Program-made: the position numbers and the translations under genes
The notes under the pieces: generated by a model
Told to the model about the DNA's origin: nothing
Seen by the model: only the letters and a program-made list of their open reading frames with translations
The model's database searches: none
Origin: Trueperaceae bacterium
GTDB lineage: Bacteria > Deinococcota > Deinococci > Deinococcales > Trueperaceae
Length of the DNA: 64,000 nt
Assembly: GCA_965215565.1 (NCBI GenBank)
Contig: CBDCDZ010000004.1
Coordinates: 1,376,001 to 1,440,000 of the forward strand
Direction: 5' to 3'
Part shown: one piece after another, positions 1-64,000 of the stretch
Layout of the letters: every line of letters starts with the position of its first letter
How positions within the stretch are numbered: position 1 is the first letter of the stretch

Positions 1-519
1 ATGAAAAGAGAGGTCATCTACGGCGGCAATATCATCACCGTCGTCAAACTCGACGATCACTGGGAAGTCGTCGAGCATACGGCGGCGGTCTGCGTGCTCG
101 CTTTGCGAGACGGCGAAAGAGGTCAAGAGGTTTTGGGCGTGGTACAGCCGCGTCCGGCTATTCAAGTGGATACGTGGGAACTGCCAGCCGGGTTAGTCGA
201 AGAGGGCGAAGAGCCTAGAGACGCCGCGCTGCGCGAATTCGCTGAGGAGTGCCAACTCACGGGCGACTTAACCCTTCTGACGCAGGTGCACTCGAGTCCC
301 GGCTTCTGCACCGAAAAGGCTTACGTTTACGAAGCGACGAACTTGCAACCTGCCGAGGGCACGCCCGACGCGAGCGAAGATATCACCCTCTCGTGGCGCA
401 ATTTGGAAGAGGTCTGGCGGGAGGTCTCGAGCGGTCAAACGCAAAGCAGCGCCCACGCTCTCATCGCCCTGACCTACGCCCTCGGACGTAGTGGACGTTT
501 GGGCGGACCTGGTTCTTGA
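1..519 (+). CDS. NUDIX hydrolase (ADP-ribose pyrophosphatase-like)
   Basis: Nudix box GLVEEGEEPRDAALREFAEECQ, preceded by WELPAG and followed by SPGF. Confidence 0.9.
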   Translation: MKREVIYGGNIITVVKLDDHWEVVEHTAAVCVLALRDGERGQEVLGVVQPRPAIQVDTWELPAGLVEEGEEPRDAALREFAEECQLTGDLTLLTQVHSSPGFCTEKAYVYEATNLQPAEGTPDASEDITLSWRNLEEVWREVSSGQTQSSAHALIALTYALGRSGRLGGPGS

Positions 520-1426
520 ACCCCGGAACTTCTCCTTGAATAGTGCCTCCTCTCTCAACGACTTGGATTCGACAGGCGCGGTCATCTGTATCGGCAACTT
601 CGACGGCGTTCACTTGGGTCATCAGATGCTCTTAGAAGAAATGCGCGCGGTTAGTGAGCGTCAGAGTATACCGAGCATCGTCGTCACCTTTTTTCCGCCT
701 GCCAAAGTCGTGTTTGGCAAAGGCAGCTATTTAACGAGCCGCGAGGAGAAAATCCACCTCTTAGGGGCGTTCGAGCCGGACGCTGTGGTGATAACGGAGT
801 TTAGCCTCGAGTACGCTCAAACCCCCAAAGAGGTCTTTTTAGACGAACTGCGCCGCGTGAGTCCGAGCCACATTATCGTCGGCGAGGACTTCCGCTTCGG
901 TCACAAGCGGAGCGGCGGGCTAGACGATTTGCAGCACGTGACTGAGCGCTTGGAGGTTTTCGGACTCAAAAAGTTAGACGATGATCCTATTAAATCTTCA
1001 CGTATCCGCGAGCTTCTGCAAGTGGGCAACGTGGAGGAGGCGAAGCGGTTCTTGGGTCATAGCTACCTCGCTATTGGTGAGGTCGTAGAGGGCGAGAAGC
1101 GCGGGCGCAGCATCGGTTTTCCCACAGCGAATATCAAGCTCCCTCCTGAAAAGGCGTTGCCGCTCGGTGTGTTCGCTGTTCGGGTAGAGACGCCGGGAGG
1201 GGAGTTCGGCGGCATGGCGAACGTCGGACCGCGTCCGAGTTTTCCCGAGGAGCCGCCCTCGTTGGAGGTCTACCTCTTCGACTTTGGGGGCGACTTGTAC
1301 GGAGAGACGCTCACCGTGTCGTTCGAGCACTTTATACGCGGTCAGATCAAGTTTTCGGGCTTAGAAGAGGTCAAGGCGCAACTTACTAAGGATGAGGAAC
1401 AAGCAAGAGGTCTTTTGCAGCGCTAG
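491..1426 (+). CDS. ribF: Bifunctional riboflavin kinase / FMN adenylyltransferase
   Basis: IGNFDGVHLGHQ, VGEDFRFG, SSRIRELL, GRSIGFPTAN and NVGPRPSF motifs; the true start may be slightly downstream. Confidence 0.95.
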   Translation: MDVWADLVLEPRNFSLNSASSLNDLDSTGAVICIGNFDGVHLGHQMLLEEMRAVSERQSIPSIVVTFFPPAKVVFGKGSYLTSREEKIHLLGAFEPDAVVITEFSLEYAQTPKEVFLDELRRVSPSHIIVGEDFRFGHKRSGGLDDLQHVTERLEVFGLKKLDDDPIKSSRIRELLQVGNVEEAKRFLGHSYLAIGEVVEGEKRGRSIGFPTANIKLPPEKALPLGVFAVRVETPGGEFGGMANVGPRPSFPEEPPSLEVYLFDFGGDLYGETLTVSFEHFIRGQIKFSGLEEVKAQLTKDEEQARGLLQR

Positions 1427-1458
1427 CCGAAGATTTCGCCTAGCGGAAGTTCCCAGTT

Positions 1459-1809
1459 AGAGAAAAGAGGTCGGACGTTCACAGCGGCGCGTTCGGCTCG
1501 AGCTGGACGCCTAAAGAATACCTCAAGGTCATGCGGACGCCTGGCTTCGACGCGGGGCGCGAACTGGTCGTAGTTGCACCTGAGGGACGTTTTGCAGCCT
1601 TTCTCGTCTATTGGCTGGACCCGGTGAGCAAAACGGGGCTGTTCGAACCCGTAGGATGTCACGAAGACTTCCGGTGTTTAGGGTTGAGCAAAGCGCTCAT
1701 GGTCGAGGCGATGAAGCGGATGATGGACGCTGGTATGGAAAGAGCCGTGGTGGGGTATAGCAGCGGCAACGTAGCGGCTAGGAAGCTGTACGCTTCGGTT
1801 GGGTTTTAG
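1459..1809 (+). pseudogene. N-terminally truncated GNAT acetyltransferase remnant
   Basis: GNAT C-terminal motifs (FEPVGCHEDFRCLGLSKALM, NVAARKLYASVGF). Protein-like sequence continues upstream of the ATG at 1531 to an in-frame stop at 1441, with no start or RBS. Confidence 0.55.
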
Positions 1810-1883
1810 AGGCACATTAGGACGTTCGACTGCGACGTTCATTTGGATGGTGGGCGAGGTTGAGCCTCGAGGGAGGAGAAACG

Positions 1884-3032
1884 ATGATACGCCTCAAGAT
1901 GGGCATGGTAGGCGGCGGCAAGGACGCCTTTATCGGCGCGGTGCACCGCCGCGCCGCTGCGCTGGACGGCGGCACCGACTTCGTTGCGGGCGCACTCTCC
2001 TCGACGCCGGAGAAGGCGAAGGCGTCCGGGCGCGCGCTCGGCTTGGCGGAGGGGCGCAACTACGGCACCTGGGAGGAGATGCTGGAGCGCGAGCTTTCCC
2101 TGAGCGAAGACGAACGCATCGACTTCGTCTCGGTGGTCACACCCAACCACCTGCACTTTTCGGTGGCGCACGCCTTTGTGGAGGCGGGCTTTAACGTCGT
2201 GTCTGACAAGCCGCTGGTTCACACTTCCGAGCAAGCGGAGCAGCTCATCAAAGCGGTAGAGAGAACGGGCGTCGTCTTCGCCGTGACCTACAACTACACG
2301 GGCTATCCGCTGGTCAAACAGGCGCGGCACATGGTCAAGGAGGGTCAGCTCGGCGAACTGCGCAAGGTCATCGTGGAGTACAACCAGGGCTGGCTGGCGA
2401 CCAAGTTGGAGGACGAGGGCACGAAAGGAGCCGAGTGGCGCACCGACCCCGAGCGTTCGGGCGTCGCGGGCACCGTGGGCGACATCGGTTCACACGCGGA
2501 GAACTTAGTAGCGACGATTACGGAGCTAGAACTCAGCGCCCTCTGCGCCGACCTCACGACCTTCGTGCCGGGGCGCAAGTTGGACGACGACGCCAACCTC
2601 TTGCTGCGTTTCGCGGGCGGCGCGAAAGGGGTGCTGATCTGCTCGCAGATTGCAACGGGCGAGGAGAACGCGCTGCGCCTCCGCGTCTACGGCGATAAGG
2701 GCGGGCTCGAGTGGTTCCAAGAGGAGCCCAACACGCTGACCTTTAGACCGTTGGGGGGTCCCGCAAAGGTCCTTAGACCGGGCAATCCGTATCTCTGCGA
2801 GGCGGCGCAAAGGGCGAGCTGCTTCCCGCCCGGTCATCCTGAAGCGTTTTTAGAAGCCTTCGCCAACGTTTACGGGAATGTGACGGCAACGATAAGGGCG
2901 AGAAGAGAGGGGCGCGAGCCGGACGCGCTCGAGCGGGACTTTCCCACGGTTTACGACGGAGCAAGAGGCGTGCGCTTCACCGAAAAAACTGTCGAGAGTG
3001 CCAAAAGTCAAGAGAAGTGGACGGCGGTGTAA
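1884..3032 (+). CDS. Gfo/Idh/MocA family oxidoreductase
   Basis: GMVGGG-AFIG, VTPNHLH, DKP and GDIGSHA motifs; RBS GGAGGAG before ATG 1884. Confidence 0.92.
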
Positions 3033-3161
3033 AACAGGTCTACACCTCATCCGCCTTCGCGAATACGCGGATGAGCACCACTACCTATCTAAACGTTTCG
3101 TCCGTCCTACACTCTCCCTCTATAATTGATTTGCAAGGCTCTATCTGCTCGGTCCATATCC

Positions 3162-4067
3162 CTATACCGTGTTGAACGCACCTCTTAATACCTGCCAGTA
3201 GCGAACGGGCAAAAGGCGCTGTGTCACGTCTATAACCTGCGCGTCCGCGCCGATGAGCACGCGGTCCCTGCGACGCTGAACCGCGCGCAAAATCACCTCG
3301 GCAGCCTCGTCGGGCGCGGTTCTAAAACTCTGACTGAAGCGCTCCATCTCCCGCCGCGCAACCACGGGGTCAACTGTGGCAGCCACCCGCGCCCCGAGTG
3401 CGATGTTCGTCTTGACGCCGCCCGGATGAACGACGCTTACGCCTAGACGTCCGCGAAGTTCGTGGCGCAACACCTCACTGAAGCCGCGCACGGCGAACTT
3501 GCTCGACGAATACGCCGCTTGCCCTTCCGGGGCGATAAGGCCGAAGACGCTGGATAAGTTCACCAGATGCGCCCCCTTTACGCGAAGAAGGTGCGGCAAA
3601 CACGCCTTGGTGAGCGCCACCACCGCGCGAAAGTTGATGTTTATCAGCCACTCGAACTCCTCTAAGCTGACCTCTTCGAAGCGCCCGCCGAGCGCCACGC
3701 CCGCGTTGTTGACGAGCAGCGTGAGGCGTCCGTGTTCGCGCAAAACATCGGTGACGAGCGCCTCGATGTCCTCGTGCTGTGAGAGGTCTAAGACGTGCGT
3801 GCTGACCTTCACGCCGCGCTGCCGCACCTTAACCGCCACCTCTTCGAGCCCTGCCGCGTTCCGGTCTACGAGCGCGAGGTGCGTCCCCCTAGCTGCTAAC
3901 CCCTCCGCCAAGGCGCGCCCGATACCGCTCGCCGCGCCCGTGAGGAGCGCGACGCCGTCCCTAAAAACAAAGGGGTCCAGCGGGGGTTTCATACGACGCT
4001 CGAGCGTAGCCGCAACGCCTAAGCCCGCGAGACCTGCGCCGATAAGTGCGATTTGAGCTGGTTTCAC
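3162..4067 (-). CDS. Short-chain dehydrogenase/reductase
   Basis: TGAASGIG, NNAG and catalytic YSSSK motifs. Confidence 0.92.
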   Translation of the reverse strand: MKPAQIALIGAGLAGLGVAATLERRMKPPLDPFVFRDGVALLTGAASGIGRALAEGLAARGTHLALVDRNAAGLEEVAVKVRQRGVKVSTHVLDLSQHEDIEALVTDVLREHGRLTLLVNNAGVALGGRFEEVSLEEFEWLININFRAVVALTKACLPHLLRVKGAHLVNLSSVFGLIAPEGQAAYSSSKFAVRGFSEVLRHELRGRLGVSVVHPGGVKTNIALGARVAATVDPVVARREMERFSQSFRTAPDEAAEVILRAVQRRRDRVLIGADAQVIDVTQRLLPVRYWQVLRGAFNTV

Positions 4068-4999
4068 CTCTTGACCTCCAGGTTGTCTAAAAAGTTCAGC
4101 ACTAAAGCGTTGAAGTCGGCAGATTGCTCGAGCTGCGGCGCGTGCCCCGTGTCCCTAAAAAGATGCGTTTGCGCGTGCGGGTAGCGCTGCGCGGCGCTCT
4201 CCAGATGCGCAGCGGGCAACACCTCATCGTACTCGCCCCAGATGATAAGTGTAGGAAGCTCGAGTTCGGCGAGGCGGCGGCTCAGTTCCTCGCGCCAAGC
4301 TGCTCTAACGCCGCGCCACGTGCCCAAGTTGCGCGCCGCAGCGAGAAACGCCCGCGCCGCACCGGGTTGTCGCGCCACATTCAAGCTGTGCGTGATGCGT
4401 TCTTCCGTCGCTAAACTAGGACCATGAACGAGGCTGCGGACGGTATTTTCGGCGCTGCGCCTCGAGGGTTTCATGAGCAGCTCGCCCAGACCGGGCACCG
4501 TGATGAGCCGCAGTGCGAGGATGACCTCTTTACCGAAGCCCGCGCTCGCCACAAGTACAAGTGCCGTCAAACGTTCTGGATACTGCGCGGCGAAAGTTTG
4601 CGCAACCGCGCCGCCTAATGAGTTGCCTAGCAAAGTAGCGGGTCTCGTCTCCCCTACCGCGTCCAAAAAGTCTTTGACAAACGTCGCTAACTGCGCCAAC
4701 GTGTAGGAAATGTCTGGCTTGTCCGTATAGCCAAAGCCGATGAGGTCAGGAGCGTAGAGGCGGTAGCGTTCAGCGAGAGGTGCAGACGCTGACCAGTCCT
4801 CCAAACTGCGCCCGATGCCGTGTAAGAGGACGAGAGGTGGACGTTCTGCACTTCCCGCGACAGCGTAACGGGTACGCACATTCTGACCTTGACTGCGAAC
4901 GTCGCACCACTCGAGCCGCCAATCTAAATTCACCTCATCCGAAGCTAAATGTGGCATAGTGCTTTCTACCACGCTCGACCTCTCGCCGTACGTGTACAC
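4064..4999 (-). CDS. Alpha/beta fold hydrolase
   Basis: LLHG, DLIGFG, nucleophile motif GNSLGG, GH catalytic His; overlaps the SDR start by 4 nt. Confidence 0.9.
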   Translation of the reverse strand: MYTYGERSSVVESTMPHLASDEVNLDWRLEWCDVRSQGQNVRTRYAVAGSAERPPLVLLHGIGRSLEDWSASAPLAERYRLYAPDLIGFGYTDKPDISYTLAQLATFVKDFLDAVGETRPATLLGNSLGGAVAQTFAAQYPERLTALVLVASAGFGKEVILALRLITVPGLGELLMKPSRRSAENTVRSLVHGPSLATEERITHSLNVARQPGAARAFLAAARNLGTWRGVRAAWREELSRRLAELELPTLIIWGEYDEVLPAAHLESAAQRYPHAQTHLFRDTGHAPQLEQSADFNALVLNFLDNLEVKR

Positions 5000-5911
5000 T
5001 CAGGGCTCGAGCGGGCGAATCCACGGGCTCTCTAGCTCCGCCACCGCCTCGCGCAGCATCGTGGCGAGGACTTTTGAAAGCTGTGAGCGGTACTGCTGCT
5101 GCCGCCACAAGCAGCCCACAGTGCGCTCCGGTTTCGGGTTGCGCAGGGGGATACCCCTCACATGAGGGTCAGCGGAAGAGGTCAGCGCCATCGCGGGCAC
5201 CACCGCCGCCGCCGCCATGTAGCGCACGCTCACGATGACGCTCGCGATAGAACTCATCTCGGCGACGGTGTGGGTGTGGATACCTGCCGCCTCACAACAC
5301 GCCTCCCAGATGCGCTTCGAGCCCGGCACGATGTTGACCATCGCCGCGCCCTCTAGCTCGGGCACCGCCACCTCTTCGCGCCCCCAAAAGGGGTGCGTGT
5401 CGGGCACGACGAGCATGAGTTCTTCCCTGAAGAGCGGCTCGGTCACGAAGTCGGGCTGGTGCTCCCACAAAAAGCCGATGCCCACGTCGAACTCACCCCT
5501 CGAGAGCTGCGGCTCGATCTGGTCACTCGCCAGCTCGCGGATGTTGACCGACACGCCGGGGTAGCGCTTGCCGAACTTCGCCAAAGTGCGCGGCATGAGG
5601 TTGATGTTGACGCTCTGCACCGTGCCGATGGTGAGGTGCCCGCGCTCCAACCGCTCGACTTCGCTCATGACGAGCCTGGCTTCGTGGAGTTCTTGCAGGA
5701 CACGCCGCGCGTAGGGTAAAAAGGCTCCCCCCGCCGAGGTCAGGGTGACGCCGCGCTTGCTGCGCTCTAAGAGAACGGCGCTGAGGATGTGCTCGAGCCG
5801 TTTGAGCTGCTGCGACAGCGCAGGTTGCGACACGCCTAGCCGCTCGGCGGCGCGGGTCACGTTGCCCTCCTCGACGGCAACCACGAAATACCTGAGCAGC
5901 TTCTCGTCCAT
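5000..5911 (-). CDS. LysR family transcriptional regulator
   Basis: N-terminal HTH (TRAAERLGVSQPALSQQLKRLE), ~300 aa, divergent from the TRAP operon. Confidence 0.93.
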   Translation of the reverse strand: MDEKLLRYFVVAVEEGNVTRAAERLGVSQPALSQQLKRLEHILSAVLLERSKRGVTLTSAGGAFLPYARRVLQELHEARLVMSEVERLERGHLTIGTVQSVNINLMPRTLAKFGKRYPGVSVNIRELASDQIEPQLSRGEFDVGIGFLWEHQPDFVTEPLFREELMLVVPDTHPFWGREEVAVPELEGAAMVNIVPGSKRIWEACCEAAGIHTHTVAEMSSIASVIVSVRYMAAAAVVPAMALTSSADPHVRGIPLRNPKPERTVGCLWRQQQYRSQLSKVLATMLREAVAELESPWIRPLEP

Positions 5912-6022
5912 TCATAAGTTTATCTTATCGTTATTATATGTTTCTAGTTATTTTACTTATCGTCAAATGTAGGTTACACTAATATGTCCTTGCGGGCAAA
6001 ATCAATTTCTGGAGGCCAAATA

Positions 6023-7024
6023 ATGCGTCATCAACCTTGGCGAAGCTCCCTTATCGGCGGCTTCATCCTTATCCTCTGCCTTGCGCTTGCGTTCGGCACC
6101 GCATTCGCTCAGCGTCAGTTCCTTTCGATCGGTGGTGGCTCCACGGGCGGCACCTTCAACACCTTCGCCTCGGGCGTTGGCGACTTCTTGTCGCAGAATA
6201 TCGACGGGCTCAACCTCACCGTGGAGGGCTCGGCAGGCTCAGCAGAGAACATCCGCCGCATCCAACAGGGCGACATGGACATGGGCATCGCCTTCGCTGG
6301 GGACGCATTTTTGGGCTACAACGGCGAGGGCGTCTTCGCCGAAGGGGGTCCATATGACGGCGTTCGCGCCATCGGCTTCCTCTACAGCGCCGTGTCGCAA
6401 CTCGTGACCTTAGAGGAGACGGGCATTACCTCCGCCGAACAGTTGGCGGGCGAAGCCGTCGCTGTCGGCGGCGCAGGCTCGGGCACGCAGCTCTCCTTAG
6501 AGCGCCTCCTGACCACGCTCGGCGTCTACAGCGAAATCGACCCGGTACTCGTCGCTGGACAGAACGCCTCAGATCAGCTCAAAAATCGCCAGGTCGCGGC
6601 GTACCACGCGCTCTTCGGCGTGCCGAACGCAACGGTGACCGACACCTCTTCGACGAACAACGTGGTTATTCTGAGCACCTACGACGCGGCGGAAGAGGCG
6701 GGCTTTTTCGAGCAGTACCCCTTCTACTCGGAGTACGTGATTCCGGCGGGCACCTTTAACGGCGTGGACGAAGATGTGACCACCTTTCGCGACGCGGGGC
6801 TCTGGATCGTCTCCGCCGACGCGGACGAAGAGTTGGTCTATCAGATGACCAAAACCATCTATGATCAAGCGGGCTTAGACCACATGAACCAAGTGACGGC
6901 TGTCGCCTCGGAGATGGGACCGGACAACGCTTTAGTCGGCGTGCAGATTCCACTTCACCCCGGCGCGGCGCGCTACTGGGAAGAGGTCGGCGTCGAAATT
7001 CCCGACGCGGCGCAACCGCAGTAA
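6023..7024 (+). CDS. TAXI family TRAP transporter solute receptor
   Basis: Signal peptide; GGSTGGTF, GSAENI and IPLHPGAARYWEE motifs; RBS GGAGG. Confidence 0.92.
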   Translation: MRHQPWRSSLIGGFILILCLALAFGTAFAQRQFLSIGGGSTGGTFNTFASGVGDFLSQNIDGLNLTVEGSAGSAENIRRIQQGDMDMGIAFAGDAFLGYNGEGVFAEGGPYDGVRAIGFLYSAVSQLVTLEETGITSAEQLAGEAVAVGGAGSGTQLSLERLLTTLGVYSEIDPVLVAGQNASDQLKNRQVAAYHALFGVPNATVTDTSSTNNVVILSTYDAAEEAGFFEQYPFYSEYVIPAGTFNGVDEDVTTFRDAGLWIVSADADEELVYQMTKTIYDQAGLDHMNQVTAVASEMGPDNALVGVQIPLHPGAARYWEEVGVEIPDAAQPQ

Positions 7025-7095
7025 ACGTTGTTTATAGGTCTTTAGAGGCGGGGTAACTCGCCTCTTCTTTCATGAGGAGTCATTAGGAGAACAAC

Positions 7096-9165
7096 ATGGC
7101 ACGCGGTAAAGACCCTAAGCGCGACCTGACCAAATCTGACAGGGCTGAAGCTGGTGACGTCGTCGCGCCTGCGGACAACGTCGCCCCCGAAGACGCAGCG
7201 GCGGCGAACCAAGAGGACGTTCAGGCGTTAGAAGCCTCCGTCAGCGGCAACGCGCCCCTGAATCGCCCCTGGGAACTCATCGTTAATATTTTGGCGGCAG
7301 GAATGTCGTCTTATTACCTCTACGCGGCGCTCTTCGGCGCGACGCGCCTAGAGGTCTATTTGGGCGTTTACGTCGGGCTCACCTACGCGCTCATCTTTTT
7401 GGTTTATCCGCTTAAACGCGGGAGCCTGAAGTTCAGACCCACCCTCTTAGACGTCGGGCTCGCAGTTCTGTCCGTCGCAGTGGTCAGCTACTGGGTCATC
7501 AACTATCAAGCGCTGACCTACCGTGCGGGCTCCGCCACGACGCTCGACCACACCATGTCGTTGCTGATGATCATCTTGTCGCTCGAGATAGGCAGGCGCG
7601 CACTCGGTTGGGTCATGCCCATCGTCGGCGTCGTCCTCATGGTCTACGCTTACTTCGGACCTTATATGCCGCTCATCGTCGCGCATAGGGGCTACGGTTT
7701 AGGACGCATCGGCGAAGCCGTCTTTTTAGACGAGCGCGGCGTGTGGGGCACGATGGCGCAGGTCTTGGTCAACTTCGTCATCATCTTTATTTTCTTCGGC
7801 GCGTTCTTGAACCGCTCGGGCGTCGGGCAGTTCTTTATCGACCTAGCGCTGGGCGTCGCGGGGCGCGCGACGGGTGGACCCGCGAAGGTCTCCGTTTTAG
7901 CGTCCGCGCTGATGGGCTCGATCTCGGGCTCAGCCATCGCCAACACCGTCTCGACGGGTACGCTCACGATTCCCCTGATGAAAAAGACCGGCTTCAAGCC
8001 GGAGATGGCGGGCGCAGTCGAGGCGTCGGCGAGCATCAGTGGGATGTTTTTACCGCCCGTGATGGGCGCGGGCGCGTTCGTGATGGTGGAGCTTACGGGC
8101 ATCCCGTACACCCATATCATGCTCGCGTCGATCGTACCCGCCTTTATCTACGTGCTTTCCATCTGGATGAACGTGCATTTCGAAGCGAAGCGCTTGGGGC
8201 TTAAAGGGGTGCCCGTCGCAGACCTGCCGAAACTCGGCGAGACCTTGAAGAGTGGCTGGTTCTTGGCGCTCCCCCTCATCCTCCTCGTGACGCTGCTCAT
8301 CATGGGGCGCTCGCCCGGCTACGCCGCGTTTTGGGGCACGGCGGCAACGATTCCCGTCTCCTGGTTTACCCAAGACAGCAAGATGGGGCTCAAGCAGATT
8401 TGGGAAGCGCTCGTCGAAGGCGGACGCAACACGCTCGTCATCGGCGCGACGGTGGGGATCATCGGCATCCTCTTAGCGGTCATCAACCTCACGGGCTTGT
8501 CGCAAAAATTCACCACCATCTTCTTGACACTTTCGGGTGGCTCGACGCTCCTTGCCATCCTCTTAGTCGCGCTCGCCTCGCTGATTCTCGGTATGGGGAT
8601 GCCTGTCACCGCCTCGTATCTCGTGACGGCGGTGCTCGCTGTTCCTGCACTGGGTGACCTCGGCGTGTCCGTTTTGGCAGCGCACATGATCGTCTACTGG
8701 CTTTCACAAGACTCAAATATCACGCCGCCCGTGTGCATTGCGGCGTATGCGGGCGCAGCAATCGCGCAAGGGGACCCGTGGAAAACGGGCTGGACCGCCT
8801 TTAAGTACGCCAAGCTGCTCTACGTGATGCCGCTACTCTTTGCCTACACGCCTATCCTGATTGAACCCGGTGGCGCCATAGACATGCACGTCATCACCTC
8901 GTGGATTTCCGCGACGTTAGGGACTATTGCCTTCGCCGCCGTGACCATCGGCTTCTTGCAGCGCAAAACGACGATTCCCGAATGGCTGCTCTTAGCAGGC
9001 GCAACGTTCCTATGTTACATGACGCCGATCTGGACGGATATCGTCGGCGTCGCGCTCGTCGCTGCGCTCTTCTTGATTCAGCGGCGCGTAGAGATCAGCT
9101 TTAGGCGGGGCATACGGACGCTCTCAGCGCAATCCCAAAAAGTCTCTCACACGGGTTCCGACTGA
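7096..9165 (+). CDS. TRAP transporter fused permease (4TM/12TM, TAXI-type)
   Basis: GGPAKVSV, GSAIANTVSTG, PPVMGAGAF and ITPPVC motifs. Confidence 0.93.
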   Translation: MARGKDPKRDLTKSDRAEAGDVVAPADNVAPEDAAAANQEDVQALEASVSGNAPLNRPWELIVNILAAGMSSYYLYAALFGATRLEVYLGVYVGLTYALIFLVYPLKRGSLKFRPTLLDVGLAVLSVAVVSYWVINYQALTYRAGSATTLDHTMSLLMIILSLEIGRRALGWVMPIVGVVLMVYAYFGPYMPLIVAHRGYGLGRIGEAVFLDERGVWGTMAQVLVNFVIIFIFFGAFLNRSGVGQFFIDLALGVAGRATGGPAKVSVLASALMGSISGSAIANTVSTGTLTIPLMKKTGFKPEMAGAVEASASISGMFLPPVMGAGAFVMVELTGIPYTHIMLASIVPAFIYVLSIWMNVHFEAKRLGLKGVPVADLPKLGETLKSGWFLALPLILLVTLLIMGRSPGYAAFWGTAATIPVSWFTQDSKMGLKQIWEALVEGGRNTLVIGATVGIIGILLAVINLTGLSQKFTTIFLTLSGGSTLLAILLVALASLILGMGMPVTASYLVTAVLAVPALGDLGVSVLAAHMIVYWLSQDSNITPPVCIAAYAGAAIAQGDPWKTGWTAFKYAKLLYVMPLLFAYTPILIEPGGAIDMHVITSWISATLGTIAFAAVTIGFLQRKTTIPEWLLLAGATFLCYMTPIWTDIVGVALVAALFLIQRRVEISFRRGIRTLSAQSQKVSHTGSD

Positions 9166-9174
9166 GTAGACTCT

Positions 9175-10125
9175 CTACGGCAACACAAGCTCCGCCACCA
9201 CAGGCAGATGGTCTGACCCGACCGCTCGCCCGACTCGGTAGCCTTCGACTTGCCACGCAGGTGACACAAGGATGTGGTCAATCGGTGCGCTCAGCAGGGG
9301 ACCGCGGTAGGACCAAGTCGGGCGGACGCCGAAGCCTAAGTTGGCGAAGCGTAGCGCGGTCATTCGGGTAAGCTGTTTTACAGGGTGCGACCAGGGCGAA
9401 GCGTTGAAGTCGCCTAAGAGAACAGTGGGGTTCGTGGTCTGCTGCGCGAGCCTCGCTACCGCTCCAAGTTCGTCGTCTCGCCGCGCCGCCCAGCGGCTCC
9501 CGAGCGGCGGGAGAGGGTGAACGCCAAAGAGCGTCACGGGCGCGGGCTCCGCCAGCGTCACCTCGATAATGCGCCTGCCTCTTCCGCCGAGGGGGACGCT
9601 TTTCGCCTCCGCGAAGGGGTAGCGGCTCAGCAGGGCTAAGCCGTAAGTCCCTCGCGTAGACTCGTCATAGATATGCGGATAGAGGTCGCCGACCGTTTCC
9701 CCCAACGCGCGCAGGAGCGCGGGTTTGTTTTCGGAAAGCATCACCACGTCGGCGTTTTCTTCACGGAGATAATCGCTAATCGCGGTGTAGTTTTCGTTAT
9801 CCATGTAGACGTTGAGCGCCATTACGCTAAGTGTCTGGGACGGAGCATCCGTTGGTCCAGTGATGGCTTTTACTGGACCCGGCAGAAAAAAGGGCGCTAA
9901 GAGGTACACGTTCGCGAGCAGTGCGGGCAGCAAAAGCGCGGCGAGTACCCCCGCGCGAAGCAGCGACGCGGCGACAACACAGAGACCGAGCAGCGCGGCG
10001 TATTGCAGGTGAAAGTGTGAAAAGAGGTCCAAGGACCAATGAAAGCGTCCCAAAAAGCTACCTAACGTCAACACGCTCAGGAGCGTACCTAGAGGGATGA
10101 GAAAGCCTAATAGCAGAGACCGCAC
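9175..10125 (-). CDS. Membrane-anchored endonuclease/exonuclease/phosphatase family protein
   Basis: N-terminal TM helices; GDFNA, IDHIL and SDHLPV motifs. Confidence 0.88.
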   Translation of the reverse strand: MRSLLLGFLIPLGTLLSVLTLGSFLGRFHWSLDLFSHFHLQYAALLGLCVVAASLLRAGVLAALLLPALLANVYLLAPFFLPGPVKAITGPTDAPSQTLSVMALNVYMDNENYTAISDYLREENADVVMLSENKPALLRALGETVGDLYPHIYDESTRGTYGLALLSRYPFAEAKSVPLGGRGRRIIEVTLAEPAPVTLFGVHPLPPLGSRWAARRDDELGAVARLAQQTTNPTVLLGDFNASPWSHPVKQLTRMTALRFANLGFGVRPTWSYRGPLLSAPIDHILVSPAWQVEGYRVGRAVGSDHLPVVAELVLP

Positions 10126-10361
10126 CCCTCACTTTACGTCACACCAGCGAAAAGGTGCGCTACATGGCGTGGCTCAAGCTGGGCGGACAAGAGGTCGACG
10201 TTCACCAATCTTTAAGAGAGATGAAAATAAAGTGAGAGTCTGTGTCACATTTGGGCTTGACGAGTCAATTTTGGAGTATTTTGAGTGTAGGAGAGAAAAC
10301 CTGTGTCGCGCTCATTATTCCTATATCGTCGCCTCGAGCCCCTCACCCTGTAAGGACGTGT

Positions 10362-11474
10362 ATGACGCTTCATCTCTTAGGTTCACCCACAGTTCAAGCA
10401 GACGCGCAGCGCAGCGACGTGGCGCTCAATAAACCCTCTTGGCTGCTCTTTTACTTGGCGTACTACGGCGAGTGGATAAGCCGCGAGGAGTTGGCGTTCT
10501 TCTTTCGCCCGGAAGCGGACGAAGCCACGGCGCGGCGCTACGTGCGCAAACTCCTAAACGGCGCGAAGCAGCTCCCCTGGGCGGAGAACTTAGAGGTAGA
10601 GGCGGACAGGCTGCGCTTCGCCGTGGACACCGACGTGAGCCGCTTTCGCCAAGCGGTAGCGCAAGAACGCTGGTTCGAAGCGACGGAACTCTATAGCGGC
10701 GCGTTCTTGACCGGGCTCAGCGCGGCGAGTTCACCCAGTTACGATGCGTGGCTCAGCTTGGAGCGCGAAACTTTAGAAGAGCTTTGGAAAGACGCCTCGC
10801 TGCACTACGCAGCGGACTTGGAGAGTTCGGGGCAGCACCGCAAAGCGGCGAACGTCGCTAAAAGCCTCCTGGACGCCGACAGCTTCGCCGAGGACGCCTT
10901 GGGAAGCTTTTTGCGCAACGCTTATCTGAGCGGTCAGCGCGAGAGCGCCTTAGAGGTTGCGGCGCGCTTTTGCGAGGGCTTGGCGCGTGAGCTTGGCTTA
11001 GAACCTCTAGAGGAAACCGCTCAGCTCATCGAGAGCATTCGGCTCTCTAAAAGCCTCGAGAAACGTGAAGTGGCACGTTCTTACGGACGCCGCAGCACCG
11101 ACCGCGCCCTGCCGAGCGACCAAGAGACGCAACTACAAGAACTCACCCATTTGCTCGGCAGCGCTGACGCGAGGCTCCTCACCGTCGCGGGCACGGATGA
11201 TAGGGGCGACACGCTCCTCATCGCCAAGCGCGTCCCCGAAAGTAGCGTGGCGCTCTTCGCCATCGCCGAACTCGCCGAGCGCTTGACCCGCCAAGGGCAC
11301 GCGGAACGCGCTCTGGAATTGCTCGTTCTAGTCTTGCGTCACCCCGCGTGCGACGCGCGCGCGCGGCAGAAAGCTGCCGGGCTGTGGACGCGCTTAGAGC
11401 CCAACTTACCGAGCGAACTCGCCCAGAGCGTGAAGGAACGTTGGCGCGAGACGCCGCTGGCGAACGCGGCGTAG
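10362..11474 (+). CDS. BTAD/SARP-like transcriptional activator
   Basis: LHLLGSP start, REELAFFF, DVSRF, LYSGAFL and LARELGLEP BTAD motifs; ATG 10362 chosen. Confidence 0.8.
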   Translation: MTLHLLGSPTVQADAQRSDVALNKPSWLLFYLAYYGEWISREELAFFFRPEADEATARRYVRKLLNGAKQLPWAENLEVEADRLRFAVDTDVSRFRQAVAQERWFEATELYSGAFLTGLSAASSPSYDAWLSLERETLEELWKDASLHYAADLESSGQHRKAANVAKSLLDADSFAEDALGSFLRNAYLSGQRESALEVAARFCEGLARELGLEPLEETAQLIESIRLSKSLEKREVARSYGRRSTDRALPSDQETQLQELTHLLGSADARLLTVAGTDDRGDTLLIAKRVPESSVALFAIAELAERLTRQGHAERALELLVLVLRHPACDARARQKAAGLWTRLEPNLPSELAQSVKERWRETPLANAA

Positions 11475-11510
11475 ACCGACGCGCTCCCCCAAGACTGTTA
11501 CACTCACCTC

Positions 11511-11984
11511 ATGGCAAGCGCAAATTCTGCAACCCAAACCAAGAAGCAAGTCCGCATCTTCACCGACGGCTCGTGCGATACAGGCTCCAGAGAGGGCGGC
11601 TGGGGCTATTTGCTCGTCTACGGTGACGCGAGGAAGACTGCTTCAGGATACGAAGCGGATACAACGAACAACCGCATGGAACTCTCCGCTGCGGTCAAGG
11701 CACTAGAGGCGCTGAAAGAGCCCTGCGAAGTGACTTTAGTGACGGACTCACAGTACCTCAAAAAGGCGTTCACGGCGGGCTGGCTAGAGAACTGGCAGCG
11801 CAACGGCTGGCGCACGGCGAGCAAGCAACCCGTCAAAAATAAGGACTTGTGGCTCGAGCTTTTAGACCTTGCCAAGACGCACACGCTCCACTGGGAGTGG
11901 ACGAAAGGACACGCGGGGCACGCGGAGAACGAACTCGTGGATAAGCTCGCCTTAAACGCGAGGAGGACGAGAGGAAGAGGTTAG
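11511..11984 (+). CDS. rnhA: Ribonuclease HI
   Basis: FTDGSC, TTNNRMEL, TDSQY, VKNKDLW, KGHAGHAENELVD. Confidence 0.97.
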   Translation: MASANSATQTKKQVRIFTDGSCDTGSREGGWGYLLVYGDARKTASGYEADTTNNRMELSAAVKALEALKEPCEVTLVTDSQYLKKAFTAGWLENWQRNGWRTASKQPVKNKDLWLELLDLAKTHTLHWEWTKGHAGHAENELVDKLALNARRTRGRG

Positions 11985-12017
11985 GGGCGCGCCCAAAGCG
12001 TCAGTTAAGAACTCTGC

Positions 12018-13124
12018 TCAACGTTCTAAAACGCTCAAGTTCTCCATGAATTTTACGAGCGCCTGATAGCCCGTTACTAAGGATTCGGTCTCCAACCACT
12101 CGCTCAAACGGTGCGCGTCGCCGCCCCGGTACACGCCGAAGGCAACCGCGGGCAGCCCCGCCGCCATCGCCGCGTTCGCGTCTGTGCTGCTCGCCGCTAA
12201 ACGGGTGCGCACATTCACCGCGCTGAGCGCGTCTCTAGCAGCTCTGACAAGCGGCTCATTCGCGACGTTCGCGGCGGGTCTGTCGCCGACGATTTTGGTC
12301 TCGAACGCTACGCTATGTTTCTTCGCGGTTCTGGCGATGCGCTTTAAGGCGTCTTGCTCGAGTCGCTCCAATACGTCCTTATCTTTGCTGCGCAGGTCGA
12401 GGTTGAAACCCGCCTCCTGTGCAATCGCGTTGATGCTCGTGCCGCCCCATATCTGCCCGACATTGTATGAACTGCGCGGCTGTTCGCTTAGCGGGAGCTG
12501 ATTGAGTGCATGAACCGCGCTGCCCAGCGCGTGAACTGCGCTCGGGCTAGGAAAGTCGCCCCAGGAGTGCCCGCCCGCCGCCGAAAAACGCACCTCGTAG
12601 CGCTTCGAGCCCACCGAGCCGTTGATGAGCGCGCCCAAATGTCCGTCCAAAGCGATAACGAAGTCGAACTCGCCTGCACCCTCGTTCATGAGGTGACGCA
12701 TCCCATAGAGGTCACCTAAACCCTCTTCGCCCACAGTCGCGGCGACGGTTAAGCGGGGTCTCTGCTCGTGCTCTCCCCCCATAACCTGCTGCACAAAGCG
12801 TACTAAAACCGCTAAGCTCGCGCTGTTGTCACCGATGCCTGGAGCACTCAAGCGTCCGTTTTCTTCCCGCACACTCACATCTACGTCGGCGCTAAAGACC
12901 GTGTCGAGGTGCGCGGCGATCAGCACGCGCGGTCCCGTGCCACCTGGTAGCTGCGCAGTGACGTTACCGACTTCGTCCATCCGCGGGGAGAGACCCGTCT
13001 CTTCGAGAAGCTGTTCCAGCAACCTGCCTCGCTCCTCCTCTGCAAAGGTCGGCGCGGGCACCTCGCAAATGCGCCTGAGCAGCGAGACGATCTCCTCTAA
13101 GGTTGAAGACGCCGCTAGGGTCAC
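12018..13124 (-). CDS. M20/M25/M40 family metallo-hydrolase
   Basis: AHLDTV, GIGDN, GEEGLG, GHSW and STDAN motifs; GTG start overlaps the upstream stop. Confidence 0.88.
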   Translation of the reverse strand: MTLAASSTLEEIVSLLRRICEVPAPTFAEEERGRLLEQLLEETGLSPRMDEVGNVTAQLPGGTGPRVLIAAHLDTVFSADVDVSVREENGRLSAPGIGDNSASLAVLVRFVQQVMGGEHEQRPRLTVAATVGEEGLGDLYGMRHLMNEGAGEFDFVIALDGHLGALINGSVGSKRYEVRFSAAGGHSWGDFPSPSAVHALGSAVHALNQLPLSEQPRSSYNVGQIWGGTSINAIAQEAGFNLDLRSKDKDVLERLEQDALKRIARTAKKHSVAFETKIVGDRPAANVANEPLVRAARDALSAVNVRTRLAASSTDANAAMAAGLPAVAFGVYRGGDAHRLSEWLETESLVTGYQALVKFMENLSVLER

Positions 13125-13363
13125 GAGTCTAACCTTTGGGCGAAGGACTCGAGCCCCGCAAAAGGGCCTTTCGCGTCGGCAGGCAGCCAGCGGCAAAAAG
13201 AGGGTGCCCCCTCGGGGATGACGCGGTGCGGACACGCCGGGCATTCGGGAAAGGCGAGTTCGGTGTACGCCACCTCTCGCAAATCCGCCGGGACTTCTTT
13301 CACGCGCTCGCAACCCGCGACGAAGCGCTTTAGGTGGGGTGTATTTGGGCGTTTAGGGCTCAC
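13121..13363 (-). CDS. Small Cys-rich hypothetical protein
   Basis: 80 aa; 4-nt overlaps with both neighbours suggest translational coupling; CPACPH...C motif. Confidence 0.65.
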
Positions 13364-14028
13364 CCTTTACTCGCATTTAGGGTAGCGATGCCTTCACGCA
13401 GGGCGTAGAGCGCCGCCTGGGTACGGTTGTTAAGCCGCAGTTTGGAAAAGATTTCCGAGAGCCGGTTGCGCACAGTTTTTTCGCTGACGCCTAGCGCCTC
13501 GGCGATCTTTTGGTTCGAGTCGCCCTGCGCTAAAAGCCGCAAGATGGTGGCTTCGCGCTCCGTCAGTTCGGACATTGGGTGGGCAGGATGCGTGGGCAGC
13601 TCCTCTTTAACCTTTTTGAATTCGTCCAAGACGGACGCCGCCATCTCCGCGTTCAGGAGCGCTTCGCCCTCCGCCACGCGCCGAATCGCACCTATGAGGT
13701 CGTTTGCGTCAGCGTCTTTAAGCATGTAGCCGCGCGCGCCCGCCTTGATCGCCTCGAACACGTAACGGTCTTGGCGGTACATTGTGAGAATAATCACTTT
13801 CGTATCCGGGCGCTCCTCTAAGATCGTCTTCGTCGCCGCGACGCCGTCAAGCTCGGGCATCTGAATGTCCATCAACACGATGTCGGGGCGCGTATCCAAA
13901 GCGTAGCGCACCGCTTCGCGCCCGGTTGCCGCTTCGCCGATGATGCGAAAGTCCGGCTCGGTCTCTAAGATGCTCTTCAGCCCTTGGCGAAACATCGCGT
14001 GGTCGTCGCACAGCAGCAAGCGGGTCAT
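13360..14028 (-). CDS. NarL/LuxR family response regulator
   Basis: REC domain (CDDH, MDIQMP, LKD) plus LuxR HTH; TACGAT -10 box 6 nt before the ATG (leaderless). Confidence 0.95.
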
Positions 14029-14199
14029 GGAACAATCGTACCGCAAGTTTTGAACTCTCTTTGCGTAGCAGCGCGCAAAGAGAAGTGAATCAGTATCACT
14101 GCGCTCAGCTCGCGACTTTTGCGCAAAAACAGTTTCTTCCCTCGAGCTACGAAAAAGAGCCGGAGTATTCCTCCGACTCTCGCAAACTATTTAACCTCT

Positions 14200-14670
14200 T
14201 TACTCGTTGTCTGAACTAGTATCCGAACTACTGTCCGTATCGACGGTCTTGCTCTCGCGGTTCGTCGAGACCTCGATCTTGCGCGGCTTGGTGCTCTCCG
14301 AGCGGGGGACGAGCAGGTTCAAAACACCGTTTTCGTACGCCGCCTCGACTTTACCGAGGTCGAAGCTCGAGGGGATATTGAACGAGCGCGAAAACTCTCC
14401 CTTAGGACGCCCCTGGTAGTGGACGGTCTGCGACTCGGTGTGCTTGTAGTGGCGTGTCGCTTTCACATTCAGGCTGCTCTGCTCGGTGCTCACGTCCAGG
14501 CTGCCCTCGTCCACGTCGGGCAAATCCATGTAGATGTATAAGCCCTCTTCGTCTTCGACGACGTCCGTCGCGGGAGCCCAAGTGTTGACGGCACCTTCGC
14601 CCCGCGTAACGCGGTTCATACGGCGCTGCATGTCTTCTAGTTCTTGCCAAGGATTCCAAGATTGTAGCAT
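14200..14670 (-). CDS. Small heat shock protein (Hsp20/alpha-crystallin)
   Basis: WAPATDV, FSRSFNIP, AAYENGVL and KPRKIEV motifs; RBS GGAGGG. Confidence 0.93.
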   Translation of the reverse strand: MLQSWNPWQELEDMQRRMNRVTRGEGAVNTWAPATDVVEDEEGLYIYMDLPDVDEGSLDVSTEQSSLNVKATRHYKHTESQTVHYQGRPKGEFSRSFNIPSSFDLGKVEAAYENGVLNLLVPRSESTKPRKIEVSTNRESKTVDTDSSSDTSSDNE

Positions 14671-14696
14671 TATGCCCTCCTTCATTAGTTAAGATT

Positions 14697-14726
14697 ATTA
14701 TAAAACCTGAGTCTACACGTGTCAAG
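14697..14726 (-). promoter_or_regulatory. Sigma70 consensus promoter of hsp20 overlapped by a HAIR-like (HspR) operator
   Basis: Minus strand TTGACA-17 nt-TATAAT; CTTGACA-N7-ACTCAGG (14706-14726) resembles HAIR CTTGAGT-N7-ACTCAAG. Confidence 0.8.
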
Positions 14727-14853
14727 TATTCTGCTGATATACTTGCGGTTCGATCTTGAGCGGGTCCGGTATCCAAAGCAGTTTACAGAAGTACTGAATT
14801 GGAATAGCGCTTACGAAGTTTTGCCCCCGGCAAAAGCCTCAGTTCGAAGAACC

Positions 14854-14904
14854 ATCCCGCTCTCAGGCGAAGCCTAGCGGGACGGCTTCGCCTGAGAGCG
14901 GGAT
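14854..14904. repeat. Perfect 21-bp inverted repeat (hairpin/terminator or REP-like)
   Basis: ATCCCGCTCTCAGGCGAAGCC-N9-GGCTTCGCCTGAGAGCGGGAT followed by TTTATTT. Confidence 0.8.
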
Positions 14905-15071
14905 TTTATTTAAGAATCTGCGTGTTCGCTCAAGTTCTCTAACGTGAGACTGGCTCAAACCAAATGACACTTGCTATATCCCGTACAGCTTGACGCATGT
15001 GAAACGCGCTGACTAAGCGGCAGAGACCAAAAAAAGAGGAAGCCGTTGAGCTTCCCCGACGTTCGCCCGCG

Positions 15072-15416
15072 TTAGTGGGTGAAGTCATCGCCTAGCTCTG
15101 ACGCCGACGCCTCTATTGTTATTGTCACAGAGTCGGCGTGCGGCAGAGCTTTCATCTCCGCGGGAGGTGTTGGCTCCTCTTCGCCTCGAGCGAGACCGTA
15201 GACGAGCCAGAGCGGTAACACGTAAAGTGTTGCCAGAGCAAAGATGATGATGATGCGGAGATACTCAACCTGTTTTGATGTAAGGGCAAGCTGAGCTTTA
15301 TCTCCTTGTTTCTCGGCGGTCTCCTGAGCCTTTTCAAGCTCACTGCTTATCCCGATAATCGGAAGGCTTACCAGTAAGGAGAAGCCGAGTACAAAGATAC
15401 TTACAAGGTGTTTCAT
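15072..15416 (-). CDS. Hypothetical membrane protein
   Basis: 114-aa ORF with two hydrophobic segments. Confidence 0.55.
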   Translation of the reverse strand: MKHLVSIFVLGFSLLVSLPIIGISSELEKAQETAEKQGDKAQLALTSKQVEYLRIIIIFALATLYVLPLWLVYGLARGEEEPTPPAEMKALPHADSVTITIEASASELGDDFTH

Positions 15417-15600
15417 TGGGCTTGCGGCTCGAGCCGCTACAAAGGTTTACCGAGTCGAGTTTATCTCAAAACACTCAGTAAAGAACCTTCAAGCCTTTCT
15501 GAGTAATACGCCCGGTCTCTTCTCACATCCCGTCATTGAATTCACAACAGGTTGAATTCACAACAGACGGCGGCACCCGTGCGGACGTACGATACAGCTC

Positions 15601-16365
15601 ATGATTGAAGTCCAGAACCTCACCAAGCGCTACGGGCGCGTGCAAGCAGTGGGCGGCGTGTCCTTTACGGCGCGACCGGGCGAAGTGTTGGGGCTCCTGG
15701 GTCCGAACGGCGCGGGCAAGTCCACCACCATCAAGGCGATCACGGGGCTGATTCGTCCAACCTCGGGCGAGGTGCGCTTGGCAGGCTTCGACGTCGTTAA
15801 GCAGGCAGTGGCGGCAAAGGCGCACTTGGGCTATGTGCCAGACAGACCCTATTTGTATCTCAAGCTCACCGGGCGCGAACTGCTGCGCTTTCTGGGCAAG
15901 CTGCGCGGCGTCAAGGACACGGAGAAGAAAATTGAGGAATGGTTGGGGTTCTTCGGGCTGCAAGACTTCGGCAACGAACTCATCGAGGGCTACTCCCACG
16001 GGATGCGTCAGAAGCTCACCTTTGTTGGGGCTTTGCTGCACGAGCCGCGGGTACTCGTCATCGACGAGCCGATGGTGGGGCTTGACCCGAGAGCGGCGAA
16101 ACAGGTGCGCGAACTCATGAAGAACTACGCGGAGCGCGAAGACCGCACCGTCCTCCTCACGACGCATTCGATGGAAGTCGCTGAAGAGGTGGCGGACCGC
16201 GTGCTGCTCGTCCACAAGGGTCACATCGCGGCGGCGGGGACGCTGGACGAGTTGCGCCGAGGCGTAGGCGACGACGAGGCAGATTTGGAAGCTATCTTCT
16301 TGCAACTCACCGAGGAAGCCATTCATAACGAACAACGTTTACAACCCACCGAGAAAGCCGTGTGA
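15601..16365 (+). CDS. ABC transporter ATP-binding protein
   Basis: [22 protein letters not shown]. Confidence 0.95.
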
Positions 16366-16372
16366 CCCTCTG

Positions 16373-18031
16373 ATGAACCTCTTTGTGGTGCGTCTAAGAG
16401 GCGCGTGGAACAGTGTCGCGCGCCGTCCTGCTGGCTACCTTTTCGGGCTCGCCCTCTTGAGCCTCGTCTACTGGGGCATGTTCAGCGTGACGCGGCGCGG
16501 CGTGCGTTTCGTCGATACCTTTTTACGCCTCGGCAACGGGGACATCGCCGACGCGGTTTTGCAGCGCAGCTTGGAAACGCTCTTTTTGATCCTCGTTTTG
16601 GGCGTGACCTTCAGCGTGCTGACCACGGCGGTGCACACGCTCTACAGTTCGGACGACCTGCCCTTCTTGCTCTCGTTGCCCATGCCTGCAAGCAGGGTAT
16701 TCACGCTCAAGGTGGCGGAGACGTACGTGTCGGCGGCGCTCTTGCCTGCGCTTTTTACGGTTCCTATCCTAGTCGGCTTAGGCGTCGAGCGAGGGGCGGG
16801 GGTCCTCTTCTATCCGGTGGCGCTCGCCGCCGTGCTCACGCTCTACGCGCTACCTGTCGCCCTCGGCTGTGCGCTCGCGCTCTTTCTGATGCGCGTCGCG
16901 CCGGCGGGACGGGTCAAAGAGATAGCGACGGGCTCGAGCGTCGTTTTAGCCGCCGCCTTTATCTTGGGTCTGCGCGCGCTTAGACCTGAGCAGCTTGCAG
17001 AGATGTCTTTAGAAGAATTGAGCGCTTTTTTAGCGCGCTTCGCGAGTTTCGAAATCGGCTGGCTGCCGACGAGTTGGACCTCAGAGGCGGTCTGGGGCGC
17101 GCTTCGCGGCGAGGTTACGCCTTCAGCGTTTGTGCTAGCGCTCACCTCTTTGCTCGCGCTCTGGTCCGTCGCGGCCCTCGCGGCGTTCGCCTACCGCGAG
17201 GGCTGGATACGCGCGCTGGACTCCGGCGCGCCCAAACTTGATCCGACGCCGCGCCCCGCCTCCTTGTTCGAGCGCACCCTGCACCGCTTCGGGCAAGCGG
17301 GCGCGGTGGTCGCTAAAGACACCAAGCTCCTCTTGCGCGACCCGACGCAGTGGTCCCAGCTTCTCGTGCTCGTCGCGCTGGCGGGCGTCTATCTAGTTAG
17401 CGTCAGCAGCTTGACCGTGGACGGGACGGACAGTCAGCGCTTCCGCGACGCGCTCGGCACGATGAACCTCCTCTTTATGGGCTTCTTGCTAGGCGGCGTC
17501 GGCGTCCGCATGACCTATCCGAGCGTGAGCTTAGAGGGCGAAGGCTTCTGGCTCCTCAAAACTGGACCGGTGCACGCGCGGCGCATCGTGATGAGCAAGT
17601 TTTGGTACGCGCTCCCGGCAATGCTCGCTCTAGGTGTGGGGTTAGGCGTCGCGGCGGCGCTCCTCCTGGACATGAGCCCGACGCTCGCCTGGGCGAGTCC
17701 GGTGGCGGGGCTCTGCGCGGCGCTCGCGGTAACGGGGCTAGGCGTCGGGCTCGGCGCAGCCTTTCCGCGCTTTAACGCCACGACGCCGAGCGAGATACCC
17801 ATGGCGGCGGGCGGGCTTCTCTACATGACGTTGTCGCTCGCGTTCACGCTGCTCATGACAGTCATCTTGGCGTACCCTGCCTGGCAGACGCTCAAGAATC
17901 CAAACCTCATGGTGTGGACGACGCCCGAAGGGTGGCTCGTGCTCGCGCTGCTCGCCCTCGCCACACTTTTCAGCACCGCACTACCTCTTCTCTACGGGAG
18001 TTACCGACTCTCGAGGTATGAGCCGGGCTAG
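16373..18031 (+). CDS. ABC exporter permease subunit
   Basis: Multi-TM; RDPTQWSQL and SLEGEGFWLL motifs; follows the ATPase. Confidence 0.85.
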   Translation: MNLFVVRLRGAWNSVARRPAGYLFGLALLSLVYWGMFSVTRRGVRFVDTFLRLGNGDIADAVLQRSLETLFLILVLGVTFSVLTTAVHTLYSSDDLPFLLSLPMPASRVFTLKVAETYVSAALLPALFTVPILVGLGVERGAGVLFYPVALAAVLTLYALPVALGCALALFLMRVAPAGRVKEIATGSSVVLAAAFILGLRALRPEQLAEMSLEELSAFLARFASFEIGWLPTSWTSEAVWGALRGEVTPSAFVLALTSLLALWSVAALAAFAYREGWIRALDSGAPKLDPTPRPASLFERTLHRFGQAGAVVAKDTKLLLRDPTQWSQLLVLVALAGVYLVSVSSLTVDGTDSQRFRDALGTMNLLFMGFLLGGVGVRMTYPSVSLEGEGFWLLKTGPVHARRIVMSKFWYALPAMLALGVGLGVAAALLLDMSPTLAWASPVAGLCAALAVTGLGVGLGAAFPRFNATTPSEIPMAAGGLLYMTLSLAFTLLMTVILAYPAWQTLKNPNLMVWTTPEGWLVLALLALATLFSTALPLLYGSYRLSRYEPG

Positions 18032-18300
18032 TCCTCGGTCATCCATATGACAGCAGTTCCACGCTTCGCTGCACCAAGTGAGGGCGTCTATTTCTTCAAG
18101 GCTTGCGTCCGACTTCGTGAACGCATCCGCTCGCACGTTCCATTGCTATAGCAATGAAACGTGGAAATGCTATGAGTTGAGGTCTCACATTAAGACTAGT
18201 GGACCACGCCGAAAAAACTACGGAAAGAGGTTGAGCAGTATAAGAATACCCCTTCGAATCTGAGTATATAGCGGCTCGCCCAGGTTGGCAGAAAAACAGC

Positions 18301-19356
18301 TCAACTGACTACCAAAGACTTCCCTCGCCGCTCCACAACCTCGCCAACCACCGCAGCTCTTGGAAAATTTGCTCTAACTGCCGCTAAAACCTCTTCGACC
18401 TCTTCGCGCGCTACGCTCAGCAGCAGCCCGCCGCTCGTCTGCGGGTCTACGAGTGTCCACCACTGCGTTTGAGTCAGAGATTCGCGCCCTTGCACGTGGG
18501 GCTCGACGTAGGTGGTGTTGCTCTTATGCGCTTTGGTGAGGATATTTTTCTCCAGCGTCTCTTCGGCGTGGTCTAAAAGAGGTATAGCGTCCGCATTTAT
18601 ATCGAGAGTGAGCCCCGAGCCCTGCGCGATGTGCAGCGCGTGACCGAGCACGCCGAAACCCGTGACGTCGGTGGCGGCGTGGACAGCGGCGTGCAGCTCT
18701 TCTGAAAGCTCGAGCTTGTTGAGCGTCTTCATCGACGCAATCGCTTCGCTGATCTGCTCGTAAGATAATTCATCGTTCTTCAGTGCCCCGGTGAGCGTGC
18801 CCGTCCCAACCGCTTTCGTCAAGATGAGCGCGTCGCCCATTTCGGCGCGGCGGTTCGCCCAGAGCTTAGCAGGTTGCGTCAAGCCCGTTACGCTAAAGCC
18901 CAACTTCAAGGTGTCGTCGTCAATCGAATGTCCGCCGACTAAGAGCGCCCCCGCCTCGTTGATCTTCTCAGTTGCGCCGGCCATCAACTCGCGCAAGACC
19001 TCTTGCGGCAACACGTCTAAGGGATACGCCAAGATGGTCAGCGCCGTCGCTGGCGTAGCGCCCATCGCAAACACGTCACTCAGCGCATTCGCCGCCGCCA
19101 CTGCGCCAAAGTCGTAAGGATCGTCCAAGATCGGCGTGAAGAAGTCGAGCGTTTGCACCATCACTTGGTTGTGACTCACTTGCCAGACGGCGGCGTCGTC
19201 TAAAAAGTCGGTGCCGACGAGCAGGTTGGGGTGCTCTTGCCGGGGGAGCGACTTGAGCAAATCCGAGAGCGTGCCCGCGGCAATCTTAGCGGCGCAGCCT
19301 CCCTTCTTGACAGTTTGCGTCAGTCGTATTGGTTGGCTAGTGATTGTGTTATCCAC
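18301..19356 (-). CDS. selD: Selenide, water dikinase (Cys-type)
   Basis: GGCAAK, DDAAV, QTLDFFTP, ANALSDVFAMG, DVTGFG, DPQTSGGLL. Confidence 0.96.
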   Translation of the reverse strand: MDNTITSQPIRLTQTVKKGGCAAKIAAGTLSDLLKSLPRQEHPNLLVGTDFLDDAAVWQVSHNQVMVQTLDFFTPILDDPYDFGAVAAANALSDVFAMGATPATALTILAYPLDVLPQEVLRELMAGATEKINEAGALLVGGHSIDDDTLKLGFSVTGLTQPAKLWANRRAEMGDALILTKAVGTGTLTGALKNDELSYEQISEAIASMKTLNKLELSEELHAAVHAATDVTGFGVLGHALHIAQGSGLTLDINADAIPLLDHAEETLEKNILTKAHKSNTTYVEPHVQGRESLTQTQWWTLVDPQTSGGLLLSVAREEVEEVLAAVRANFPRAAVVGEVVERRGKSLVVS

Positions 19357-20396
19357 GCTCTACACTCCTTACGGCTACCCTGAAAGATGACGGGTCGGTT
19401 CATGGCGCTAAGACCCTTGCGGTACAGAGGGTCGTAATATTCAGTTAAAAGCGGAGCTATCCAAGTGTGCGCGGCAGAGTCACGCCACACACCGCTTATA
19501 GAAACCTCCTCTAAAGTCTTCGCGCCGCGCTCCACCACGTCACTGCTGAGGCGCTTTCGCAGTTTTAAGAGGCTCTCTTGTAAATACGCCTTTGTCGTCT
19601 CTACACCGTGCATATCGCTTAGCGAGAGGACGTAGTCGCGGTGAATCTGCACCACGCGGCTCGTCACGGACTCTTCGACAAGGATAAGAGGTCCCTTCTC
19701 GATCTCCCTATAGATAGGCTCGGGCAGTTGCCGCTTGCCGATGTTGCGCGACTCATCCTCTAAGAGCAGCACACTCGCCGAACTGAGCAGCAGCCTCGTC
19801 GCGAGGCTATTCTCGAAAGTAGCCTGGGCACTCTGCGGCTCCAACATACTCCCGAACGCGCTACCCCGGTGCTTCGCCTCGCCCTCCAAGTCGAGCGCGA
19901 GCACGTCCGGTTGTCCGCTTAGCTCGTGCAAAAGCGCCGTCTTCCCCGAGCCCGTCATGCCGCCGATGACATAGGTTTCTTTTTTTGCTAAAGAAGTCCC
20001 CAATTCGCTCACGACATAACTGCGGAGCGCCTTGTACCCGCCGCGCACCCTCGGCACGTCTTCACGCCCGATAAACTGAGCCGCCAGCTTGCTGCGCATC
20101 CCGCCGCGCCAGCACATCACCGCTGTCGGCTCGGCGGCGCAGACCTCTCGCCACGCGCTAATGCGCTCCGCCATCACCGCGTCCGTCAGCTCATAGCCCA
20201 GCGCCACCGCCGCCTCTTGCCCCACTTGCTTGTAGCGAATCCCAACTTCGTGGCGCTCCTCGTCAGTGAGAATCGGCGCGTGAACCGAAAGGGGCATCGC
20301 GCCCCGCGCCACCTCGACACTCGCACGCACGTCTAAAAGACGAAACGCAGGCACACCAGCACCTGCGGGGTAAAGAGTATGAGGTTCGATAAGCAC
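19320..20396 (-). CDS. mnmH: tRNA 2-selenouridine synthase
   Basis: Rhodanese DVRA..E and CWRGGMRS, P-loop GMTGSGKT, HRGSAFG, EDES, YYDPLY; overlaps selD (gene also called selU). Confidence 0.93.
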   Translation of the reverse strand: MLIEPHTLYPAGAGVPAFRLLDVRASVEVARGAMPLSVHAPILTDEERHEVGIRYKQVGQEAAVALGYELTDAVMAERISAWREVCAAEPTAVMCWRGGMRSKLAAQFIGREDVPRVRGGYKALRSYVVSELGTSLAKKETYVIGGMTGSGKTALLHELSGQPDVLALDLEGEAKHRGSAFGSMLEPQSAQATFENSLATRLLLSSASVLLLEDESRNIGKRQLPEPIYREIEKGPLILVEESVTSRVVQIHRDYVLSLSDMHGVETTKAYLQESLLKLRKRLSSDVVERGAKTLEEVSISGVWRDSAAHTWIAPLLTEYYDPLYRKGLSAMNRPVIFQGSRKECRAWITQSLANQYD

Positions 20397-20420
20397 GTTT
20401 ATAGCTTACCAAGTAAAGAA

Positions 20421-20609
20421 GCGATGAGTTGAAAGCACAGGTCAGAGCGAAGCTCAAACAGGTTAGAGCAAAGCTCAGTAGGCTCTTACAGGTGAGCACA
20501 AAGTGCAACGGCTTTCAGCCTTAACCTGTGCCTTGACCTGTGCACTGTGTGCTTCACCTGACGAGCAATGAGTGAAAGGCTTTAGACTCATTGCTCGTTG
20601 CTCATTGCT
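20421..20609. repeat. Intergenic nested-palindrome repeat, copy 1
   Basis: Units CAGGT(C/T)AGAGC(G/A)AAGCTC, ACCTGTGC and GAGCAATGAGT...ACTCATTGCTC shared with 41946-42096 and 54502-54563. Confidence 0.8.
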
Positions 20610-20645
20610 TCTTAGAGATGATTTGCCACTCTGCGACTCTACACG

Positions 20646-21284
20646 TTAATTTGCCTGGCTCGAGACCCCCTCCAACTGGTACACCATTTCGTCACCCTCC
20701 CAATTCCGGTTGATGAACCTGTCGCGCCCGGAATTTTGGCGGTAGAAGGAGTAGCTGAGCGAGTTCTTCTTGTAGTAGTTCTGGTGGTATTCCTCGGCGG
20801 GGTAGAACGTGCCGCCATCTACTATCACAGTGGCGATGTCCTTGTTAAATTTACCCGAAGCCTCGAGCGCCTCTCTCGAGCCCTCCGCCAAACGCTTTTG
20901 CTCCTCGTTGGCGTAGTAGATTGCCGAGGTGTAGGACTCTCCCCGGTCAACAAAGGAGCCGCCCGCGTCGGTGGGGTCGTGCATCCGCCAAAAGGCGTCT
21001 AGGAGTTCTTGGTAGGAGATGACGGAGGGGTCGTAGTTCACCTCCACGGTCTCGCGATGTCCGGTGTTGTTTCTCGAGACCTCTTTATAGGTGGGGCTCT
21101 CAGTCTCGCCACCCATATAGCCCGAAATCGCCTCGGAGACGCCCTCCAACTTCTCAAAGTCCGCCTCGGTGCACCAGAAGCAGCCGCCCGCGAAGTAGGC
21201 AACCGCCCCCTCTTGCGCGTCGTTTTGTGCAAAGGTTGTGAAGCCAGTTAAGAATAGAGCTAAAAACAGCAGTTTTCTCGTCAT
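20646..21284 (-). CDS. msrA: Peptide-methionine (S)-S-oxide reductase with signal peptide
   Basis: FAGGCFWC, GYMGG, HDPT, FYPAEEYHQNYY; N-terminal signal-like sequence. Confidence 0.95.
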   Translation of the reverse strand: MTRKLLFLALFLTGFTTFAQNDAQEGAVAYFAGGCFWCTEADFEKLEGVSEAISGYMGGETESPTYKEVSRNNTGHRETVEVNYDPSVISYQELLDAFWRMHDPTDAGGSFVDRGESYTSAIYYANEEQKRLAEGSREALEASGKFNKDIATVIVDGGTFYPAEEYHQNYYKKNSLSYSFYRQNSGRDRFINRNWEGDEMVYQLEGVSSQAN

Positions 21285-21351
21285 GAAGGTCTTCCTTTCT
21301 TACCCTCTATCATGACGTAAAACGCGCCTTATCCCCGTATAACAGTTACTA

Positions 21352-21462
21352 TTAGCAGGTATCATCTGGTTTGAGACACTCTCACTACGCAAAGCGGTGT
21401 CTAGCACGCACATTCGGAGATGATATCTGCGCTCATCCGTCTCAGTATGTCTTGGAACTGCT
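21352..21462 (-). repeat. Conserved 111-nt structured element, copy A (upstream of msrA)
   Basis: Aligns without gaps to 26336-26446 and nearly so to 37663-37776. Confidence 0.8.
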
Positions 21463-21550
21463 ATATATTCGGTTGAGGTGTGAAGGTGGCTCGAGCAAAT
21501 CATCCTTAACAACCCCGAAGCCTGAGGACTCCCCGGAGCATTTCACCGCT

Positions 21551-21886
21551 TCAGTCCTCGAGCCCTAACGCCACACGTAGCGCTTCGTCAAGCTCCTGCA
21601 AGGTGTATTCTCCTAACTTGCCTAGGTAGTTCGTCAGGACGCTTTTAGGCAGGCTAATCAGAGTATCGCAGTGGACACTCGAATCGCGCTTTAACCCTTC
21701 GTCAACACCGACAATGACCTGTGTGCTCAGCGCGTCGTAGCGCGAGTAGACAGGTGCACAGATGACGGTAGAGTATCCCGAGTCGACAACGATTTGGCGG
21801 CTCACCACGACGTAGACACGGTAAGGTCTAGGGTCTTCGTCAGGCGTGTTGGGGCGTTTGACGCGGTAGAGATAGCCGCGCCTCAC
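21551..21886 (-). CDS. PemK/MazF family toxin
   Basis: [28 protein letters not shown] and [11 protein letters not shown] motifs. Confidence 0.88.
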
Positions 21887-22140
21887 GGCTGCTCTTCGCC
21901 CTGCTCCTGAAAAATCTCTGAGACGAACGCTAGGTCACTCTGCACCTCTTGATTCAAGGCGTCCGCGGTGGCGCTCAAACGTTCCGCGTCGCGGGCGTCG
22001 CGTTTAGCACGTTCGCGCTGCTGAGCGAGCTGCTGCGCAGCGCTCAGAAAAAAAGCGCTGCGCGACTCGCTCTCTAAAAGTGCGTCGTCTATGCGGCTTA
22101 GCAGTTCAGCGTCCAGAGTAATGCTGGTCTTGACCTTCAT
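21883..22140 (-). CDS. Ribbon-helix-helix antitoxin
   Basis: [19 protein letters not shown] pattern; 4-nt overlap with the toxin. Confidence 0.82.
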
Positions 22141-22170
22141 ACCTTATAGTATACCAAGATAGTTGGTATA
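22141..22170 (-). promoter_or_regulatory. Leaderless promoter and palindromic operator of the TA pair
   Basis: TATACCAA-N5-TTGGTATA palindrome (22150-22170) overlapping a TATACT -10 box 7 nt before the ATG. Confidence 0.7.
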
Positions 22171-22201
22171 TCTCTGCATCCACCGACGCATCTTTACCCC
22201 T

Positions 22202-24022
22202 CTACAGCGCGCCTAAAAACCTCTCCACCTGCGGCTTCAAAAGCGGCTCCGCGAACAGAAACCCCTGCGCCTGCGGGCAGCCGAGTTCGCGCAGCGCTCT
22301 GAGCTGCGCCTCGGTCTCCACCCCTTCGGCGACGACTTGGAGACCCAAGTTCTGCGCCATGCTGATCATCGTGCGTACCAGTTCGGCGCTCCCTTCGTCC
22401 TGGGTCATGCCCTCGACAAAGGAGCGGTCTATCTTGAGGGCGTCCACGGGGAAGCGCCGCAAGTAGCTTAGGGATGAGTAGCCCGTGCCGAAGTCGTCCA
22501 AGTAGAGCTTCACGCCGAGCGCTTTAAGCTGGGCGACGGTCTCTTTTACAGAATCCGACGAGTCGATGAGGACACCCTCGGTGATTTCGAGCACGAGCTG
22601 GGTGGGATCGAAATTAGTCTCTCGCAAGAGGGCGCTCACGTCTTCGGCTAGATCGGCGTGGAGGAACTGCTGCGGGGAGAGGTTGAGCGAAAGGGTGAGG
22701 GGACGCCCCGTCTTCCGCTGCCAGCGCACCACCTGCGTACACGCGCTGCGCCAGACCCAAAAGTCCAACTCGCGAATCAGCCCGGCTTCTTCCGCTAAAC
22801 CTAAGAACGCGGCTGGCTCTAAGAGCCCTCTCTTGGGGTGCTGCCAGCGCACCAGCGCCTCGAAACCCAAGAGGTGGCCTGTGACGAGCAAAATAGGTTG
22901 GTACGCGGTGCGTAGCTCGCCCCTGCGCAGCGCGGTGTGGAGTTCGCGCTCGAGCTGCATACTCGCCATCACCTGGGCGTGCATCGCCTCGCTAAAAACC
23001 TCGTAACGGCCCCGCCCCTGCGCCTTGGCGCGGTACATCGCGATGTCGGCGTCACGCACGACCTCTTCAGCGTGGGCGTACGCCGACGTCGAGGTGACGA
23101 TACCGATAGACGCCGAGGTATTCAGCTCATGCTCCTCTACTATCAAAGGTTGCATGAACGCCTTTTGGATGCGCTTTGCTACTTTGATGACCTCGGCGGG
23201 ACGGGTGACGTTTTCTAGCAGGACGACGAACTCGTCGCCGCCCAAACGCGCCACCGAGTCTGCCGGACGCACGCAGCTCTTGAGGCGCTCCGCAATCGCT
23301 CTTAACATCGCGTCGCCTAGTGCGTGACCGAGCGAGTCGTTGACGACCTTGAAGCGGTCAAAGTCCATGTAGAGGAGCGCGGCGGTGTGCTCTTGATGGC
23401 GCACTTGCCGCTTCAAGACCCTCTCTAAGCGCTCGTGTAAGAGGAGCCGGTTAGGAAGCCCAGTCAGCGAATCGTGAAAAGCGTCGTGATAGAGCCGCGC
23501 GTTGGCACGCTCCAACTCAGCGACCTGACTTCGCACCTGGTACTGCCGCGCCCGCGCCCTGAGCGCCATCTTGAGCGTGCTCACAAGCGTACTGATTCTG
23601 ACTGGGCGCTCTAACAAGATGACGTTGCCGAGCAGGTCCAAAGCCCGCAGCGCGAGTACCGAGTCTGTCCCGCTGCGGGTGAGGAGCAACACGGGCAAGT
23701 CCGACCAGCTCGGCTGCGCGTTGAGCACGCCTACAAGCCCTTGAATGTCGCTCAGCAAGAGGGCTTCTTCAGTCAGGACGAGTGCGCCCGCGCCCTCTCG
23801 CAGCCTGTCTAGGAGTAGGGTGAACGTCGTGGCGCTCTCGACCTGGAGATCGGCTCTACCCAAAACCTCTCGGCTCAGGGCGGCGTCGAGCCCGGTAGGA
23901 GCCAGGATGAGAACGCGGTGCTCGAGCGCCACGTTAGTCTCAGCGCCTAGCTCCCGCACTTGGCTATTCAACTCGCTATTCACTTGCTCAGACTCCACCT
24001 TGTGCCGCTCCACCCCTATCAA
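22202..24022 (-). CDS. Degenerate receiver-like domain + GGDEF + EAL protein
   Basis: HDSLTGLPNR, RLGGDEF, FEALVRW, DDFGTGYSS, VAEGVET. Confidence 0.93.
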   Translation of the reverse strand: MIGVERHKVESEQVNSELNSQVRELGAETNVALEHRVLILAPTGLDAALSREVLGRADLQVESATTFTLLLDRLREGAGALVLTEEALLLSDIQGLVGVLNAQPSWSDLPVLLLTRSGTDSVLALRALDLLGNVILLERPVRISTLVSTLKMALRARARQYQVRSQVAELERANARLYHDAFHDSLTGLPNRLLLHERLERVLKRQVRHQEHTAALLYMDFDRFKVVNDSLGHALGDAMLRAIAERLKSCVRPADSVARLGGDEFVVLLENVTRPAEVIKVAKRIQKAFMQPLIVEEHELNTSASIGIVTSTSAYAHAEEVVRDADIAMYRAKAQGRGRYEVFSEAMHAQVMASMQLERELHTALRRGELRTAYQPILLVTGHLLGFEALVRWQHPKRGLLEPAAFLGLAEEAGLIRELDFWVWRSACTQVVRWQRKTGRPLTLSLNLSPQQFLHADLAEDVSALLRETNFDPTQLVLEITEGVLIDSSDSVKETVAQLKALGVKLYLDDFGTGYSSLSYLRRFPVDALKIDRSFVEGMTQDEGSAELVRTMISMAQNLGLQVVAEGVETEAQLRALRELGCPQAQGFLFAEPLLKPQVERFLGAL

Positions 24023-24027
24023 CTGCG

Positions 24028-25530
24028 CTAGACTTCGCCTATATCCGCGTTTGTGGGTTCGGAGAGCACCGGCGTTCCGCGCAAGACGCCCTCGAGTCCC
24101 TCTAGCGCCTCGCCGATGCTCAGCTTTTCGCCGGGCTCCCCTAAATGAAGCTCGCGAATATCGCGCTGATGAGGTCCGTTGCGCTTTTTCAGGACGCTGA
24201 TCGCCTTGCGGACCTGCCCGCTGCGTTCGAAGTAGCGCAGCATGACGACTGAGTCCACCAAGTAACTCGCGTTGACGGGCGTGGTGATATCGTTACCGAC
24301 GAGCCCAGGCTGCGTGACTACCAGGAGCGTCGTGACCCCCTTGCGCCCTAGAAAAGTGAAAAGTTCGTGAAACTGGATTAGAAGCGAGCTTTCGCTCGGC
24401 ATTGCGTGGAGGTAGCCGTTCAAACTGTCGATGACGAGCACGCGCGTGCCGTCCTCGACCATCGCTCGGATCATATGTTCGAAGCTGCCGGGCGAGAGCT
24501 GCGCCGGATCGACCTGCCGGATGTTGAGCGTACCCGCATCTAAAAGAGGCTCCAGGTCGAGCCCTATCCCCTTCGCCCGATTGAGATAGGTACCGCGCCG
24601 CTCGTCAAAGGTGAAAATCACCGCTTTATCGCCCCGCTCCGCGGCGGCAGCGGCGAAGTGCACGCTGATGGTGGATTTGCCCGCGCCGGTGGGTCCTATG
24701 AGCATCGTGCCCGTGCCGCGCTCTAAGCCGCCGCCCAGCATCTCGTCGAGCGTCGGAACGCCGCTGGTAATGGCTCCGCCAGAGCGCGTGTCGCCGTGCT
24801 CGGCCGCAACCAAACGCGGAAACACCTCTAAGCCGCCCCGCAAAATGGAGAAGTCGTGGTAGCCCGGGCGGTAGGTGCGCCCGCGCATCTTGATAATGCG
24901 CAGTCGCCTATGGTCCACGCCGTATTCGGGCGAGAGATGCTCTAAATACATCACGCCGTGCGCCGCGTTATGCAGGTTGTGGTACTCGTCGCTCATGACG
25001 GAATCGTCTAGGAGGAGCACCGTGCAGCTATGTTGCGAGAAGAAGTGCTTCAAGGCCAAGACCTGCCGCCTGTAGCGCAGCGGGTCTTGCGCCAACATGC
25101 GAATTTCGGCGAGCGAGTCGAACACGACGCGCTTAGGCTTGAGCCGCTCGACCTCCGCTAAAACGGTCTGCGTCGTTTTACTCAGCTCGACCTCTGAAGG
25201 GTGGAACATGGTGTACTGCACGTCCACGCCCAAGTTCTCCTCGGAGACGTTCAGCTCAGAGATTTTAATCTTTTCGCTATCTAGCGACCAACCATGCGAA
25301 TGGGCCACCTCGCGCAGTTCCTCTTCGGTCTCGGATAGGGCGATGTAAAGCCCCTGCTCACCTTGCGCGACGCCGGTGAGCAAAAACTGCAGCGCCAGCG
25401 TCGTTTTGCCCGCGCCGGGCGTTCCCTGCACGAGGTAGAGACGCTCTTTGGTGAGTCCGCCGTGCAGAACGTTGTCTAAACCTGCAATACCTGTCGCTGC
25501 AAATTTGTCTTTGTGGACCGTATCAGCCAC
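24028..25530 (-). CDS. KaiC-like double-domain RecA-superfamily ATPase
   Basis: Two P-loops (GTPGAGKT, GPTGAGKS), IKMRG and LKKRNG; start estimated at GTG 25530. Confidence 0.9.
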   Translation of the reverse strand: MADTVHKDKFAATGIAGLDNVLHGGLTKERLYLVQGTPGAGKTTLALQFLLTGVAQGEQGLYIALSETEEELREVAHSHGWSLDSEKIKISELNVSEENLGVDVQYTMFHPSEVELSKTTQTVLAEVERLKPKRVVFDSLAEIRMLAQDPLRYRRQVLALKHFFSQHSCTVLLLDDSVMSDEYHNLHNAAHGVMYLEHLSPEYGVDHRRLRIIKMRGRTYRPGYHDFSILRGGLEVFPRLVAAEHGDTRSGGAITSGVPTLDEMLGGGLERGTGTMLIGPTGAGKSTISVHFAAAAAERGDKAVIFTFDERRGTYLNRAKGIGLDLEPLLDAGTLNIRQVDPAQLSPGSFEHMIRAMVEDGTRVLVIDSLNGYLHAMPSESSLLIQFHELFTFLGRKGVTTLLVVTQPGLVGNDITTPVNASYLVDSVVMLRYFERSGQVRKAISVLKKRNGPHQRDIRELHLGEPGEKLSIGEALEGLEGVLRGTPVLSEPTNADIGEV

Positions 25531-25697
25531 CGCGCCCACCGCGCCGAATCTTTGTCTGTGCTCGAATCTGAAGTCTCTGTATGAAATCCATTGGCCCCCA
25601 AGCAAGCTCTCTACCAGGAGCCTATCAGCTTGCACCTTGACCCGCTGCGAGATGTTAGATATGTCACTTGGGGTCCCGCTCCAACAAGCGCAAGCTC

Positions 25698-26207
25698 TTA
25701 TTCGGTGGCTGGGGCAACCTTAGAGGCGCGCAGCCGCTCGGCTAACTCAGTGTGACCGTGACTTTGGGCGAGTTGAAACGCGGTGAAACCTCTTGCATCT
25801 ACCGCGTTTGGTTCGGCACCCCTAGCCATCAACAGTTCGGCGATCTCCGGCTGATTGAACATCGCCGCGAACATGAGCGCCGTCGCGCCTGCGCCGTTGC
25901 GGGCGTCGGGGTTTGCACCGCCTTCTAAAAGCTGCTCAGCAACGTCCGCGTAGCCCTTGAAGCACGTGCCCATAAGCGGCGTGTTGCCCGCCGGGTCGGG
26001 GCGGTCAGGGTCTGCGCCGCGCTCTAAAAGCAGCGTGGCCATCTCTCTTTGCTGGTTATACGCTGCAATCATCAAAAGGCTGTAACCCTGCTCATTCAAG
26101 AGGTCGGGCTCTAAGCCCGCCTGCAAAAACGCTGCCATAACTTCGGTATCTCCCCGGCGGGCGATTTCGTGGAAGTCTACGTTGCTTAAATCTATGGGGT
26201 CGGACAT
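25698..26207 (-). CDS. Ankyrin repeat protein (catalase-associated, AnkB-like)
   Basis: Repeats GYSLLMIAAYN, GNTPLMG and GATALMFAA; downstream of catalase. Confidence 0.9.
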   Translation of the reverse strand: MSDPIDLSNVDFHEIARRGDTEVMAAFLQAGLEPDLLNEQGYSLLMIAAYNQQREMATLLLERGADPDRPDPAGNTPLMGTCFKGYADVAEQLLEGGANPDARNGAGATALMFAAMFNQPEIAELLMARGAEPNAVDARGFTAFQLAQSHGHTELAERLRASKVAPATE

Positions 26208-26335
26208 GAGGTTCCTTTGGGGCTCGAGGTTCTGATAGCGAGTCAGCGCTTCAGCGTTTCAGGAAGATCTCGAGGCTGGCGTACTTTCATCTTGATATTG
26301 AAGCTGAGCAACGCTTTCTTCTAAACGGAACAAGC

Positions 26336-26446
26336 AGCAGTTCCACGACATACTGAGAAAAAGTGTCGCAGATATCATCCCATAATGTGCGTGCTAAGCA
26401 CTATCTCTTACGGTGAAAGTGTCTCTGACCAGATGATACCTGCTAA
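26336..26446 (+). repeat. Conserved 111-nt structured element, copy B
   Basis: AGCAGTTCCA..ACTGAG-N10-GCAGATATCATC..GTGCGTGCTA..GTGA..ACCAGATGATACCTGCTAA. Confidence 0.8.
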
Positions 26447-26511
26447 AGCAAATAGAAACATCCACCGCGTCTCATTCACGCGGCGGATGTCAAGACCAAA
26501 CTTAAAACTTC

Positions 26512-28014
26512 TTAGCTAAGAACCGCTTCGCCGTCAGGCACGTCGTCGTTGACAGCCAGTTCACCGTGGCTCGGGGCTTGCTCTAAAAACGCCCGCACGC
26601 GGCGTCCGTAGTCCTCGTCCGCAAGGTCGAAGTGCGGCAGTTGCCGGTCGATAATCTCTTGACTGCAGCCGCCCAACGTCGAGGCGATCGCCTGCGCGAG
26701 CCGGTCTTTTTGCCCCTCGTCGAACATGCGGTACAAGTTGCCCGCTTGAGTATAGTCGTCGTGGTCCTCGCGCGAGTTGTAGCGGTCCACGGTCACGTCG
26801 CCCAAGTGCCACGCGGGTTCGGCGTAGGCAGGGTCAGGGCGCGGCGCACCTTCGACGCTGTTAGGGTAGTAGTTCGGGTGCCCGGTGCCCTCGGCTGCGT
26901 ACATGCCGCCGTCGCGCTGGTAGTACGACACCTCCGCCTTGGGCTGATTGACCGGAAGCTGGCGGTAGTTCGTGCCGATGCGGTAAAGGTGCGTGTCCTG
27001 GTAGCTCATGAGCCGCGCCTGGAGCATCTTGTCCGGGCTCGGACCGATACCGGGGACGAGAGAGCTGGGGTTAAAGGCGGACTGCTCGATGTCGCGGTGG
27101 TAGTTCTCGGGGTTGCGGTTGAGTTCCATCACGCCGACTTCGGTTAAGGGGTAGTCCGCGTGCGGCCACACCTTGGTCAGATCGAAGGGGTCCCACTCGA
27201 ACTGCCCGGCTTGCTCCTGCGTCATTACCTGGATGTACACCTTCCACTGCGGAAAGTCGCCCTGCTCAACCGAGCGGAAGAGGTCGCGCTGATGGCTCTC
27301 GCGGTCTTGCGCAATGAGTGTCGCCGCTTCATCGTTCGTCAAGGTCTCGTGACCCTGCTCGGTCTTGAAGTGAAACTTGCACCAGACGCGCTCGCCCTCG
27401 TCATTGATGAGCGAGAAGGTGTGCGAGCCGTAGCCGTTCATGTGACGGTACGTTTTGGGGATGCCACGGTCCGAGAAGAGGATGGTCACTTGGTGCAGGC
27501 TCTCCGGGCAGAGGCTCCAGAAGTCCCACTGCATGTTGCCGTCGCGCAGGTTGGTCTGTGGGTGGCGCTTCTGCGAGTGGATGAACATTTGGAACTTGTA
27601 GGGGTCGCGCACGAAGAAGATGGGCGTGTTGTTGCCGACCATGTCCCAGTTGCCCTCTTCGGTGTAGAACTTGACCGCAAAACCGCGCGGGTCGCGCTCG
27701 GCGTCGGCTGCGCCGCGCTCACCTGCAACCGTGGAGAAACGGGCGACGAGTTCTGTCTTCTTGCCGACTTCGGAAAAGAGCGCGGCGCGGGTGTACTTCG
27801 TGATGTCATTTGTGACCGTAAAGGTGCCGAACGCGCCCGAACCCTTCGCGTGCACGACGCGCTCGGGGATGCGTTCGCGGTTAAAGCGCTGCATCTGCTC
27901 TTGCAGTTGCACGTCCTGCATCAAGAGGGGTCCGCGTGGACCTGCCGAGAGCGCGTTTTCAGCGTCCGCAATCGGTGCGCCGTCTGCCGTGGTGAGCCGT
28001 TTCTTGTCCGCCAT
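26512..28014 (-). CDS. katA: Monofunctional heme catalase (small subunit)
   Basis: FNRERIPERVVHAKG, RFSTV, VGNNTP, proximal ligand RLMSYQDTH. Confidence 0.95.
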   Translation of the reverse strand: MADKKRLTTADGAPIADAENALSAGPRGPLLMQDVQLQEQMQRFNRERIPERVVHAKGSGAFGTFTVTNDITKYTRAALFSEVGKKTELVARFSTVAGERGAADAERDPRGFAVKFYTEEGNWDMVGNNTPIFFVRDPYKFQMFIHSQKRHPQTNLRDGNMQWDFWSLCPESLHQVTILFSDRGIPKTYRHMNGYGSHTFSLINDEGERVWCKFHFKTEQGHETLTNDEAATLIAQDRESHQRDLFRSVEQGDFPQWKVYIQVMTQEQAGQFEWDPFDLTKVWPHADYPLTEVGVMELNRNPENYHRDIEQSAFNPSSLVPGIGPSPDKMLQARLMSYQDTHLYRIGTNYRQLPVNQPKAEVSYYQRDGGMYAAEGTGHPNYYPNSVEGAPRPDPAYAEPAWHLGDVTVDRYNSREDHDDYTQAGNLYRMFDEGQKDRLAQAIASTLGGCSQEIIDRQLPHFDLADEDYGRRVRAFLEQAPSHGELAVNDDVPDGEAVLS

Positions 28015-28215
28015 GATGCCTCCTTGAGACTCGAGGGTTGCGTTTTAGGTGGTTAGGTGGTGTTGTAAAGGTCGTTGAACCGACGCCCCCACTTTACCCA
28101 AGCAAGATGAGGATGCCTAGTCTTTCAGTTGACGTTTAGGTACTCGCTTTGGGTAGAGGTGCGCGCGTACTTGGTGTGTTGGAGAAAGAGGTCTATATCC
28201 ATCTACATTTTGTAC

Positions 28216-28467
28216 TCAGTCTCCATAAGCTTCGCTATAAGGCTTGCCAAAGTTTTCAATCAGCTTGTCAACCACCGTCCGGTTAGCCCCCTCTAAGCTG
28301 GTACCTTGACCCATAAGCTCTCGCTGAGCAAGAAGCGCGTCCAAGTCACCCTCTAAAAAGGCAATCGTCGCGTCAACATAGGCGTTCCAGGGGGATGTGA
28401 ACCCGCCAGCCTCGTCAACTGGGTAAGAAGGAAGAGGGTTTGCATTATCCGGTAACCTAACGGACAA
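28216..28467 (-). pseudogene. Possible C-terminal gene remnant (hypothetical)
   Basis: Protein-like WNAYVDATIAFL...FGKPYSEAY; the start overlaps the end of the kinase gene. Confidence 0.4.
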
Positions 28468-29416
28468 TGTCGCTGTGCGCGTTGTCCAAAAGCCGGTCTA
28501 GCTCGAGCCGACTCACCACGGGCTGGTCGCCATATTGACTCAGCGAGAGCGCCGCGCAGAGCACGCCGTAATGCAAGCCCGTCGCGAAGTCGTCCTGTAA
28601 AATCCCGTGCAGCACGCCCGCCACCATCGAATCGCCTGCGCCGATGCGGTCTAGGATGACAACATCTCTGGCGGGCACGTGCGTATACCTCTCGCCGTCC
28701 CAACCCATCAAACCCTCGCTCGACATGGACATCACAATTTTGCGAGCATGGGTGTGTTCGGCAAGTTGCGCGATGACCTCTTCAGGCGTACCCCTAAATC
28801 CGAAAACCGTCTGCGCGTCGCTGCGTCCGCAAAAGAGGGTGTCGAGGTCGCGTAACAGGGGCAGCACCGCCGCTTTCGCCGCCTCGGGCGTCCACAAGCG
28901 GCTGCGGTAATTCATGTCGAAACTGACGGGCACACCTGCTTCTTTCGCCCGCGCCGCCGCCTCTTTTAGAACCTCTTCGCTGTTGCCACACAGCCCCACC
29001 GTGATGCCCGAGAGGTGCAGCAGGCGCGTGTCTAAAACGTAGTCCCAGTCGATATCTTCGGGCGTGAGCTGCGTGAAACATGTGCCCCGGCGGTCGTAGT
29101 AGACCTGCGTGGAGCGCGGCGGCACGGCGTACTCGACGTAGTAGGTGGCGAGGCGGTGGTCGTGTGACCACTTCACCGCAGAGAGGTCCAACCCGGCAAA
29201 GCGGTAATCGCCCGCGACGCGGCGTCCTAGCGGCGTGTCGGGTAGAGCGCTGACCCAGCCACAGCGCCAACCCAACCGCGACAATGTCGAGGCGACGTTG
29301 CCCTCCGTGCCCGAGATATTCACGTCGAACTGTTTAGCTTGCTCGAGCATCATGCCTGCGGGCACAGAAAACCTGAGCTGCCCCTCCCCTATCGTCGTCA
29401 CGTCAAAGCGCGGCAT
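28457..29416 (-). CDS. PfkB family sugar kinase (2-keto-3-deoxygluconate kinase-like)
   Basis: GTEGNVA, HLSGIT, SFDMNYRSRLW, DRIGAGD. Confidence 0.9.
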   Translation of the reverse strand: MPRFDVTTIGEGQLRFSVPAGMMLEQAKQFDVNISGTEGNVASTLSRLGWRCGWVSALPDTPLGRRVAGDYRFAGLDLSAVKWSHDHRLATYYVEYAVPPRSTQVYYDRRGTCFTQLTPEDIDWDYVLDTRLLHLSGITVGLCGNSEEVLKEAAARAKEAGVPVSFDMNYRSRLWTPEAAKAAVLPLLRDLDTLFCGRSDAQTVFGFRGTPEEVIAQLAEHTHARKIVMSMSSEGLMGWDGERYTHVPARDVVILDRIGAGDSMVAGVLHGILQDDFATGLHYGVLCAALSLSQYGDQPVVSRLELDRLLDNAHSDIVR

Positions 29417-29502
29417 CGCCCTGCCCTCCTCAAAATTCAGTTCATCTGTTCTTTCTCACTCTACTAAAATGTAGTCGAGACCGCAATAGTAAATATTCAT
29501 TC

Positions 29503-29520
29503 TTTGAACACATGTGCAAG
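29503..29520. promoter_or_regulatory. Palindromic operator upstream of the sugar kinase
   Basis: TTTGAACACATGTGCAAG, 16/18 identical to the reverse complement of 35006-35023; abuts a minus-strand TTGACT. Confidence 0.65.
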
Positions 29521-29530
29521 TCAAGGACAT

Positions 29531-30217
29531 TTACAGAGACCGCAAGAGGTCGAGCGAACATCCGTTCAGTGAAGCCAACACGGTATCGGCTCGAGCCAAC
29601 ACCTCTTCATCCACCGGAAATCTCTCGTCAGGAACAGCGATGACTTTCATGCCCGCGTTCAGACCCGAGAGGATGCCGTTTTTCGAATCCTCCAAGCATA
29701 CACACTTCTCCACGTCAACGCTTAAACGCTTCGCCGTCTCCAAGTAGACGTCAGGGTGCGGCTTACCTCTTTCTACTTGGTCGGCGGACAAGATAATCTC
29801 AAACTTACCGCTTAGCTCAGGCGAAGAGGTCACGAGGTCGATTAAGCTGCGCTCCGAACCCGAGGCGAGCGCAGTCCGGTAGTGCGCCGCTGCCAAATCC
29901 ACCGCTTCTATTGCACCTTCACGAAAGGGGATTTGCTCGTTGTAGATGTCCCGCATCCGCTCGACAACCTCTTGGATGATCTCTTCTAAAGAGGTCTCTA
30001 GCTCCCACCTGTCACGCATATAGGTGGCCCATTCCTCCGTCGAGACGCCCATGATGGCTGCGTGGTCGTCCTCGTTCCAAGACCTACCCAAACGAGCTGC
30101 CATATCGGTTCTAGCTTGGTCCCACTTAGGTTCCGAGTCGATGAGGAGCCCGTCCATGTCGAAAATGACTGCGCTGAGCAAAATGCCACCTCCAGTGAAG
30201 TGAATAGAATGTGGCAC
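29531..30217 (-). CDS. HAD family phosphatase
   Basis: FDMDGLLIDSE, GKPHPDVY, EDSKNG. Confidence 0.92.
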   Translation of the reverse strand: MPHSIHFTGGGILLSAVIFDMDGLLIDSEPKWDQARTDMAARLGRSWNEDDHAAIMGVSTEEWATYMRDRWELETSLEEIIQEVVERMRDIYNEQIPFREGAIEAVDLAAAHYRTALASGSERSLIDLVTSSPELSGKFEIILSADQVERGKPHPDVYLETAKRLSVDVEKCVCLEDSKNGILSGLNAGMKVIAVPDERFPVDEEVLARADTVLASLNGCSLDLLRSL

Positions 30218-30294
30218 TTCTTCGTGACTCTTGGCTGTTAGCTTTTAGGTCTTGGGTTTAGCTAATGGCTAACAGCTGATACCTAACAGCTTCC

Positions 30295-31233
30295 TTATCC
30301 TTTCACTGCCCCCGCCGTCATCCCTTGGATGATTTGCTTCGCCGCGAAGAAGGTGATGATAAGGGGCGGAATCGCAATCAGGCTCCCCACCGCCATCATC
30401 TCACCCCACAGTACGCCGCTGTCGCGGATAAATTCGGAGGCAAAGACGGGCAGCGTTTTCGTATAGCGGCTCGTCAAGAAGAGTGCCAAGATGAACTCGT
30501 TCCAAGCGATGCGAAAGGTGAAAATCGCCGAGACTGCGAAGCCTCCACTGATGAGCGGAAAGATGACACGGAACAGGACCTGTAAGAGACTCGCGCCGTC
30601 TACGATGGCGGCTTCTTCGAGTTCTACCGGAATCTGCTGGATGAAGCCAAACAAGAGCCATACGGAGAAAGGAAGATTGAGCGCCGTATAAAAGAGCATC
30701 AAGCCGAGCTGCGAACCGTCGAAGAGGTCGCCGCGCCCGAGACCGTTTGGCAGACTGAAGCGCACCCCTTCCACCGCGTCGCCGATGCCCCACGAAATCC
30801 AAAAGCCAATGACCGCCACCGCGATAACTGCAGGCGGAATCATACGAATGACGAGCGTCGTTTGCGCGATGATGCCACGCCCCGGGAAGCGCATCCGCGC
30901 GAGCGCGAACGCCGCCATGCCCGCTGTTAAGAGCGTGAAAAAGGTCGAGCCCAGCGCGATAACGAGCGACGAGATGAGGTAAGGAATCATGCGGTAGGTG
31001 GTAATGACTTCCGTATAGTTGCTGACTGTGGGCATGAAAATCCAGCGCGGAACCCGCGACTGAATCTCTACCGGAAGTTTCAAAGAGGTCGCGAACATGA
31101 CGAAGATGGGTGCGAGGGTGACGAGCGCGAGTGTCACGAGTGCAATGTAGCGCCACACGTCGCCGCTCTTGGGGCTCGAGCGTTTCGCCCTGCGCTCCCG
31201 CTGCTCCAAACCTCTTTCTACTGTCCGCTGCAC
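30295..31233 (-). CDS. Carbohydrate ABC transporter permease
   Basis: EAA motif LEEAAIVDGA; AWNEF. Confidence 0.92.
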   Translation of the reverse strand: MQRTVERGLEQRERRAKRSSPKSGDVWRYIALVTLALVTLAPIFVMFATSLKLPVEIQSRVPRWIFMPTVSNYTEVITTYRMIPYLISSLVIALGSTFFTLLTAGMAAFALARMRFPGRGIIAQTTLVIRMIPPAVIAVAVIGFWISWGIGDAVEGVRFSLPNGLGRGDLFDGSQLGLMLFYTALNLPFSVWLLFGFIQQIPVELEEAAIVDGASLLQVLFRVIFPLISGGFAVSAIFTFRIAWNEFILALFLTSRYTKTLPVFASEFIRDSGVLWGEMMAVGSLIAIPPLIITFFAAKQIIQGMTAGAVKG

Positions 31234-31234
31234 C

Positions 31235-32143
31235 TTAAATCTCCCTGTCCTTGAGCGGATTGTTGTAGAGCATCAGCAAGATGCTGAGAACAATCAAGAT
31301 GACGCTTAAAAGCACGGCGATGGTCGCGGCGTAGCCCAAGTCATTCGAGGTAAAGGCGGTTTGGAAAAGGAGAAGGGACAGGACTCGAGTCGAACTCCCC
31401 GGACCGCCGTTCGTCATGATGTAGATGACCTCTAAAGCCCTAAACACGTCGATAATCCGCATCAGCAGGGCAATCAACAAGATATTGCGCATCATCGGCA
31501 GTTTGATACGCCACGTCATCTGGAGCCAGTTTGCGCCGTCGATTTTGGAGGCTTCGATGATATTCGAAGGTAAACCCTGCAAACCCGCCAGCGCAATCAT
31601 GAAGATAAAGGGCGTCCACTGCCACACGTCGCTGATGACAATGGAAAACATCGCCAGCGCGGGGTCAGCGAGCCACTCTTGCCTGTCGAAGCCTAAGGTT
31701 TGCAAGAAAGGCAGGGCGTCGCCAATCGCCTCGAGGTAATAGTTAATCACGCCGTTACGTGCGTCGAGTAGATAGCGCCAGATGAGCCCAACGACGATGG
31801 GCGCGATCATAAGAGGTAAAACGAAAATCGTGCGAAAGAACGACGCACCTCTTACGGGTTGCTCTAAGAGCAGCGCCAAGCCGACGCCGATGATCATCTC
31901 GAGCAAGACCACCCAAAAGCCGAACAAGAAGGTCACGCGCACCGCGTTCCATACGGTTGGGTCGCTCAGGAGCCGGCGGAAGTTGCGAAAGCCCAGGTAA
32001 TCCTTCGCCGCCCACGCCTCGCCAAAGTCCCAGTCGTAAAAGCTCAGCACGAGCGAGTTGTACAAGGGGACCATCAGCCCGAGCGCCAGGATGGTCACAG
32101 CGGGGAGGAGAAACAAATAGGGGACGAAGCGGTTTGTTCTCAT
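31235..32143 (-). CDS. Carbohydrate ABC transporter permease
   Basis: DVWQWTPF; EASKIDGA. Confidence 0.92.
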   Translation of the reverse strand: MRTNRFVPYLFLLPAVTILALGLMVPLYNSLVLSFYDWDFGEAWAAKDYLGFRNFRRLLSDPTVWNAVRVTFLFGFWVVLLEMIIGVGLALLLEQPVRGASFFRTIFVLPLMIAPIVVGLIWRYLLDARNGVINYYLEAIGDALPFLQTLGFDRQEWLADPALAMFSIVISDVWQWTPFIFMIALAGLQGLPSNIIEASKIDGANWLQMTWRIKLPMMRNILLIALLMRIIDVFRALEVIYIMTNGGPGSSTRVLSLLLFQTAFTSNDLGYAATIAVLLSVILIVLSILLMLYNNPLKDREI

Positions 32144-32260
32144 AAAGTTTTCTCGTGGGTTCTTCCGTGTGAAATTCTGCGGTTATGGAGCATTAAGAAC
32201 CTTAGATATTTGGGGGATTTCTTTTGGTGTGGGCTCGGGGGACGAGGTGGGCGGCGCGTA

Positions 32261-32288
32261 GTAGGGGCGATTCATGAATCGCCCCTAC
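32261..32288. repeat. GTAG-type REP-like palindrome
   Basis: GTAGGGGCGATTCATGAATCGCCCCTAC perfect palindrome; variant at 35545-35572. Confidence 0.75.
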
Positions 32289-32328
32289 GGAGTAGCGCAG
32301 CATTACAATTGCAGTTGATGCGACGCCC

Positions 32329-33666
32329 TTACTGGTCCGTCCAGCTATAGTAGCCCTCACGTGCCAAAAGCTCGCGAATGCGCTCGTTCGCGCTGTTCAT
32401 CGCTTCGGCGATGGATTTTTGTCCGGTCAAGGCGGCGGAGATTTCCTCACCCAAGATGGGCGCGTTCATAGCGGGCCACTCGGGAATGAGCGGACGCCAG
32501 TCGGGGTCGGCGCACTCTAACTGCTCTAACACAACTGGAAACTCGGGGCGCATCGCCTGAAGCTCCTCGTTCGCAAGCGTGGACATCCTCATCGGATTAC
32601 CACCCGCTTCTACCACCATCTGGTCGCCCATCTTGCTCGTGAACCACTGGATAAAGAGCCACGCGGCTTCCTTGTTCTCTGAATTCGAGGGAATCCCCAT
32701 TGCGAAGCCGCCCGTCTCGCTGCCGCACTCGGCGGCGGTGGGGTGGAGCGCGTAGCCGACGTTGCCGACAATCGTGGAGGTCTCGGGATTATCCGCCATC
32801 GGCGCAATCGCCATGCGGTCTAGGTAAATCGCGGCGTCACCCTGCAAAAAGGCGGCGTCTTGCTCGCCTGCGCCGTTGGCTTCTGCGCCTGGGGGGGCGT
32901 TCTCGAGGATCGTCTTGAGCACCTGCGCCGCTTCAATCGCCTCGGGGCTATTCACCACCGGGTTAAAGTTGTCGTCCAAAACCGTCCCGCCCAAAGGCGA
33001 GAGGTGGAGGAGCCAAGCGTGCACCACTTGGTGCCCCGCCGAGCCGCGCGTCGTGATGCCGTAGACATCGGGAACGTTCTCGGTGATAAACGCAGCCGTT
33101 TCTAAAAGCTCGTCATACGTAGTAGGGACCTCTAAGTCGTACTCCTCGAAGATGTCCGTGCGGTACGCCAAGATGCTCGTCTCGGGGCTGAAAGGAATGC
33201 CGTAAAGGGACGCGCCGGGACCATCCAAGTACCCTTTACGCCCACCGGACTTGCCGCCGTTCGTGAGGTAAGCCGGAACGACGTCCTCGATGTCATAGTC
33301 GGGCATGGAGAGGCGCGGGTCGTTCAAAAAGGGCGCGAGCGGTGTAAGCCAGCCGTTGTCCACGTATTCATTCTTGGTGAAGACCACCCAAGAGACGACA
33401 TCTAAGTCACCCGAGTTGGGCTTAGAAATTTCGGTAATCTGGCGGTCTTTCATGTTGAGGTACTGGGTCAAGTCGAGTTCGACCTCGATGCCCGTCTCCT
33501 CGGTGAACTGCGGGATGAGCGTGGCGGCGTTTTCGAAGTGCGCCAGCGCGGGCCAGCTCACTACAATCGTCGTGCCGTCAAACTCCTCGTAAGGCTGGGC
33601 GAAGCTAAAGCTTAATAAAGAGGTCAGTCCCACCACTAACAAGAGAACTTCGCGGACGTGCGTCAT
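32329..33666 (-). CDS. Sugar ABC transporter substrate-binding protein
   Basis: Signal peptide; LYGIPF, PTTYDEL and KEAAWLFIQW motifs. Confidence 0.92.
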   Translation of the reverse strand: MTHVREVLLLVVGLTSLLSFSFAQPYEEFDGTTIVVSWPALAHFENAATLIPQFTEETGIEVELDLTQYLNMKDRQITEISKPNSGDLDVVSWVVFTKNEYVDNGWLTPLAPFLNDPRLSMPDYDIEDVVPAYLTNGGKSGGRKGYLDGPGASLYGIPFSPETSILAYRTDIFEEYDLEVPTTYDELLETAAFITENVPDVYGITTRGSAGHQVVHAWLLHLSPLGGTVLDDNFNPVVNSPEAIEAAQVLKTILENAPPGAEANGAGEQDAAFLQGDAAIYLDRMAIAPMADNPETSTIVGNVGYALHPTAAECGSETGGFAMGIPSNSENKEAAWLFIQWFTSKMGDQMVVEAGGNPMRMSTLANEELQAMRPEFPVVLEQLECADPDWRPLIPEWPAMNAPILGEEISAALTGQKSIAEAMNSANERIRELLAREGYYSWTDQ

Positions 33667-33805
33667 CTTTTCTCCTTTGCTGCCGTGCCTCTATTCGTGC
33701 ACCGCGCGTGCTACCTAATTTTTGTGTGCCCAAAACAGTATAAGTTATCTTTTTCACTACCAACGTTATCCCCGTCTACGATTGCTGTCGCCGACTATCA
33801 CCTCT

Positions 33806-34870
33806 CTATAAAAGCGCCTTGAAGGGCAAGTCGGGCTCTTCACTAAACGCATCTTCGAAGCCGCGCCGATAGTTGAACACGAGCCTATCTTTGTCCACGG
33901 GGTGCGTATATCTGCCGCCGACTTGCCAGATGAAGGGCTTAAAAGCGTATTGATGACGCTCACGGCGCATCTTCCAAAGCGTCAAAATCTCGTCTGTATT
34001 CGCCTGAAAGTTCGTCCAGATGTCGTGATGCACGGGGATGACCACTTCAGCGTCCAGTCCTTCCGCCATCTTCAAGAGGTCCACAGCCGTCATCTTGTCG
34101 GTCATGCCGCGCGGATTATCCCCGAACGAGCCGAGCGCCACGTCGATGTGGTGATCGTTGCCGTGCTTCGTGTAGTAGTTCGAATAGTGCGAGTCGCCGC
34201 TATGATAGAGATTGCCACCGGACGTCTTAACGAGGTAGTTGACCGCACGCTCGTCCATCTCCAAAACGGGCTGGTCTTTAAGGGTTACGTCAGCGGTTGT
34301 CGTGACGAGTTCGGTGCGGTCGAAGGATTCGAGCACAACAAGCTCCACGTCCTTAATCTGCAACGTATCACCCGGTTTCACCACCACGCACCGCTCCTCG
34401 GGCACGCCCCAAGCTAGCCACTTGTCCACACAGGTGCGCGGTCCGATGAACTGTACGGACGGGTCGCAGTTCTGCATCACGGCGGCGGCGACGTTCGGGT
34501 CGATGTGGTCGCTGTGGTCGTGGGTGGCGAGCACGGCGTCTATCTCGCGGACGGCGAAGGGGTCCAAGACGCAGACCGAGTTGCGCAAGTTCGGCTGGAT
34601 GAGCTTCGCGCCAATCGCGCGGCGGTGCTGATGCCCTTCGCGCATCGTTTTGACCTTTTGCGTGCGCTTGCCGCTGCCTACCCAGAGATCGAAACAGAGG
34701 TTCGCACCGCCCTCGGTTTTAAGCCAGATGCCCGTGCAGCCCAGCCACCACATCGCGAAGGTGCCGGGGTCAACCTCGGTTTGCTCAATCTCTTCGTTGA
34801 GCCACGTGCCCCACTCGGGAAAGGTGTCTAAAATCCAAGATTCCCTGGTGATTTCGTCTACTTTGCTCAA
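33806..34870 (-). CDS. ulaG: L-ascorbate 6-phosphate lactonase
   Basis: [58 protein letters not shown]. Confidence 0.95.
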
Positions 34871-35005
34871 ACTTCACCTCTTGCTGTCTGCGTCTATCAA
34901 TCTGCCGCTAGAGAAGGCGTTTTTCTTGAATAGGGCACTCGAGTTTATATGTTCACAAACAGAATATCGACTCAGCAGAGGCACGTCAACACATCTACTC
35001 ATAAT

Positions 35006-35023
35006 TTTGCACATATGTTCAAA
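35006..35023. promoter_or_regulatory. Palindromic operator upstream of ulaG
   Basis: TTTGCACATATGTTCAAA near-perfect palindrome; a further ATATGTTCA half-site near 34947. Confidence 0.65.
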
Positions 35024-35203
35024 TGCTCAGTAGTCCAGCGTGATACCCTTTCCGGTTGATTCCTAAAAGAATCAACCCAAGCGTAGCGAGTAGAAACAGC
35101 GACGGATTCCGGTGAGTAACGGAATCCGTATGAGATATACCTCTTGGGTCTCGAGACAATTTTCATCTTGAGATTTCGGCTAGAATCCTATGCTGGGGCA
35201 ATT

Positions 35204-35539
35204 ATGAATAGACCTATGAACAATCCTCCAAACCTAGACCACTTCCGGGGCACGCGGCGCAGCATCTTAACGCTTATATGCGGCGTCGCGATCGGCTTCG
35301 CGGCGAGTTCCGACACACCGCTTCTCTTGGGCGTCGCCTGGCTCTTCGCCGCGTTCGCTTACGCTGAAAAAAGCTACCTTGACGAGCAGTACTCGAGGGC
35401 CATCACACTGTGGACGCTCGGCGTCGCCGGCTTAGCGGGAGCGCTGCTGGTGCAGCAGCAGTATCTGGCGGGAGCCATACTTGGCGCGTTAGCGGCAGGT
35501 TACGCGCTGCAAGCCTGGCGGGAGAGGGCGCAAGTGTAG
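35204..35539 (+). CDS. Small membrane protein
   Basis: About four hydrophobic segments; start uncertain (35204 or 35216). Confidence 0.65.
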   Translation: MNRPMNNPPNLDHFRGTRRSILTLICGVAIGFAASSDTPLLLGVAWLFAAFAYAEKSYLDEQYSRAITLWTLGVAGLAGALLVQQQYLAGAILGALAAGYALQAWRERAQV

Positions 35540-35544
35540 CAAAT

Positions 35545-35572
35545 GCAGGGGCGATTCATAAGTCGCCCCTGC
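35545..35572. repeat. REP-like palindrome, copy 2
   Basis: GCAGGGGCGATTCATAAGTCGCCCCTGC; compensatory changes relative to the 32261 copy. Confidence 0.7.
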
Positions 35573-35655
35573 ACCGCGCAATCCCTCGTTAGGGAAGATA
35601 ATTGTGCGAAATTCAAAGAGGTTGAACAATACCCGCTTAATGAAGATTGTGGTGC

Positions 35656-35684
35656 TTGACACTCTACGTGAGGTTTGCTACACT
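35656..35684 (+). promoter_or_regulatory. Sigma70-type promoter of the RNA array
   Basis: TTGACA-17 nt-TACACT, ending 8 nt before the first Y-like RNA. Confidence 0.85.
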
Positions 35685-35692
35685 TCTAATTC

Positions 35693-35760
35693 GCGGACCG
35701 AAGAGACTTCGTTACCTGACTTTCCCTCAGACCTAACCCGAAGTTTCATGCCTCGTCCGC
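35693..35760 (+). ncRNA. Y RNA-like unit Y1 (minimal, no tRNA module)
   Basis: GCGGAC-C-GA/TC-GTCCGC bulged helix; AGACTTCG/CGAAGTTT stem; CCGA-N9-GTTACC; pyrimidine-rich loop. Confidence 0.75.
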
Positions 35761-35978
35761 CAATCTTTGAGAAAGGGAGACACTCACCGCTTGTGAGGTC
35801 GTGGACGCTATGAATAAACATTTTGTACAACCCGAACACGGCTCCATCCTGAGCGCCGAGTCCACCTGGTTACTCCAGCGTGATTCGCGGCGAGCATAAG
35901 GATATTAAGGTGAGTTGGACCCTTCGAATACTCTTAACCCCTAAAAACTGAATAGTACTCACCTTAATTTGGAGCAAT

Positions 35979-36115
35979 AAACGGGCCGAAGATGTTTCGT
36001 TATCTTGACTATGGAGTCCTGCAGGTTCAAATCCTGCCTCATCTTCGGATGAGTGGCGGAACTGGTAGACGCGAGAGAGCTTAGCTCTTATCGAAACGTC
36101 ATCCCTTGCCCGTTT
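35979..36115 (+). ncRNA. Y RNA-like unit Y2 (YrlA-like, permuted class II/Leu-like tRNA module)
   Basis: AAACGGGC-C-GA/TT-GCCCGTTT; T arm GCAGG-TTCAAAT-CCTGC; acceptor CTCATC-TTCG-GATGAG; D arm GGCGGAACTGGTAGACGC. Confidence 0.88.
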
Positions 36116-36231
36116 TTATAAGCAGTCCTACTGCATGTCTTGAAGACAATGCGAGTGCCACCACTGAATAAGCAGATCGGTGTGGCGCTTCTCATCTCAA
36201 AAATATGCGTAGGCAGAGGATACTTATGTCT

Positions 36232-36479
36232 GAAGGAGTTGCCTAAATGGGAGGGCGCAGCAAAAACATTCGGAGGCTGTCGCAAGCAGCGGGAGTACGA
36301 CTTGCTCTTTGGACGGGCGCATCGCGCCTAAACGTCTGAAGTGTGAGGTGCACGCCACAAGGTTTACAGATTGCACCTATAGCGGCCTACGGAAGTAGGT
36401 GGGACAAAGCAGCAAGGGAAGCAGGTTTTCCAAGGTGTGCTTTGCGTACTCTGTGCGGGTTCGAGTCCCGTCTCCTTCA
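36232..36479 (+). ncRNA. tRNA-like RNA with a very large structured insertion
   Basis: Acceptor GAAGGAG/CTCCTTC; D arm GCCT-AAATGGGA-GGGC; T arm GCGGG-TTCGAGT-CCCGT; ~195 nt of multi-hairpin sequence between the D and T arms. Confidence 0.75.
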
Positions 36480-36532
36480 CTACTAGCACTGAGGTTTTTC
36501 GTCTTCTATTACGCTTATGGAGTTATTCGTCA

Positions 36533-36708
36533 GATGGACCGAAGAGGTTTCGTTGTCGCACCCGTCAGGATTATGGTTCGCGGCTGAGCGGTAGGGCGCT
36601 GCAACTCGAGCAGAACCAAGTAAGGCGAAAGGCTGCGCTTGCCCTAGTTGCAGAGAGGGTTCGAGTCCCCCAGTTCACAATCTAGCGGAGCTTCACACCT
36701 TGTCCATC
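36533..36708 (+). ncRNA. Y RNA-like unit Y3 (non-permuted tRNA-like module)
   Basis: GATGGAC-C-GA/TT-GTCCATC; CCGA-N9-GTTGTC; CTGCAACT/AGTTGCAG stem followed by T-loop GGG-TTCGAGT-CCC. Confidence 0.75.
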
Positions 36709-36720
36709 CTTATTACGTTT

Positions 36721-36793
36721 GGTGCCATCGTTTAGCGGTCTAGGACTCGAGCCTTTCACGTTCGCAACAGGGGTTCAAATCCCCTTGGCACTA
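36721..36793 (+). tRNA. tRNA-Glu (TTC)
   Basis: GGTGCCA/TGGCACT; anticodon arm CGAGC-CT-TTC-AC-GTTCG; T arm AGGGG-TTCAAAT-CCCCT; CCA not encoded. Confidence 0.9.
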
Positions 36794-36810
36794 TCAAACT
36801 CCTCGCTTAT

Positions 36811-36942
36811 ATGTGGGCCGAAGCGTGTCCGTTATCGACTTCTAATCGGCGGGTCGCGGGTTCGAATCCTGCCTGACACCATGCGTGGTGTCAGTAGCTC
36901 AGTGGCAGAGCAGCTTTCGGGCATACACAATCTTGCCCACAT
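36811..36942 (+). ncRNA. Y RNA-like unit Y4 containing a circularly permuted tRNA-Arg(TCT)-like module
   Basis: ATGTGGGC-C-GA/TT-GCCCACAT; CGA-CT-TCT-AA-TCGGC; T arm GCGGG-TTCGAAT-CCTGC; acceptor CTGACACCA-TGCG-TGGTGTCAG; D arm GCTC-AGTGGCA-GAGC. Confidence 0.9.
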
Positions 36943-36946
36943 CTTT

Positions 36947-37020
36947 AGCGCCATCGTCTAACGGCAAGACTCGAGACTTTGACTCTCGTAATAGAGGTTC
37001 GAATCCTCTTGGCGCTTCCA
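36947..37020 (+). tRNA. tRNA-Gln (TTG)
   Basis: AGCGCCA/TGGCGCT; CGAGA-CT-TTG-AC-TCTCG; T arm AGAGG-TTCGAAT-CCTCT; encoded CCA. Confidence 0.93.
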
Positions 37021-37034
37021 TATTCTTCTCGCCT

Positions 37035-37108
37035 GGTGCCATCGTCTAACGGCAGGATTCCTGGTTCTTACCCAGAGGATAGAGGTTCGAATCCTCTTGG
37101 CACCACCA
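37035..37108 (+). tRNA. tRNA with CTT (Lys) anticodon on a Glu/Gln-type body
   Basis: GGTGCCA/TGGCACC; CCTGG-TT-CTT-AC-CCAGA (C27-A43 mismatch); 4-nt variable loop; encoded CCA. Confidence 0.82.
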
Positions 37109-37109
37109 C

Positions 37110-37237
37110 AACTAAGCCGAAGGGCGTTCGTTATCGGTCAGAGCCCCCGAAAGGGGAGGTCGCTGGTTCAACTCCAGCCTAGCCGCAAGGCTCAGTAGCT
37201 CAGGGAAACAACGCGAATGTCCACCCCTTGCTTAGTT
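37110..37237 (+). ncRNA. Y RNA-like unit Y5 (tRNA module opened in the D loop)
   Basis: AACTAAGC-C-GA/TT-GCTTAGTT; TCGGTCAGAGC, CCCC-GAAA-GGGG, AGGTC, T arm GCTGG-TTCAACT-CCAGC, AGCC-GCAA-GGCT, TAGCTCAG. Confidence 0.87.
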
Positions 37238-37248
37238 TTTCTATCAAG

Positions 37249-37490
37249 AGCGAGCCGATTGGGTTTCGTTATCGCCTGTCACGCTGGCGGTGCAGGTTCA
37301 GGAGCCTTCAGCAGCAGATGCTAACTGGTTATAGATGCGCTGGGTTCATAACGGGATGCTACCCGTCGCGTGGACTGCTCCCGCTAGATGCTGATGACTC
37401 CTTCCCACCTAGCGAGAGCTAGTCGTCTAATGGTTAGGACACCAAGTCGGAAGCAATCTCGACATACCGGAGCCCGCCACCTTGCTCGCT
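37249..37490 (+). ncRNA. Y RNA-like unit Y6 with a permuted tRNA-Asp(GTC)-like module and ~100-nt T-loop insertion
   Basis: AGCGAGC-C-GA/TT-GCTCGCT; GC-CT-GTC-AC-GCTGG; CTAGC-GAGA-GCTAG; D arm GTCT-AATGGTTA-GGAC then A-CCA. Confidence 0.82.
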
Positions 37491-37499
37491 TTATTTTGT

Positions 37500-37601
37500 A
37501 ACGGGCCGACGCAGTTCGGTTATCACAGGTTCGATTCTTGTTGGACCCATACGCGGGTCCACGCCTATGGAGGCAAGCTCGAGCTGTCCCTCTTGCCCGT
37601 T
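37500..37601 (+). ncRNA. Y RNA-like unit Y7 (classical YrlA architecture)
   Basis: AACGGGC-C-GA/TT-GCCCGTT; T arm ACAGG-TTCGATT-CTTGT; TGGACCC/GGGTCCA; D-like GCCT-ATGG-AGGC. Confidence 0.85.
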
Positions 37602-37662
37602 TATCTTACGCGGATAGGTCGCTGAGTTCTTCTCAAATCCTTTCACCTGTTCGCTTTATAAA

Positions 37663-37776
37663 GGCAGCTTCTAAAGAATAACTGAGGCTGTATCAAGCAG
37701 GCATCATCTTTTGAGCGTGCGTGCTAACTGATGTTCTTTTCGGTGAGCGCGTTTGTGACCAGATGCTACCTGCTTG
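37663..37776 (+). repeat. Conserved structured element, copy C (rsr leader)
   Basis: ACTGAG-N10-GCAGGCATCATC..GTGCGTGCTA..GGTGA..ACCAGATGCTACCTGC; closing stem CAAGCAGG/CCTGCTTG abuts the rsr RBS. Confidence 0.72.
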
Positions 37777-37792
37777 AGGGAGGTGCTCAACG

Positions 37793-39385
37793 ATGCAAAA
37801 GTTCCATAAGCTCTTCTCACCCACCAAGACGGCGCAAAACCGTCCGCTGGATAGGTCGCAAATCAAGAATAGCGCGGGCGGGTACGTCTGGGCGCTGGAC
37901 CCGTGGAAGAGGCTCGAGCGCTTCCTCATCTTGGGGACGGAGGGCGGCACCTTTTACGTCCGCGAAGCGCCTCTTACGGTAGAGAACGCTGAAAACGTCG
38001 TCAAGCTCCTCACGGAAGATGGTGTCCGCGTCGTCGAGCGAGTCGTAGAGGTCAGCACGCAAGGTCGCGCCCACAAGAATGACCCGGCGCTCTTCGCCCT
38101 GGCGCTCGCGTTCACGGTAGGTGACGTGGACACAAAGCGTGCGGCGGAAGCGGCGCTGCCTAAGGTGGCGCGTACCGGCACGCACCTCTTCACCCTCATG
38201 ACCTACGTGAGCGAGATGCGCGGTTGGGGTCGTGTGCTGCGCCGTGCGGTGGCGGGTTGGTACGCCACTAGGGACGTGCAAGCCCTCGCGTACGGCGTGA
38301 CCAAGTACGCTCAGCGCGGCGGCTGGACGCACCGAGACGCCCTGCGTTTGGCGCACCCTAAGACGGATGACGCCGAGCGTGACGCGCTGTACCGTTACGT
38401 CACGGGGCACGGCGACAAGCTGAAGGAGGTGAGCGGCGAATGGGTTGACTACTTAAAGGCAGTCGAAGCAGTGAAGACCGAAACGGACGTGCAAGCGGTC
38501 GTGGACGCCATCACGCGCTACAACTTGCCGAGAGAGGTCATCCCCACCGAGATGCTCCGCAAGAGCGAAGTCTGGTCAGCGCTCCTGGCGCGTATGCCTA
38601 TGACTGCGACGATTCGCAACCTCGCGACGATGACCCGCGTCGGCTTGCTCACATCCATGAGTGAAGCTGCGGACGTTGTGACAGAGCGCATCACGGACGA
38701 AAAGGCGCTCCGCAAGACAAGGGTCCACCCCATCGCCATCCTCGCCGCGCTGATGACCTATAGCGCAGGGCGCGGCGCAAGAGGTAAGGGAACGTGGGAG
38801 CCCGTGCAAGAGGTTGTGAACGCACTCGACACCGCGTTCTACCGTTCGTTTGAGAACGTCGTGCCGATGGGCAAGCGCATCCTCATGGGGCTGGACGTAT
38901 CCGGCTCGATGACCTGGGGTGAAGTGGGTGGCGTACCCGGTCTGACGCCCCGCGTTGCAAGCGCTGCGCTCGCGCTGGTCACGGCGGCGACTGAACCTAA
39001 GCACACATTCATGGCGTTCTCGCATGAACTCGTGCCCGTCAAGATTTCGCCGCGTCAACGGCTGGACGACGTGGTGAAGCAACTGGACAGGATGCCTTTC
39101 GGCGGGACGGACGCCTCGCTGCCGATGCTTTACGCGGCGCAGAAGGGGCTCGAGGTTGACGCCTTCGTCGTCTTGACCGACAGCGAGACTTGGTTCGGCA
39201 AGCAGCACCCTGCCGAAGCGTTGCTCGAGTACCGCCGCAAGACGGGCATCCCTGCCAAGCTCATCGTCGTCGGGATGCTTGGCAACCGTTTCACGATTGC
39301 GGACCCGTTTGATGCTGGCATGTTGGACGTGGTCGGGTTCAGCACGGATATACCCACAGTTATTGCGGATTTCATTCGCAAATAG
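37793..39385 (+). CDS. rsr: Ro60 ortholog (TROVE + vWA domain Y RNA-binding protein)
   Basis: NSAGGYVW, RLERFLILGTEGGTFY, GWGR, RGGWTHRDALRLAHPK, MPMTATIRNL, MIDAS DVSGSM, GGTD, TDSET, DAGMLDVVGF. Confidence 0.97.
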   Translation: MQKFHKLFSPTKTAQNRPLDRSQIKNSAGGYVWALDPWKRLERFLILGTEGGTFYVREAPLTVENAENVVKLLTEDGVRVVERVVEVSTQGRAHKNDPALFALALAFTVGDVDTKRAAEAALPKVARTGTHLFTLMTYVSEMRGWGRVLRRAVAGWYATRDVQALAYGVTKYAQRGGWTHRDALRLAHPKTDDAERDALYRYVTGHGDKLKEVSGEWVDYLKAVEAVKTETDVQAVVDAITRYNLPREVIPTEMLRKSEVWSALLARMPMTATIRNLATMTRVGLLTSMSEAADVVTERITDEKALRKTRVHPIAILAALMTYSAGRGARGKGTWEPVQEVVNALDTAFYRSFENVVPMGKRILMGLDVSGSMTWGEVGGVPGLTPRVASAALALVTAATEPKHTFMAFSHELVPVKISPRQRLDDVVKQLDRMPFGGTDASLPMLYAAQKGLEVDAFVVLTDSETWFGKQHPAEALLEYRRKTGIPAKLIVVGMLGNRFTIADPFDAGMLDVVGFSTDIPTVIADFIRK

Positions 39386-39404
39386 ACCATCAAGCCCTAC
39401 GCTT

Positions 39405-39437
39405 TGGATGGAGGTTTCGAAGTAAAGCCTCCATCCA
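39405..39437 (+). other. Intercistronic hairpin between rsr and rtcB
   Basis: TGGATGGAGGTTT/AAGCCTCCATCCA stem without a U-tract. Confidence 0.6.
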
Positions 39438-39533
39438 CTAGAAAACAGGAGTAATGAAACACCTCTTGAATTCGGAGTCTTTCATTCCAAACTCTACGAA
39501 CCTCTTTCAAACTGTGAATGAAAAGGGTCAGTC

Positions 39534-40751
39534 ATGATGCAAGTAGATAGCATTTCTGTCTTCGGTCAACACGACGAAAAGACGTTGAAGCAGCTTAAAG
39601 ATGTAGCGACGAGGGCTGAGAAAGTCGCCCTCATGTCAGACGGACACTTGGGCTACATCATGCCCATCGGCGGCGTTGCAGCGTACGACAATAAGGTGTC
39701 TGTCGCAGGAATTGGATTTGATATCGCGTGCGGCAATGCCGCGATTAAAACGGATTTGACCCTGGGGCAACTCGAGCCCAACCTCACCGCGCTAGCCGAC
39801 GAAATCGCTGAGGTCATCTCCTTTGGCGTCGGACGCAAAAACACCTCAGATGACGCATCTGTAAACGATCCCCTTTTTGAGGACGCTGCTTGGGAAATAG
39901 TTCCAACGAAGAAGGGCGTGCGCCAGCGTCTCTTGAACAAGGCGCGTAACCAGCTTGGCACGGTAGGCTCGGGCAATCACTATGTGGACGTCTTTGCAGA
40001 CGAGGAAGGCGTGATTTGGGTTGGGGTGCACTTCGGCTCTCGCGGCTTCGGTCACACTATCGCCTCCACCTTCATGGCACTTCATCAGGGCGGCACCTGG
40101 AGCGATAAGGGTAAAGAAACCGAGGCACTTCTCAGCTTGGACGACGAGTTGGGCAAGGATTACTGGGCGCTCATGACGCTCGCGGGGCGCTACGCTTACG
40201 TCGGGCGCGAGTGGGTCGCGCGCAAGGTCGTGGAGATTTTGGGCGGGACGGAAAGAGAACTCGTCCACAACCACCACAATTACGCTTGGAAAGAGGTGCA
40301 TGACGAGCGTGAACTGGTTGTGGTGCGCAAAGGGGCGACGCCTGCGTTTCCCGGACAGAAGGGTTTCGTCGGCGGCAGCATGGGCGATGACGCTGTCATC
40401 TTACAAGGCCGAACGGATGCAGATGACGGGACAAAAGCCAAACAAGAAGCCGCCCTCTACTCCACCGTGCACGGCGCAGGTCGCGTGATGAGCCGCACGC
40501 GGGCGGCGGGTAAATGGGACTATAAGCGTAAGGTCCGCAAGACCGAAGGGCTGATTTCGCAAGCGATGATGAAGGCGTGGCTCGCCGAAAAAGAGGTCAT
40601 CTTGCGCGGCGGCGGCTTGGACGAAGCGCCGCAAGCCTACCGCCGTTTGCCTGACGTATTGGCGTCGCAGGGCGCGACTGTGGAGGTCTTACATACGCTC
40701 ACGCCGCTCATCGTGGTGATGGCGGGGGCGAATGAGTTTGACCCATATTAA
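39534..40751 (+). CDS. rtcB: RtcB family RNA ligase
   Basis: DGHLGY-MPIGG, GFDIACG, QLGTVGSGNHY, HFGSRG, HNHHN, RKGATPA, HGAGR, DEAPQAY. Confidence 0.96.
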   Translation: MMQVDSISVFGQHDEKTLKQLKDVATRAEKVALMSDGHLGYIMPIGGVAAYDNKVSVAGIGFDIACGNAAIKTDLTLGQLEPNLTALADEIAEVISFGVGRKNTSDDASVNDPLFEDAAWEIVPTKKGVRQRLLNKARNQLGTVGSGNHYVDVFADEEGVIWVGVHFGSRGFGHTIASTFMALHQGGTWSDKGKETEALLSLDDELGKDYWALMTLAGRYAYVGREWVARKVVEILGGTERELVHNHHNYAWKEVHDERELVVVRKGATPAFPGQKGFVGGSMGDDAVILQGRTDADDGTKAKQEAALYSTVHGAGRVMSRTRAAGKWDYKRKVRKTEGLISQAMMKAWLAEKEVILRGGGLDEAPQAYRRLPDVLASQGATVEVLHTLTPLIVVMAGANEFDPY

Positions 40752-40766
40752 GGATTAGGTAGAGAT

Positions 40767-40793
40767 AGAGGCTTCCCAAGAGAAGCCTCTTTT
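40767..40793 (+). terminator. Rho-independent terminator after rtcB
   Basis: AGAGGCTTC/GAAGCCTCT followed by a T-run. Confidence 0.75.
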
Positions 40794-40917
40794 CACTCTA
40801 TCCGCTCGGTGCGTTGACGCGCCGTTCTGACCCTGTTTTATCACCCCAGACCGCCAAAACCGACTTCCCTTACGCGGATGAGGCGCACCGCGTTATACTC
40901 GAGACCACCTGACACCT

Positions 40918-41886
40918 ATGACCCGACGCGACGCGCCACCTAAACCCAACGACTTAGCCCTCCTCATCGAAGTCGCGCTGCTCTACTACGAAGAGGGGCG
41001 CACCCAAGCCGATATCGGGCGGCGCATCGGCACCTCGCGCTCGACGGTCTCGAGGCTCTTACAAGAGGCGCGGGCGCGGGGCGTCGTGCAGATTTGGGTT
41101 GACTATAGCCTAGCGCGGGACAGCCTCTTGGAACGGGAACTCAAGACGCGCTTTTCACTTAAAGAGGTGCGCGTGCTGCGCAGCTTCGGGCGCTCGGAGG
41201 ATGAGGTTATCGGCGGGCTAGGGCAACTCGCGGCGAGCTATTTAGATGAGGTCATTCGTGACGGAATGACCATAGGCGTCTCGTACGGGCGTTCGGTGGC
41301 GAGCGTGGTGCAGCGGGTGAAGCCCAAAAACCTCGCCGACTTAGTCGTGCTTCAAGTCATCGGCGCGTTGGGCTCGGGCAACCCTCTCCAAGACGGGCCC
41401 GACTTGGCGCGGCAACTCGCGAACCTCTACGGCGGAACGTACCGCTACCTCCACGCACCTCTCATGGTCGAAAGCGCGCGGACGCGCACGCTGTTGTCGC
41501 AAGAACCGCTCGTCAAAGACCTCTTGCAGACCGCCCGCCGAGCGGACGTGATCTTGATGGGCGTGAGCCCTTTGACGCCCGATACGGCCGGGCTTATCTT
41601 TACGGATTATCTGAGCAAGGCGGACCGCGAGCAGCTCTACGTAAGCGGCACAGTCGGTCACATGTGCGCTCAGTTTTTTGACGCGGACGGTCAACTTACA
41701 AGCACGCCTTTTAATGAGCGAGCCATCACGGTTGGACTAGAAACCTTGAAAGATGTGCGTGAAGTCGTCACGGTCGCGGGCGGCGCGGAGAAGGCGCAGG
41801 CCATCTCTGGCGCGCTGCGCGGCGGCTACACGGACGTACTCGTGACGGACGACGCGGCGGCGCACGCCGTTTTAGAACGGTTGTAA
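40918..41886 (+). CDS. SorC/DeoR-type sugar-binding transcriptional regulator
   Basis: LYYEEGRTQADIG..SRSTVSRLL..ARARGVV; GGAEKAQAI..LVTD. Confidence 0.93.
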   Translation: MTRRDAPPKPNDLALLIEVALLYYEEGRTQADIGRRIGTSRSTVSRLLQEARARGVVQIWVDYSLARDSLLERELKTRFSLKEVRVLRSFGRSEDEVIGGLGQLAASYLDEVIRDGMTIGVSYGRSVASVVQRVKPKNLADLVVLQVIGALGSGNPLQDGPDLARQLANLYGGTYRYLHAPLMVESARTRTLLSQEPLVKDLLQTARRADVILMGVSPLTPDTAGLIFTDYLSKADREQLYVSGTVGHMCAQFFDADGQLTSTPFNERAITVGLETLKDVREVVTVAGGAEKAQAISGALRGGYTDVLVTDDAAAHAVLERL

Positions 41887-41945
41887 AGTCTCGAGTCCGG
41901 CAGGCAAGTAAGAGGATCGGGGGAGTAGCGAGGAAAAGACAATTG

Positions 41946-42096
41946 GAAGCATAGGTTAGAGTGAAGCTCAAGGGCTTTACAGGTTAGAGCAAAGCTCTAT
42001 AGGCTCTTAGCCTTCACCTGTTCAGCGATCACCTGTGCCTTTACCTAGCGAGCAATGAGTTGAAAGTAAAAGCCCAAAGCTTTTCACTCATTGCTC
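41946..42096. repeat. Intergenic nested-palindrome repeat, copy 2
   Basis: 19-nt exact match ACAGGTTAGAGCAAAGCTC with 20458-20476; GAGCAATGAGT/ACTCATTGCTC hairpin. Confidence 0.8.
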
Positions 42097-42138
42097 TTCT
42101 TAACCTTGACTCTCGAGCCCGCCGAACTTACGCCCCAC

Positions 42139-42516
42139 CTACCGCAAAATATACGAACTCAGCACCCTGTAAACATCGTGAACGTTCTTGTCCTTGCGAA
42201 AGGCGAACGCGGTGGGCTCGGCTTCGCCGCGAATCCAGAGTTTGACCTCCGCCTCCATGTCGAAGCGTCCTTTGCTCTCTTTGGAGAACTTGGTGATGCT
42301 CGCGTACGGCACCGATAAAAATTCCCGCTTTTTGCCCGTCGCCCCCTGCTTGTCCACCATCACCAAGCGCCGGTTCGTGAAGACCAAGAGGTCGCGCACC
42401 AGTCTGTAAGCGTGCTCGATGCGCTCGCCCTCCACCAGGATGAGCGAGAAGTCCTTCTCCAATTTGTCTGTGTCCACCTCGGATGCGTTGCCGAGTAGTC
42501 CGCTAAAAAGTCCCAT
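42139..42516 (-). CDS. Bacterial PH domain protein
   Basis: MGLFSGLLGNASE, RDLLVFTNRRLVMVDKQGATGKK. Confidence 0.88.
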   Translation of the reverse strand: MGLFSGLLGNASEVDTDKLEKDFSLILVEGERIEHAYRLVRDLLVFTNRRLVMVDKQGATGKKREFLSVPYASITKFSKESKGRFDMEAEVKLWIRGEAEPTAFAFRKDKNVHDVYRVLSSYILR

Positions 42517-42898
42517 AGTGCCTCCCGTTTAAGTGTACCTCTTCGGACGAGTGTTGCCCTCGACTTGCGCCCGCGTCCTCGAGCACCAGCGTCAGCGCGG
42601 GCAAGAGGTAGAGCGAGCCCAAGGTAAAGAGGATGAAGGGGCGCGAGAAGATGACCTTACTCAAGCTCGGGGGCGACAAGAGGTCGAGGACGTTGGTGCT
42701 AGCTAATGCGTAGGCAAAAACAACGAGGGAGACTGCACTTAGCAGCGCGAAAAACCAAGCGAGGTGCAGCGTGGCGAGAATCTTTGTGGGGCGTTTGGCA
42801 GGTGAGCCCCAAACGTGGCGCAGAGCGGCGAGTAAAGACGCGGCCAAACTTCCTGCGAATAAGAGCGTCAGCGTGTGAACGAGCGCGAGTCCTGTCAT
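42503..42898 (-). CDS. Hypothetical membrane protein
   Basis: Hydrophobic ORF within the operon; RBS GGAGAGG. Confidence 0.6.
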   Translation of the reverse strand: MTGLALVHTLTLLFAGSLAASLLAALRHVWGSPAKRPTKILATLHLAWFFALLSAVSLVVFAYALASTNVLDLLSPPSLSKVIFSRPFILFTLGSLYLLPALTLVLEDAGASRGQHSSEEVHLNGRHYGTF

Positions 42899-42945
42899 CA
42901 ACCTCTCCTCTGCCCCTCCCGTCGGCATGAAGATTCGCGTGCAGG

Positions 42946-43683
42946 TCAAGGCGCGTTCGGCGCGGCAGGTTCTGAGTGCACTTCGGGGGACTTCTTCAAG
43001 TCGACCTCTCTAGCAGCTTCAACATTTTGAACGGGTTGACTCGGCTCGCTCTGAAGGGGGCTCGAGGACGCCGCGTCAGAGTTCGAGGAAAGCGCTTTAG
43101 GATTCGCGAAGAGGTACACCCCGCCGCCGATGAGTAGAAGCGGTAGGAGCGAGCCGCCGATGACGTTCGTCGTTAGAAGGGCGATGACGAGCGCGACGAT
43201 GGCCGGGTAGACCGCCCACGCTTTCCCTAAGCGCATGAGGGTGCCGAACGTCGCCGCGAAGCCTAAGAAGAGGAGCGGCGCTGTGCCCAAGAGGGTGCCG
43301 CCAAAGCCAACTGCGACTGCGGTAGAGAAGAAGAGTCCGGCGGGCAACACCGCCCACCACCTTTTCCTGTCAGATGTCTCGTCGCGCCAATAGAGCGCGA
43401 AAAAGCCCAAACCGATGAGGGCCAAAACGGCGGTGCCGCTCGAGAACGCCACGAGCGCCGCCCCGAAGAGCCCCAACCCCAAGACGAGCGCCCAGACCTC
43501 GTTAGAGTCGCGCAAGTAGCGTCGGCTCAGATAGACGCCGCCTGCGATGAGCAGCAGCGCCCGCACCGCCGAGGAGAGTCCGCCAAAAATTGCGCCGGGC
43601 AGTCCGTCGCTAGACAGCAGCGCCAACACGCCCAAGATGATGAGCGCCCAAGCGATAGGTTGTTCTTTCCGGTCTATGTTCAT
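42946..43683 (-). CDS. Multi-pass membrane protein
   Basis: Multiple TM segments; WWAVLPAG and PLLFLGFAATF shared with 46104-46700. Confidence 0.75.
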   Translation of the reverse strand: MNIDRKEQPIAWALIILGVLALLSSDGLPGAIFGGLSSAVRALLLIAGGVYLSRRYLRDSNEVWALVLGLGLFGAALVAFSSGTAVLALIGLGFFALYWRDETSDRKRWWAVLPAGLFFSTAVAVGFGGTLLGTAPLLFLGFAATFGTLMRLGKAWAVYPAIVALVIALLTTNVIGGSLLPLLLIGGGVYLFANPKALSSNSDAASSSPLQSEPSQPVQNVEAAREVDLKKSPEVHSEPAAPNAP

Positions 43684-43853
43684 ATCCAACCTCCGTAAAG
43701 TGAGCTTTAGCGTAGAGCGCACGCCTCTGCCAAACATCGGCGAAAGGGTAGGAACGCTGCTCCACCTTTTGATGGAAGAGCAGCGCCGCTACGGACGGTA
43801 GAGTAAACGAGGGGGCGTGTAAGTTTATGGAACGGGTGAGAGTTGTGGAAGAC

Positions 43854-44516
43854 ATGACGTCAGCGACTGAAACGCAAAAGCGCGTGCGCTTACTCTTAGT
43901 GGATGACCATAAAGTCGTGCGGCAGGGGCTCAAGATGGTGCTCTCGTTGGAAGCGGGTTTAGAGGTCATCGGCGAAGCTGCCAACGGTCAAGAGGCGCTC
44001 TCTCAAGTCGCCGCCTTGTCACCCCAAGTTGTACTGATGGACTTACTGATGCCTGTGATGAACGGCGTCAGCGCGATTCGCGCCATCAAGAAGGACTACC
44101 CCGAAACCGAAGTCGTCGCGCTGACGAGCGTGTTAGAAGACCGCTTGGTCATTGACGCAGTCGAGGCGGGCGCGGCGGGTTACTTGCTCAAGGAGAGCGG
44201 ACCCGAGGAGCTGATCGAGGCGATCTTTGCCGCCGCTAAAGGAGAGGTGCGCCTCCACCCGAAAGCGCAAAAGCGCCTTCTCCAAGAGGTGCGCACGCCC
44301 GAGATGCGCGAGGCGCTGACCGCCCGCGAGACCGCCACACTCCGCCTCGTCGCCAAAGGTCACGCGAACAAGGAGATTGCCGAAGAACTCGGTATTTCCG
44401 AGGTGACGGTCAAGACGTACGTCTCGAGCATCTTGTCCAAACTCAACCTCTCGAGCCGCACCCAAGCCGCCCTGTTCGCCCTCAAAGAAGGACTCGTCGG
44501 GCTCGAGGGTGGCTAA
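43854..44516 (+). CDS. NarL/LiaR family response regulator
   Basis: VDDH, MDLLMP, LuxR HTH. Confidence 0.94.
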   Translation: MTSATETQKRVRLLLVDDHKVVRQGLKMVLSLEAGLEVIGEAANGQEALSQVAALSPQVVLMDLLMPVMNGVSAIRAIKKDYPETEVVALTSVLEDRLVIDAVEAGAAGYLLKESGPEELIEAIFAAAKGEVRLHPKAQKRLLQEVRTPEMREALTARETATLRLVAKGHANKEIAEELGISEVTVKTYVSSILSKLNLSSRTQAALFALKEGLVGLEGG

Positions 44517-44523
44517 GGTCTAA

Positions 44524-46107
44524 ATGGACATCCCCTTCTGGAGCCGCCTCAGCACGCGCTTGACGCTGCTCATTTTAGCCATCGTCTTGGTGCTTGCCAC
44601 CGCGACGGGTATCCTGGTGAGCCGGGGATTTTCGCTCTTAGACGCCTCGACGCTGGCGCAATCGGAAACGCAGGGAGCAACCTCACAAGCAGGCTCAACC
44701 CCTCCTAACCCGGAAGTGGATAACCCAGAACGCGCCCCCGAGTTGAGCAACCCCGAACTGAGCGATATCGTGCGCGGCACCGTCATCAACCTCATCGCCG
44801 TCTTTCTCCTGACCTTAGTCGGCGCAACCGTCTTTAGCCGCAGCCTCCTCACCGAGCCCATCACCTCGCTGACCAGAGCGACGCAAGAGGTGGCGGCGGG
44901 TCACTTGGGCGTGACGCTGGACGTGAGCACGAAGGGTGAGCTTGGGCTCTTGGCGAGCACCTTTAACCAGATGTCTTTGAGCTTAGAGGCGCGAACCCGT
45001 GACCTCTTGCGCGCGAATGAGGCACTCCGTGAGAGCGAGGCGCGCCTCGAGGGGCGCGTGTTGGAGCGCACCGCCGAACTCACCTCTTTACTTGAACTCT
45101 CCAACGCCACCGCCCTCACGACGGAAGATATGCCCCTTTTAGAGCGGATTTTCGACAGGCTCTTCGAGCTTGTACCTTATCAAAGCGCCGCCCTCTTTCG
45201 GCGCATACAAGGGGAAGTTGCGCTCGTATTAGCAAGAGGTGAAAAGCTCCACGGGCTCGAGCTGAGCGGCGTCCTCACGCAGAAAACGCCGCAGCGCTAC
45301 GCCGAGGGGGAATACACGCGGCGCGTCCTGCCGCTCATCGTCCGCGACAAAGCGGTGGGGGCGTTGGTGCTCGAGCACACTGGCACGCTCACCGAGGACA
45401 AACTTCGCCTCATCGCCGCTTTTGCCAACCAAGCGGGCGTGACGCTGGAAAACATCCGGCTGTATGAACAAGTTCAAGAGCGCGCCGCCTTCGAAGAGCG
45501 GCAGCACTTAGCCCGAGAACTCCACGATTCGGTCTCGCAAGCGCTCTACAGCATCGTCTTGGGGACGCACGCCGCGCGCAAACAACTCTCGCAACCCGAA
45601 AGGGCGGGCGCAGCGCTCGAGTACGTCCAACACCTCTCCGAAGCCGCCTTAGCCGAGATGCGGGCGCTGATCTTCGAACTGCGCCCCGACATTTTAGAGC
45701 GCGAAGGTTTAGCGGCTGCTTTGCGCAAACAGGTGGAAGCCCTGGAGGTGCGTCATGACCTTCAGGCCGAATATACCGAAGAGGGCGAACCCGATGTGAC
45801 CTTCACCGCTAAGCAAGCCCTCTACCGCATCGCGCAAGAGGTCATCCACAACATCACCAAGCACGCGGACGCCGCGAACGTGCGCGTCAACCTCTCGCAG
45901 ACGAGTGAGCGGGTCAAGCTCGAGGTACAAGATGACGGCGTCGGCTTCGACGTGCAGGACTTTCCCGGTCACTTAGGGCTCAAGTCGATGCGCGAGCGCA
46001 GCACCTCTTTGGGCGGAACGTTTGACGTGGAGAGTGCGCCGGGTCAAGGCGCGAGGGTCACAGTTGAGATTCCTAAAAGACCGAACGCAGCAGGGAAACG
46101 CGCGTGA
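44524..46107 (+). CDS. HAMP/GAF sensor histidine kinase (HisKA_3)
   Basis: ERQHLARELHDSVSQ, DDGVGF, GLKSMRER. Confidence 0.94.
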   Translation: MDIPFWSRLSTRLTLLILAIVLVLATATGILVSRGFSLLDASTLAQSETQGATSQAGSTPPNPEVDNPERAPELSNPELSDIVRGTVINLIAVFLLTLVGATVFSRSLLTEPITSLTRATQEVAAGHLGVTLDVSTKGELGLLASTFNQMSLSLEARTRDLLRANEALRESEARLEGRVLERTAELTSLLELSNATALTTEDMPLLERIFDRLFELVPYQSAALFRRIQGEVALVLARGEKLHGLELSGVLTQKTPQRYAEGEYTRRVLPLIVRDKAVGALVLEHTGTLTEDKLRLIAAFANQAGVTLENIRLYEQVQERAAFEERQHLARELHDSVSQALYSIVLGTHAARKQLSQPERAGAALEYVQHLSEAALAEMRALIFELRPDILEREGLAAALRKQVEALEVRHDLQAEYTEEGEPDVTFTAKQALYRIAQEVIHNITKHADAANVRVNLSQTSERVKLEVQDDGVGFDVQDFPGHLGLKSMRERSTSLGGTFDVESAPGQGARVTVEIPKRPNAAGKRA

Positions 46108-46700
46108 GACGCGACCCGCGCACGCTCGCCTACGCGCTCCTCGTCATCGGCGCGCTGCTGCTTGCGAACAGTGGCTTCTTCGGAGCGCTGCCCGGCTTCT
46201 TGCGGACCTTGTCGCTCTTAGGGTTGGGCGCGGCGCTCTGGCTCGGACCGACGCACCTCGCGGCGGGCTGGCGCATTGCCGGTTTTATCGCCGTCGGCGT
46301 CTTTGCTATTGCGACCTCAGACGAATTTACGGGCGTCGCTTCGCTGGGCTTTCCTGCGCTCGCTCTTGCGCTCGTCTACCTCTCCAACCATCAACGCTGG
46401 TGGGCGGTGATTCCGGCGGGCATTTTAGCGAGTATCGCCACGCTCCTCGCCTTTAACGAACTTTTCTCGTGGAACGCGACGCCCGTGCTCTTTTTGGGCT
46501 TCGCGGCGACGTTTACGTACCTCTACTTACTTTCGCCTGGGCGCGGCGGGCAGCGCTGGGCGCTCTACCCGGCGGTGGTCTTCATCGCGCTAACCGTGCT
46601 CGTCAATGATCCTGGCAGCGGGTTCTCGAGCGCCCTGCCGCTCCTCTTTATCGGGGCGGGGGTGCTGATGTTGTGGTGGTGGCAGCGGGGGGCGAAGTAG
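46104..46700 (+). CDS. Multi-pass membrane protein
   Basis: 4-nt overlap with the kinase; paralogous motifs to 42946-43683. Confidence 0.78.
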   Translation: MRRDPRTLAYALLVIGALLLANSGFFGALPGFLRTLSLLGLGAALWLGPTHLAAGWRIAGFIAVGVFAIATSDEFTGVASLGFPALALALVYLSNHQRWWAVIPAGILASIATLLAFNELFSWNATPVLFLGFAATFTYLYLLSPGRGGQRWALYPAVVFIALTVLVNDPGSGFSSALPLLFIGAGVLMLWWWQRGAK

Positions 46701-46752
46701 CGCCAGAGCACCTTTCTAAAAGCAGTTTGAGAGTACCGCCAGTATTAACCTA

Positions 46753-46782
46753 TTGACTTACAGCTCTTACACTAACTATAAT
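46753..46782 (+). promoter_or_regulatory. Sigma70-type promoter of the small secreted peptide gene
   Basis: TTGACT-18 nt-TATAAT. Confidence 0.65.
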
Positions 46783-46815
46783 CCCGATATTGAGGGACCA
46801 AATTTGGAGGCAAAG

Positions 46816-46995
46816 ATGAAAGTAAAGCTTTCTATTCGCGCGTTAGTATTAGTACCTTTATTACTTGGATTACTTGCACTAAGCGGTGGTACAGTTTCGA
46901 CCTATGGCGATAGCGCTGATGGTTTGGAAATAGTTAGACTAGCTGGGGATGGGGATGCTGATAGAATAACGCTAGGTAATAATAATAACGCCTGA
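46816..46995 (+). CDS. Small putative secreted peptide (59 aa)
   Basis: RBS GGAGG, ATG, basic then hydrophobic signal-like N-terminus, polar tail. Confidence 0.7.
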   Translation: MKVKLSIRALVLVPLLLGLLALSGGTVSTYGDSADGLEIVRLAGDGDADRITLGNNNNA

Positions 46996-47032
46996 AGTTA
47001 GACTAGATTTTTAGGAGGGCAAGTCAAGGTCG

Positions 47033-49951
47033 CTAGCTTAGCGCGTGAGCGACTGCCTCTTCTAAAGTCAACTTCTGCCCAGCTTCCCAAGCCGCCTGGA
47101 AACCTTCGTTTCCTAGATTCTCTCGCGCTATATTAAGAGCCTGCTCGTATACCTGCTCTTCTTTTTTGGGTAAAGGCTGACCTATCTCTCGGCGTACGGA
47201 TGAGGCACTACTCCAAACTTGAGTACTATGAGAGAATTGTCCCACAGAGCACATCAATTCCGCGTATATTTCCAAGCTCAATAAAATAACTCTTACTATA
47301 CCTGCCTCGCTTCCAACTTCTAAACTCTTTTGTACATATCGCTTCGCTGCTTCATAATCCCCTTGCTTTCTTAGTACATCACCTATGTTGCCAAGAGCTA
47401 GGGCAAGACCGTACTTGTCCTCTATGCGCCTATAGATTGCTAAAGCTTCCTCATAAAGAGCTTTCGAAATGGAGAGATTGTCTCGAGCATCTTCAACCGT
47501 TCCTAAACCCATCAGCATCACTGCTACAAACAAATTATTCTTTATGCGCTTCGCTATAAGGAGACCTTCTCGGTATAGCTCCTGTGCGGTTACGTGGTGT
47601 CCTTGATTTGCCTCTAAAAGAGCCAAGTTATTGAGCAACACAGCGGTATACACCAAGTCTCCGAGTTCTTTTGCAATAGACAAACCCTTTTCGTAGTGTG
47701 TTTGAGCGATTCGCTCGTGGCCTTGCTCCTCCTCTAGCAGTCCCAAACCGTTAAGTAACTTCATGGTCTCGTCCATAGCGCCCACGCGGTTACTGAGTTC
47801 TATACCCTCCTGGTAGTAAGCGAGAGCTGTTTCGTAGTCGCCTAAACTACGCATCACGTTGCCTAAGCCTCGTCGCAAGCTGATGCTACGTTTTTCAATA
47901 CTCAGCACCGCGTCTAGTTTGATACTTTCCTCTAAATATCTGCGGGAAGTTTTCGGGTTGCCGAGTTTTTCAGCTATCAATCCAGCGGCTTCTAGCGCTT
48001 TTATTCTCGCGAGCACATCACCTTTACCCGTCAGCCTTAGCACTTGAGTCAGCCACCCGAGTCCTTCTTTGAGATAAGCCCGCCGTAGCCAGAATTCTCT
48101 TAGTGCATTGACCAGTTGCAACGCTACATCAGCTTCTTCCTGGTCTATAGACCAGCGAAGCGCGGCTCGAAGATTATTGAGTTCATTGTCAAGCGTATCG
48201 AGCCACGCTACTTGACCCTCATCTTTCAGTTTAGGTTCTGCATTTTTAGCGAAAGCGAGAAAGTATTCAGCGTGACGGCTCTTTACTCTGTCAACCTTAT
48301 CCGATTCGGCTAATCGCTGTTCAAGATACTGCTTCGTCAAAGGATGAAACCCGTACCGTCCACTCTGCTCTAAAGTTACGAACGACGTAGAAATCAACCT
48401 CATAAGCTGCTCTAGCTCCACCCCCGCAACTTCAAGCGCCGCCTCTCTCGTAAAGCCCCCAGCAAACACGGATAGTTTCCGCAACGCCGCTTGGTCTTCA
48501 GCCGTAAGGCGTTGCCAAGATTGCGTAAACACGCCCTCCATACTCTGATGTCTTTGATCGCGCACAGAATGCGTCGCTTTTAACACCTCTATACCCTGCC
48601 CCACCTCACGTACAACTTCATTCAGCGACACCGTAGAGAGCCACGCCGCCGCGAACTCGAGCGCTAAAGGTGAGCCGCCTGTCAAGTCGCATAGTCGCGC
48701 CAGGTCTTCGTATTCGCTAGGCGCGAGGGAGAGGTCTAAGCGCGATTGTTTGGCGCGTTCGGCGAAGAGTTGGGGTGCGTCGTAAGTAAAGAGGTTATCG
48801 TCAGTGTTGAGTGGATAGGAGAGCCCGCCGACGCGAAAGACCCATTCGTCCTCCAAGTCGAGACGAGCACGTGACGTGACCAAAAGTTTGAGGTTGGGGC
48901 GTGAGGCGAGCAGCGCCGAGACCGTTGACAGGTCCTCTAGCAAATGCTCCATGTTGTCTAAAACGAGGAGCATCTGCTTCTTGCCGATGTAGGACTGGAT
49001 GAGGCCTAAGTGGGATTCTCGCCCTTTAGGGGACAACTCTAGCGCCTCGGCGATGCGCGTAGGAATGAGATCGGCGGAGGTGAGGGACTCGAGCGCGGCG
49101 AGGTAGACACCGTCCTCAACGTGCGGCTGAGAGAGTTGCGCGTGCGCCACGTTCAACGCGAGGCGCGATTTTCCTATGCCGCCTGGTCCCATCAGCGTGA
49201 GAAGTCGGCAATTCGGATCGCTGAGTTGCGAGCTAAGCGTTTCTATCTCCTCTTGACGCCCGATAAAAGCGTTCTTTGGTGAGGGCAGGTTGTGAGGGAC
49301 TACCTCACTGAATTTAGCGCGTGATGGAGCCGCTTTGACGAGTGTAAGCCCTAACTCTTCAGCTTCTGCGGCGACGGCTTGCGCCGCCTCGTGCCCGCCT
49401 TCTTGAAGCAGATCAAAGATGAGGGTCAACGTTTCAGGTTCGAGCGCGGGTGCGGCGGGCAGGGTGTAGGCGGTCTCGGCGTACTGTGCAGCGAGTTCGG
49501 CGCGGCTCTCCTCGGCGTAGTGCTCGGCGAGCTTCAAGAGGCTCGTTTGCGCCTGCGCCGCGAACGTCTCGCGCGTATCGTAAACCCAAGATTCCAAGTT
49601 GGCGCTCCAGTCAGGCAACGCAACATCTTCTAGGAAGGGTCCCTGATAGAGATTCAGCGCCGCTTTATGTTGCCCCCGCTCCGCCGCTCTCGAAAAGGCG
49701 AGCGCATCCGTAGGCAGCGTGCTCTTGACGCTATGCGCGTCGCTTTCGATGCTACCCGGACGCGCTTTTCGGAGTCGGCTCAGCGCGACGGAGAGGTCTC
49801 CAAAGGGATCTTTAGCGTCGGACCAAAAAAGCTGCGCGAGGTGCTTTCTGCTCTGCCGCCCCTCCAGGCTCAAGTAGGACAGCAAGACGAGCGGCTTGAG
49901 CCGAGTGAAATGCGTATCGCCCAGCGAGAGCTTTCCTAACGTGTAGAGCAT
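47033..49951 (-). CDS. BTAD + P-loop (STAND-like) ATPase + TPR regulator
   Basis: BTAD-like N-terminus, HNLP..FIGR, GPGGIGKS, LVLDNMEH, VTSR, GSPLALE, C-terminal TPR repeats. Confidence 0.9.
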   Translation of the reverse strand: MLYTLGKLSLGDTHFTRLKPLVLLSYLSLEGRQSRKHLAQLFWSDAKDPFGDLSVALSRLRKARPGSIESDAHSVKSTLPTDALAFSRAAERGQHKAALNLYQGPFLEDVALPDWSANLESWVYDTRETFAAQAQTSLLKLAEHYAEESRAELAAQYAETAYTLPAAPALEPETLTLIFDLLQEGGHEAAQAVAAEAEELGLTLVKAAPSRAKFSEVVPHNLPSPKNAFIGRQEEIETLSSQLSDPNCRLLTLMGPGGIGKSRLALNVAHAQLSQPHVEDGVYLAALESLTSADLIPTRIAEALELSPKGRESHLGLIQSYIGKKQMLLVLDNMEHLLEDLSTVSALLASRPNLKLLVTSRARLDLEDEWVFRVGGLSYPLNTDDNLFTYDAPQLFAERAKQSRLDLSLAPSEYEDLARLCDLTGGSPLALEFAAAWLSTVSLNEVVREVGQGIEVLKATHSVRDQRHQSMEGVFTQSWQRLTAEDQAALRKLSVFAGGFTREAALEVAGVELEQLMRLISTSFVTLEQSGRYGFHPLTKQYLEQRLAESDKVDRVKSRHAEYFLAFAKNAEPKLKDEGQVAWLDTLDNELNNLRAALRWSIDQEEADVALQLVNALREFWLRRAYLKEGLGWLTQVLRLTGKGDVLARIKALEAAGLIAEKLGNPKTSRRYLEESIKLDAVLSIEKRSISLRRGLGNVMRSLGDYETALAYYQEGIELSNRVGAMDETMKLLNGLGLLEEEQGHERIAQTHYEKGLSIAKELGDLVYTAVLLNNLALLEANQGHHVTAQELYREGLLIAKRIKNNLFVAVMLMGLGTVEDARDNLSISKALYEEALAIYRRIEDKYGLALALGNIGDVLRKQGDYEAAKRYVQKSLEVGSEAGIVRVILLSLEIYAELMCSVGQFSHSTQVWSSASSVRREIGQPLPKKEEQVYEQALNIARENLGNEGFQAAWEAGQKLTLEEAVAHALS

Positions 49952-50092
49952 CTGTATCTCCCTGCTAAAAACCTCTTACCAGAAGTAATGTACTCACCAA
50001 AAACTGCTTTCACTATTTTGACTCAGGATAGTCGGTAGCTCGAGCCTTGTTTGTAACCTCTCTATGAAAAAACGTTAATCTTCTCACACTTC

Positions 50093-50132
50093 GGAAAGCT
50101 CTGGAAAGCCCTGGAAAGCGTCCCCCTATATT
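50093..50132 (+). promoter_or_regulatory. Triple GGAAAGC direct repeat (10-bp period) upstream of a -10 box
   Basis: GGAAAGC at 50093, 50103 and 50113; TATATT at 50127. Confidence 0.6.
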
Positions 50133-50366
50133 CTTCGGTCAAGTTCAGAAAAGAGGAGGGTCCGAAGCGTTGGAAATGCCACAACTGCGGCGAGCAGCTC
50201 GAGCGCATTTGGCACAGTTTCCAAACAAAAGGTTGTGCGGAAGAGGGTTAGTCAAACTTTAGCTTTCTAAGGGGAAGAGCTGAATAAGAGCTTAATTGCT
50301 GAATCACGAAGCAAGGACCCGCTGAACAGCTTTGTAACATTCTGCGCAAAATTTAGAGGAGAGAAG

Positions 50367-51650
50367 ATGAAAGCAACGAAGTTTATTCGCACCTTGGCAC
50401 CTTTATTACTCGCATTACTCGTACTCGCTGCGTGCTCTGACCTAGCAGCCGGTCCTACTGAAGATACCCAACTCGCAACCTTAGCCGGTACTACGTACTA
50501 CGTTTCGACTACGGGCAGCAATAGCAACGACGGTAAGTCAACGAGCAGACCCTTCAAAACGATTGCTAAGGCTGCGGGCGCTGCTGGACCGGGTGATACT
50601 ATCTACCTGCGCGGCGGCGTGTACAAGGAATACGTCGATGGCTACAGCGGCGGGTCAAATACCTACTTCACGAGGAGTGGTGTAAGTGGTAGCCCCATCA
50701 CCATCGCGAGCTATCCTGGCGAACGCGCGACCATCGACGGCAGCAGCTTGACGGGTGAAAATGGCGGCAGATACCTCTTACAAATCAACGCGAATTACAT
50801 CGTTGTTCGTGACCTCAACCTCCGCAATAGCGTAGGCAAGGGAATACGCGCAGCGGGTAACAACAACACCATTAGCGGTGTTCGTTCCTTCGCCAACCGT
50901 GAAGACGGCATCTACGTCAACGGTGATAACAACCTTATCGAGCGTAACGAGTCTTACGACAACTACGACCGCGGCTCAGGCGGGGACAGCGGCGACGGCA
51001 TTAAGGTAGGCGGGCAGAGCAAAGGCGTCGTCATCAAACACAATCGTGTTTATAACAACTCTGACGACGGCATTGACGTTTGGGATTCGGTAGACGCACT
51101 TGTTACCAACAACATCTCTTACAGCAACGGACGTGGAACATCAGGCAACGGTAACGGCTATAAGTTGGGCGGTGGTAACGGTCTTCCACCTGCTGGTACT
51201 AGACCAGCTAACAGCGGTGTGGAGGCCAAATACAACGTTGGTTATAAAAATAAGGCGAGTAATTTTGAGACGAACACGACTAACGGGGTATCACTCTACA
51301 GAAATACTTCGTGGGCTTCAAGTGGAGTTGGCTTCGAATTCGGTGCTAAAAACGGCGTATCCGACGATTTCGTGAACCGCAACCTCAGCTATCAAGATAA
51401 AACAGCTTTCAATGACGGTCCTGCGGACAGCTTCCCGAAAGGCTACATGCAGAATTCATGGCAAGAGGGAATCACCAACCCTGGTCTCAATACCAACCCT
51501 TCAAGCTCCGGGTTCATGAGCATCCCCTCGAGCAGCCCCGCAGCGAACGTAGACGGCTCCCCGATTGGCGCAGTCAGCCCAGGAAAAACGCTGAGCAGCA
51601 ACATCCCCTCGCAAACCTGCGGCGGTTCAGGATACGGCGCTTGTCCGTAA
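50367..51650 (+). CDS. Lipoprotein with right-handed parallel beta-helix (PL9 pectate lyase-like)
   Basis: Lipobox LAAC; YYVS..GSNSNDG..PFKTI, PGDTIYLRGG, NSDDGID, GNGNGYKLG. Confidence 0.85.
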   Translation: MKATKFIRTLAPLLLALLVLAACSDLAAGPTEDTQLATLAGTTYYVSTTGSNSNDGKSTSRPFKTIAKAAGAAGPGDTIYLRGGVYKEYVDGYSGGSNTYFTRSGVSGSPITIASYPGERATIDGSSLTGENGGRYLLQINANYIVVRDLNLRNSVGKGIRAAGNNNTISGVRSFANREDGIYVNGDNNLIERNESYDNYDRGSGGDSGDGIKVGGQSKGVVIKHNRVYNNSDDGIDVWDSVDALVTNNISYSNGRGTSGNGNGYKLGGGNGLPPAGTRPANSGVEAKYNVGYKNKASNFETNTTNGVSLYRNTSWASSGVGFEFGAKNGVSDDFVNRNLSYQDKTAFNDGPADSFPKGYMQNSWQEGITNPGLNTNPSSSGFMSIPSSSPAANVDGSPIGAVSPGKTLSSNIPSQTCGGSGYGACP

Positions 51651-51689
51651 TCAGTCTCAAGGTTGAAAAAAGGTAGGAGCACTTAGAAT

Positions 51690-51721
51690 AAGAGGCGGTC
51701 AAAACCGCCTCTTCTCTCTTT
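51690..51721 (+). terminator. Rho-independent terminator
   Basis: AAGAGGCGGT/ACCGCCTCTT plus pyrimidine tail. Confidence 0.7.
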
Positions 51722-51814
51722 GGCACACTTCGCTGACGCAAGTGAAGCGCCCTAAATCCCAAACTACAATTTGTCAGCCTTGCATCTTCTCTCCTCGAGC
51801 CTATATATTTATAC

Positions 51815-53377
51815 GTGCGCTCCCCTCCCGCCCCTACGACAACCCAGAGTAAAGACACCCTGCTCGAGATGCACGCCATCACCAAACGCTTCCCCGGCGT
51901 CATTGCAAACGACAGCGTGAGTTTGACCTTACACGCCGGCGAAGTCCACGCGCTTTTGGGCGAAAACGGCGCGGGCAAAACGACCCTGATTAGCATCCTT
52001 TATGGTCTCTACAACCCGGATGAGGGCGAGATTTTCGTGCGCGGCGAAGCGGTACACTTTCGCTCGCCGAAAGACGCGATAAGTGCGGGTATCGGGCTTA
52101 TCGCGCAACACTTCATGCTCGTCAAGAAGCACACGGTGGCGGAGAACATCGCATTGGGCTTAGAGCGCACGCCTTTTTTCTTCCCGCTACGCAACCTCAA
52201 AACGCAGATTAGAGAGCTGGGCGAGCGCTACGGGCTGGGCGTAGACCCGGACGCTTACGTCAATGAACTCTCAGCGGGCGAGCAGCAGCGCGTGGAGATT
52301 CTGAAGGCGCTCGTGCGCGGCGCAAAGGTGCTCATTATGGACGAGCCGACGGGCGTGCTGACGCCGCAGGAGGCGCAGAACCTCTTCAGCGTTTTAGCGC
52401 GAATGAAAGAGGCGGGGCACGCGGTCATTTTCATCACCCATAAGCTCAGCGAGGTCTTAGCTATCGCGGACCGCATTACCGTATTGCGCAAAGGAGCAGT
52501 GGTGGGCGCGCTGGACCGTAGCGAGGCGAACGAGAAGACCTTGGCGCGGCTGATGGTCGGGCGCGAGGTCGCGCCGGTACGCCTAAAGAGGACGGTAGGC
52601 GAGGGGAATAAGGGCGTTGTTTTGGAAGCTGACAAGCTCTCCGCGCAGAGCGAACGCGACACAGCGGCGCTCAAAGAGGTTTCATTTCACGTTAAACGCG
52701 GCGAGATTTTGGGCGTGGCGGGCGTAGCAGGCAACGGTCAGAGCGAACTCATTGAGGTTGTTACCGGACATCGCCCTCTGGGCGCCGGACGACTCACCTT
52801 GGCAGGCGAAGACGTCACCTCACTAGATAGTCGAGGGCGCTTTGAGCGCGGCGTCGCGCACATCCCTGAAGACCGTAACGGCGTAGGCGTCGTGCCGACG
52901 CTCTCGGTGGCGGAGAACTTGGCTTTGCGGCACTACCGCTACGCGCCCCTTGCAAGAGGACCGCTCCTCAATCCGAAAGCCGTCGCGTACTTTGCCGAAC
53001 GCGCCATCGAAACATACGACATCGCGACGCCTTCGCGCCGCACGCCCGCGCGCCTCCTCTCGGGCGGCAATATTCAGAAGCTCATCTTGGCTCGGGAGCT
53101 GTCCAACTTGAGTGAGCGCTCCAACACCTCGCTTATCGTCGCCTCGCACCCGACGTACGGACTCGACGTGGGCGCGGCGGCGCAGGTACACCGGGCACTT
53201 TTAGAAGAGCGCAGCGAAGGGAGCGGCGTGCTGCTCGTGTCCGAAGATTTAGAGGAACTCTTAGGGTTAGCAGACCGAATCATGGTGATGTTTGCGGGTG
53301 AGGTCATGGGAACGCTCAAAGGCGAACAAGCGGAGCGCGAGCAGCTCGGGCTGATGATGGCGGGGGTGAGGGCGTGA
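51815..53377 (+). CDS. Nucleoside/simple sugar ABC transporter ATP-binding protein
   Basis: GENGAGKT, GVAGNGQ, LSGGNIQK; two ABC domains. Confidence 0.93.
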   Translation: MRSPPAPTTTQSKDTLLEMHAITKRFPGVIANDSVSLTLHAGEVHALLGENGAGKTTLISILYGLYNPDEGEIFVRGEAVHFRSPKDAISAGIGLIAQHFMLVKKHTVAENIALGLERTPFFFPLRNLKTQIRELGERYGLGVDPDAYVNELSAGEQQRVEILKALVRGAKVLIMDEPTGVLTPQEAQNLFSVLARMKEAGHAVIFITHKLSEVLAIADRITVLRKGAVVGALDRSEANEKTLARLMVGREVAPVRLKRTVGEGNKGVVLEADKLSAQSERDTAALKEVSFHVKRGEILGVAGVAGNGQSELIEVVTGHRPLGAGRLTLAGEDVTSLDSRGRFERGVAHIPEDRNGVGVVPTLSVAENLALRHYRYAPLARGPLLNPKAVAYFAERAIETYDIATPSRRTPARLLSGGNIQKLILARELSNLSERSNTSLIVASHPTYGLDVGAAAQVHRALLEERSEGSGVLLVSEDLEELLGLADRIMVMFAGEVMGTLKGEQAEREQLGLMMAGVRA

Positions 53378-54495
53378 GCGGACTTACAGGCTGGCGGCTC
53401 GAGCGTCAACCCTCCCCCTCCCCTTTGGCCGTCATCGGCGTCTCGTTAGGCGCGATTTTTGCGGCGCTTATTGTGACAGGGTTTATCTTCTGGTTCTACG
53501 GCTTCAATCCGCTCGAGGCTTACGGCACAATTCTGAGCAGCACGTTGGGCAACTTCAGAGGCTTCGCCGAAGTGTTGCGCAAGAGTATTCCACTCCTCTT
53601 AGCGGGTGTCGGCTTGGTGCTGGCGTTCCGGGCGCAGTTCTGGAACATCGGGGCGGAGGGGCAGATTTTAGTCGGCGCGGTGGCAGCGTCGGGCGTGGCA
53701 CTTTTCGTCCCCTTGCCCGGTCCTCTTTACTTGCCCACGATGTTCTTAGCGGGCTTCGTCGGCGGCGCACTCTGGGGGCTCGTGCCCGCACTGCTCAAAG
53801 TCCGTTTGGGCGTCAACGAAATCATTACCACGCTGATGCTCAACTACGTAGCGATTTACCTCGTGCAGTACCTCATCTATGGACCTTGGAAGGGCGCAGC
53901 CACACGCGGAATGCCCATCTCCGACTTCTTCCCCGACGCGGCGTGGCTGCCCGTCATCCCCGGCACGCGGCTCCACTGGCCGACGCTCGTTCTAGGACTT
54001 TTACTCGCCCTATTTGTCGCCTTTTTGCTCGCGCGCACGAAGCTCGGCTTCGAGATTCGCGTGCTCGGGCAGAGCCCCCAGGCGGCGCGGTATGCGGGGG
54101 TGAACTTTCTCAAGACGACGCTGGTTCTGGTTCTCATCTCGGCGGGCGCGGCGGGCTTAGCGGGCGTAGGCGAGGTGGCGGGCATCTATCACCGCCTCAC
54201 CGACCCCGCGCAGCTCTCGCTCGGCTACGGCTACACGGCGATTATCGTGGCGCTTTTGGCGCGGAACAACCCTATCGCGGCTGTTTTTACCGCGCTCTTT
54301 TTAGGCTTCGTCTTCGCGAGCGGCGACGTGATGCGGGTCTCGCTCCGCTTGCCCTTCCAAATGACGAACGTCATCAGCGGTCTGGTGCTCCTCTTCATGA
54401 TCGCGAGCGAGCCGCTCTTGCGCTACAGGTTGCGCCGGGTGAGGAGGGATTCAGCGGTGACGGATGTCGAGTCTCGCAGGTCTCGGCAGAGCTAA
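53374..54495 (+). CDS. Nucleoside ABC transporter permease
   Basis: WNIGAEGQ, NEIITTLMLNY, GYGYTAIIVA. Confidence 0.92.
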   Translation: MSGLTGWRLERQPSPSPLAVIGVSLGAIFAALIVTGFIFWFYGFNPLEAYGTILSSTLGNFRGFAEVLRKSIPLLLAGVGLVLAFRAQFWNIGAEGQILVGAVAASGVALFVPLPGPLYLPTMFLAGFVGGALWGLVPALLKVRLGVNEIITTLMLNYVAIYLVQYLIYGPWKGAATRGMPISDFFPDAAWLPVIPGTRLHWPTLVLGLLLALFVAFLLARTKLGFEIRVLGQSPQAARYAGVNFLKTTLVLVLISAGAAGLAGVGEVAGIYHRLTDPAQLSLGYGYTAIIVALLARNNPIAAVFTALFLGFVFASGDVMRVSLRLPFQMTNVISGLVLLFMIASEPLLRYRLRRVRRDSAVTDVESRRSRQS

Positions 54496-54501
54496 ATAAG
54501 G

Positions 54502-54563
54502 GAGTTGAAAGCAATGAGCAATGAGTGAAACCCTTTAGACTCATTGCTTTCAACTCATTGCTC
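54502..54563. repeat. Intergenic nested-palindrome repeat, copy 3 (short)
   Basis: GAGTTGAAAGCAATGAG..CTCATTGCTTTCAACTC. Confidence 0.75.
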
Positions 54564-54632
54564 ACCGTTCGTCCAGCTCGACTGGATTGCTCTGAACTCA
54601 TCACTGTATAGATAAAGAATTAAGGAGAACAC

Positions 54633-55559
54633 GTGGAAGCAGACTGGCTCATCAGCACGGTAGGACGCGCGCTCGCGTTCAGCACGCCGCTTCTTTGGGC
54701 GGCGCTGGGTGAAATCTACGCCGAACGCGCCGGGGTGGTGAATTTGGGGCTCGAGGGGATGATGATTCTAGGCGCAATCATGGGCTTTATTGCGGGTCAA
54801 ACAACGGGCTCGCCCCTCTTAGGTCTTGTGGTGGCGGCGGGTGCGGGTGGGCTCGCGGCACTTTTGCACGCCTTTATTTCCATCACCTTGCGGGCGAACC
54901 AATACGTCTCCGGCTTAGCGCTCACGATTTTGGGGCTCGGTTTGGCAGGGCTCTTGGGTAGAGGATACGAGGGAATCCCGCTGCGTCAGCCGATGCGAGC
55001 AGTGAGCGTCCCCCTACTCTCCGACATCCCTGTCATCGGTCCAGCCTTTTTCACCAATCAGTACCTCTTGACCTACGCGGGGCTTCTCATCGCGGTACTG
55101 CTCTGGTTCGTCTTGCGCTACACAAAGGTGGGCGTCACGCTTCGCTCGGTGGGTGAGTCGCCCAAAGCGGCGGACTCGCTCGGCATCAATGTGTTTACGG
55201 TGCGCTACCTCGCCGTGATTTTCGGTGGACTCATGGCGGGGATTGCAGGCGGTTATCTCTCGCTGGCGTATCGCCCCTCATGGAGCGAAGGGATGACGGC
55301 GGGGATGGGCTGGATTGCTCTAGCCATCACGATCTTCGCGGCGTGGAGCCCGCTACGCGCTATTCTGGCCGCGTTTTTGTTCGGTGCGTGCTTCCACCTC
55401 TCGTTTCGGCTGCAAGGGAGCTTCCCCACCGAGTTCTTGCAGATGCTTCCCTATGTTTTTACGATTCTAGCGCTTACGGTCATCGCGCTCAGCAAGTCGG
55501 GACGCCGCAACGGTGCGCCTGAAGCGTTGGGGGAGCCGTACTCGAGGGGGGAGAGGTAA
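54633..55559 (+). CDS. Nucleoside ABC transporter permease
   Basis: ERAGVVNLGLEGMM, GMGWIALA, MLPY. Confidence 0.92.
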   Translation: MEADWLISTVGRALAFSTPLLWAALGEIYAERAGVVNLGLEGMMILGAIMGFIAGQTTGSPLLGLVVAAGAGGLAALLHAFISITLRANQYVSGLALTILGLGLAGLLGRGYEGIPLRQPMRAVSVPLLSDIPVIGPAFFTNQYLLTYAGLLIAVLLWFVLRYTKVGVTLRSVGESPKAADSLGINVFTVRYLAVIFGGLMAGIAGGYLSLAYRPSWSEGMTAGMGWIALAITIFAAWSPLRAILAAFLFGACFHLSFRLQGSFPTEFLQMLPYVFTILALTVIALSKSGRRNGAPEALGEPYSRGER

Positions 55560-55695
55560 AGGAGCATTTCAGCCGGTCAGCTTGTCAGGTTTTTCCTGAC
55601 CCGCTGACATGCTGACTAGCTTAATGAAGATGCACCCCGCACGCCATATGTGATAATTTATACAGAGTGAAACGCAGGGCAGCCCCGGAGGTTTT

Positions 55696-56850
55696 ATGAA
55701 GCGTTGGTTACTGGCACTACTCGTTCTTATCATCCCCCTAGCCACGGCACAAGAATCTGGGCAAGAGGACGACACCCTCACGGCGGGCTTTATCTACGTC
55801 GGACCGGTAGGCGACTACGGCTGGACCTTTGCCCACGACGAGGCGCGGCAGATGTTGGAAGAGGAATTCGACTGGTTGGAGACGATTTACGTCGAATCCG
55901 TTCCCGAGGGCGACGCGGAGCCCTTTATCGACCAGTTGGTGCAGCAGGGTGCCGAGGTCATTTTCACCACGAGCTTCGGTTACATGGACGCCACCATCGC
56001 GGCGGCTGCGCGCTACCCGGATGTGCTCTTCGCCCACGCGACGGGCTTTATGCGTGCACCCAACGTGGCGACGTACACCGCTGAGTTCTACCAGGTCTAC
56101 TACTTGAACGGTCTCATGGCGGGCGCGTTGACTGACGGCGACGTCGGCTATGTCGGCGCGTTCCCTATACCCGAAGTGAAGCGCCACATCGACGCCTTTA
56201 CGCTGGGCGTGCGCGAGGTCAACCCCGAAGCGAATGTTACGGTGCGCTGGATCAACGCTTGGTTCGACCCCGCCGCCGCCACCGAAGCGACGCAAGCCCT
56301 CATCGCGGAAGGCGCGGACGTTCTAGCGTTCACCGAAGATACGCCCACCGTGATTCAAGTCGCGGCGGAGCGCGGGCTGCCCAGCTTCTCGCACTACTCG
56401 CCCATGTATGAATTCGCACCCGAGTACGTCGTGTCGGGTCAGCTCGTCCACTGGGACGAAATCTACCGCGACTTTCTGACCAAAGTGCGTGACGGTACGT
56501 ATACAGCAGAAAACTTAGAAGAGGTGGATTACTGGTGGCTTTTAGCCGACGACGCCGTGGAGATGGCAGCCAGCGAAGAGGTTGTCATCAACCCGGCGTA
56601 CGAGGAAGCGCTCCGCGCCGTGACGGTAGATGACCCCGAATTAGGTGAAATCTCCGTGTATGACCTTGTGCTGACGCGCTTGGAGCAGATGGACGCTTCC
56701 CCTACCGCCTTCGACCCCTTCACCGGACCTATCTCTGACAGAAACGGTAATGTGGTGGTTGAGGAGGGCGTCACCATGAGTGTCGAAGAGTTGGCTTCGA
56801 TGCAGTGGGCCGTTGAAGGGGTGGCTGGGCCCTGGCCCGACGAACCGTAA
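55696..56850 (+). CDS. BMP family ABC substrate-binding protein
   Basis: FIYVGPVGDYGW, TTSFGYM, PIPEV, WFDP. Confidence 0.92.
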   Translation: MKRWLLALLVLIIPLATAQESGQEDDTLTAGFIYVGPVGDYGWTFAHDEARQMLEEEFDWLETIYVESVPEGDAEPFIDQLVQQGAEVIFTTSFGYMDATIAAAARYPDVLFAHATGFMRAPNVATYTAEFYQVYYLNGLMAGALTDGDVGYVGAFPIPEVKRHIDAFTLGVREVNPEANVTVRWINAWFDPAAATEATQALIAEGADVLAFTEDTPTVIQVAAERGLPSFSHYSPMYEFAPEYVVSGQLVHWDEIYRDFLTKVRDGTYTAENLEEVDYWWLLADDAVEMAASEEVVINPAYEEALRAVTVDDPELGEISVYDLVLTRLEQMDASPTAFDPFTGPISDRNGNVVVEEGVTMSVEELASMQWAVEGVAGPWPDEP

Positions 56851-57071
56851 GCCGCCGCCACGCCACCTTTTGCCGCGTCAGATAACGATTCTGACGCGGC
56901 TTTCTCGTGTTGGAATTCAGCGAACGTCCTGCGTTTCGTCTCGCATGTCCTTTCTCGAGTCGAAAAGCTCACAGTTCACGTTAGTGCTGGCGAAAACTTC
57001 ATAGCTGTGGACGCATCGACCTGGTTTACTTGCGGTACATAGAGACCCCAACCGTGAGCTAGCTCACCCAC

Positions 57072-59663
57072 ATGTTCTGCATCCAACGATTCCTGATGCC
57101 TCACGAGGAGAGATTAAATAGTGTGACCCCCTCTATCTTTACGGCGATTCTCACGACGCAAGGCGACGTTGTCCAACTCAACCACCAGGCGCTCGAGGCG
57201 GCGCACATCGACCCGCAAACCGTTTTAGGTCAACCGCTCGGTGCGCTTCCTTACTGGGCTGATCCCGAATGCGTGCGCAAGGCGGCGGCGGATGCGGCGC
57301 AGGGTGAGGTGGTGCGCTTAGAAACAACCCTCGAGCTAAATGGAGCGCAGCTCGAGGTGGAACTCATCCTCGCCCCGCTCCATAACGCCGAAGGTAAAGT
57401 CACGCAGCTCAGCGGTCATGTAGTCGACATCAGCGAGCGTAAGGCATGGGAACGTGCCGCGAAGGAGAAGGTGGCGCGGCAACAGCTCATCCTAGAGAAC
57501 GTCAAGGAGCACGCCATTTTGCTGCTCGACGTACACGGGGTGGTCACGGCGTGCAACTCGGGCGCAGAGCGTATCCTCGGCTACCGCCCGGAGGAACTTG
57601 AAGGACAACCTATCGCGTGTATTTTCACACCCGAAGATGTCGAAGCGGGCGCTGCGCAAAAAGAGATGCGCGTCGCAGCGGCGGAAGGGCGCGCCCAGGA
57701 CAACCGCTGGCATGTGCATAAGGACGGCAGCAGCTTCTGGGCGGACGGCATCACTACGGCGAGGTGCGCCGAGGACGGCTCGCTACTGGGTTTCGCGAAG
57801 GTGTTCTCCGACGACTCGAAGAGCAAGTTAGCCGAGCAAGAGCGCGACTACCTCTTGGAGCGCTTGGAGCGCAAACGAGCGTATTTAGAGGCAATTTTTC
57901 AGCAGATGCCCTCGGGCGTCGCCATCGCTGAAGCGCCCTCGGGCAAGCTGATTATGCACAACGAGGAGGCGGAAAAACTTCTAGGTCATCCTCTTTTAGA
58001 GTCGGCAGACTACACGGGCTACTCGCGCTACGGCGCGCTGCATCCCGACGGACGCCCTTACGCCGCCGAGGAGTACCCGATCACGCGGGCACTCCTGCGC
58101 GGCAAAACGGTCTCGCAAGAGGACATGCGCTATAGGCGCGGCGACGGCAGGGTCACGCTCTTCTCCGTCAACGCTGCGCCCGTCAAGGACGCGGACGGCA
58201 CCATCGTCGCGGCGATCAGCACCTTTCACGACATCTCCGAGCGGCAGCGTGCCGCTGAGGAACTGCAAAAGGCGCACGAAGCGTTGCAGGCACGGGTGAA
58301 AGAACTCGACGCGATGAAAGAGGAGTTGGAAAGAGTCAACGACAGGCTTTACCACGACGCCTTCCACGACGCGCTGACCGGGCTCCCCAACCGCCTGCTC
58401 TTCACGGAGCGCTTAGAGCAAGCGCTTAAAAGACAGGTGCGCCACCCTCACGCGCACGCGGCGGTGCTCTTTTTGGACTTTGACCGCTTCAAAGTTGTCA
58501 ACGACTCGCTCGGCCACGCGGTGGGCGACGGGCTCCTAACGTGTATCAGCAAGCGCCTCCAAACCTGTGTGAGACCGTCCGATACAGTAGCGCGTTTAGG
58601 CGGCGACGAGTTCGTGATTTTGTTAGAGGGGATCACTCATACTGAGCAAGTCACGCACGTCGCGCAGCGCATCACCGAGGCGTTTTACCGCCCGCTGCTC
58701 GTCGGCGAACACGACCTCTACACGAGCGCGAGCATCGGCATCGTTTCGAATACCGCGTACTATGCGCGCGCCGACGACGTGCTGCGCGACGCCGACATCG
58801 CCATGTACCGCGCCAAAGCGAAAGGGCGCGGAACGTACCAGCTTTTCAGCCAGCGGATGCACCAGCAGGCGATGGACGCGATGACGCTCGAGCGCGAACT
58901 GCGCAGCGCGGTCACGGAGCGCGAACTGCGCGTCGCCTATCAGCCTATCTTGGCGGTCGCGAACGGCACACTTCTAGGTTTCGAAGCGCTGGTGCGCTGG
59001 CAAAACCCCAAGCGCGGGCTCATCTCCCCCGCCCTCTTTCTGCCGCTAGCCGAAGAGACCGGGCTCATCCGCGAAATCGACCGCTACGTCTGGACGGAGG
59101 CGTGCCGGCAGGTTCGCGTTTGGCAAAGAGGTTCGGACGACCCTAGCGGCGCAGACTATCCCCTCACCCTCAGCATCAACCTCTCGTCGCAGCATTTCCT
59201 CTACCCCGAACTCGTCAGGAACATCGAAAGCATCCTCACCGAGACCGACTTTCCCCCGGAGCAACTCGTTTTGGAAATCACCGAAGGCGCACTCATCCGC
59301 TCGTCGGAAATGGTCAGCACGACGCTACGTGAACTCAAAGAACTCGGGCTCAAACTCTACTTAGACGACTTCGGCACGGGCTACTCGTCCTTATCGTACT
59401 TACAACGCTTCCCCGTAGACGCCCTTAAAATCGACCGCTCGTTCATCCACAGCATGACCCGCAACGAAGAGAGCGCCGAACTGGTGCGCACGATCATCAA
59501 CATGGCGCAGAACTTAGGCTTGCAAGCCGTCGCGGAAGGCGTCGAGACCGAGGAACAACTCGAGCGGCTCCGCGACTTGGGCTGCTCGTATACGCAGGGC
59601 TACCTCTTTGCGAAACCGCTCAGCGAGGCGCAGGCGGAGGAGTTTATGACAGTAAGTGGGTAA
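57072..59663 (+). CDS. PAS-PAS-PAS-GGDEF-EAL protein
   Basis: Three PAS/PAC-like repeats; RLGGDEF; FEALVRW; DDFGTGYSS. Confidence 0.93.
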   Translation: MFCIQRFLMPHEERLNSVTPSIFTAILTTQGDVVQLNHQALEAAHIDPQTVLGQPLGALPYWADPECVRKAAADAAQGEVVRLETTLELNGAQLEVELILAPLHNAEGKVTQLSGHVVDISERKAWERAAKEKVARQQLILENVKEHAILLLDVHGVVTACNSGAERILGYRPEELEGQPIACIFTPEDVEAGAAQKEMRVAAAEGRAQDNRWHVHKDGSSFWADGITTARCAEDGSLLGFAKVFSDDSKSKLAEQERDYLLERLERKRAYLEAIFQQMPSGVAIAEAPSGKLIMHNEEAEKLLGHPLLESADYTGYSRYGALHPDGRPYAAEEYPITRALLRGKTVSQEDMRYRRGDGRVTLFSVNAAPVKDADGTIVAAISTFHDISERQRAAEELQKAHEALQARVKELDAMKEELERVNDRLYHDAFHDALTGLPNRLLFTERLEQALKRQVRHPHAHAAVLFLDFDRFKVVNDSLGHAVGDGLLTCISKRLQTCVRPSDTVARLGGDEFVILLEGITHTEQVTHVAQRITEAFYRPLLVGEHDLYTSASIGIVSNTAYYARADDVLRDADIAMYRAKAKGRGTYQLFSQRMHQQAMDAMTLERELRSAVTERELRVAYQPILAVANGTLLGFEALVRWQNPKRGLISPALFLPLAEETGLIREIDRYVWTEACRQVRVWQRGSDDPSGADYPLTLSINLSSQHFLYPELVRNIESILTETDFPPEQLVLEITEGALIRSSEMVSTTLRELKELGLKLYLDDFGTGYSSLSYLQRFPVDALKIDRSFIHSMTRNEESAELVRTIINMAQNLGLQAVAEGVETEEQLERLRDLGCSYTQGYLFAKPLSEAQAEEFMTVSG

Positions 59664-59669
59664 GGGCGA

Positions 59670-59711
59670 GGATACAGGAGGCAGAACATTCTGCCTCCTG
59701 TATCCTTTTTT
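59670..59711 (+). terminator. Terminator hairpin between convergent genes
   Basis: 17-bp inverted repeat GGATACAGGAGGCAGAA/TTCTGCCTCCTGTATCC plus T-run. Confidence 0.8.
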
Positions 59712-60522
59712 ACCCTCGGTTGAACCGCTCTAAAATCACCAACAAGACGACACCCGGCACCGACGCGAGTAGCGCCAACCCCGCCCCCACCGGGTCCAAC
59801 GCGCCGCCGCCCGCGAGCTTCGAGAAGAGCAGCGTCGGCAGCGTCTCGACTTGTCCGCGTCCGACGTAAAAGGTCAGCAAGAAGAGGTTGGACGAGATGA
59901 GAAAGGCGAACAGCGCACTCGCCGCGAGCCCCGGCAAGATGAGCGGCAGCGTCACATATAGGGCGACTTGCCAGGGCGACGCGCCGAGCGTCCGCGCCTG
60001 CGCCTCGACCTCTTGACCTAAGTTTTGAAACGCCGAAATCAGCACGCGCATGGTGTAGGGAATCACAGGGATGAGGTGCGCGAGGACGATGCCGACGAAA
60101 CTTCCCGCGAGCCCAAGTTGGATAAACAGCACGAGCATCCCGAGACCGATGGCAATTTCTGGGACGATGAGGGGTGTGAGGAGAAAAAACTCTAACGCGC
60201 TGCGTCCCGGAAATCGCTCGGTAGCGATGGCTCTTGCAGCGGGCAAGCAGAGCAGCGACGCCAGCAGCGTCACAGCGAGGGCAATGCCCACCGTGTTGAG
60301 GAGCGCGTCCCCAGCATTAAGCGCCGAGGAGAAGACGAAATCCCACGCCACCGGGCGAAAGACCTCCCCGCGCACCTGCCACCACCATTCGCTCGGCAAG
60401 AGGTTTGGCCAAGTCCAGCGGAAGGAGACCGAGGCGATAAGGAGGGGCGCGAAGGGTCCCGCGAAGGCGAGCACCGCGAGGACGAGGGTGAGGCGGCTTA
60501 GCGTGCTAGGTTTACGCCTCAT
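59710..60522 (-). CDS. ABC transporter permease (PotC/YnjC-like)
   Basis: EAA-like EAQARTLGAS; multi-TM. Confidence 0.88.
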   Translation of the reverse strand: MRRKPSTLSRLTLVLAVLAFAGPFAPLLIASVSFRWTWPNLLPSEWWWQVRGEVFRPVAWDFVFSSALNAGDALLNTVGIALAVTLLASLLCLPAARAIATERFPGRSALEFFLLTPLIVPEIAIGLGMLVLFIQLGLAGSFVGIVLAHLIPVIPYTMRVLISAFQNLGQEVEAQARTLGASPWQVALYVTLPLILPGLAASALFAFLISSNLFLLTFYVGRGQVETLPTLLFSKLAGGGALDPVGAGLALLASVPGVVLLVILERFNRG

Positions 60523-61402
60523 CGGGCTCACTCGCGCTGAAGCGGCGGTAGAGGAGGAGGTAGAGCGTCAGGAGGAGGCTCGAGACCCCACTCACCACCA
60601 CGATGATGCTCACCCCGAAAAGCCGCCGCGACACGTCCACGTCGTCGAAGGCTCGCCACGCCATCACGGGCAGCGTGTTGGGACCTCCGCCGAGTAAAAA
60701 CGGCACCTCGAATGAGCCGAAGTTAAAGGCGAAGACGATAAGTGTCGCGGCGAGAATGCCGGGCATCAAGCGGGGCAGCGTTATATACCAAAAGGTCTGA
60801 CGCGGTGACGCCCCGGAGACCCGCGCCGCCGCTTCGATGTCGGGGTTTAAGCCCGCTAAGACTGACACCAGAATGAGCGTCTGAAAGGGAATCTGCTTCC
60901 AGAGGTAGACCAGCATGACGCCGATACCGCTCTCCGTGTAGAGGAGCCTGGGGAAGTCCCGCGTGCTCTCAATGAACCCCAGCGCGAAGAGCGAACGCGC
61001 GATGAGTCCGCCGTTCGACCAGAGCAGCGCCGTGAGTGCGACGCCGACGAGATACGGCACAACGAGCGGGAGTTTGTACAAGAAGCTTATGACGCCGCGC
61101 CCCGCGAAGTGTCGGCGCAGAGAGAGCGCGAGAAAGATGCTCAAAATAGTGCCGAGTACGGTGGGAACAATTGCGTAATACAAGGTGAGCCAGAGACTTT
61201 GCCAGAACGTACTCGAGCCGAAAAGCTCAGTGTAGTAGCGCCCAGTCGGAAACTCGCTTACGCCGTAGATGGGCGCGTAGCCGAGGCTTTGGGCGAGCGC
61301 AGCGAGCAGGGCTCCCAGGTAGAGGACGACGAGCACCAGCAGCACAGGCGCGAGCATGAACGTGAGGCGGAGACCTCTTCTACTTCTACGTTTCCACTTC
61401 AC
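60512..61402 (-). CDS. ABC transporter permease (PotB/YnjC-like)
   Basis: WKQIPF, EAAARVSGAS, FGSFEVP. Confidence 0.88.
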   Translation of the reverse strand: MKWKRRSRRGLRLTFMLAPVLLVLVVLYLGALLAALAQSLGYAPIYGVSEFPTGRYYTELFGSSTFWQSLWLTLYYAIVPTVLGTILSIFLALSLRRHFAGRGVISFLYKLPLVVPYLVGVALTALLWSNGGLIARSLFALGFIESTRDFPRLLYTESGIGVMLVYLWKQIPFQTLILVSVLAGLNPDIEAAARVSGASPRQTFWYITLPRLMPGILAATLIVFAFNFGSFEVPFLLGGGPNTLPVMAWRAFDDVDVSRRLFGVSIIVVVSGVSSLLLTLYLLLYRRFSASEPDEA

Positions 61403-61509
61403 CTTTTTACCTCTTACTCATTCCCTACAAAACTACACGGTACCGTCCTAAAGGCAGTCTGAGCGACTTGCTACGCCCCTACCGCGTCAACACAAGACAT
61501 ATTTACAGC

Positions 61510-62868
61510 CTACTGACGCGCGTCGTAGGCGGCTTCGACTAACTCGAGCACCGACGCTTCCGTTTCCTGCGCGATGTAGCCTTCCCACACCTCTTGGATG
61601 ACCTCGATGAGCGTCGCGTTCGTGTCGGGCACTTCGTTGGCGGCAAGCTCCTCAAAGGTGAGCCCGCGCAAGCTGGGCGCGGCTGCTTCGACCTCGCTCC
61701 TCTGCTCCTCGCTTAAAAGCGGTACGTCCACGCCAGGGAAGTAGCCGAGTGCGCCCAGTTTACTGATGTGGCTCGCGGGGCTCGAGAGGACGTTCGCCAG
61801 CACCAACGCCGCCGCCGGGTTGGGCGAGGTAGCTGGAATGGCGATAAAGCTCTTGTTCGCGAGCATGTTGCCCTCGGGGAAGACGATGTTCTCTATCGTC
61901 TCGGGAAAGCGCCCATTTTGCACGCCCACCGCCGCCGTGAACGCACCCATCTGACAGAGCATGTCCACCTCGCCGTTAATGAGAAACGCCTCATTCGCCG
62001 CTTGGTTCTCGGGGTAGATGGGACCTCCGCGTACGCCCTCTTGACCACTGCCGCCGAGTAAGAAGGGACCTATGCGCTTTAAGTATTCGAAGCCCGGCGT
62101 GATGAGTTGCGCGAATTCTTCAGGTGTATAAGCATCTAACGGCTCTAAAAAGGCCATGGCATCCTGTTGGCTCGAGGCGTAGAGGACGCTCTGCACGAAG
62201 GTGTTACCAATGTAGTCGGGCGGGCGCACGTAGGTGAAGCGGTCTGGATTGTTCTGCAGAAAGGTCTCTAATTCCTCCAGCGTATTCGGCGCGTCCTCAC
62301 GGGAAAGTCTCGCCGTGTCTATCATGCACGTATACTGAAACTGCGCCCAGGGCACCTCTCTGAGTTCGGTAGGGAAGCCGTTGTCGCGCCGATTGATGAG
62401 CGCTTTGGGGTCATCCTCTTCCAGGTAGAAATACTGCGAGTTCGGCAACTTGTCCGCGAACGCGCCGAAGAGCAAATCTTGTGTTGCGAGGGTGAGGAAG
62501 TTCTCGCCGTTAATCCAAATGGCGTCCACGGTTCCCTCACCGAGACCGCTGCCGGTTGCTTCGTCCGCTAAAACTTGGTCTACAGCGTCGCGGGTATCGG
62601 GGACACGGGAGGTCTCCAGGGTAATCCCCAGCTCCGCCATCGCCGGAACGACCTCTTGCTCCACCCAGAAGTTCAGCTCGTCCGAGCCGCCCCAATGGAA
62701 CCACCGGACCTCGCCCTCCTCTTGCGCCCGCGCGACGACCTCGTCCCAGCTCAACTCACCCGCTAAAAACGCTTCGCGAAACGCTTCTGCGTCACCGCTT
62801 TGTGCTAAAGCGCAACTCGCCAAAGAGGTTGTAACGGTAATAACCAACCCTAAAATAAAACGCATCAT
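61510..62868 (-). CDS. ABC transporter substrate-binding protein (YnjB-like)
   Basis: Signal peptide; WGGS, DAIWINGENF, LPNS, FIAIP motifs. Confidence 0.85.
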   Translation of the reverse strand: MMRFILGLVITVTTSLASCALAQSGDAEAFREAFLAGELSWDEVVARAQEEGEVRWFHWGGSDELNFWVEQEVVPAMAELGITLETSRVPDTRDAVDQVLADEATGSGLGEGTVDAIWINGENFLTLATQDLLFGAFADKLPNSQYFYLEEDDPKALINRRDNGFPTELREVPWAQFQYTCMIDTARLSREDAPNTLEELETFLQNNPDRFTYVRPPDYIGNTFVQSVLYASSQQDAMAFLEPLDAYTPEEFAQLITPGFEYLKRIGPFLLGGSGQEGVRGGPIYPENQAANEAFLINGEVDMLCQMGAFTAAVGVQNGRFPETIENIVFPEGNMLANKSFIAIPATSPNPAAALVLANVLSSPASHISKLGALGYFPGVDVPLLSEEQRSEVEAAAPSLRGLTFEELAANEVPDTNATLIEVIQEVWEGYIAQETEASVLELVEAAYDARQ

Positions 62869-62876
62869 TTCTCCTT

Positions 62877-64000
62877 TTACGCCGCCAACTCTGCCGAAGT
62901 CGCGCGCGCCGCCCCGTCTTTTGCACTGCCGTCTTCTGCGCCACTGTCTTCTCCCGGCGGCAGGACCCAAAGACGCTCGGCGGGTAGCGAGACACCGATG
63001 TGCTCGCCCACCGCAAACGCCGCCCCCCCGCCCAGGTGCGCGACGAGGGTCTCGGGTTCAGCTTGCTCGTCGTTCCCTCGAGGATAGACTGCGACCTCAT
63101 AGCGTGTGACGCCGCCGCGATAGACAGCTTTGGTGACGTGTCCGGTGATCGGCCCACCGCTTCGGCACAGTTCGACGTATTCAGGACGAATCACCGCGGT
63201 GACTTCGCCACTCCGGTAGGGAGTTGACGGAAGGGTGACTCGCCCTATCAACGTCGCTAGATGTTCACCCTCGAGCCTTCCCGTCAAGAGGTTCGTTCCG
63301 CCCATGAACTGCGCGACGGGGGCGCTCGCCGGACGCTCGAAGACCTCTTGCGGCGTGCCGAGTTGCGCCACTTGACCCTCAAACATCACGCCGAGCGCGT
63401 CGGCGAGTTCTAGCGCCTCCATCTGATCGTGGGTGACGAAAAGCGTGGTGACGCCCAAACTACGTTGCAAATCGCGCACCAGCTCGCGCATCTCTTCGCG
63501 CAGGGTAGCGTCTAGGCTCGAGAAGGGCTCGTCCATCAGCAGTAATTTGGGCTCGGTAACGACAGCGCGTGCAATCGCCACGCGCTGCTGCTGTCCGCCC
63601 GAAAGCTGACGCGGTTTTCTCCCTTCGAAACCTGTGAGCTGCACCGACTCGAGCGCTTCCCCGACGCGCCGCCGGACCTCTCGGCGAGACGCGCCGCGCA
63701 TCTTGAGCCCGAAGCCGACGTTTGCCGCGACACTTAGATGCGGAAAGAGCGTCGGACGCTGAAAGACCATGCCGATGTCGCGCTTCTCGGGCGGCAGGTG
63801 GGCGACGTTGTGACCACTCAACTTAATCTCGCCTGCATCCGGCTCTAAAAGCCCCGCAACGAGCCGCAGGAGCGTCGTTTTGCCGCAACCCGACGGACCC
63901 AAAAGCGCCAGAAGCTGACCCGGCGCGACCTCCAAGGAGACCCCCTTGAGCGCGCGCACGTCGCCATAGACCTTGCTGAGCCCTTGCAAGCTGAGCGCTA
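62877..64000 (-). CDS. ABC transporter ATP-binding protein (PotA-like), 5' end at or beyond the window edge
   Basis: GPSGCGKT, LSGGQQQR, MDEPFS; frame open to the window end. Confidence 0.92.
   Translation of the reverse strand, partial: ALSLQGLSKVYGDVRALKGVSLEVAPGQLLALLGPSGCGKTTLLRLVAGLLEPDAGEIKLSGHNVAHLPPEKRDIGMVFQRPTLFPHLSVAANVGFGLKMRGASRREVRRRVGEALESVQLTGFEGRKPRQLSGGQQQRVAIARAVVTEPKLLLMDEPFSSLDATLREEMRELVRDLQRSLGVTTLFVTHDQMEALELADALGVMFEGQVAQLGTPQEVFERPASAPVAQFMGGTNLLTGRLEGEHLATLIGRVTLPSTPYRSGEVTAVIRPEYVELCRSGGPITGHVTKAVYRGGVTRYEVAVYPRGNDEQAEPETLVAHLGGGAAFAVGEHIGVSLPAERLWVLPPGEDSGAEDGSAKDGAARATSAELAA

Follow-up and report, generated by a model that had tools for sequence, protein, structure and literature searches.

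The closest described systems to the locus analysed here are the Y RNAs of Deinococcus and the rsr operon of Salmonella. The Ro-binding modules of Deinococcus were described as metazoan-like, with G7-A12 named as protected (Chen 2014, PMC4201824), and Y RNAs have been called modular by Wang 2018 (10.1101/312249), where a conserved UA in the YrlA crystal makes a 30-degree kink. In Salmonella, Rsr, Y RNAs and RtcB are encoded in a single operon (rsr-yrlBA-rtcBA), for which a decoy role of the tRNA-like domain has been proposed (Hughes 2020, PMC7790460). Vertebrate Y RNAs and nematode sbRNAs carry a UUA(U/C)C loop motif (Kowalski 2015, PMC4450293), which lies outside the published Ro60 site, described in PMC4726728 as the lower bulged helix only. 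In sbRNAs the motif is of importance to DNA replication activity, and most sbRNAs were missing from ROP-1 precipitates. According to Kowalski and Krude 2015, bacterial Y RNAs are not homologous to the vertebrate ones.

The window, i.e. the whole stretch of 64,000 nucleotides analysed here (Trueperaceae bacterium, contig CBDCDZ010000004.1), holds an operon with, in this order and all on the plus strand, a promoter, Y units and tRNAs, rsr (Ro60) and rtcB. The rsr gene (37793..39385, +) encodes a Ro60 orthologue of 530 aa with TROVE and vWA_Ro60 domains, scoring 441 bits to human RO60 and 433 to D. radiodurans Rsr, and is followed by the RNA ligase gene rtcB (39534..40751, +; PF01139, E 1e-67). 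The protein retains KYxQRxGW...LRLxH when aligned to Xenopus and human Ro60, and K171, R175 and H188, which we take to have a role in Y binding, are invariant in 28 relatives. The Y array comprises seven units in 1.8 kb of one strand, 0.2-2.1 kb upstream of rsr and in its orientation, i.e. within the 4 kb that delimit the broad Y RNA class. Directly 5' of unit 1 a sigma-70-type promoter is predicted (35656..35684, +; TTGACA, 17 nt, TG + TACACT; box score 10/12), and similar boxes precede the first unit in six other loci (L028, L031, L032, L037, L019 and L034). Embedded in the array are tRNAs with the anticodons UUC (Glu; 36721..36793, +; Rfam), UUG (Gln; 36947..37017, +; Rfam) and CUU (Lys; 37035..37108, +), the last with a body that by eye resembles the adjoining Gln and Glu tRNAs; relatives carry 15-26 tRNAs at the corresponding rsr locus. 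At gathering thresholds, Rfam reports only three tRNAs and no Y family.

As in Salmonella, Rsr, Y RNAs and RtcB are found in one operon, whereas the RNAs of the window lie upstream of rsr, number seven instead of two, include embedded tRNAs and follow a promoter predicted to be of the sigma-70 type, with no rtcA or rtcR seen adjacent to the operon; a PNPase gene is present in the genome. D. radiodurans, with RNAs a, b and d at its rsr locus, likewise has a Y RNA and tRNA array upstream of rsr, and its Yrn1 and Yrn2 keep both strands of the bulged-C helix and read CCGA, 9-10 bases, RTTAYY. In a genome that matches the published Yrn1 and Yrn2 probes (G084), the stem is thus found in proven Y RNAs, Yrn1 (RF01053, 163 bits) having N10-GTTACT and Yrn2 N9-ATTATT. 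The motif is also present in the Yrn RNAs of Deinococcus, whose metazoan-like character is already on record. On the other hand, the Rsr of the window is ~44-46% like Deinococcus-type Rsr as against 56-61% like Chloroflexota, Armatimonadota and other proteins, and its tips are mostly in YrlA order without any of the tRNA-first permuted units of which G084 has three. No RF01053 match at E 10 is among those listed for 35500-37800, where five overlapping matches of the same clan fall outside the list (control L036, 163 bits). Truepera, Thermus, Meiothermus and Oceanithermus are absent from five supplements of Chen 2014.

The earlier note had described an invariant CCGA-N9-GTTATC in every unit. 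The sequences it quoted are right and CCGA-N9-GTTRYC occurs in 7/7 units (starting at 35698, 35986, 36539, 36818, 37117, 37255 and 37506, all +), of which five have the exact GTTATC, unit 1 reading GTTACC and unit 3 GTTGTC; CCGA, a nine-base upper stem and UUA(U/C)C are combined in six of the seven (unit 3 has UUGUC). One further match lies in the window (49032, minus strand), and window shuffles (n=100) contain 0.48 matches on average and 2 at most. An eighth look-alike at 35856 was rejected, as it has no 3' partner (terminal helix 3/7). The motif alone is unspecific, with 47 matches genome-wide versus 21 for the reversed pattern. A stricter pattern matches 67 of 301 Deinococcota genomes (18 when reversed), where single matches are likely due to chance, since none of the five such genomes tested has a TROVE gene. 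With stem and pentamer required together, 11 of 29,030 RCCGA sites in the genome pass, seven of them being the array.

All seven units form, from their 5' and 3' ends, a bulged-C stem in a GNCGA motif with an opposite bulge. The flanking helices keep their pairing despite sequence change, as had been claimed: 110 of 112 cells are paired and 13 of 16 pairs have changed on both sides. The pairing of N9 with a 3' strand is likewise found in every unit, except that N1 is unpaired, the 9-bp helix consisting of N2-N9 and the G that opens the hexamer. For every 5' strand the best partner is the 3' strand of its own unit (15-16 of 16, versus at most 14 for others), and none of 5000 strand swaps reaches the observed pairing. 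The 3' strands had been chosen for pairing, and therefore a selection-aware null was run: of 500 shuffles of the sequence downstream of each unit, 1-15 pass the identical search. Compared to shuffles, the free energy is low for units 1, 2, 5 and 7 (z of -4.2, -3.3, -2.5 and -3.6) and no better for units 3, 6 and 4 (z of -0.1, -0.8 and -1.9), the minimum-energy fold of unit 4 being without the upper stem. In 24 hairpins, 15 of 18 pairs covary (score 0.787, versus 0.12-0.19 when slid). The upper helix is fixed at 9 bp and free in sequence, with the exception of an A-U or U-A pair at N7 (77/81), whereas no pairing partner of UUAYC is conserved (13-33 of 81 paired per position when the helix is extended).

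It could be supposed that the units have been read wrongly across the joints and that their true form is a tRNA-first RNA, in which a whole tRNA holds a Y hairpin between its D and anticodon arms. This form is common in relatives (42 rows in 35 of 196 loci), and unit 4 is a circular permutation of the tRNA-first unit in locus L025. No window unit passes the test for it, however, and the 5' strands prefer their own downstream strand over that of the previous unit (16 versus 11 of 16 for units 6 and 7), while unit 1 starts straight after the promoter and other genes flank units 3, 4 and 5, all of which makes the misreading very improbable.

Read as stems with tips, six of the seven units carry tRNA parts, in several arrangements. 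Unit 1 (35692..35761, +; 50.4 bits to model R1 of the stem, see below) is the exception, a short Yrn2/YrlB-like RNA that, like this type, is a long hairpin with a Ro helix and a small pyrimidine-rich loop. The YrlA order (T arm, closed acceptor stem, D arm; RF02553) is seen in units 2, 4, 6 and a reduced 7, not in units 1, 3 and 5. Unit 2 (35980..36114, +; YrlA 21 bits over positions 30-81) has a small arm, a T arm, the closed acceptor stem, a Leu-type D arm and an extra hairpin. Unit 4 (36812..36941, +; Rfam YrlA 37 bits, E 6.5e-6; orthologues exist) holds a complete permuted tRNA, with an anticodon arm with UCU loop, a T arm, a 7-bp closed acceptor stem and a D arm. Unit 6 (37249..37490, +) has an Asp-like GUC arm, a T arm and a Glu/Asp-type D arm, its T loop being broken by a dispersed repeat of ~97 nt with inverted ends (37303..37399, +). 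Unit 7 (37500..37601, +) retains a T arm, the closed acceptor stem and a small D-like hairpin. Unit 3 (36533..36708, +), the worst-supported fold, has a long tip in ordinary tRNA order, i.e. a D-like arm, an extended anticodon stem and a T arm (order by eye, the T arm alone being supported computationally). In unit 5 (37111..37236, +) the Y stem is joined to a tRNA opened in its D loop, with a GNRA tetraloop closing each of the anticodon and acceptor ends; across its seven orthologues 94.5% of cells are paired and both sides have changed in 14 of 34 pairs (three of five in the T stem, the D stem being invariant).

Besides arm order and closed acceptor stem, the window shares with YrlA the GNCGA motif, a conserved YUAY after the stem, and rsr and rtcB as neighbours; units 4 and 2, with the above scores, stay below the RF02553 gathering score of 69 bits. 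Unlike YrlA, the window keeps the 3' strand of the Ro helix, has a spacing of N9 instead of ~12, and in units 4 and 6 has a true anticodon arm preceding the T arm, while the D-loop opening of unit 5 falls outside the described layouts and no rtcR stands beside the operon. Between units 2 and 3 lies a tRNA/tmRNA-like RNA of ~250 nt without a Y stem (36231..36483, +; 82% copy in L031), in which ~180 nt replace the anticodon loop between an acceptor stem, a D-like arm and a T arm. Its tmRNA scores are weak, its similarity to the genome's own 23S rRNA is not above that of shuffles (107 of 200 as high), its core has no match in viral contigs, and for a 'band-aid RNA' lead no published account was found.

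That the stem acts as a constant chassis with exchangeable cargo, as the earlier note proposed, is directly supported by a sister genome (G001), in which stems are retained with other tips at positions 2 and 3. It has orthologues of units 1, 2, 4, 5 and 6, the tip of unit 1 being identical (22/22). At position 2, 43 of 48 stem bases are kept with a different type of D arm; at position 3 the terminal helix is kept (14/14), the upper stem resembles that of unit 7 and the tip has 42 nt, and this unit reads CTGA in place of CCGA. The cargo is not arbitrary, consisting of tRNA parts in 6/7 tips. Because of this CTGA, the UUGUC of unit 3 and the repeat in the T loop of unit 6, which is missing from the G001 orthologue, some members may be decaying. 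Several units could in that case be non-functional debris of a shrinking tRNA/Y array, to which the tRNA-richer loci of relatives (15-26), the repeat insertion, the weak folds of units 3, 4 and 6 and the variation between sister species would all be suited; the nearly fully paired stems with compensatory changes in all seven, and the five G001 orthologues, point the other way and render debris quite unlikely.

The motif is not peculiar to this genome, being frequent beside rsr in numerous bacteria and phages. In an unbiased test, loci were picked by Rsr alone and stems located without requiring the pentamer (some contigs being in both the metagenomic and the viral set). At 80 metagenomic loci, the pentamer stood at offsets 9-11 in 36 of 91 stems on the rsr strand (exactly N9 in 32) versus 0/32 on the opposite strand, and at 80 viral loci in 42/74 versus 1/17. 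Model R1 gave 90 matches in 90 sources, 86 of which fall in loci oriented by rsr and lie without exception on its strand; the model matches 43 of the 80 metagenomic rsr loci, five of which supplied training rows, and in the window it finds four units strongly and unit 4 weakly (E 0.17), missing units 3 and 6. R1 finds no stems of this type in five of eight named phage or plasmid loci (L217, L219, L220, L223 and L224). A tally over 36 loci puts 75 of 101 stems at N9 but suffers from bias, 20 of these loci having been chosen by motif matches. The stem type tracks the closeness of four Rsr proteins to human RO60: N9 in the window (441 bits) and L061 (432 bits), N9-10 in phage ET08 (341 bits), and an offset of 12 or more with CTAC in R. 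etli (37 bits). Beside rsr in many bacteria and phages, this stem is unannotated by Rfam.

The likeness to human Y1 in spacing and hexamer, as stated in the earlier note, agrees with the vertebrate Y consensus (RF00019), which has CCGA, nine bases and GUUAU, and the stem matches the animal layout position by position in that consensus. 'Unusually' metazoan-like does not hold, given the published descriptions of Deinococcus modules as metazoan-like and of Y RNAs as modular, and the spread of the motif at rsr loci. Short bacterial hairpins score up to 39.8 bits with the nematode sbRNA model RF01656, and one in a relative (L061:116-183) passes its gathering score of 38; unit 7 matches it weakly (E 0.88, 19.5 bits), none of the seven units reaches the gathering score of any Y family, and unit 1 alone has no match in Rfam at E 10. 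In contrast to the window, where the upper stem covaries freely, the tips are tRNA-like and scores stay below gathering, RF00019 and RF01656 have an upper stem with GUG-CAC/UG-CA, a motif found in 0/7 units. The absence of GUG-CAC, the mere ~12 fixed bases that are shared and the non-homology stated in the review would fit convergence on Ro60 binding instead of common descent of the RNA. Yet the two kinds agree in their lower stem, opposite bulge, length of the helix and lack of pairing in the pentamer, and divergent Rsr proteins accompany divergent spacing, so that convergence is considered unlikely.

Following these results, the seven units are taken to be Y RNA genes, with a stem that likely binds the Rsr encoded downstream and tips that under stress likely offer surfaces of tRNA shape to enzymes of RNA repair or decay, a reading with a probability of roughly 0.8. 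By analogy with D. radiodurans and Salmonella, a single polycistronic transcript made under stress would be cut at the embedded tRNAs, each RNA would be bound and stabilised by Rsr via its 5' GCCGA strand, and the Y RNAs would tether Rsr to PNPase, as in RYPER (Rsr-Y-PNPase), or act as aid or decoy for RtcB-type tRNA repair. The upper helix may act as a ruler, holding UUAYC roughly a helical turn away from the bulged C, where it would form a second Rsr contact and a hinge aiming the tip, the chances of which are about even. With the YUAY of YrlA and the UUA(U/C)C of nematode sbRNAs and vertebrate Y RNAs, UUAYC would form a single element, which may mark the Y type that accompanies those Rsr proteins most similar to animal Ro60.

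That the RNAs are bound by Rsr while UUAYC is untouched by it, being a hinge in the structure, a signal for processing or a site for some other factor, is a serious alternative at slightly less than even odds. The Ro60 site, as described, is the lower bulged helix, the UA of YrlA gives a kink (10.1101/312249), the sbRNA motif serves DNA replication activity with most sbRNAs not found in ROP-1 precipitates, and in unit 4 the last pentamer bases begin the anticodon stem. As a general account, the pentamer being merely the start of an anticodon stem was rejected, as its register varies between units and 81 of 183 units are plain hairpins; it stays unpaired and is retained irrespective of tip type. 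A contact is favoured by the fixed distance, which is kept in these plain hairpins without a tRNA tip and from phages to vertebrates, by Ro60 presumably being the sole obvious shared partner over that range, and by possible Rsr protection in Yrn1, where the machine-read text of Fig. S2 of Chen 2014 has 'reduced cleavage with Rsr' marks near the U and A of UUAC (in an uncertain layout).

Within a literature search that extended to neither Sim and Wolin 2018, Sim 2020 nor Boccitto and Wolin 2019, no account in print was found of the fixed spacing with UUAYC in bacteria or phages, of a tip made from a tRNA opened within its D loop (unit 5 and its seven orthologues), or of cargo swaps between sister species. 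Part of these findings may already be described in those three reviews. The names Yrn3 and Yrn4 are reportedly used there.

Taken more widely, and held only tentatively, a bacterial and phage Y family with the full animal ground plan (bulged-C helix, nine-base ruler, unpaired UUAYC), together with the Rsr clade nearest to animal Ro60, would imply that animal Y RNAs and sbRNAs descend from it, with UUAYC as second Ro60 contact and with tRNA in at least four arrangements, one of them new (D-loop opened, GNRA-capped), swapped between species as a decoy or adaptor kit for RNA repair. The family bears on two questions, where animal Y RNAs come from and what their UUAUC loop motif does, and, having the same spacing and motif with free covariation elsewhere, it offers alignments deep enough to establish which features Ro60 reads, which is immediately testable since D. 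radiodurans carries the motif. It also yields a search rule for Y RNAs missed by Rfam at about half of the sampled rsr loci, while unit 5, as a predicted natural tRNA core that is uncharged and non-decoding, allows asking which enzyme the tips engage.

Seven sites on the + strand (35698 to 37524) fit the pattern CCGA-N9-GTTRYC, one in each of the seven candidate Y RNA genes (units 1-7) upstream of rsr, and the window has one further match outside this array, compared to 0.48 matches expected in shuffled windows. All units of the earlier note, with their invariant spacing, were thus found as quoted, but its GTTATC hexamer is exact in only five of them, unit 1 carrying GTTACC and unit 3 GTTGTC. 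In all seven units the Y stem starts with a terminal helix of 7 bp that ends on the first C of CCGA; the second C is bulged and GA pairs with UU (with UC in unit 1). The N9 segment was said to pair with a 3' strand, which holds for N2-N9, forming an upper helix of nine pairs together with the G of the hexamer, but not for N1, which is unpaired and faces five or six bases. Across the units 110 of 112 cells are paired, 13 of 16 pairs show changes on both sides, and exchanging the 3' strands between units, 5000 times, never equalled the observed pairing. The helices do differ in sequence with pairing kept, as had been claimed. Since the 3' partners had been chosen for pairing, the same stem search was applied to shuffled downstream DNA (1-15 passes in 500 per unit) and genome-wide, where 322 of 29,030 RCCGA sites pass for the stem and 11 for the stem plus the UUAYC pentamer that follows the upper helix, 7 of these 11 being the array. 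Free-energy support is good in units 1, 2, 5 and 7 and weak in units 3, 4 and 6. The motif array with its paired stems is real.

The tips carried by these stems are diverse. Unit 1 is a Yrn2-type hairpin, while units 2, 4, 6 and 7 share the arm order of YrlA. In units 4 and 6 an anticodon arm precedes the T arm; across loci, 45 anticodon loops with 20 different triplets occur ahead of a T arm. Unit 4 may be an RNase P substrate, as is M. smegmatis YrlA, because its acceptor stem is 7 bp long and four orthologues (L030, L031, L032, L037) encode CCA after it. In the unit 4 family (window 36870-36896 and orthologues) this stem resembles that of tRNA-His in having an additional G-C pair, and the anticodon loop is variable (UCU, UUU, CCU). 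In unit 5 the tRNA is opened within its D loop, and GNRA loops cap the anticodon stem as well as the acceptor stem. Of 183 units, 7 have this form, and all 7 are Trueperaceae-type; their D stem is invariant, and compensatory changes occur in the T stem and in the two helices of the Y stem. Unit 3, judged by eye only, apparently has ordinary tRNA order. In the sister genome (G001) the Y stems are kept at six positions and the tips differ at positions 2 and 3, which is direct evidence that tips are exchanged between sister species and upholds the proposed constant chassis with interchangeable cargo.

In relatives, a whole tRNA can also carry the Y stem as a closed hairpin between its D arm and its anticodon arm (35 of 196 rsr loci, with 42 rows including one duplicate; e.g. 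L024:5794-5913, L152:3507-3629, L085:457-571, L025, L036 and others). None of the seven window units, all tested, has this tRNA-first form; unit 4 aligned best to one such unit when a cut was placed at the acceptor stem (score 91 to 132). The genome matching the published D. radiodurans probes (G084) carries Yrn1 (N10-GTTACT), Yrn2 (N9-ATTATT) and a further three copies. Its three tRNA-first units start like RNAs a, b and d in Fig. S3 of Chen 2014 (PMC4201824) and are, from their sequence, candidates for these RNAs.

Among loci picked by Rsr alone, with stems searched without requiring the pentamer, the latter was present in 36 of 91 rsr-strand versus 0 of 32 opposite-strand stems of metagenomic loci, and in 42 of 74 versus 1 of 17 of viral loci, mostly at N9 in both sets, which have a few contigs in common. 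A model of 24 hairpins (window units excluded, three relatives of unit 1 included), in which 15 of 18 pairs covary, matches 43 of 80 metagenomic rsr loci, always on the rsr strand, and 4 of the 7 window units strongly. Of ten Rsr clusters that were looked up, two bear a taxon name (Armatimonadota and Candidatus Kaiserbacteria). Multi-unit arrays are common, with about seven units in Gordonia phage Forza and five of divergent type in R. etli. Several unannotated GTTAY-type Y stems are present in the cultured actinophages L221 (Forza) and L222 (Mycobacterium phage ET08) and in L220, and family f5 genomes (L022, L023, L025, L026, L027) have arrays next to rsr in which 15-26 tRNA genes are interspersed with as many as seven Y stems. 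In four cases the spacing follows the Rsr score against human RO60 (441 bits, N9; 432, N9; 341, N9-10; 37, 12 or more), and this four-case comparison suggests that YUAY of YrlA is the same element as UUAYC.

The Y stem of the window is metazoan-like, as the earlier note held: the vertebrate Y RNA consensus (RF00019) likewise has CCGA, nine bases and GUUAU. Among 13 loci picked for such stems, six contain hairpins of bacteria or phages, seven in total, that match the nematode sbRNA model RF01656, one above the gathering score. The GUG-CAC upper-stem motif of metazoan Y RNAs is absent from the window units. The likeness is not unusual, since the motif is frequent at other rsr loci and Deinococcus Ro modules were already described as resembling metazoan ones (Chen 2014, PMC4201824); Y RNAs were described as modular by Wang 2018 (10.1101/312249). 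Column N7 of the upper helix, the counterpart of U in vertebrate GUG, is A-U or U-A in 77 of 81, while neighbouring columns vary freely.

A predicted sigma-70-type promoter ends eight bases upstream of unit 1, three tRNAs are interspersed among the Y units, and rsr (TROVE and vWA_Ro60) and rtcB follow downstream. Rsr has its nearest relatives among Trueperaceae proteins and scores 441 bits against human RO60 and 433 against D. radiodurans Rsr. It retains the KYxQRxGW...LRLxH segment, whose residues are reported to bind Y RNA (Stein 2005). Immediately upstream of the promoter lies a 131-aa hydrophobic ORF (35144-35539), conserved in G001, for which a Pfam search gave no match. The spacer 35762-35979 is structured and is conserved in G001 and L037. 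Around 35905-35970 it forms a long inverted repeat, and its look-alike of the motif, at 35856, was rejected for lack of a partner strand. The embedded tRNAs (36721-37108; UUC, UUG and CUU anticodons) have one body type in common, and the CUU tRNA, with its Gln/Glu-like body, is the sole tRNA-Lys(CUU) called in the genome.

The array also holds an unannotated tRNA/tmRNA-like RNA (36231-36483, +; 205-250 nt) with an invariant core where the anticodon loop would be. It scores only weakly as a tmRNA (16-21 bits) and is not similar to 23S, and G252 (locus L031) has an 82% copy. Its 3' half has matches (73-78%) in 12 of 251 genomes searched, all Deinococcus-family, and none of the six such loci read has a Y stem closer than 1.5 kb. 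A repeat of 75-100 nt, its ends inverted, is inserted five times in T loops of tRNAs or Y RNAs, just 3' of GGTTC, at four related rsr loci (window 37303-37399; L030 5191; L031 5562; two places in L037). The genome has 11 left-end copies, only one downstream of T-loop-like sequence, and the leader of rsr contains a related piece near 37690-37775.

No published statement of the fixed spacing with UUAYC in bacteria, nor a description of a D-loop-opened tRNA tip, was found in the literature compared, which also included PMC12135203, PMC7790460 and PMC8058203 in part, and reviews and supplements beyond it may cover some of this. Publications place the Ro60 site in the lower helix; the sole hint of an Rsr contact at the pentamer comes from machine-read footprint marks in Fig. 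S2 of Chen 2014 (PMC4201824). Because the pentamer is unpaired, does not depend on the tip and keeps a constant distance of about one turn to the bulge, its role as a second Rsr contact and hinge is favoured, at about even odds. By analogy with Deinococcus (PMC4201824) and Salmonella (PMC7790460), where these steps have been shown or proposed, a stress operon would most likely be transcribed as a single RNA and then cut at its tRNAs, each Y RNA would load on Rsr via the bulged helix, and the tRNA-shaped tip would be offered to PNPase, RtcB or a nuclease.

Follow-up and report, generated by a model that had tools for sequence, protein, structure and literature searches.

We found a widespread family of tRNA-shaped RNAs in which the loop at the anticodon position is predicted to pair with the RNA's own extra domain, so that these molecules would be unable to read codons. 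The member described here is a single-copy gene on the forward strand of a 64,000-nt stretch of Trueperaceae DNA (hereafter the window); it combines a tRNA frame with a giant variable-arm domain and measures 248 nt up to the discriminator base, which is followed by CTA (36232-36482). At least 178 distinct sequences of 148-290 nt share this design in phages, Deinococcota, Myxococcota, Cyanobacteria and other groups, and conservation and covariation make it very probable that the family and its fold are real. Non-decoding tRNA mimics as such are already known; the family and the anticodon-locking pseudoknot appear, as far as we found, to be new.

A tRNA frame with a giant variable arm

The tRNA scaffold lies exactly where the original prediction had placed it. 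The 5' acceptor strand GAAGGAG (36232-36238) pairs with CTCCTTC (36472-36478), a D arm with a 4-bp stem and G18G19 follows (36241-36256), its A15 pairing with U48 (36454), and a T arm with G49.U65, C50-G64 and G51-C63 (36455-36471) precedes the acceptor's 3' strand, discriminator A36479 and CTA. The distance between the D and T arms, given earlier as about 195 nt, is 198 nt. A canonical anticodon loop is indeed missing, but the extra domain does not replace the anticodon region together with the variable region, as had been proposed: a hairpin with a 14-nt loop lacking U33 occupies the anticodon position (36257-36280), and the variable arm alone is replaced. The insert, likewise on the forward strand, has an outer helix (36293-36299 with 36445-36451), an optional side domain GACTTGCT..GTGTGAGG with a GGCGC/GCGCC hairpin inside (36299-36349), and a basal helix, GCACGCC/GGTGTGC, under the core (36350-36356 with 36434-36440). 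The core itself consists of strand 1, UUUACAGAUUGCACC (36363-36377; family consensus UUGCRGAWGCACY), and strand 2, GGGAAGCAGGUUUUCC (36416-36431; consensus RGGAAGCRCGUUU), separated by a variable cap with a CCTAC-GGAA-GTAGG hairpin (36378-36415).

An orthologue in a genome of another genus of the same bacterial family is 82% identical, ends in CCA and sits in a similar cassette. It keeps all seven pairs of the outer helix with one two-sided change, and has four two-sided changes in the TTTGGACG/CGTCTGAA helix of the side domain. A long-scaffold scan of the whole genome returned two matches, the window RNA and a GC-rich stretch lacking the core; the reversed genome gave none. Two contig sets cover the gene and show no variants in it, but both come from a single sample that may itself be the source, so that they are not independent support. 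The window RNA is called neither by ARAGORN nor by Rfam at gathering level, and in an Rfam search to E 10 the only overlap is a 12-bit fragment of the tmRNA T arm. This copy deviates from the family in its A3-U70 pair, its CTA end and a mismatch at the fourth pseudoknot pair. Directly 5' of it lies a long hairpin element (36122-36218), which is absent from the same-genus genome G001 and from G243 and has no homologue among the loci compared.

The family was collected by BLAST in relatives, where one real match in 60 genomes led to about 20 more, and by searching contigs of viruses, genomes and metagenomes for patterns and passing the matches through a parser, which yielded at least 206 candidates, at least 191 with a good frame and at least 178 with frame, core and loop. 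Three members longer than 290 nt, probably parsed wrongly, were removed, and the working set comprises 175 (58 from viral contigs, 49 from genome contigs, 48 from metagenomes and 20 from the genome searches). Family counts obtained by such pattern scans and custom parsers are lower bounds, and variation is invisible at positions that a pattern fixed. Nothing stated here depends on the unpublished genome G035. The parsed genome loci belong to Myxococcota, Cyanobacteria, Deinococcus, Bacteroidota and Bacillota; other pattern matches, for example rows from Pseudomonas, were rejected by the parser. The pattern occurs in 31 of 364 Deinococcota genomes, and inspection left 23 true members. Cultured Streptomyces phages, Comrade among them, and the Ralstonia phage RSP15 carry the RNA unannotated, and three queries gave no match in plasmids.

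The acceptor, D and T stems covary in an alignment of 45 sequences (98.4% of cells paired, two-sided changes at 15 of 18 pairs), where the acceptor has two-sided changes at all seven pairs and 99% of its cells paired, and none of 500 shuffles reached the covariation score of the tRNA frame. The 4-bp D stem is paired in 94% of cells. The tertiary pair 15:48 covaries too (MI 0.42), A15-U48 swapping with G15-C48, and this, together with the covarying stems, argues that the L shape is under selection. Every parsed member has the arms in normal order and a 7/5 frame, with 94-228 nt between the D and T arms, and the insert takes the place of the variable arm, 3' of the anticodon-position stem. That stem has at least four Watson-Crick pairs in 138 of the 175 members, compared with 19% in non-cognate pairings. 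In the variable arm, optional side helices and the basal helix accompany two strands that hardly vary (UUGCRGAWGCAC-Y and R-GGAAGCRCGUU); these strands are closed by a covarying C-Y/R-G pair, and their cap is free to vary in sequence. The side-domain motif of the window copy recurs in 29 of 175 members. The T arm accompanies the core in 25 of 26 complete matches.

The original prediction of a non-coding RNA that uses tRNA ends is borne out by conservation and covariation across these at least 178 relatives. The locus and nine relatives gave no family-specific match in Rfam 15. Processing by RNase P and CCA addition, as also proposed there, would suit such ends. CCA is encoded in 35 of 175 members and tracks the habit of the neighbouring tRNAs (9/18 vs 4/59). 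The T stem is narrower in sequence than in 630 neighbouring tRNAs (G51-C63 in 86% vs 52%, G49.U65 in 41% vs 16%), unlike acceptor pairs 2-6, which drift freely. The T-stem pairs concerned tune EF-Tu binding (PMC9976931, part of the article), although ancestry could be an alternative cause of this uniformity. G3.U70 is present in 31 of 175 members, and acceptor identity is not conserved. There is no recurring partner protein, the commonest neighbour being an HNH nuclease (9 loci). Individual members depart from the common plan: the Deinococcus copy L022:1408-1689 has a 71-nt insertion in its D loop, the Deinococcus copy L028 is decayed but retains its upstream motif, the subgroup L046, L340, L381 and L387 has an atypical D region (CAACGA..GG) and the loop GCAACG, and the short member L281 scores 33 bits with the tRNA model RF00005.

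A pseudoknot at the anticodon position

The AAC(G) of the anticodon-position loop is complementary to the (C)GUU of the core; in the window, AAAAC (36263-36267) forms the 5' strand and GUUUU (36425-36429), within core strand 2, its partner. Of 125 members, 121 have AAC within positions 29-44, where the background is 18%. Because the earlier patterns had fixed GUU, a scan was run with GUU left free, and it gave 40 matches, 33 canonical and 1 by chance. Two phage members (L604, L623) exchange C-G for U-A and read AAUG/CAUU, a third (L617) exchanges A-U for G-C and reads AGC/GCU, and phage RSP15 carries a matched 2-nt insertion on both strands (AACAUG/CGUGUU). An uncompensated mismatch is found in the related pair L603 and L609 and in L629, and the fourth pair, mismatched in the window, is paired in 80% of the family. 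The UU of core strand 1, retained in 168 of 175 members, could form U-A.U triples with the pseudoknot. The loop itself ranges from 6 to 24 nt (123-member set) and is nearly always a run of A followed by C. Since C35 changes to U together with a matching change in the core, it appears to be kept for pairing, not decoding. None of the 175 members has a canonical anticodon loop (5-bp stem and 7-nt Y32-U33 loop), and therefore neither the RNA nor a spliced product would be able to decode. Pseudoknot I of the dicistrovirus IGR IRES similarly pairs an anticodon-like loop in cis with a codon-like stretch, but it belongs to the leader of a viral mRNA and has no tRNA ends, and the likeness is by analogy only.

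The fold of the insert is also revised here. All helices named in the original prediction are present as text, but two of them, AGGTGCA/TGCACCT and CAAAGCA/TGCTTTG, clash with pairs that covary across members, namely the C-Y/R-G pair that closes the core (MI 0.76) and the basal helix, whose cognate duplex beats non-cognate ones in 152 of 175 members. Stability counts against the revised structure, as the revised fold, calculated at -91.7 kcal/mol with the pseudoknot left out, is 6 kcal/mol weaker than the one proposed earlier (-97.7 kcal/mol; z -2.55 in a comparison with 200 shuffles). The single close orthologue retains six of seven pairs under either fold.

Among known RNAs, tmRNA (RF00023) resembles the family in having tRNA ends around a large structured insert and a similar T arm, and the Deinococcus and family-f5 copies also have G3.U70, A73 and CCA. 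However, the family RNA has a 4-bp D stem and an anticodon-position hairpin, is half the size of tmRNA or less, and holds no tag frame ending in AA-stop (tag-like in 1 of 175). The missing tag frame, the D stem and the lack of a general G3.U70 rule out tmRNA; the host genome has its own. YrlA (RF02553; PMC4201824, part of the article) is likewise a tRNA mimic with D and T arms and covarying 15:48 beside rsr/rtcB, but it is circularly permuted with a Ro-binding stem, whereas the family RNA is unpermuted, with free tRNA ends and without that motif. The phage 'stable RNAs' (T4 RNAC and RNAD, T5 RNA1 and RNA2, and others), which their annotations give as non-decoding RNAs of 73-172 nt from tRNA clusters with function unknown, show either core strand in 0 of 9. 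Class II tRNAs, tRNA-Sec and allo-tRNAs (PMC7609411, part of the article) also have an extra domain in the variable arm, but decode through a normal anticodon loop, and the frames of tRNA-Sec and allo-tRNAs are 8/5, 9/4, 8/4 or 9/3 rather than 7/5. With tRNA itself (RF00005) the family shares the 7-bp acceptor, D arm, T arm and 15:48, without the canonical anticodon loop. At the locus and in nine relatives there was no match to the Rfam models skipping-rope (RF02924, 80 positions long), DUF2693-FD (RF02926), salivarius-1 (RF03030), GOLLD, ROOL or OLE, nor to the known small self-cleaving ribozyme classes. The literature searched, including the accessible parts of PMC7609411, PMC11109978 and PMC10690425, describes neither the family nor the pseudoknot, although a subscription paper could hold the family. 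Core sequence strings had no literature match; none occurs in six supplementary files of the phage structured-RNA catalogue PMC10690425, whose other files may hold the family.

Genomic setting and upstream motifs

In the window the RNA lies in a 2-kb non-coding cluster upstream of rsr, the Ro60 orthologue (37793-39385; TROVE and vWA_Ro60), and the RNA ligase gene rtcB (39534-40751; PF01139), all on the forward strand. A sigma-70-like promoter, TTGACA-17-TACACT (35656-35684), stands ahead of the cluster, and both hexamers are kept in G001, which has the same cassette without the giant tRNA-shaped RNA. Seven Y-RNA-like genes (35693-37600; at 35696, 35984, 36537, 36816, 37115, 37253 and 37504) carry a Ro-binding-type 5' motif as defined in part of PMC4201824. 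None of them attains an Rfam gathering score; the YrlA model gives 37 bits at 36814-36942, below its gathering score of 69. Interspersed are tRNA-Glu(TTC) (36720-36795), tRNA-Gln(TTG) (36947-37020) and a tRNA with anticodon CTT (37035-37108), which has a Gln/Glu-type body, is the genome's only Lys(CTT) call and has a similar gene in G001 (L459:3421-3494).

The cluster holds further unusual elements. In the Y-like gene at 36537, an expanded anticodon region seems to be flanked by D and T arms that are not permuted. A Y-like RNA is interrupted in its T loop by an element of about 100 nt (37303-37415), and one 84% identical to it lies in the T loop of a tRNA-Gln of G243 (L456:3770-3830); this may represent a small mobile RNA element with T loops as its target. 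A non-coding stretch at 35766-35980, 79% conserved in G001, ends in a long inverted repeat and has no Rfam match.

Across the family, the RNA recurs in tRNA arrays, in Ro60/Y RNA/RtcB cassettes, or downstream of promoter motifs common to rtcB. A tRNA lies within 1 kb of 113 of the 175 members. Long tRNA arrays are found in Deinococcota, with 23 genes adjoining Ro60 in one case (L458, G056:C24) and 17 genes in another (L457, G209:C3). A Ro60 or RtcB gene is present in the retrieved flanks of 9 of 175 loci (119 loci have flanks of at least 2.9 kb). Ro60 lies within about 4 kb in seven of eight family-f5 carriers, as in the window, and near two actinophage copies, but not at Myxococcota or standalone Deinococcus copies. 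RtcB is encoded in 23 of 23 carriers, which is weak evidence because it is common (10 of 14 control genomes). The RtcB connection of the original prediction thus holds for shared location and upstream motifs, but not for splicing.

A 17-nt motif with the consensus TAAGCCATTTGGCGGAT precedes 12 of 13 standalone Deinococcus copies by 51-56 nt; it was not found upstream of the window copy. Four Deinococcus genomes contain 29 sites, compared with 14 in the reversed control; three precede the family RNA, 10 are unexplained, and 16 precede recognisable genes, namely RtcB, NFACT, two HflX, three Lon, an ABC-F type protein, MetRS, five GNAT, a methyltransferase and a P-loop protein. In five more genomes there are 22 sites against 12, and a MutS_V protein, which we take to be MutS2, is downstream of five of them, one per genome. 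The totals across genomes are two HflX, four Lon and two ABC-F-type genes, with MutS_V in five of five genomes. The motif reaches at least 10 upstream of five of 11 further rtcB loci, and none of 200 random kilobases reaches 12. It was first derived from the family RNA's own upstream DNA and is only about twofold over the reversed control, and acetyltransferases and peptidases also follow it. As a candidate translation-stress motif of Deinococcus it reads TAAGCCAYYYGGCG(G/C)AT, about 35-55 nt before rtcB operons and other target genes (L632-L683, L728-L738); we found no description of it in the literature searched.

In Myxococcota, GTCAG-N-CGTCG stands 8-12 nt upstream of 12 of 20 standalone copies, against a background of 0.2%. 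The promoter-like GTCAG-N-CGTC also precedes one rtcB paralogue in five of five Myxococcota genomes (L684-L687, L693), and is absent before four other Myxococcota rtcB starts checked. Genome-wide scans of three genomes gave no excess of this motif over the reversed control, and we therefore rely on the targeted rtcB result alone. RqcH and HflX are ribosome-rescue factors (PMC8373112; PMC8874680), translation stress co-induces long tRNA arrays and rtcB in Anabaena (PMC8421152), and the rsr-yrl-rtcB operon is responsive to broken tRNAs in Salmonella (PMC7790460), as stated in parts of these articles.

Possible roles of the RNA

A role in stress is probable, judged from this placement and from the upstream motifs. 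As the specific form of this role we tentatively propose a tRNA mimic that does not decode, is induced by stress and forms part of the translation-stress and RNA-repair response, and that may engage stalled translation; that the ribosome is its direct target is a conjecture that we rate as somewhat less likely than not. The RNA would be made under translation stress, cut from its transcript like a tRNA and supplied with CCA, and its top half would be handled as that of an elongator tRNA. The self-paired loop and the core might, at a guess, replace the codon-anticodon helix, and the RNA might then act on ribosomes, or on split 50S subunits, that no longer carry mRNA and help to clear them alongside RqcH, MutS2 and HflX. 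Several observations speak against this proposal: a domain of 70-200 nt tied to the anticodon end may not fit the ribosomal A site, a tag-like frame occurs in only one of 175 members and a recurring partner protein in none, acceptor identity is not conserved, and the uniform T stem could be a matter of ancestry. The weak fourth pseudoknot pair, the uncompensated L603, L609 and L629, and the self-derived, roughly twofold Deinococcus motif missing before the window copy also weigh on it. A bolder version, which we regard as doubtful, makes the RNA a tRNA with its own codon: AACG and CGUU would pair in cis, possibly as a triple helix that includes the UU of core strand 1, and the core would replace SmpB or mRNA, giving an RNA-only ribosome-rescue factor distinct from tmRNA. 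Phages and tRNA arrays would, on the same doubtful footing, spread it between phyla, and hosts would wire it into their ribosome-quality-control regulon.

The RNA might instead serve as an uncleavable decoy or inhibitor of anticodon nucleases: its tRNA shape would bind the nuclease, the pseudoknot would hide the loop, real tRNAs would be spared and RtcB would repair those already cut. Its placement with spare tRNAs, Y RNAs and RtcB, with a tRNA nearby in most members, and its frequency in phages would suit such a function, but a decoy would need no 25-nt core conserved across phyla. Moreover, anticodon nucleases differ from one another and recognise particular sequences, whereas the loop stays the same, and we consider this explanation rather improbable, even though the same role has been proposed for YrlA (in part of PMC7790460).

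It is also unlikely that the core is a ribozyme, self-cleaving or ligating, of a new class on a tRNA scaffold, whose 2',3'-cyclic-phosphate and 5'-OH ends would be RtcB substrates or a damage signal. Small ribozymes are typically laid out as short invariant strands with a pseudoknot and freely varying caps, and the core has this layout. It is nearly always joined to a T arm, and rtcB is the one gene linked to the family in three phyla; yet the Deinococcus motif also stands before many genes other than rtcB, neither the narrow T stem nor the CCA tracking would be required of a ribozyme, and no Rfam ribozyme model matches at the locus or in nine relatives.

A further kind of Y RNA that partners Ro60 would explain why the RNA sits among seven Y-like genes before rsr and close to Ro60 in family f5 and two actinophages. 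This identity is nevertheless very unlikely, because the Ro motif is missing (only 4 of 175 members have GNCGAA in their first 25 nt) and the tRNA arms are in normal, not permuted, order; among the carriers searched, moreover, 6 of 23 in Deinococcota and 5 of 5 in Myxococcota yielded no Ro60. Just as improbable is a functionless processing punctuation or selfish passenger of tRNA arrays: the patchy distribution (23 of 364 Deinococcota genomes), the lack of the RNA in the G001 cassette and the decayed L028 would agree with it, but the core is invariant, the pseudoknot is compensated, and standalone copies have their own conserved upstream motifs in two phyla. The other suggestion of the original prediction, a tRNA gene with an unusual intron whose halves RtcB would join into a working tRNA, has the intact tRNA ends and nearness to rtcB on its side and is nonetheless extremely unlikely, as the insert lies outside the anticodon arm and its excision therefore cannot yield a decoding tRNA, canonical anticodon loops are wholly lacking, no group I model matches to E 10, no neighbouring isotype is enriched (Arg 15% vs 14%), and C35 changes to U with the core. 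Relaxed ARAGORN intron calls were noise, and an origin from tRNA-Arg(ACG) with ArgRS identity, to which a loop reading ACG could point, was rejected (no excess of Arg neighbours, A20 in only 61%, compensated C35 swaps).

The family constitutes a cross-phylum RNA class with an invariant core that tRNA finders and Rfam have missed. Its study uncovered candidate translation-stress promoter motifs in Deinococcus and Myxococcota. The smallest members measure about 150 nt, and cultured phages as well as named Deinococcus species carry them, so that the proposed stress-induced tRNA mimic is amenable to direct testing. It may connect three poorly understood features of bacterial biology: the stress-induced long tRNA arrays, the Ro60-Y RNA-RtcB cassette and ribosome quality control.

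Follow-up and report, generated by a model that had tools for sequence, protein, structure and literature searches.

Bacterial Y RNAs are described as binding the Ro60 orthologue Rsr through their terminal stem and as carrying the sequence motif GNCGAAN0-1G (PMC4201824), and the tRNA-like module inside them has no known partner. In YrlA (RF02553; Chen et al. 2014, PMC4201824; Wang et al. 2018, bioRxiv 10.1101/312249), which adjoins rsr on the same strand and combines a terminal stem with a GNCGAAG motif, this module adopts an L-shaped fold and makes tRNA tertiary contacts. The T arm is followed by a loop-closed acceptor, U8/R9 and the 5' strand of the D stem, the tertiary bases of tRNA are kept, and the 15:48 pair covaries. 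Yrn1 of Deinococcus radiodurans (RF01053; PMC4201824) has a metazoan-like Ro stem located at the acceptor position and, in the published layout, a D-like hairpin, an anticodon arm and a T arm. Yrn1 serves as the tether between Rsr and PNPase, and the same paper reports pseudouridine 55 in both Yrn1 and YrlA and includes an unpublished remark that deletion of the Yrn1 T arm left complex assembly unchanged. A tRNA-dimer model for the origin of Y RNAs is presented in the Discussion of bioRxiv 10.1101/312249. The type I permuted tRNA genes of the red alga Cyanidioschyzon merolae, eukaryotic BHB-junction precursors that mature to working tRNAs, are likewise circularly permuted at a D-loop junction (20/21) and have their acceptor closed (PMC3978253).

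Here we describe a Y RNA, Y5, in which the tRNA-like domain is opened in the D loop. It is encoded in a 64,000-nucleotide stretch of a Trueperaceae genome (hereinafter, the window), 556 bases 5' of, and in the same orientation as, rsr. Searching for Ro motifs accompanied by a closing stem, we find it to be one of seven Y-like RNA genes in a 2-kb cluster (35692-37601) upstream of rsr and rtcB, with three tRNAs interspersed among them and hairpin-only Y RNAs also present. The main features of the locus are the following.

35656-35684, plus strand: sigma-70-like promoter TTGACA-17-TG-TACACT just 5' of the first cluster Y RNA (consensus match only)
36810-36942, plus strand: YrlA-order paralogue in the same cluster (RF02553 match at 36814-36942, 37 bits, E 6e-6)
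37035-37108, plus strand: tRNA gene with a CTT anticodon, ending one base before Y5 (ARAGORN)
37110-37237, plus strand: Y5, the D-loop-opened Y RNA gene, 128 nt, with ends placed by the terminal stem
37793-39385, plus strand: rsr, Ro60 orthologue with TROVE and vWA domains, 530 aa (TROVE E 1e-43, Ro60 vWA E 9e-63)
39534-40751, plus strand: rtcB RNA ligase, 405 aa (E 1e-67)

Y5 displays the three features by which bacterial Y RNAs are recognized in sequence, namely rsr within about 4 kb on the same strand, the GNCGAAN0-1G motif near the 5' end, and a long terminal stem with a large internal loop in an RNA of 80-130 nt. Searching Rfam, we found that no family matches Y5 at its gathering threshold (69 bits for RF02553) or at E values up to 10, RF02553 and RF01053 included; in seven metagenome loci, the Rfam search gave only weak partial YrlA and tRNA-Sec matches on one RNA of the Y5 type (L082; E 0.38 and 0.23). 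Current Rfam models miss this class of RNAs, hereinafter D-opened, so Y RNA inventories are incomplete. A D-loop-opened Y RNA was not found in the literature searched, where details shown in figures could escape a text search.

Within Y5, the elements are arranged as follows, all on the plus strand.

37110-37131: 5' strand of the Ro stem, with the GCCGAAG motif at 37116-37122 (fold, motif, covariation)
37131-37135: TTATC motif common to most Y RNAs of the cluster (sequence comparison within the cluster)
37136-37144: 3' half of the D arm, G18 G19 U C A21 followed by the D-stem 3' strand GAGC at 37141-37144
37145-37156: shortened anticodon arm CCCC-GAAA-GGGG, 4 bp closed by GAAA (fold)
37157-37161: variable loop AGGTC, with C48 at 37161 (alignment)
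37162-37178: T arm, 5 bp with the 7-nt loop TTCAACT (fold, covariation)
37179-37195: acceptor CTAGCC-GCAA-GGCTCAG, 6 bp and one bulge, GCAA cap, no CCA end (fold)
37196-37203: 5' half of the D arm, U8 A9, the D-stem 5' strand GCTC at 37198-37201, and A14 G15 (alignment, covariation)
37204-37212: A-rich linker returning to the Ro stem (fold)
37213-37237: 3' strand of the Ro stem, with CCCTTG (fold, covariation)

Within the Ro stem, G18G19 and the D-stem 3' strand come first, followed by the shortened anticodon arm, the variable loop and the T arm, and then by the capped acceptor, U8A9, the D-stem 5' strand and A14G15. On the evidence of sequence and comparison, the domain enclosed by the stem is a tRNA sequence with a circular permutation in the D loop, between positions 15 and 18. 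The initial annotation had already joined the 3' segment TAGCTCAG (37196-37203) and the 5' segment TCGGTCAGAGC (37134-37144) into a D arm through pairing of GCTC with GAGC, and both segments and both pairing strands lie where it placed them; the CCCC-GAAA-GGGG hairpin and the GCAA-capped acceptor with its single bulge, which it also described, are likewise present. The two halves of the D arm stand, but the TC at 37134-37135 does not belong to them because it falls within TTATC, a motif that most Y RNAs of the cluster have in common, so the break can be placed only between 15 and 18. Likewise, the short capped hairpin is present at the position of the anticodon arm, but this arm has shrunk rather than been replaced, given that relatives keep longer arms, one of them with an intact Asp GUC loop.

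In its minimum-energy fold (-48.1 kcal/mol, z -2.63; 1 of 200 shuffles equally stable), Y5 has the terminal stem, a CGAA internal loop, an upper stem of 10 bp and a four-way junction; the GAGC/GCTC helix that closes this junction has a pair probability of 0.90-0.91. The split pattern AGAGC..GTTCRA..TAGCTCAR has a single match in the window and none in 100 shuffles. With the exception of U33 and the CCA end, the domain contains the near-invariant tRNA bases in the list given in PMC10424219. The tRNA-profile score of the core rises from 13.7 bits in the native order to 21.3 bits upon re-permutation (positions 4-67), and computed rotation places its maximum at an opening in the acceptor loop; for comparison, 49 of 50 held-out real tRNAs score 5-43 bits, whereas none of 200 shuffles obtains any score. 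Re-permutation improved the profile score in all 24 scored members of the 26 D-opened RNAs collected, and relaxed ARAGORN calls a tRNA in 17 of the 26 re-permuted sequences versus 5 in the native order.

Y5 shares with YrlA the position next to rsr, the motif, the terminal stem, the succession from T arm through closed acceptor to U8/R9 and the D-stem 5' strand, the tertiary bases and the covarying 15:48 pair. In YrlA, however, the D arm forms an intact local hairpin 3' of the acceptor, and the Ro stem is an extension of the anticodon stem. In Y5, the D arm is split, with its 3' half opening the domain and only its 5' strand following the acceptor; the anticodon arm stands as a capped hairpin of its own, and it is from the D loop that the Ro stem departs. 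The claim that the Ro stem is grafted at the D loop, in a topology different from that of YrlA, is supported by the covariation of the split D stem and of the 15:48 pair and by the failure of the YrlA arm order for Y5. Yrn1, from the same phylum, resembles Y5 in its metazoan-like Ro stem, both strands of which are kept (GCCGAAG and CCCTTG), and in the hairpin that precedes the T arm. Unlike Y5, Yrn1 lacks U8A9, A14, the variable loop and a full acceptor, and its T arm is the last full hairpin, with no full D arm, whereas in Y5 a full acceptor and a D strand follow the T arm.

The likeness to the permuted tRNA genes of C. merolae (PMC3978253) extends to the circular permutation, the D-loop junction and the closed acceptor, and raises the question whether Y5 is a permuted pre-tRNA, from which RtcB and RNase P would remove the Ro stem, ligate 15 to 18 and open the acceptor to yield a tRNA-like product. 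The presence of rtcB in the locus, the cleavage of Mycobacterium smegmatis YrlA by RNase P and the ARAGORN call of tRNA-Asp on one re-permuted relative of Y5 (in genome G134) are all compatible with such a pathway. However, the break at 15-18 in Y5 is accompanied by a Ro stem and by the loss of the anticodon loop: instead of the 7-nt anticodon loop and 7-bp acceptor of permuted tRNA genes, there is a tetraloop and a bulged 6-bp acceptor without CCA, and ARAGORN does not call the re-permuted sequence. Furthermore, the arm lengths vary freely among the relatives, and we consider a pre-tRNA very improbable.

Among Deinococcota, a strict pattern search recovered Y5 orthologues in 7 of 364 genomes, from three genera (reversed control, 0). 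Rsr is found in 12 of the 128 genomes of the family, and a covariance model built from six Y5 orthologues matches 8 of the 128, all of them among the rsr-bearing 12. Parsing of rsr loci adds G027 and G073, with a GTTT/AAAC D stem, and G134, with three paralogues and one degenerate copy, so that the D-opened layout is found in 10 of the 12 rsr-bearing Trueperaceae genomes; none was seen in the rsr-locus stretches examined from G033 and G114. In the G134 locus (L040 617-1500), the Y RNA paralogues number four or five and have an altered, GCCGCTGATG-like Ro motif, and one of them has an intact Asp anticodon arm; these paralogues may be decaying or may be fitted to a changed Rsr.

In metagenomes, a pattern that leaves the 5' D strand free matched 97 loci, 21 of which (17 distinct) are D-opened. 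The remaining 76 are mostly chance matches, although L083/L119, L099/L167 and L134 have good T arms and no D stem. In 11 of the 21 D-opened loci rsr is present in the examined DNA (Rsr identity 43-58%), and many adjoin tRNA arrays; rsr was not seen in the examined DNA of the other 10, which spans 3-5 kb in L080, L091 and L114. The latter three loci contain clusters of several Y RNAs, D-opened ones included, and the neighbours in L080 look phage-like. The L095 Rsr shows 77-78% identity to proteins that bear the labels Gaiellaceae and Solirubrobacteraceae (3 among the 120 matches listed), so that the group to which this locus belongs is probably Thermoleophilia, a second phylum, and the D-opened layout beside Ro60 genes apparently spans two phyla. 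In this probable Thermoleophilia group (L089, L094, L095, L108, L111 and L151), rsr and the Y RNAs are preceded by tRNA arrays in which the gene order is conserved and Trp comes last, with 5-18 genes in the examined DNA, and in some loci the two Y RNAs are separated by a short, degenerate copy of the start of rsr. Among viral contigs, the strict pattern gave no matches, and looser patterns gave at least 120, 7 and 27 loci with YrlA-order RNAs and one D-stemless RNA only, none being a full D-opened RNA; in plasmids, the L089 RNA gave tRNA-level matches only.

This distribution bears on the notion that Y5 is a paralogue that has decayed and lost its function, or that its arrangement is due to chance. 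Many paralogues do coexist in the cluster, and some of those in G134 are decaying, but Y5 is retained with compensatory changes in seven genomes of three genera, shuffled sequences do not produce the split pattern, and the same layout recurs in a distant lineage, all of which makes decay or chance hardly credible. We conclude that the D-opened Y RNA is a real, conserved RNA architecture, for which a function can be proposed by analogy.

Covariation was assessed in a MAFFT alignment (A2) of 25 of the 26 D-opened RNAs, one degenerate G134 RNA (L040:1279) being left out; the D-opened RNAs of L090, L091, L092 and L155, recognized later, are not part of it. The initial annotation had named unpaired GCTC/GAGC in homologue alignments as the observation that would speak against its reading; in A2, 93.8% of the split D helix is paired, and three of its four pairs show two-sided changes. 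The 15:48 pair, which played no part in choosing the sequences, covaries as well (G-C in 16, A-U in 4, G-U in 2, unpaired in 3), the A-U form being found in G134, L107 and L080. The D helix and 15:48 together show 11 two-sided cells versus 2.3 +/- 1.3 in shuffles (0 of 500 as high), counts that overstate the signal because the 25 members are related and were picked for their ability to form a D stem. Slid-register controls are 19-41% paired versus 92.6% in the true register of the D helix and 15:48. The D stem occurs as GCTC/GAGC, GTTT/AAAC, GTTC/GAAT, GTGA/ACAC, GCCC/AGGC and GCTA/AAGC; several of the two-sided changes stem from the G134 paralogues with degenerate Ro motifs, and the differences may have been inherited from different parent tRNAs rather than shaped by later selection. 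Among six close homologues, two-sided changes occur in 14 of 36 predicted pairs, spread over the Ro stem, T stem and acceptor, and the GCCGAAG motif is invariant in all six.

Not all of this evidence points in the same direction. The D stem is invariant among the 6-7 closest homologues and is thus uninformative there either way, RNAalifold does not predict it on the 25-member core alignment, and its single-sequence probability is at least 0.5 in 9 of the 26 members (weak in the other 17) versus 11 of 21 real tRNAs. Moreover, the existence of a D-stemless class (L022, L099, L134, L139 and L196) implies that the D stem is dispensable. These observations are compatible with the split D halves being non-pairing relics, Y5 then being a three-hairpin Y RNA like the published Yrn1 model. 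Nevertheless, the two-sided changes in the D stem and 15:48, the pair probability of 0.9 in Y5 itself, and the exact tRNA spacing of U8, A9, A14 and A21 are at odds with relics, and we regard this explanation as quite improbable. The bases G10, A14, A21, U54, U55, C56 and A58 are invariant in 25 of 25 members, and the elbow bases are near-invariant across the two lineages.

The location, the Ro motif, the terminal stem, the arm order and the covarying D stem and 15:48 pair of Y5 are established at the level of sequence. We propose, with a probability of roughly 0.65, that Y5 is a Y-type RNA with a D-loop-permuted tRNA domain, which is likely cut from a stress-operon transcript and likely bound by Rsr through the terminal stem. 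By analogy with the published Y RNAs, its predicted closed tRNA core would serve to tether Rsr to an enzyme of RNA decay or repair that recognises tRNA, such as PNPase. Transcription would start from the promoter at 35656 and would include the tRNA that ends one base upstream of Y5, the two being likely co-transcribed, with Y5 subsequently processed out of the stress-operon transcript. The core would be L-shaped, held by the contacts 8:14, 15:48, 18:55, 19:56 and 54:58, and, as in Yrn1 and YrlA, U55 is predicted to be converted to pseudouridine; both PNPase and TruB are encoded in the genome. Positions 16-17 of tRNA lie outside the core contacts, and therefore a break there should leave the L intact. 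In contrast to YrlA, the Ro ring would be suspended from the D-loop side by two short single-stranded linkers, and both arms of the L would remain free. The domain likely acts as a tRNA-shaped handle on Ro60.

The lengths of the anticodon and acceptor arms vary widely among the members, and both arms are capped, from which it follows that Y5 cannot be charged or decode. Given that the core bases are invariant whereas the arm lengths vary, the working part is likely the elbow or a nuclease-resistant fold rather than the arms. An alternative is that Y5 binds Rsr mainly in order to block or regulate it, the tRNA fold serving only as nuclease protection, with no specific effector. A Y RNA is reported to inhibit Rsr in 23S maturation, and nuclease protection has been proposed for the tRNA module (PMC4201824); stable loops capping both arms of Y5 would also be in line with such a role. 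However, near-invariant elbow bases across two lineages are more than a simple hairpin needs, and hairpin-only Y RNAs are already available in the same cluster, so we consider a purely blocking or protective role unlikely and favour the tethering function. If YrlA and the D-opened RNAs share a requirement, it must involve reading of the elbow or core, not of the arms, and a second permutation that keeps the core and moves the Ro60 attachment is a natural control for the search of a partner. The occurrence of Y5-type genes beside YrlA genes in the same clusters suggests that they likely provide a second geometry or a second partner for Rsr.

With regard to origin, the initial annotation had suggested that tRNA bodies were captured several times at different junctions. 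That the D-loop junction is distinct from the YrlA junction holds, and repeated capture is plausible, given that five D-stem sequences besides GCTC/GAGC occur in D-opened RNAs, that the G134 Asp-like RNA with its retained GUC loop is broken after GG at 20/21 instead of 15/18, and that the YrlA-order RNAs in the cluster of Y5 carry different D arms. Among 589 collected tRNAs, GTTT/AAAC occurs 8 times, GCCC/AGGC 6 times, GTGA/ACAC twice, GTTC/GAAT once (in an Asp tRNA) and GCTA/AAGC not at all. However, D-opened RNAs have more acceptor bases in common with same-lineage YrlA RNAs (0.51 and 0.68) than with YrlA RNAs from the other lineage (0.38 and 0.51), and the two D-opened groups share 0.44 with each other, with base composition and kinship as confounders throughout. 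Because the acceptors are closer to those of own-lineage YrlA, a shift of the break along a capped T-acceptor module, or gene conversion among paralogues, fits equally well. In L092, a D-opened and a YrlA gene lie side by side with near-identical acceptors, and such pairs offer a direct test of the tRNA-dimer model, which yields both forms by trimming at different points. The A-rich linker common to both D-opened groups hints at a single origin. Either one origin with homogenisation or repeated re-permutation would account for the pattern, and Y5 itself probably derives from a tandem tRNA pair or from a YrlA-type paralogue trimmed at a different point. Its parent tRNA was sought among the tRNAs of the genome (best match, Ile) and of the loci (best match, Arg), with scores too close for an assignment.

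The D-opened class also offers a testable alternative reading of Yrn1. In 17 RF01053 matches, a GG just precedes the second hairpin, a mini-hairpin of 2-3 bp follows the T arm, and RNAalifold predicts a closing GGGC/GCCC helix (95% paired), so that the family has GG, hairpin, T arm and mini-hairpin in the same cyclic order as Y5. Several loci additionally encode RNAs with the order TTATC, GG, hairpin, T arm and hairpin and with no D stem. Tentatively, and with the balance of our judgement against it, these forms may be arranged in a degeneration series from the D-opened core of Y5 through the D-stemless RNAs to Yrn1. We accord about the same limited credence to the broader idea that D-opened RNAs constitute a separate, widespread bacterial Y RNA architecture that arose by repeated sliding of the permutation point along tandem tRNA arrays, with Yrn1, the prototype of a PNPase tether, as a degenerate member. 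Should this be the case, the GG that precedes the second hairpin would be the true elbow partner in Yrn1, rather than the hairpin to which the published layout assigns the D arm. This would account for the presence of pseudouridine 55 and the absence of dihydrouridine in Yrn1, and Y5 would be a well-folded model for the unsolved tether domain of RYPER.

The GGGC/GCCC helix of Yrn1 was also considered as a D stem, and this assignment was rejected because its covariation is weak (not significant, 59 of 500 shuffles) and because it lies 5' of GG, on the wrong side. The published ACUUC/GAAGU helix is 82% paired and its covariation is likewise not significant in these matches. In the Yrn1 family (L049 1504-1626 and other RF01053 matches), a TTC near the 5' end is complementary to a GAA after the T arm, crossing GGGC/GCCC, which suggests a pseudoknot that is absent from the published model.

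Several other RNAs of the Y5 cluster have unusual organizations. The tRNA at 37035-37108 combines a Gln/Glu-like body with a CTT anticodon, and a similar tRNA lies directly 5' of the Y5 orthologue in G121. The YrlA-order RNA at 36810-36942 retains, 5' of the T arm, an anticodon-like loop with TCT that is conserved in G001 and G121 and altered in other kin. At 36231-36479, there is a tRNA-shaped element with paired acceptor and T arm, whose anticodon/variable region holds about 170 additional bases; it escapes ARAGORN, and its 3' end gives a weak tmRNA match (E 0.032). The YrlA-order RNA at 37246-37492 has an insertion of about 100 nt in the T loop, possibly a small mobile RNA element, which is absent from the G001 orthologue (L017 4137-4284), whereas G071 (L035 5544-5784) has a similar-looking T-loop insertion in a different YrlA copy. 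Finally, the Y RNA at 36532-36708 apparently contains a D-like arm, a Cys-like anticodon loop, a long insertion and a T arm, i.e., the normal tRNA order, and, if so arranged, would represent a further junction type.
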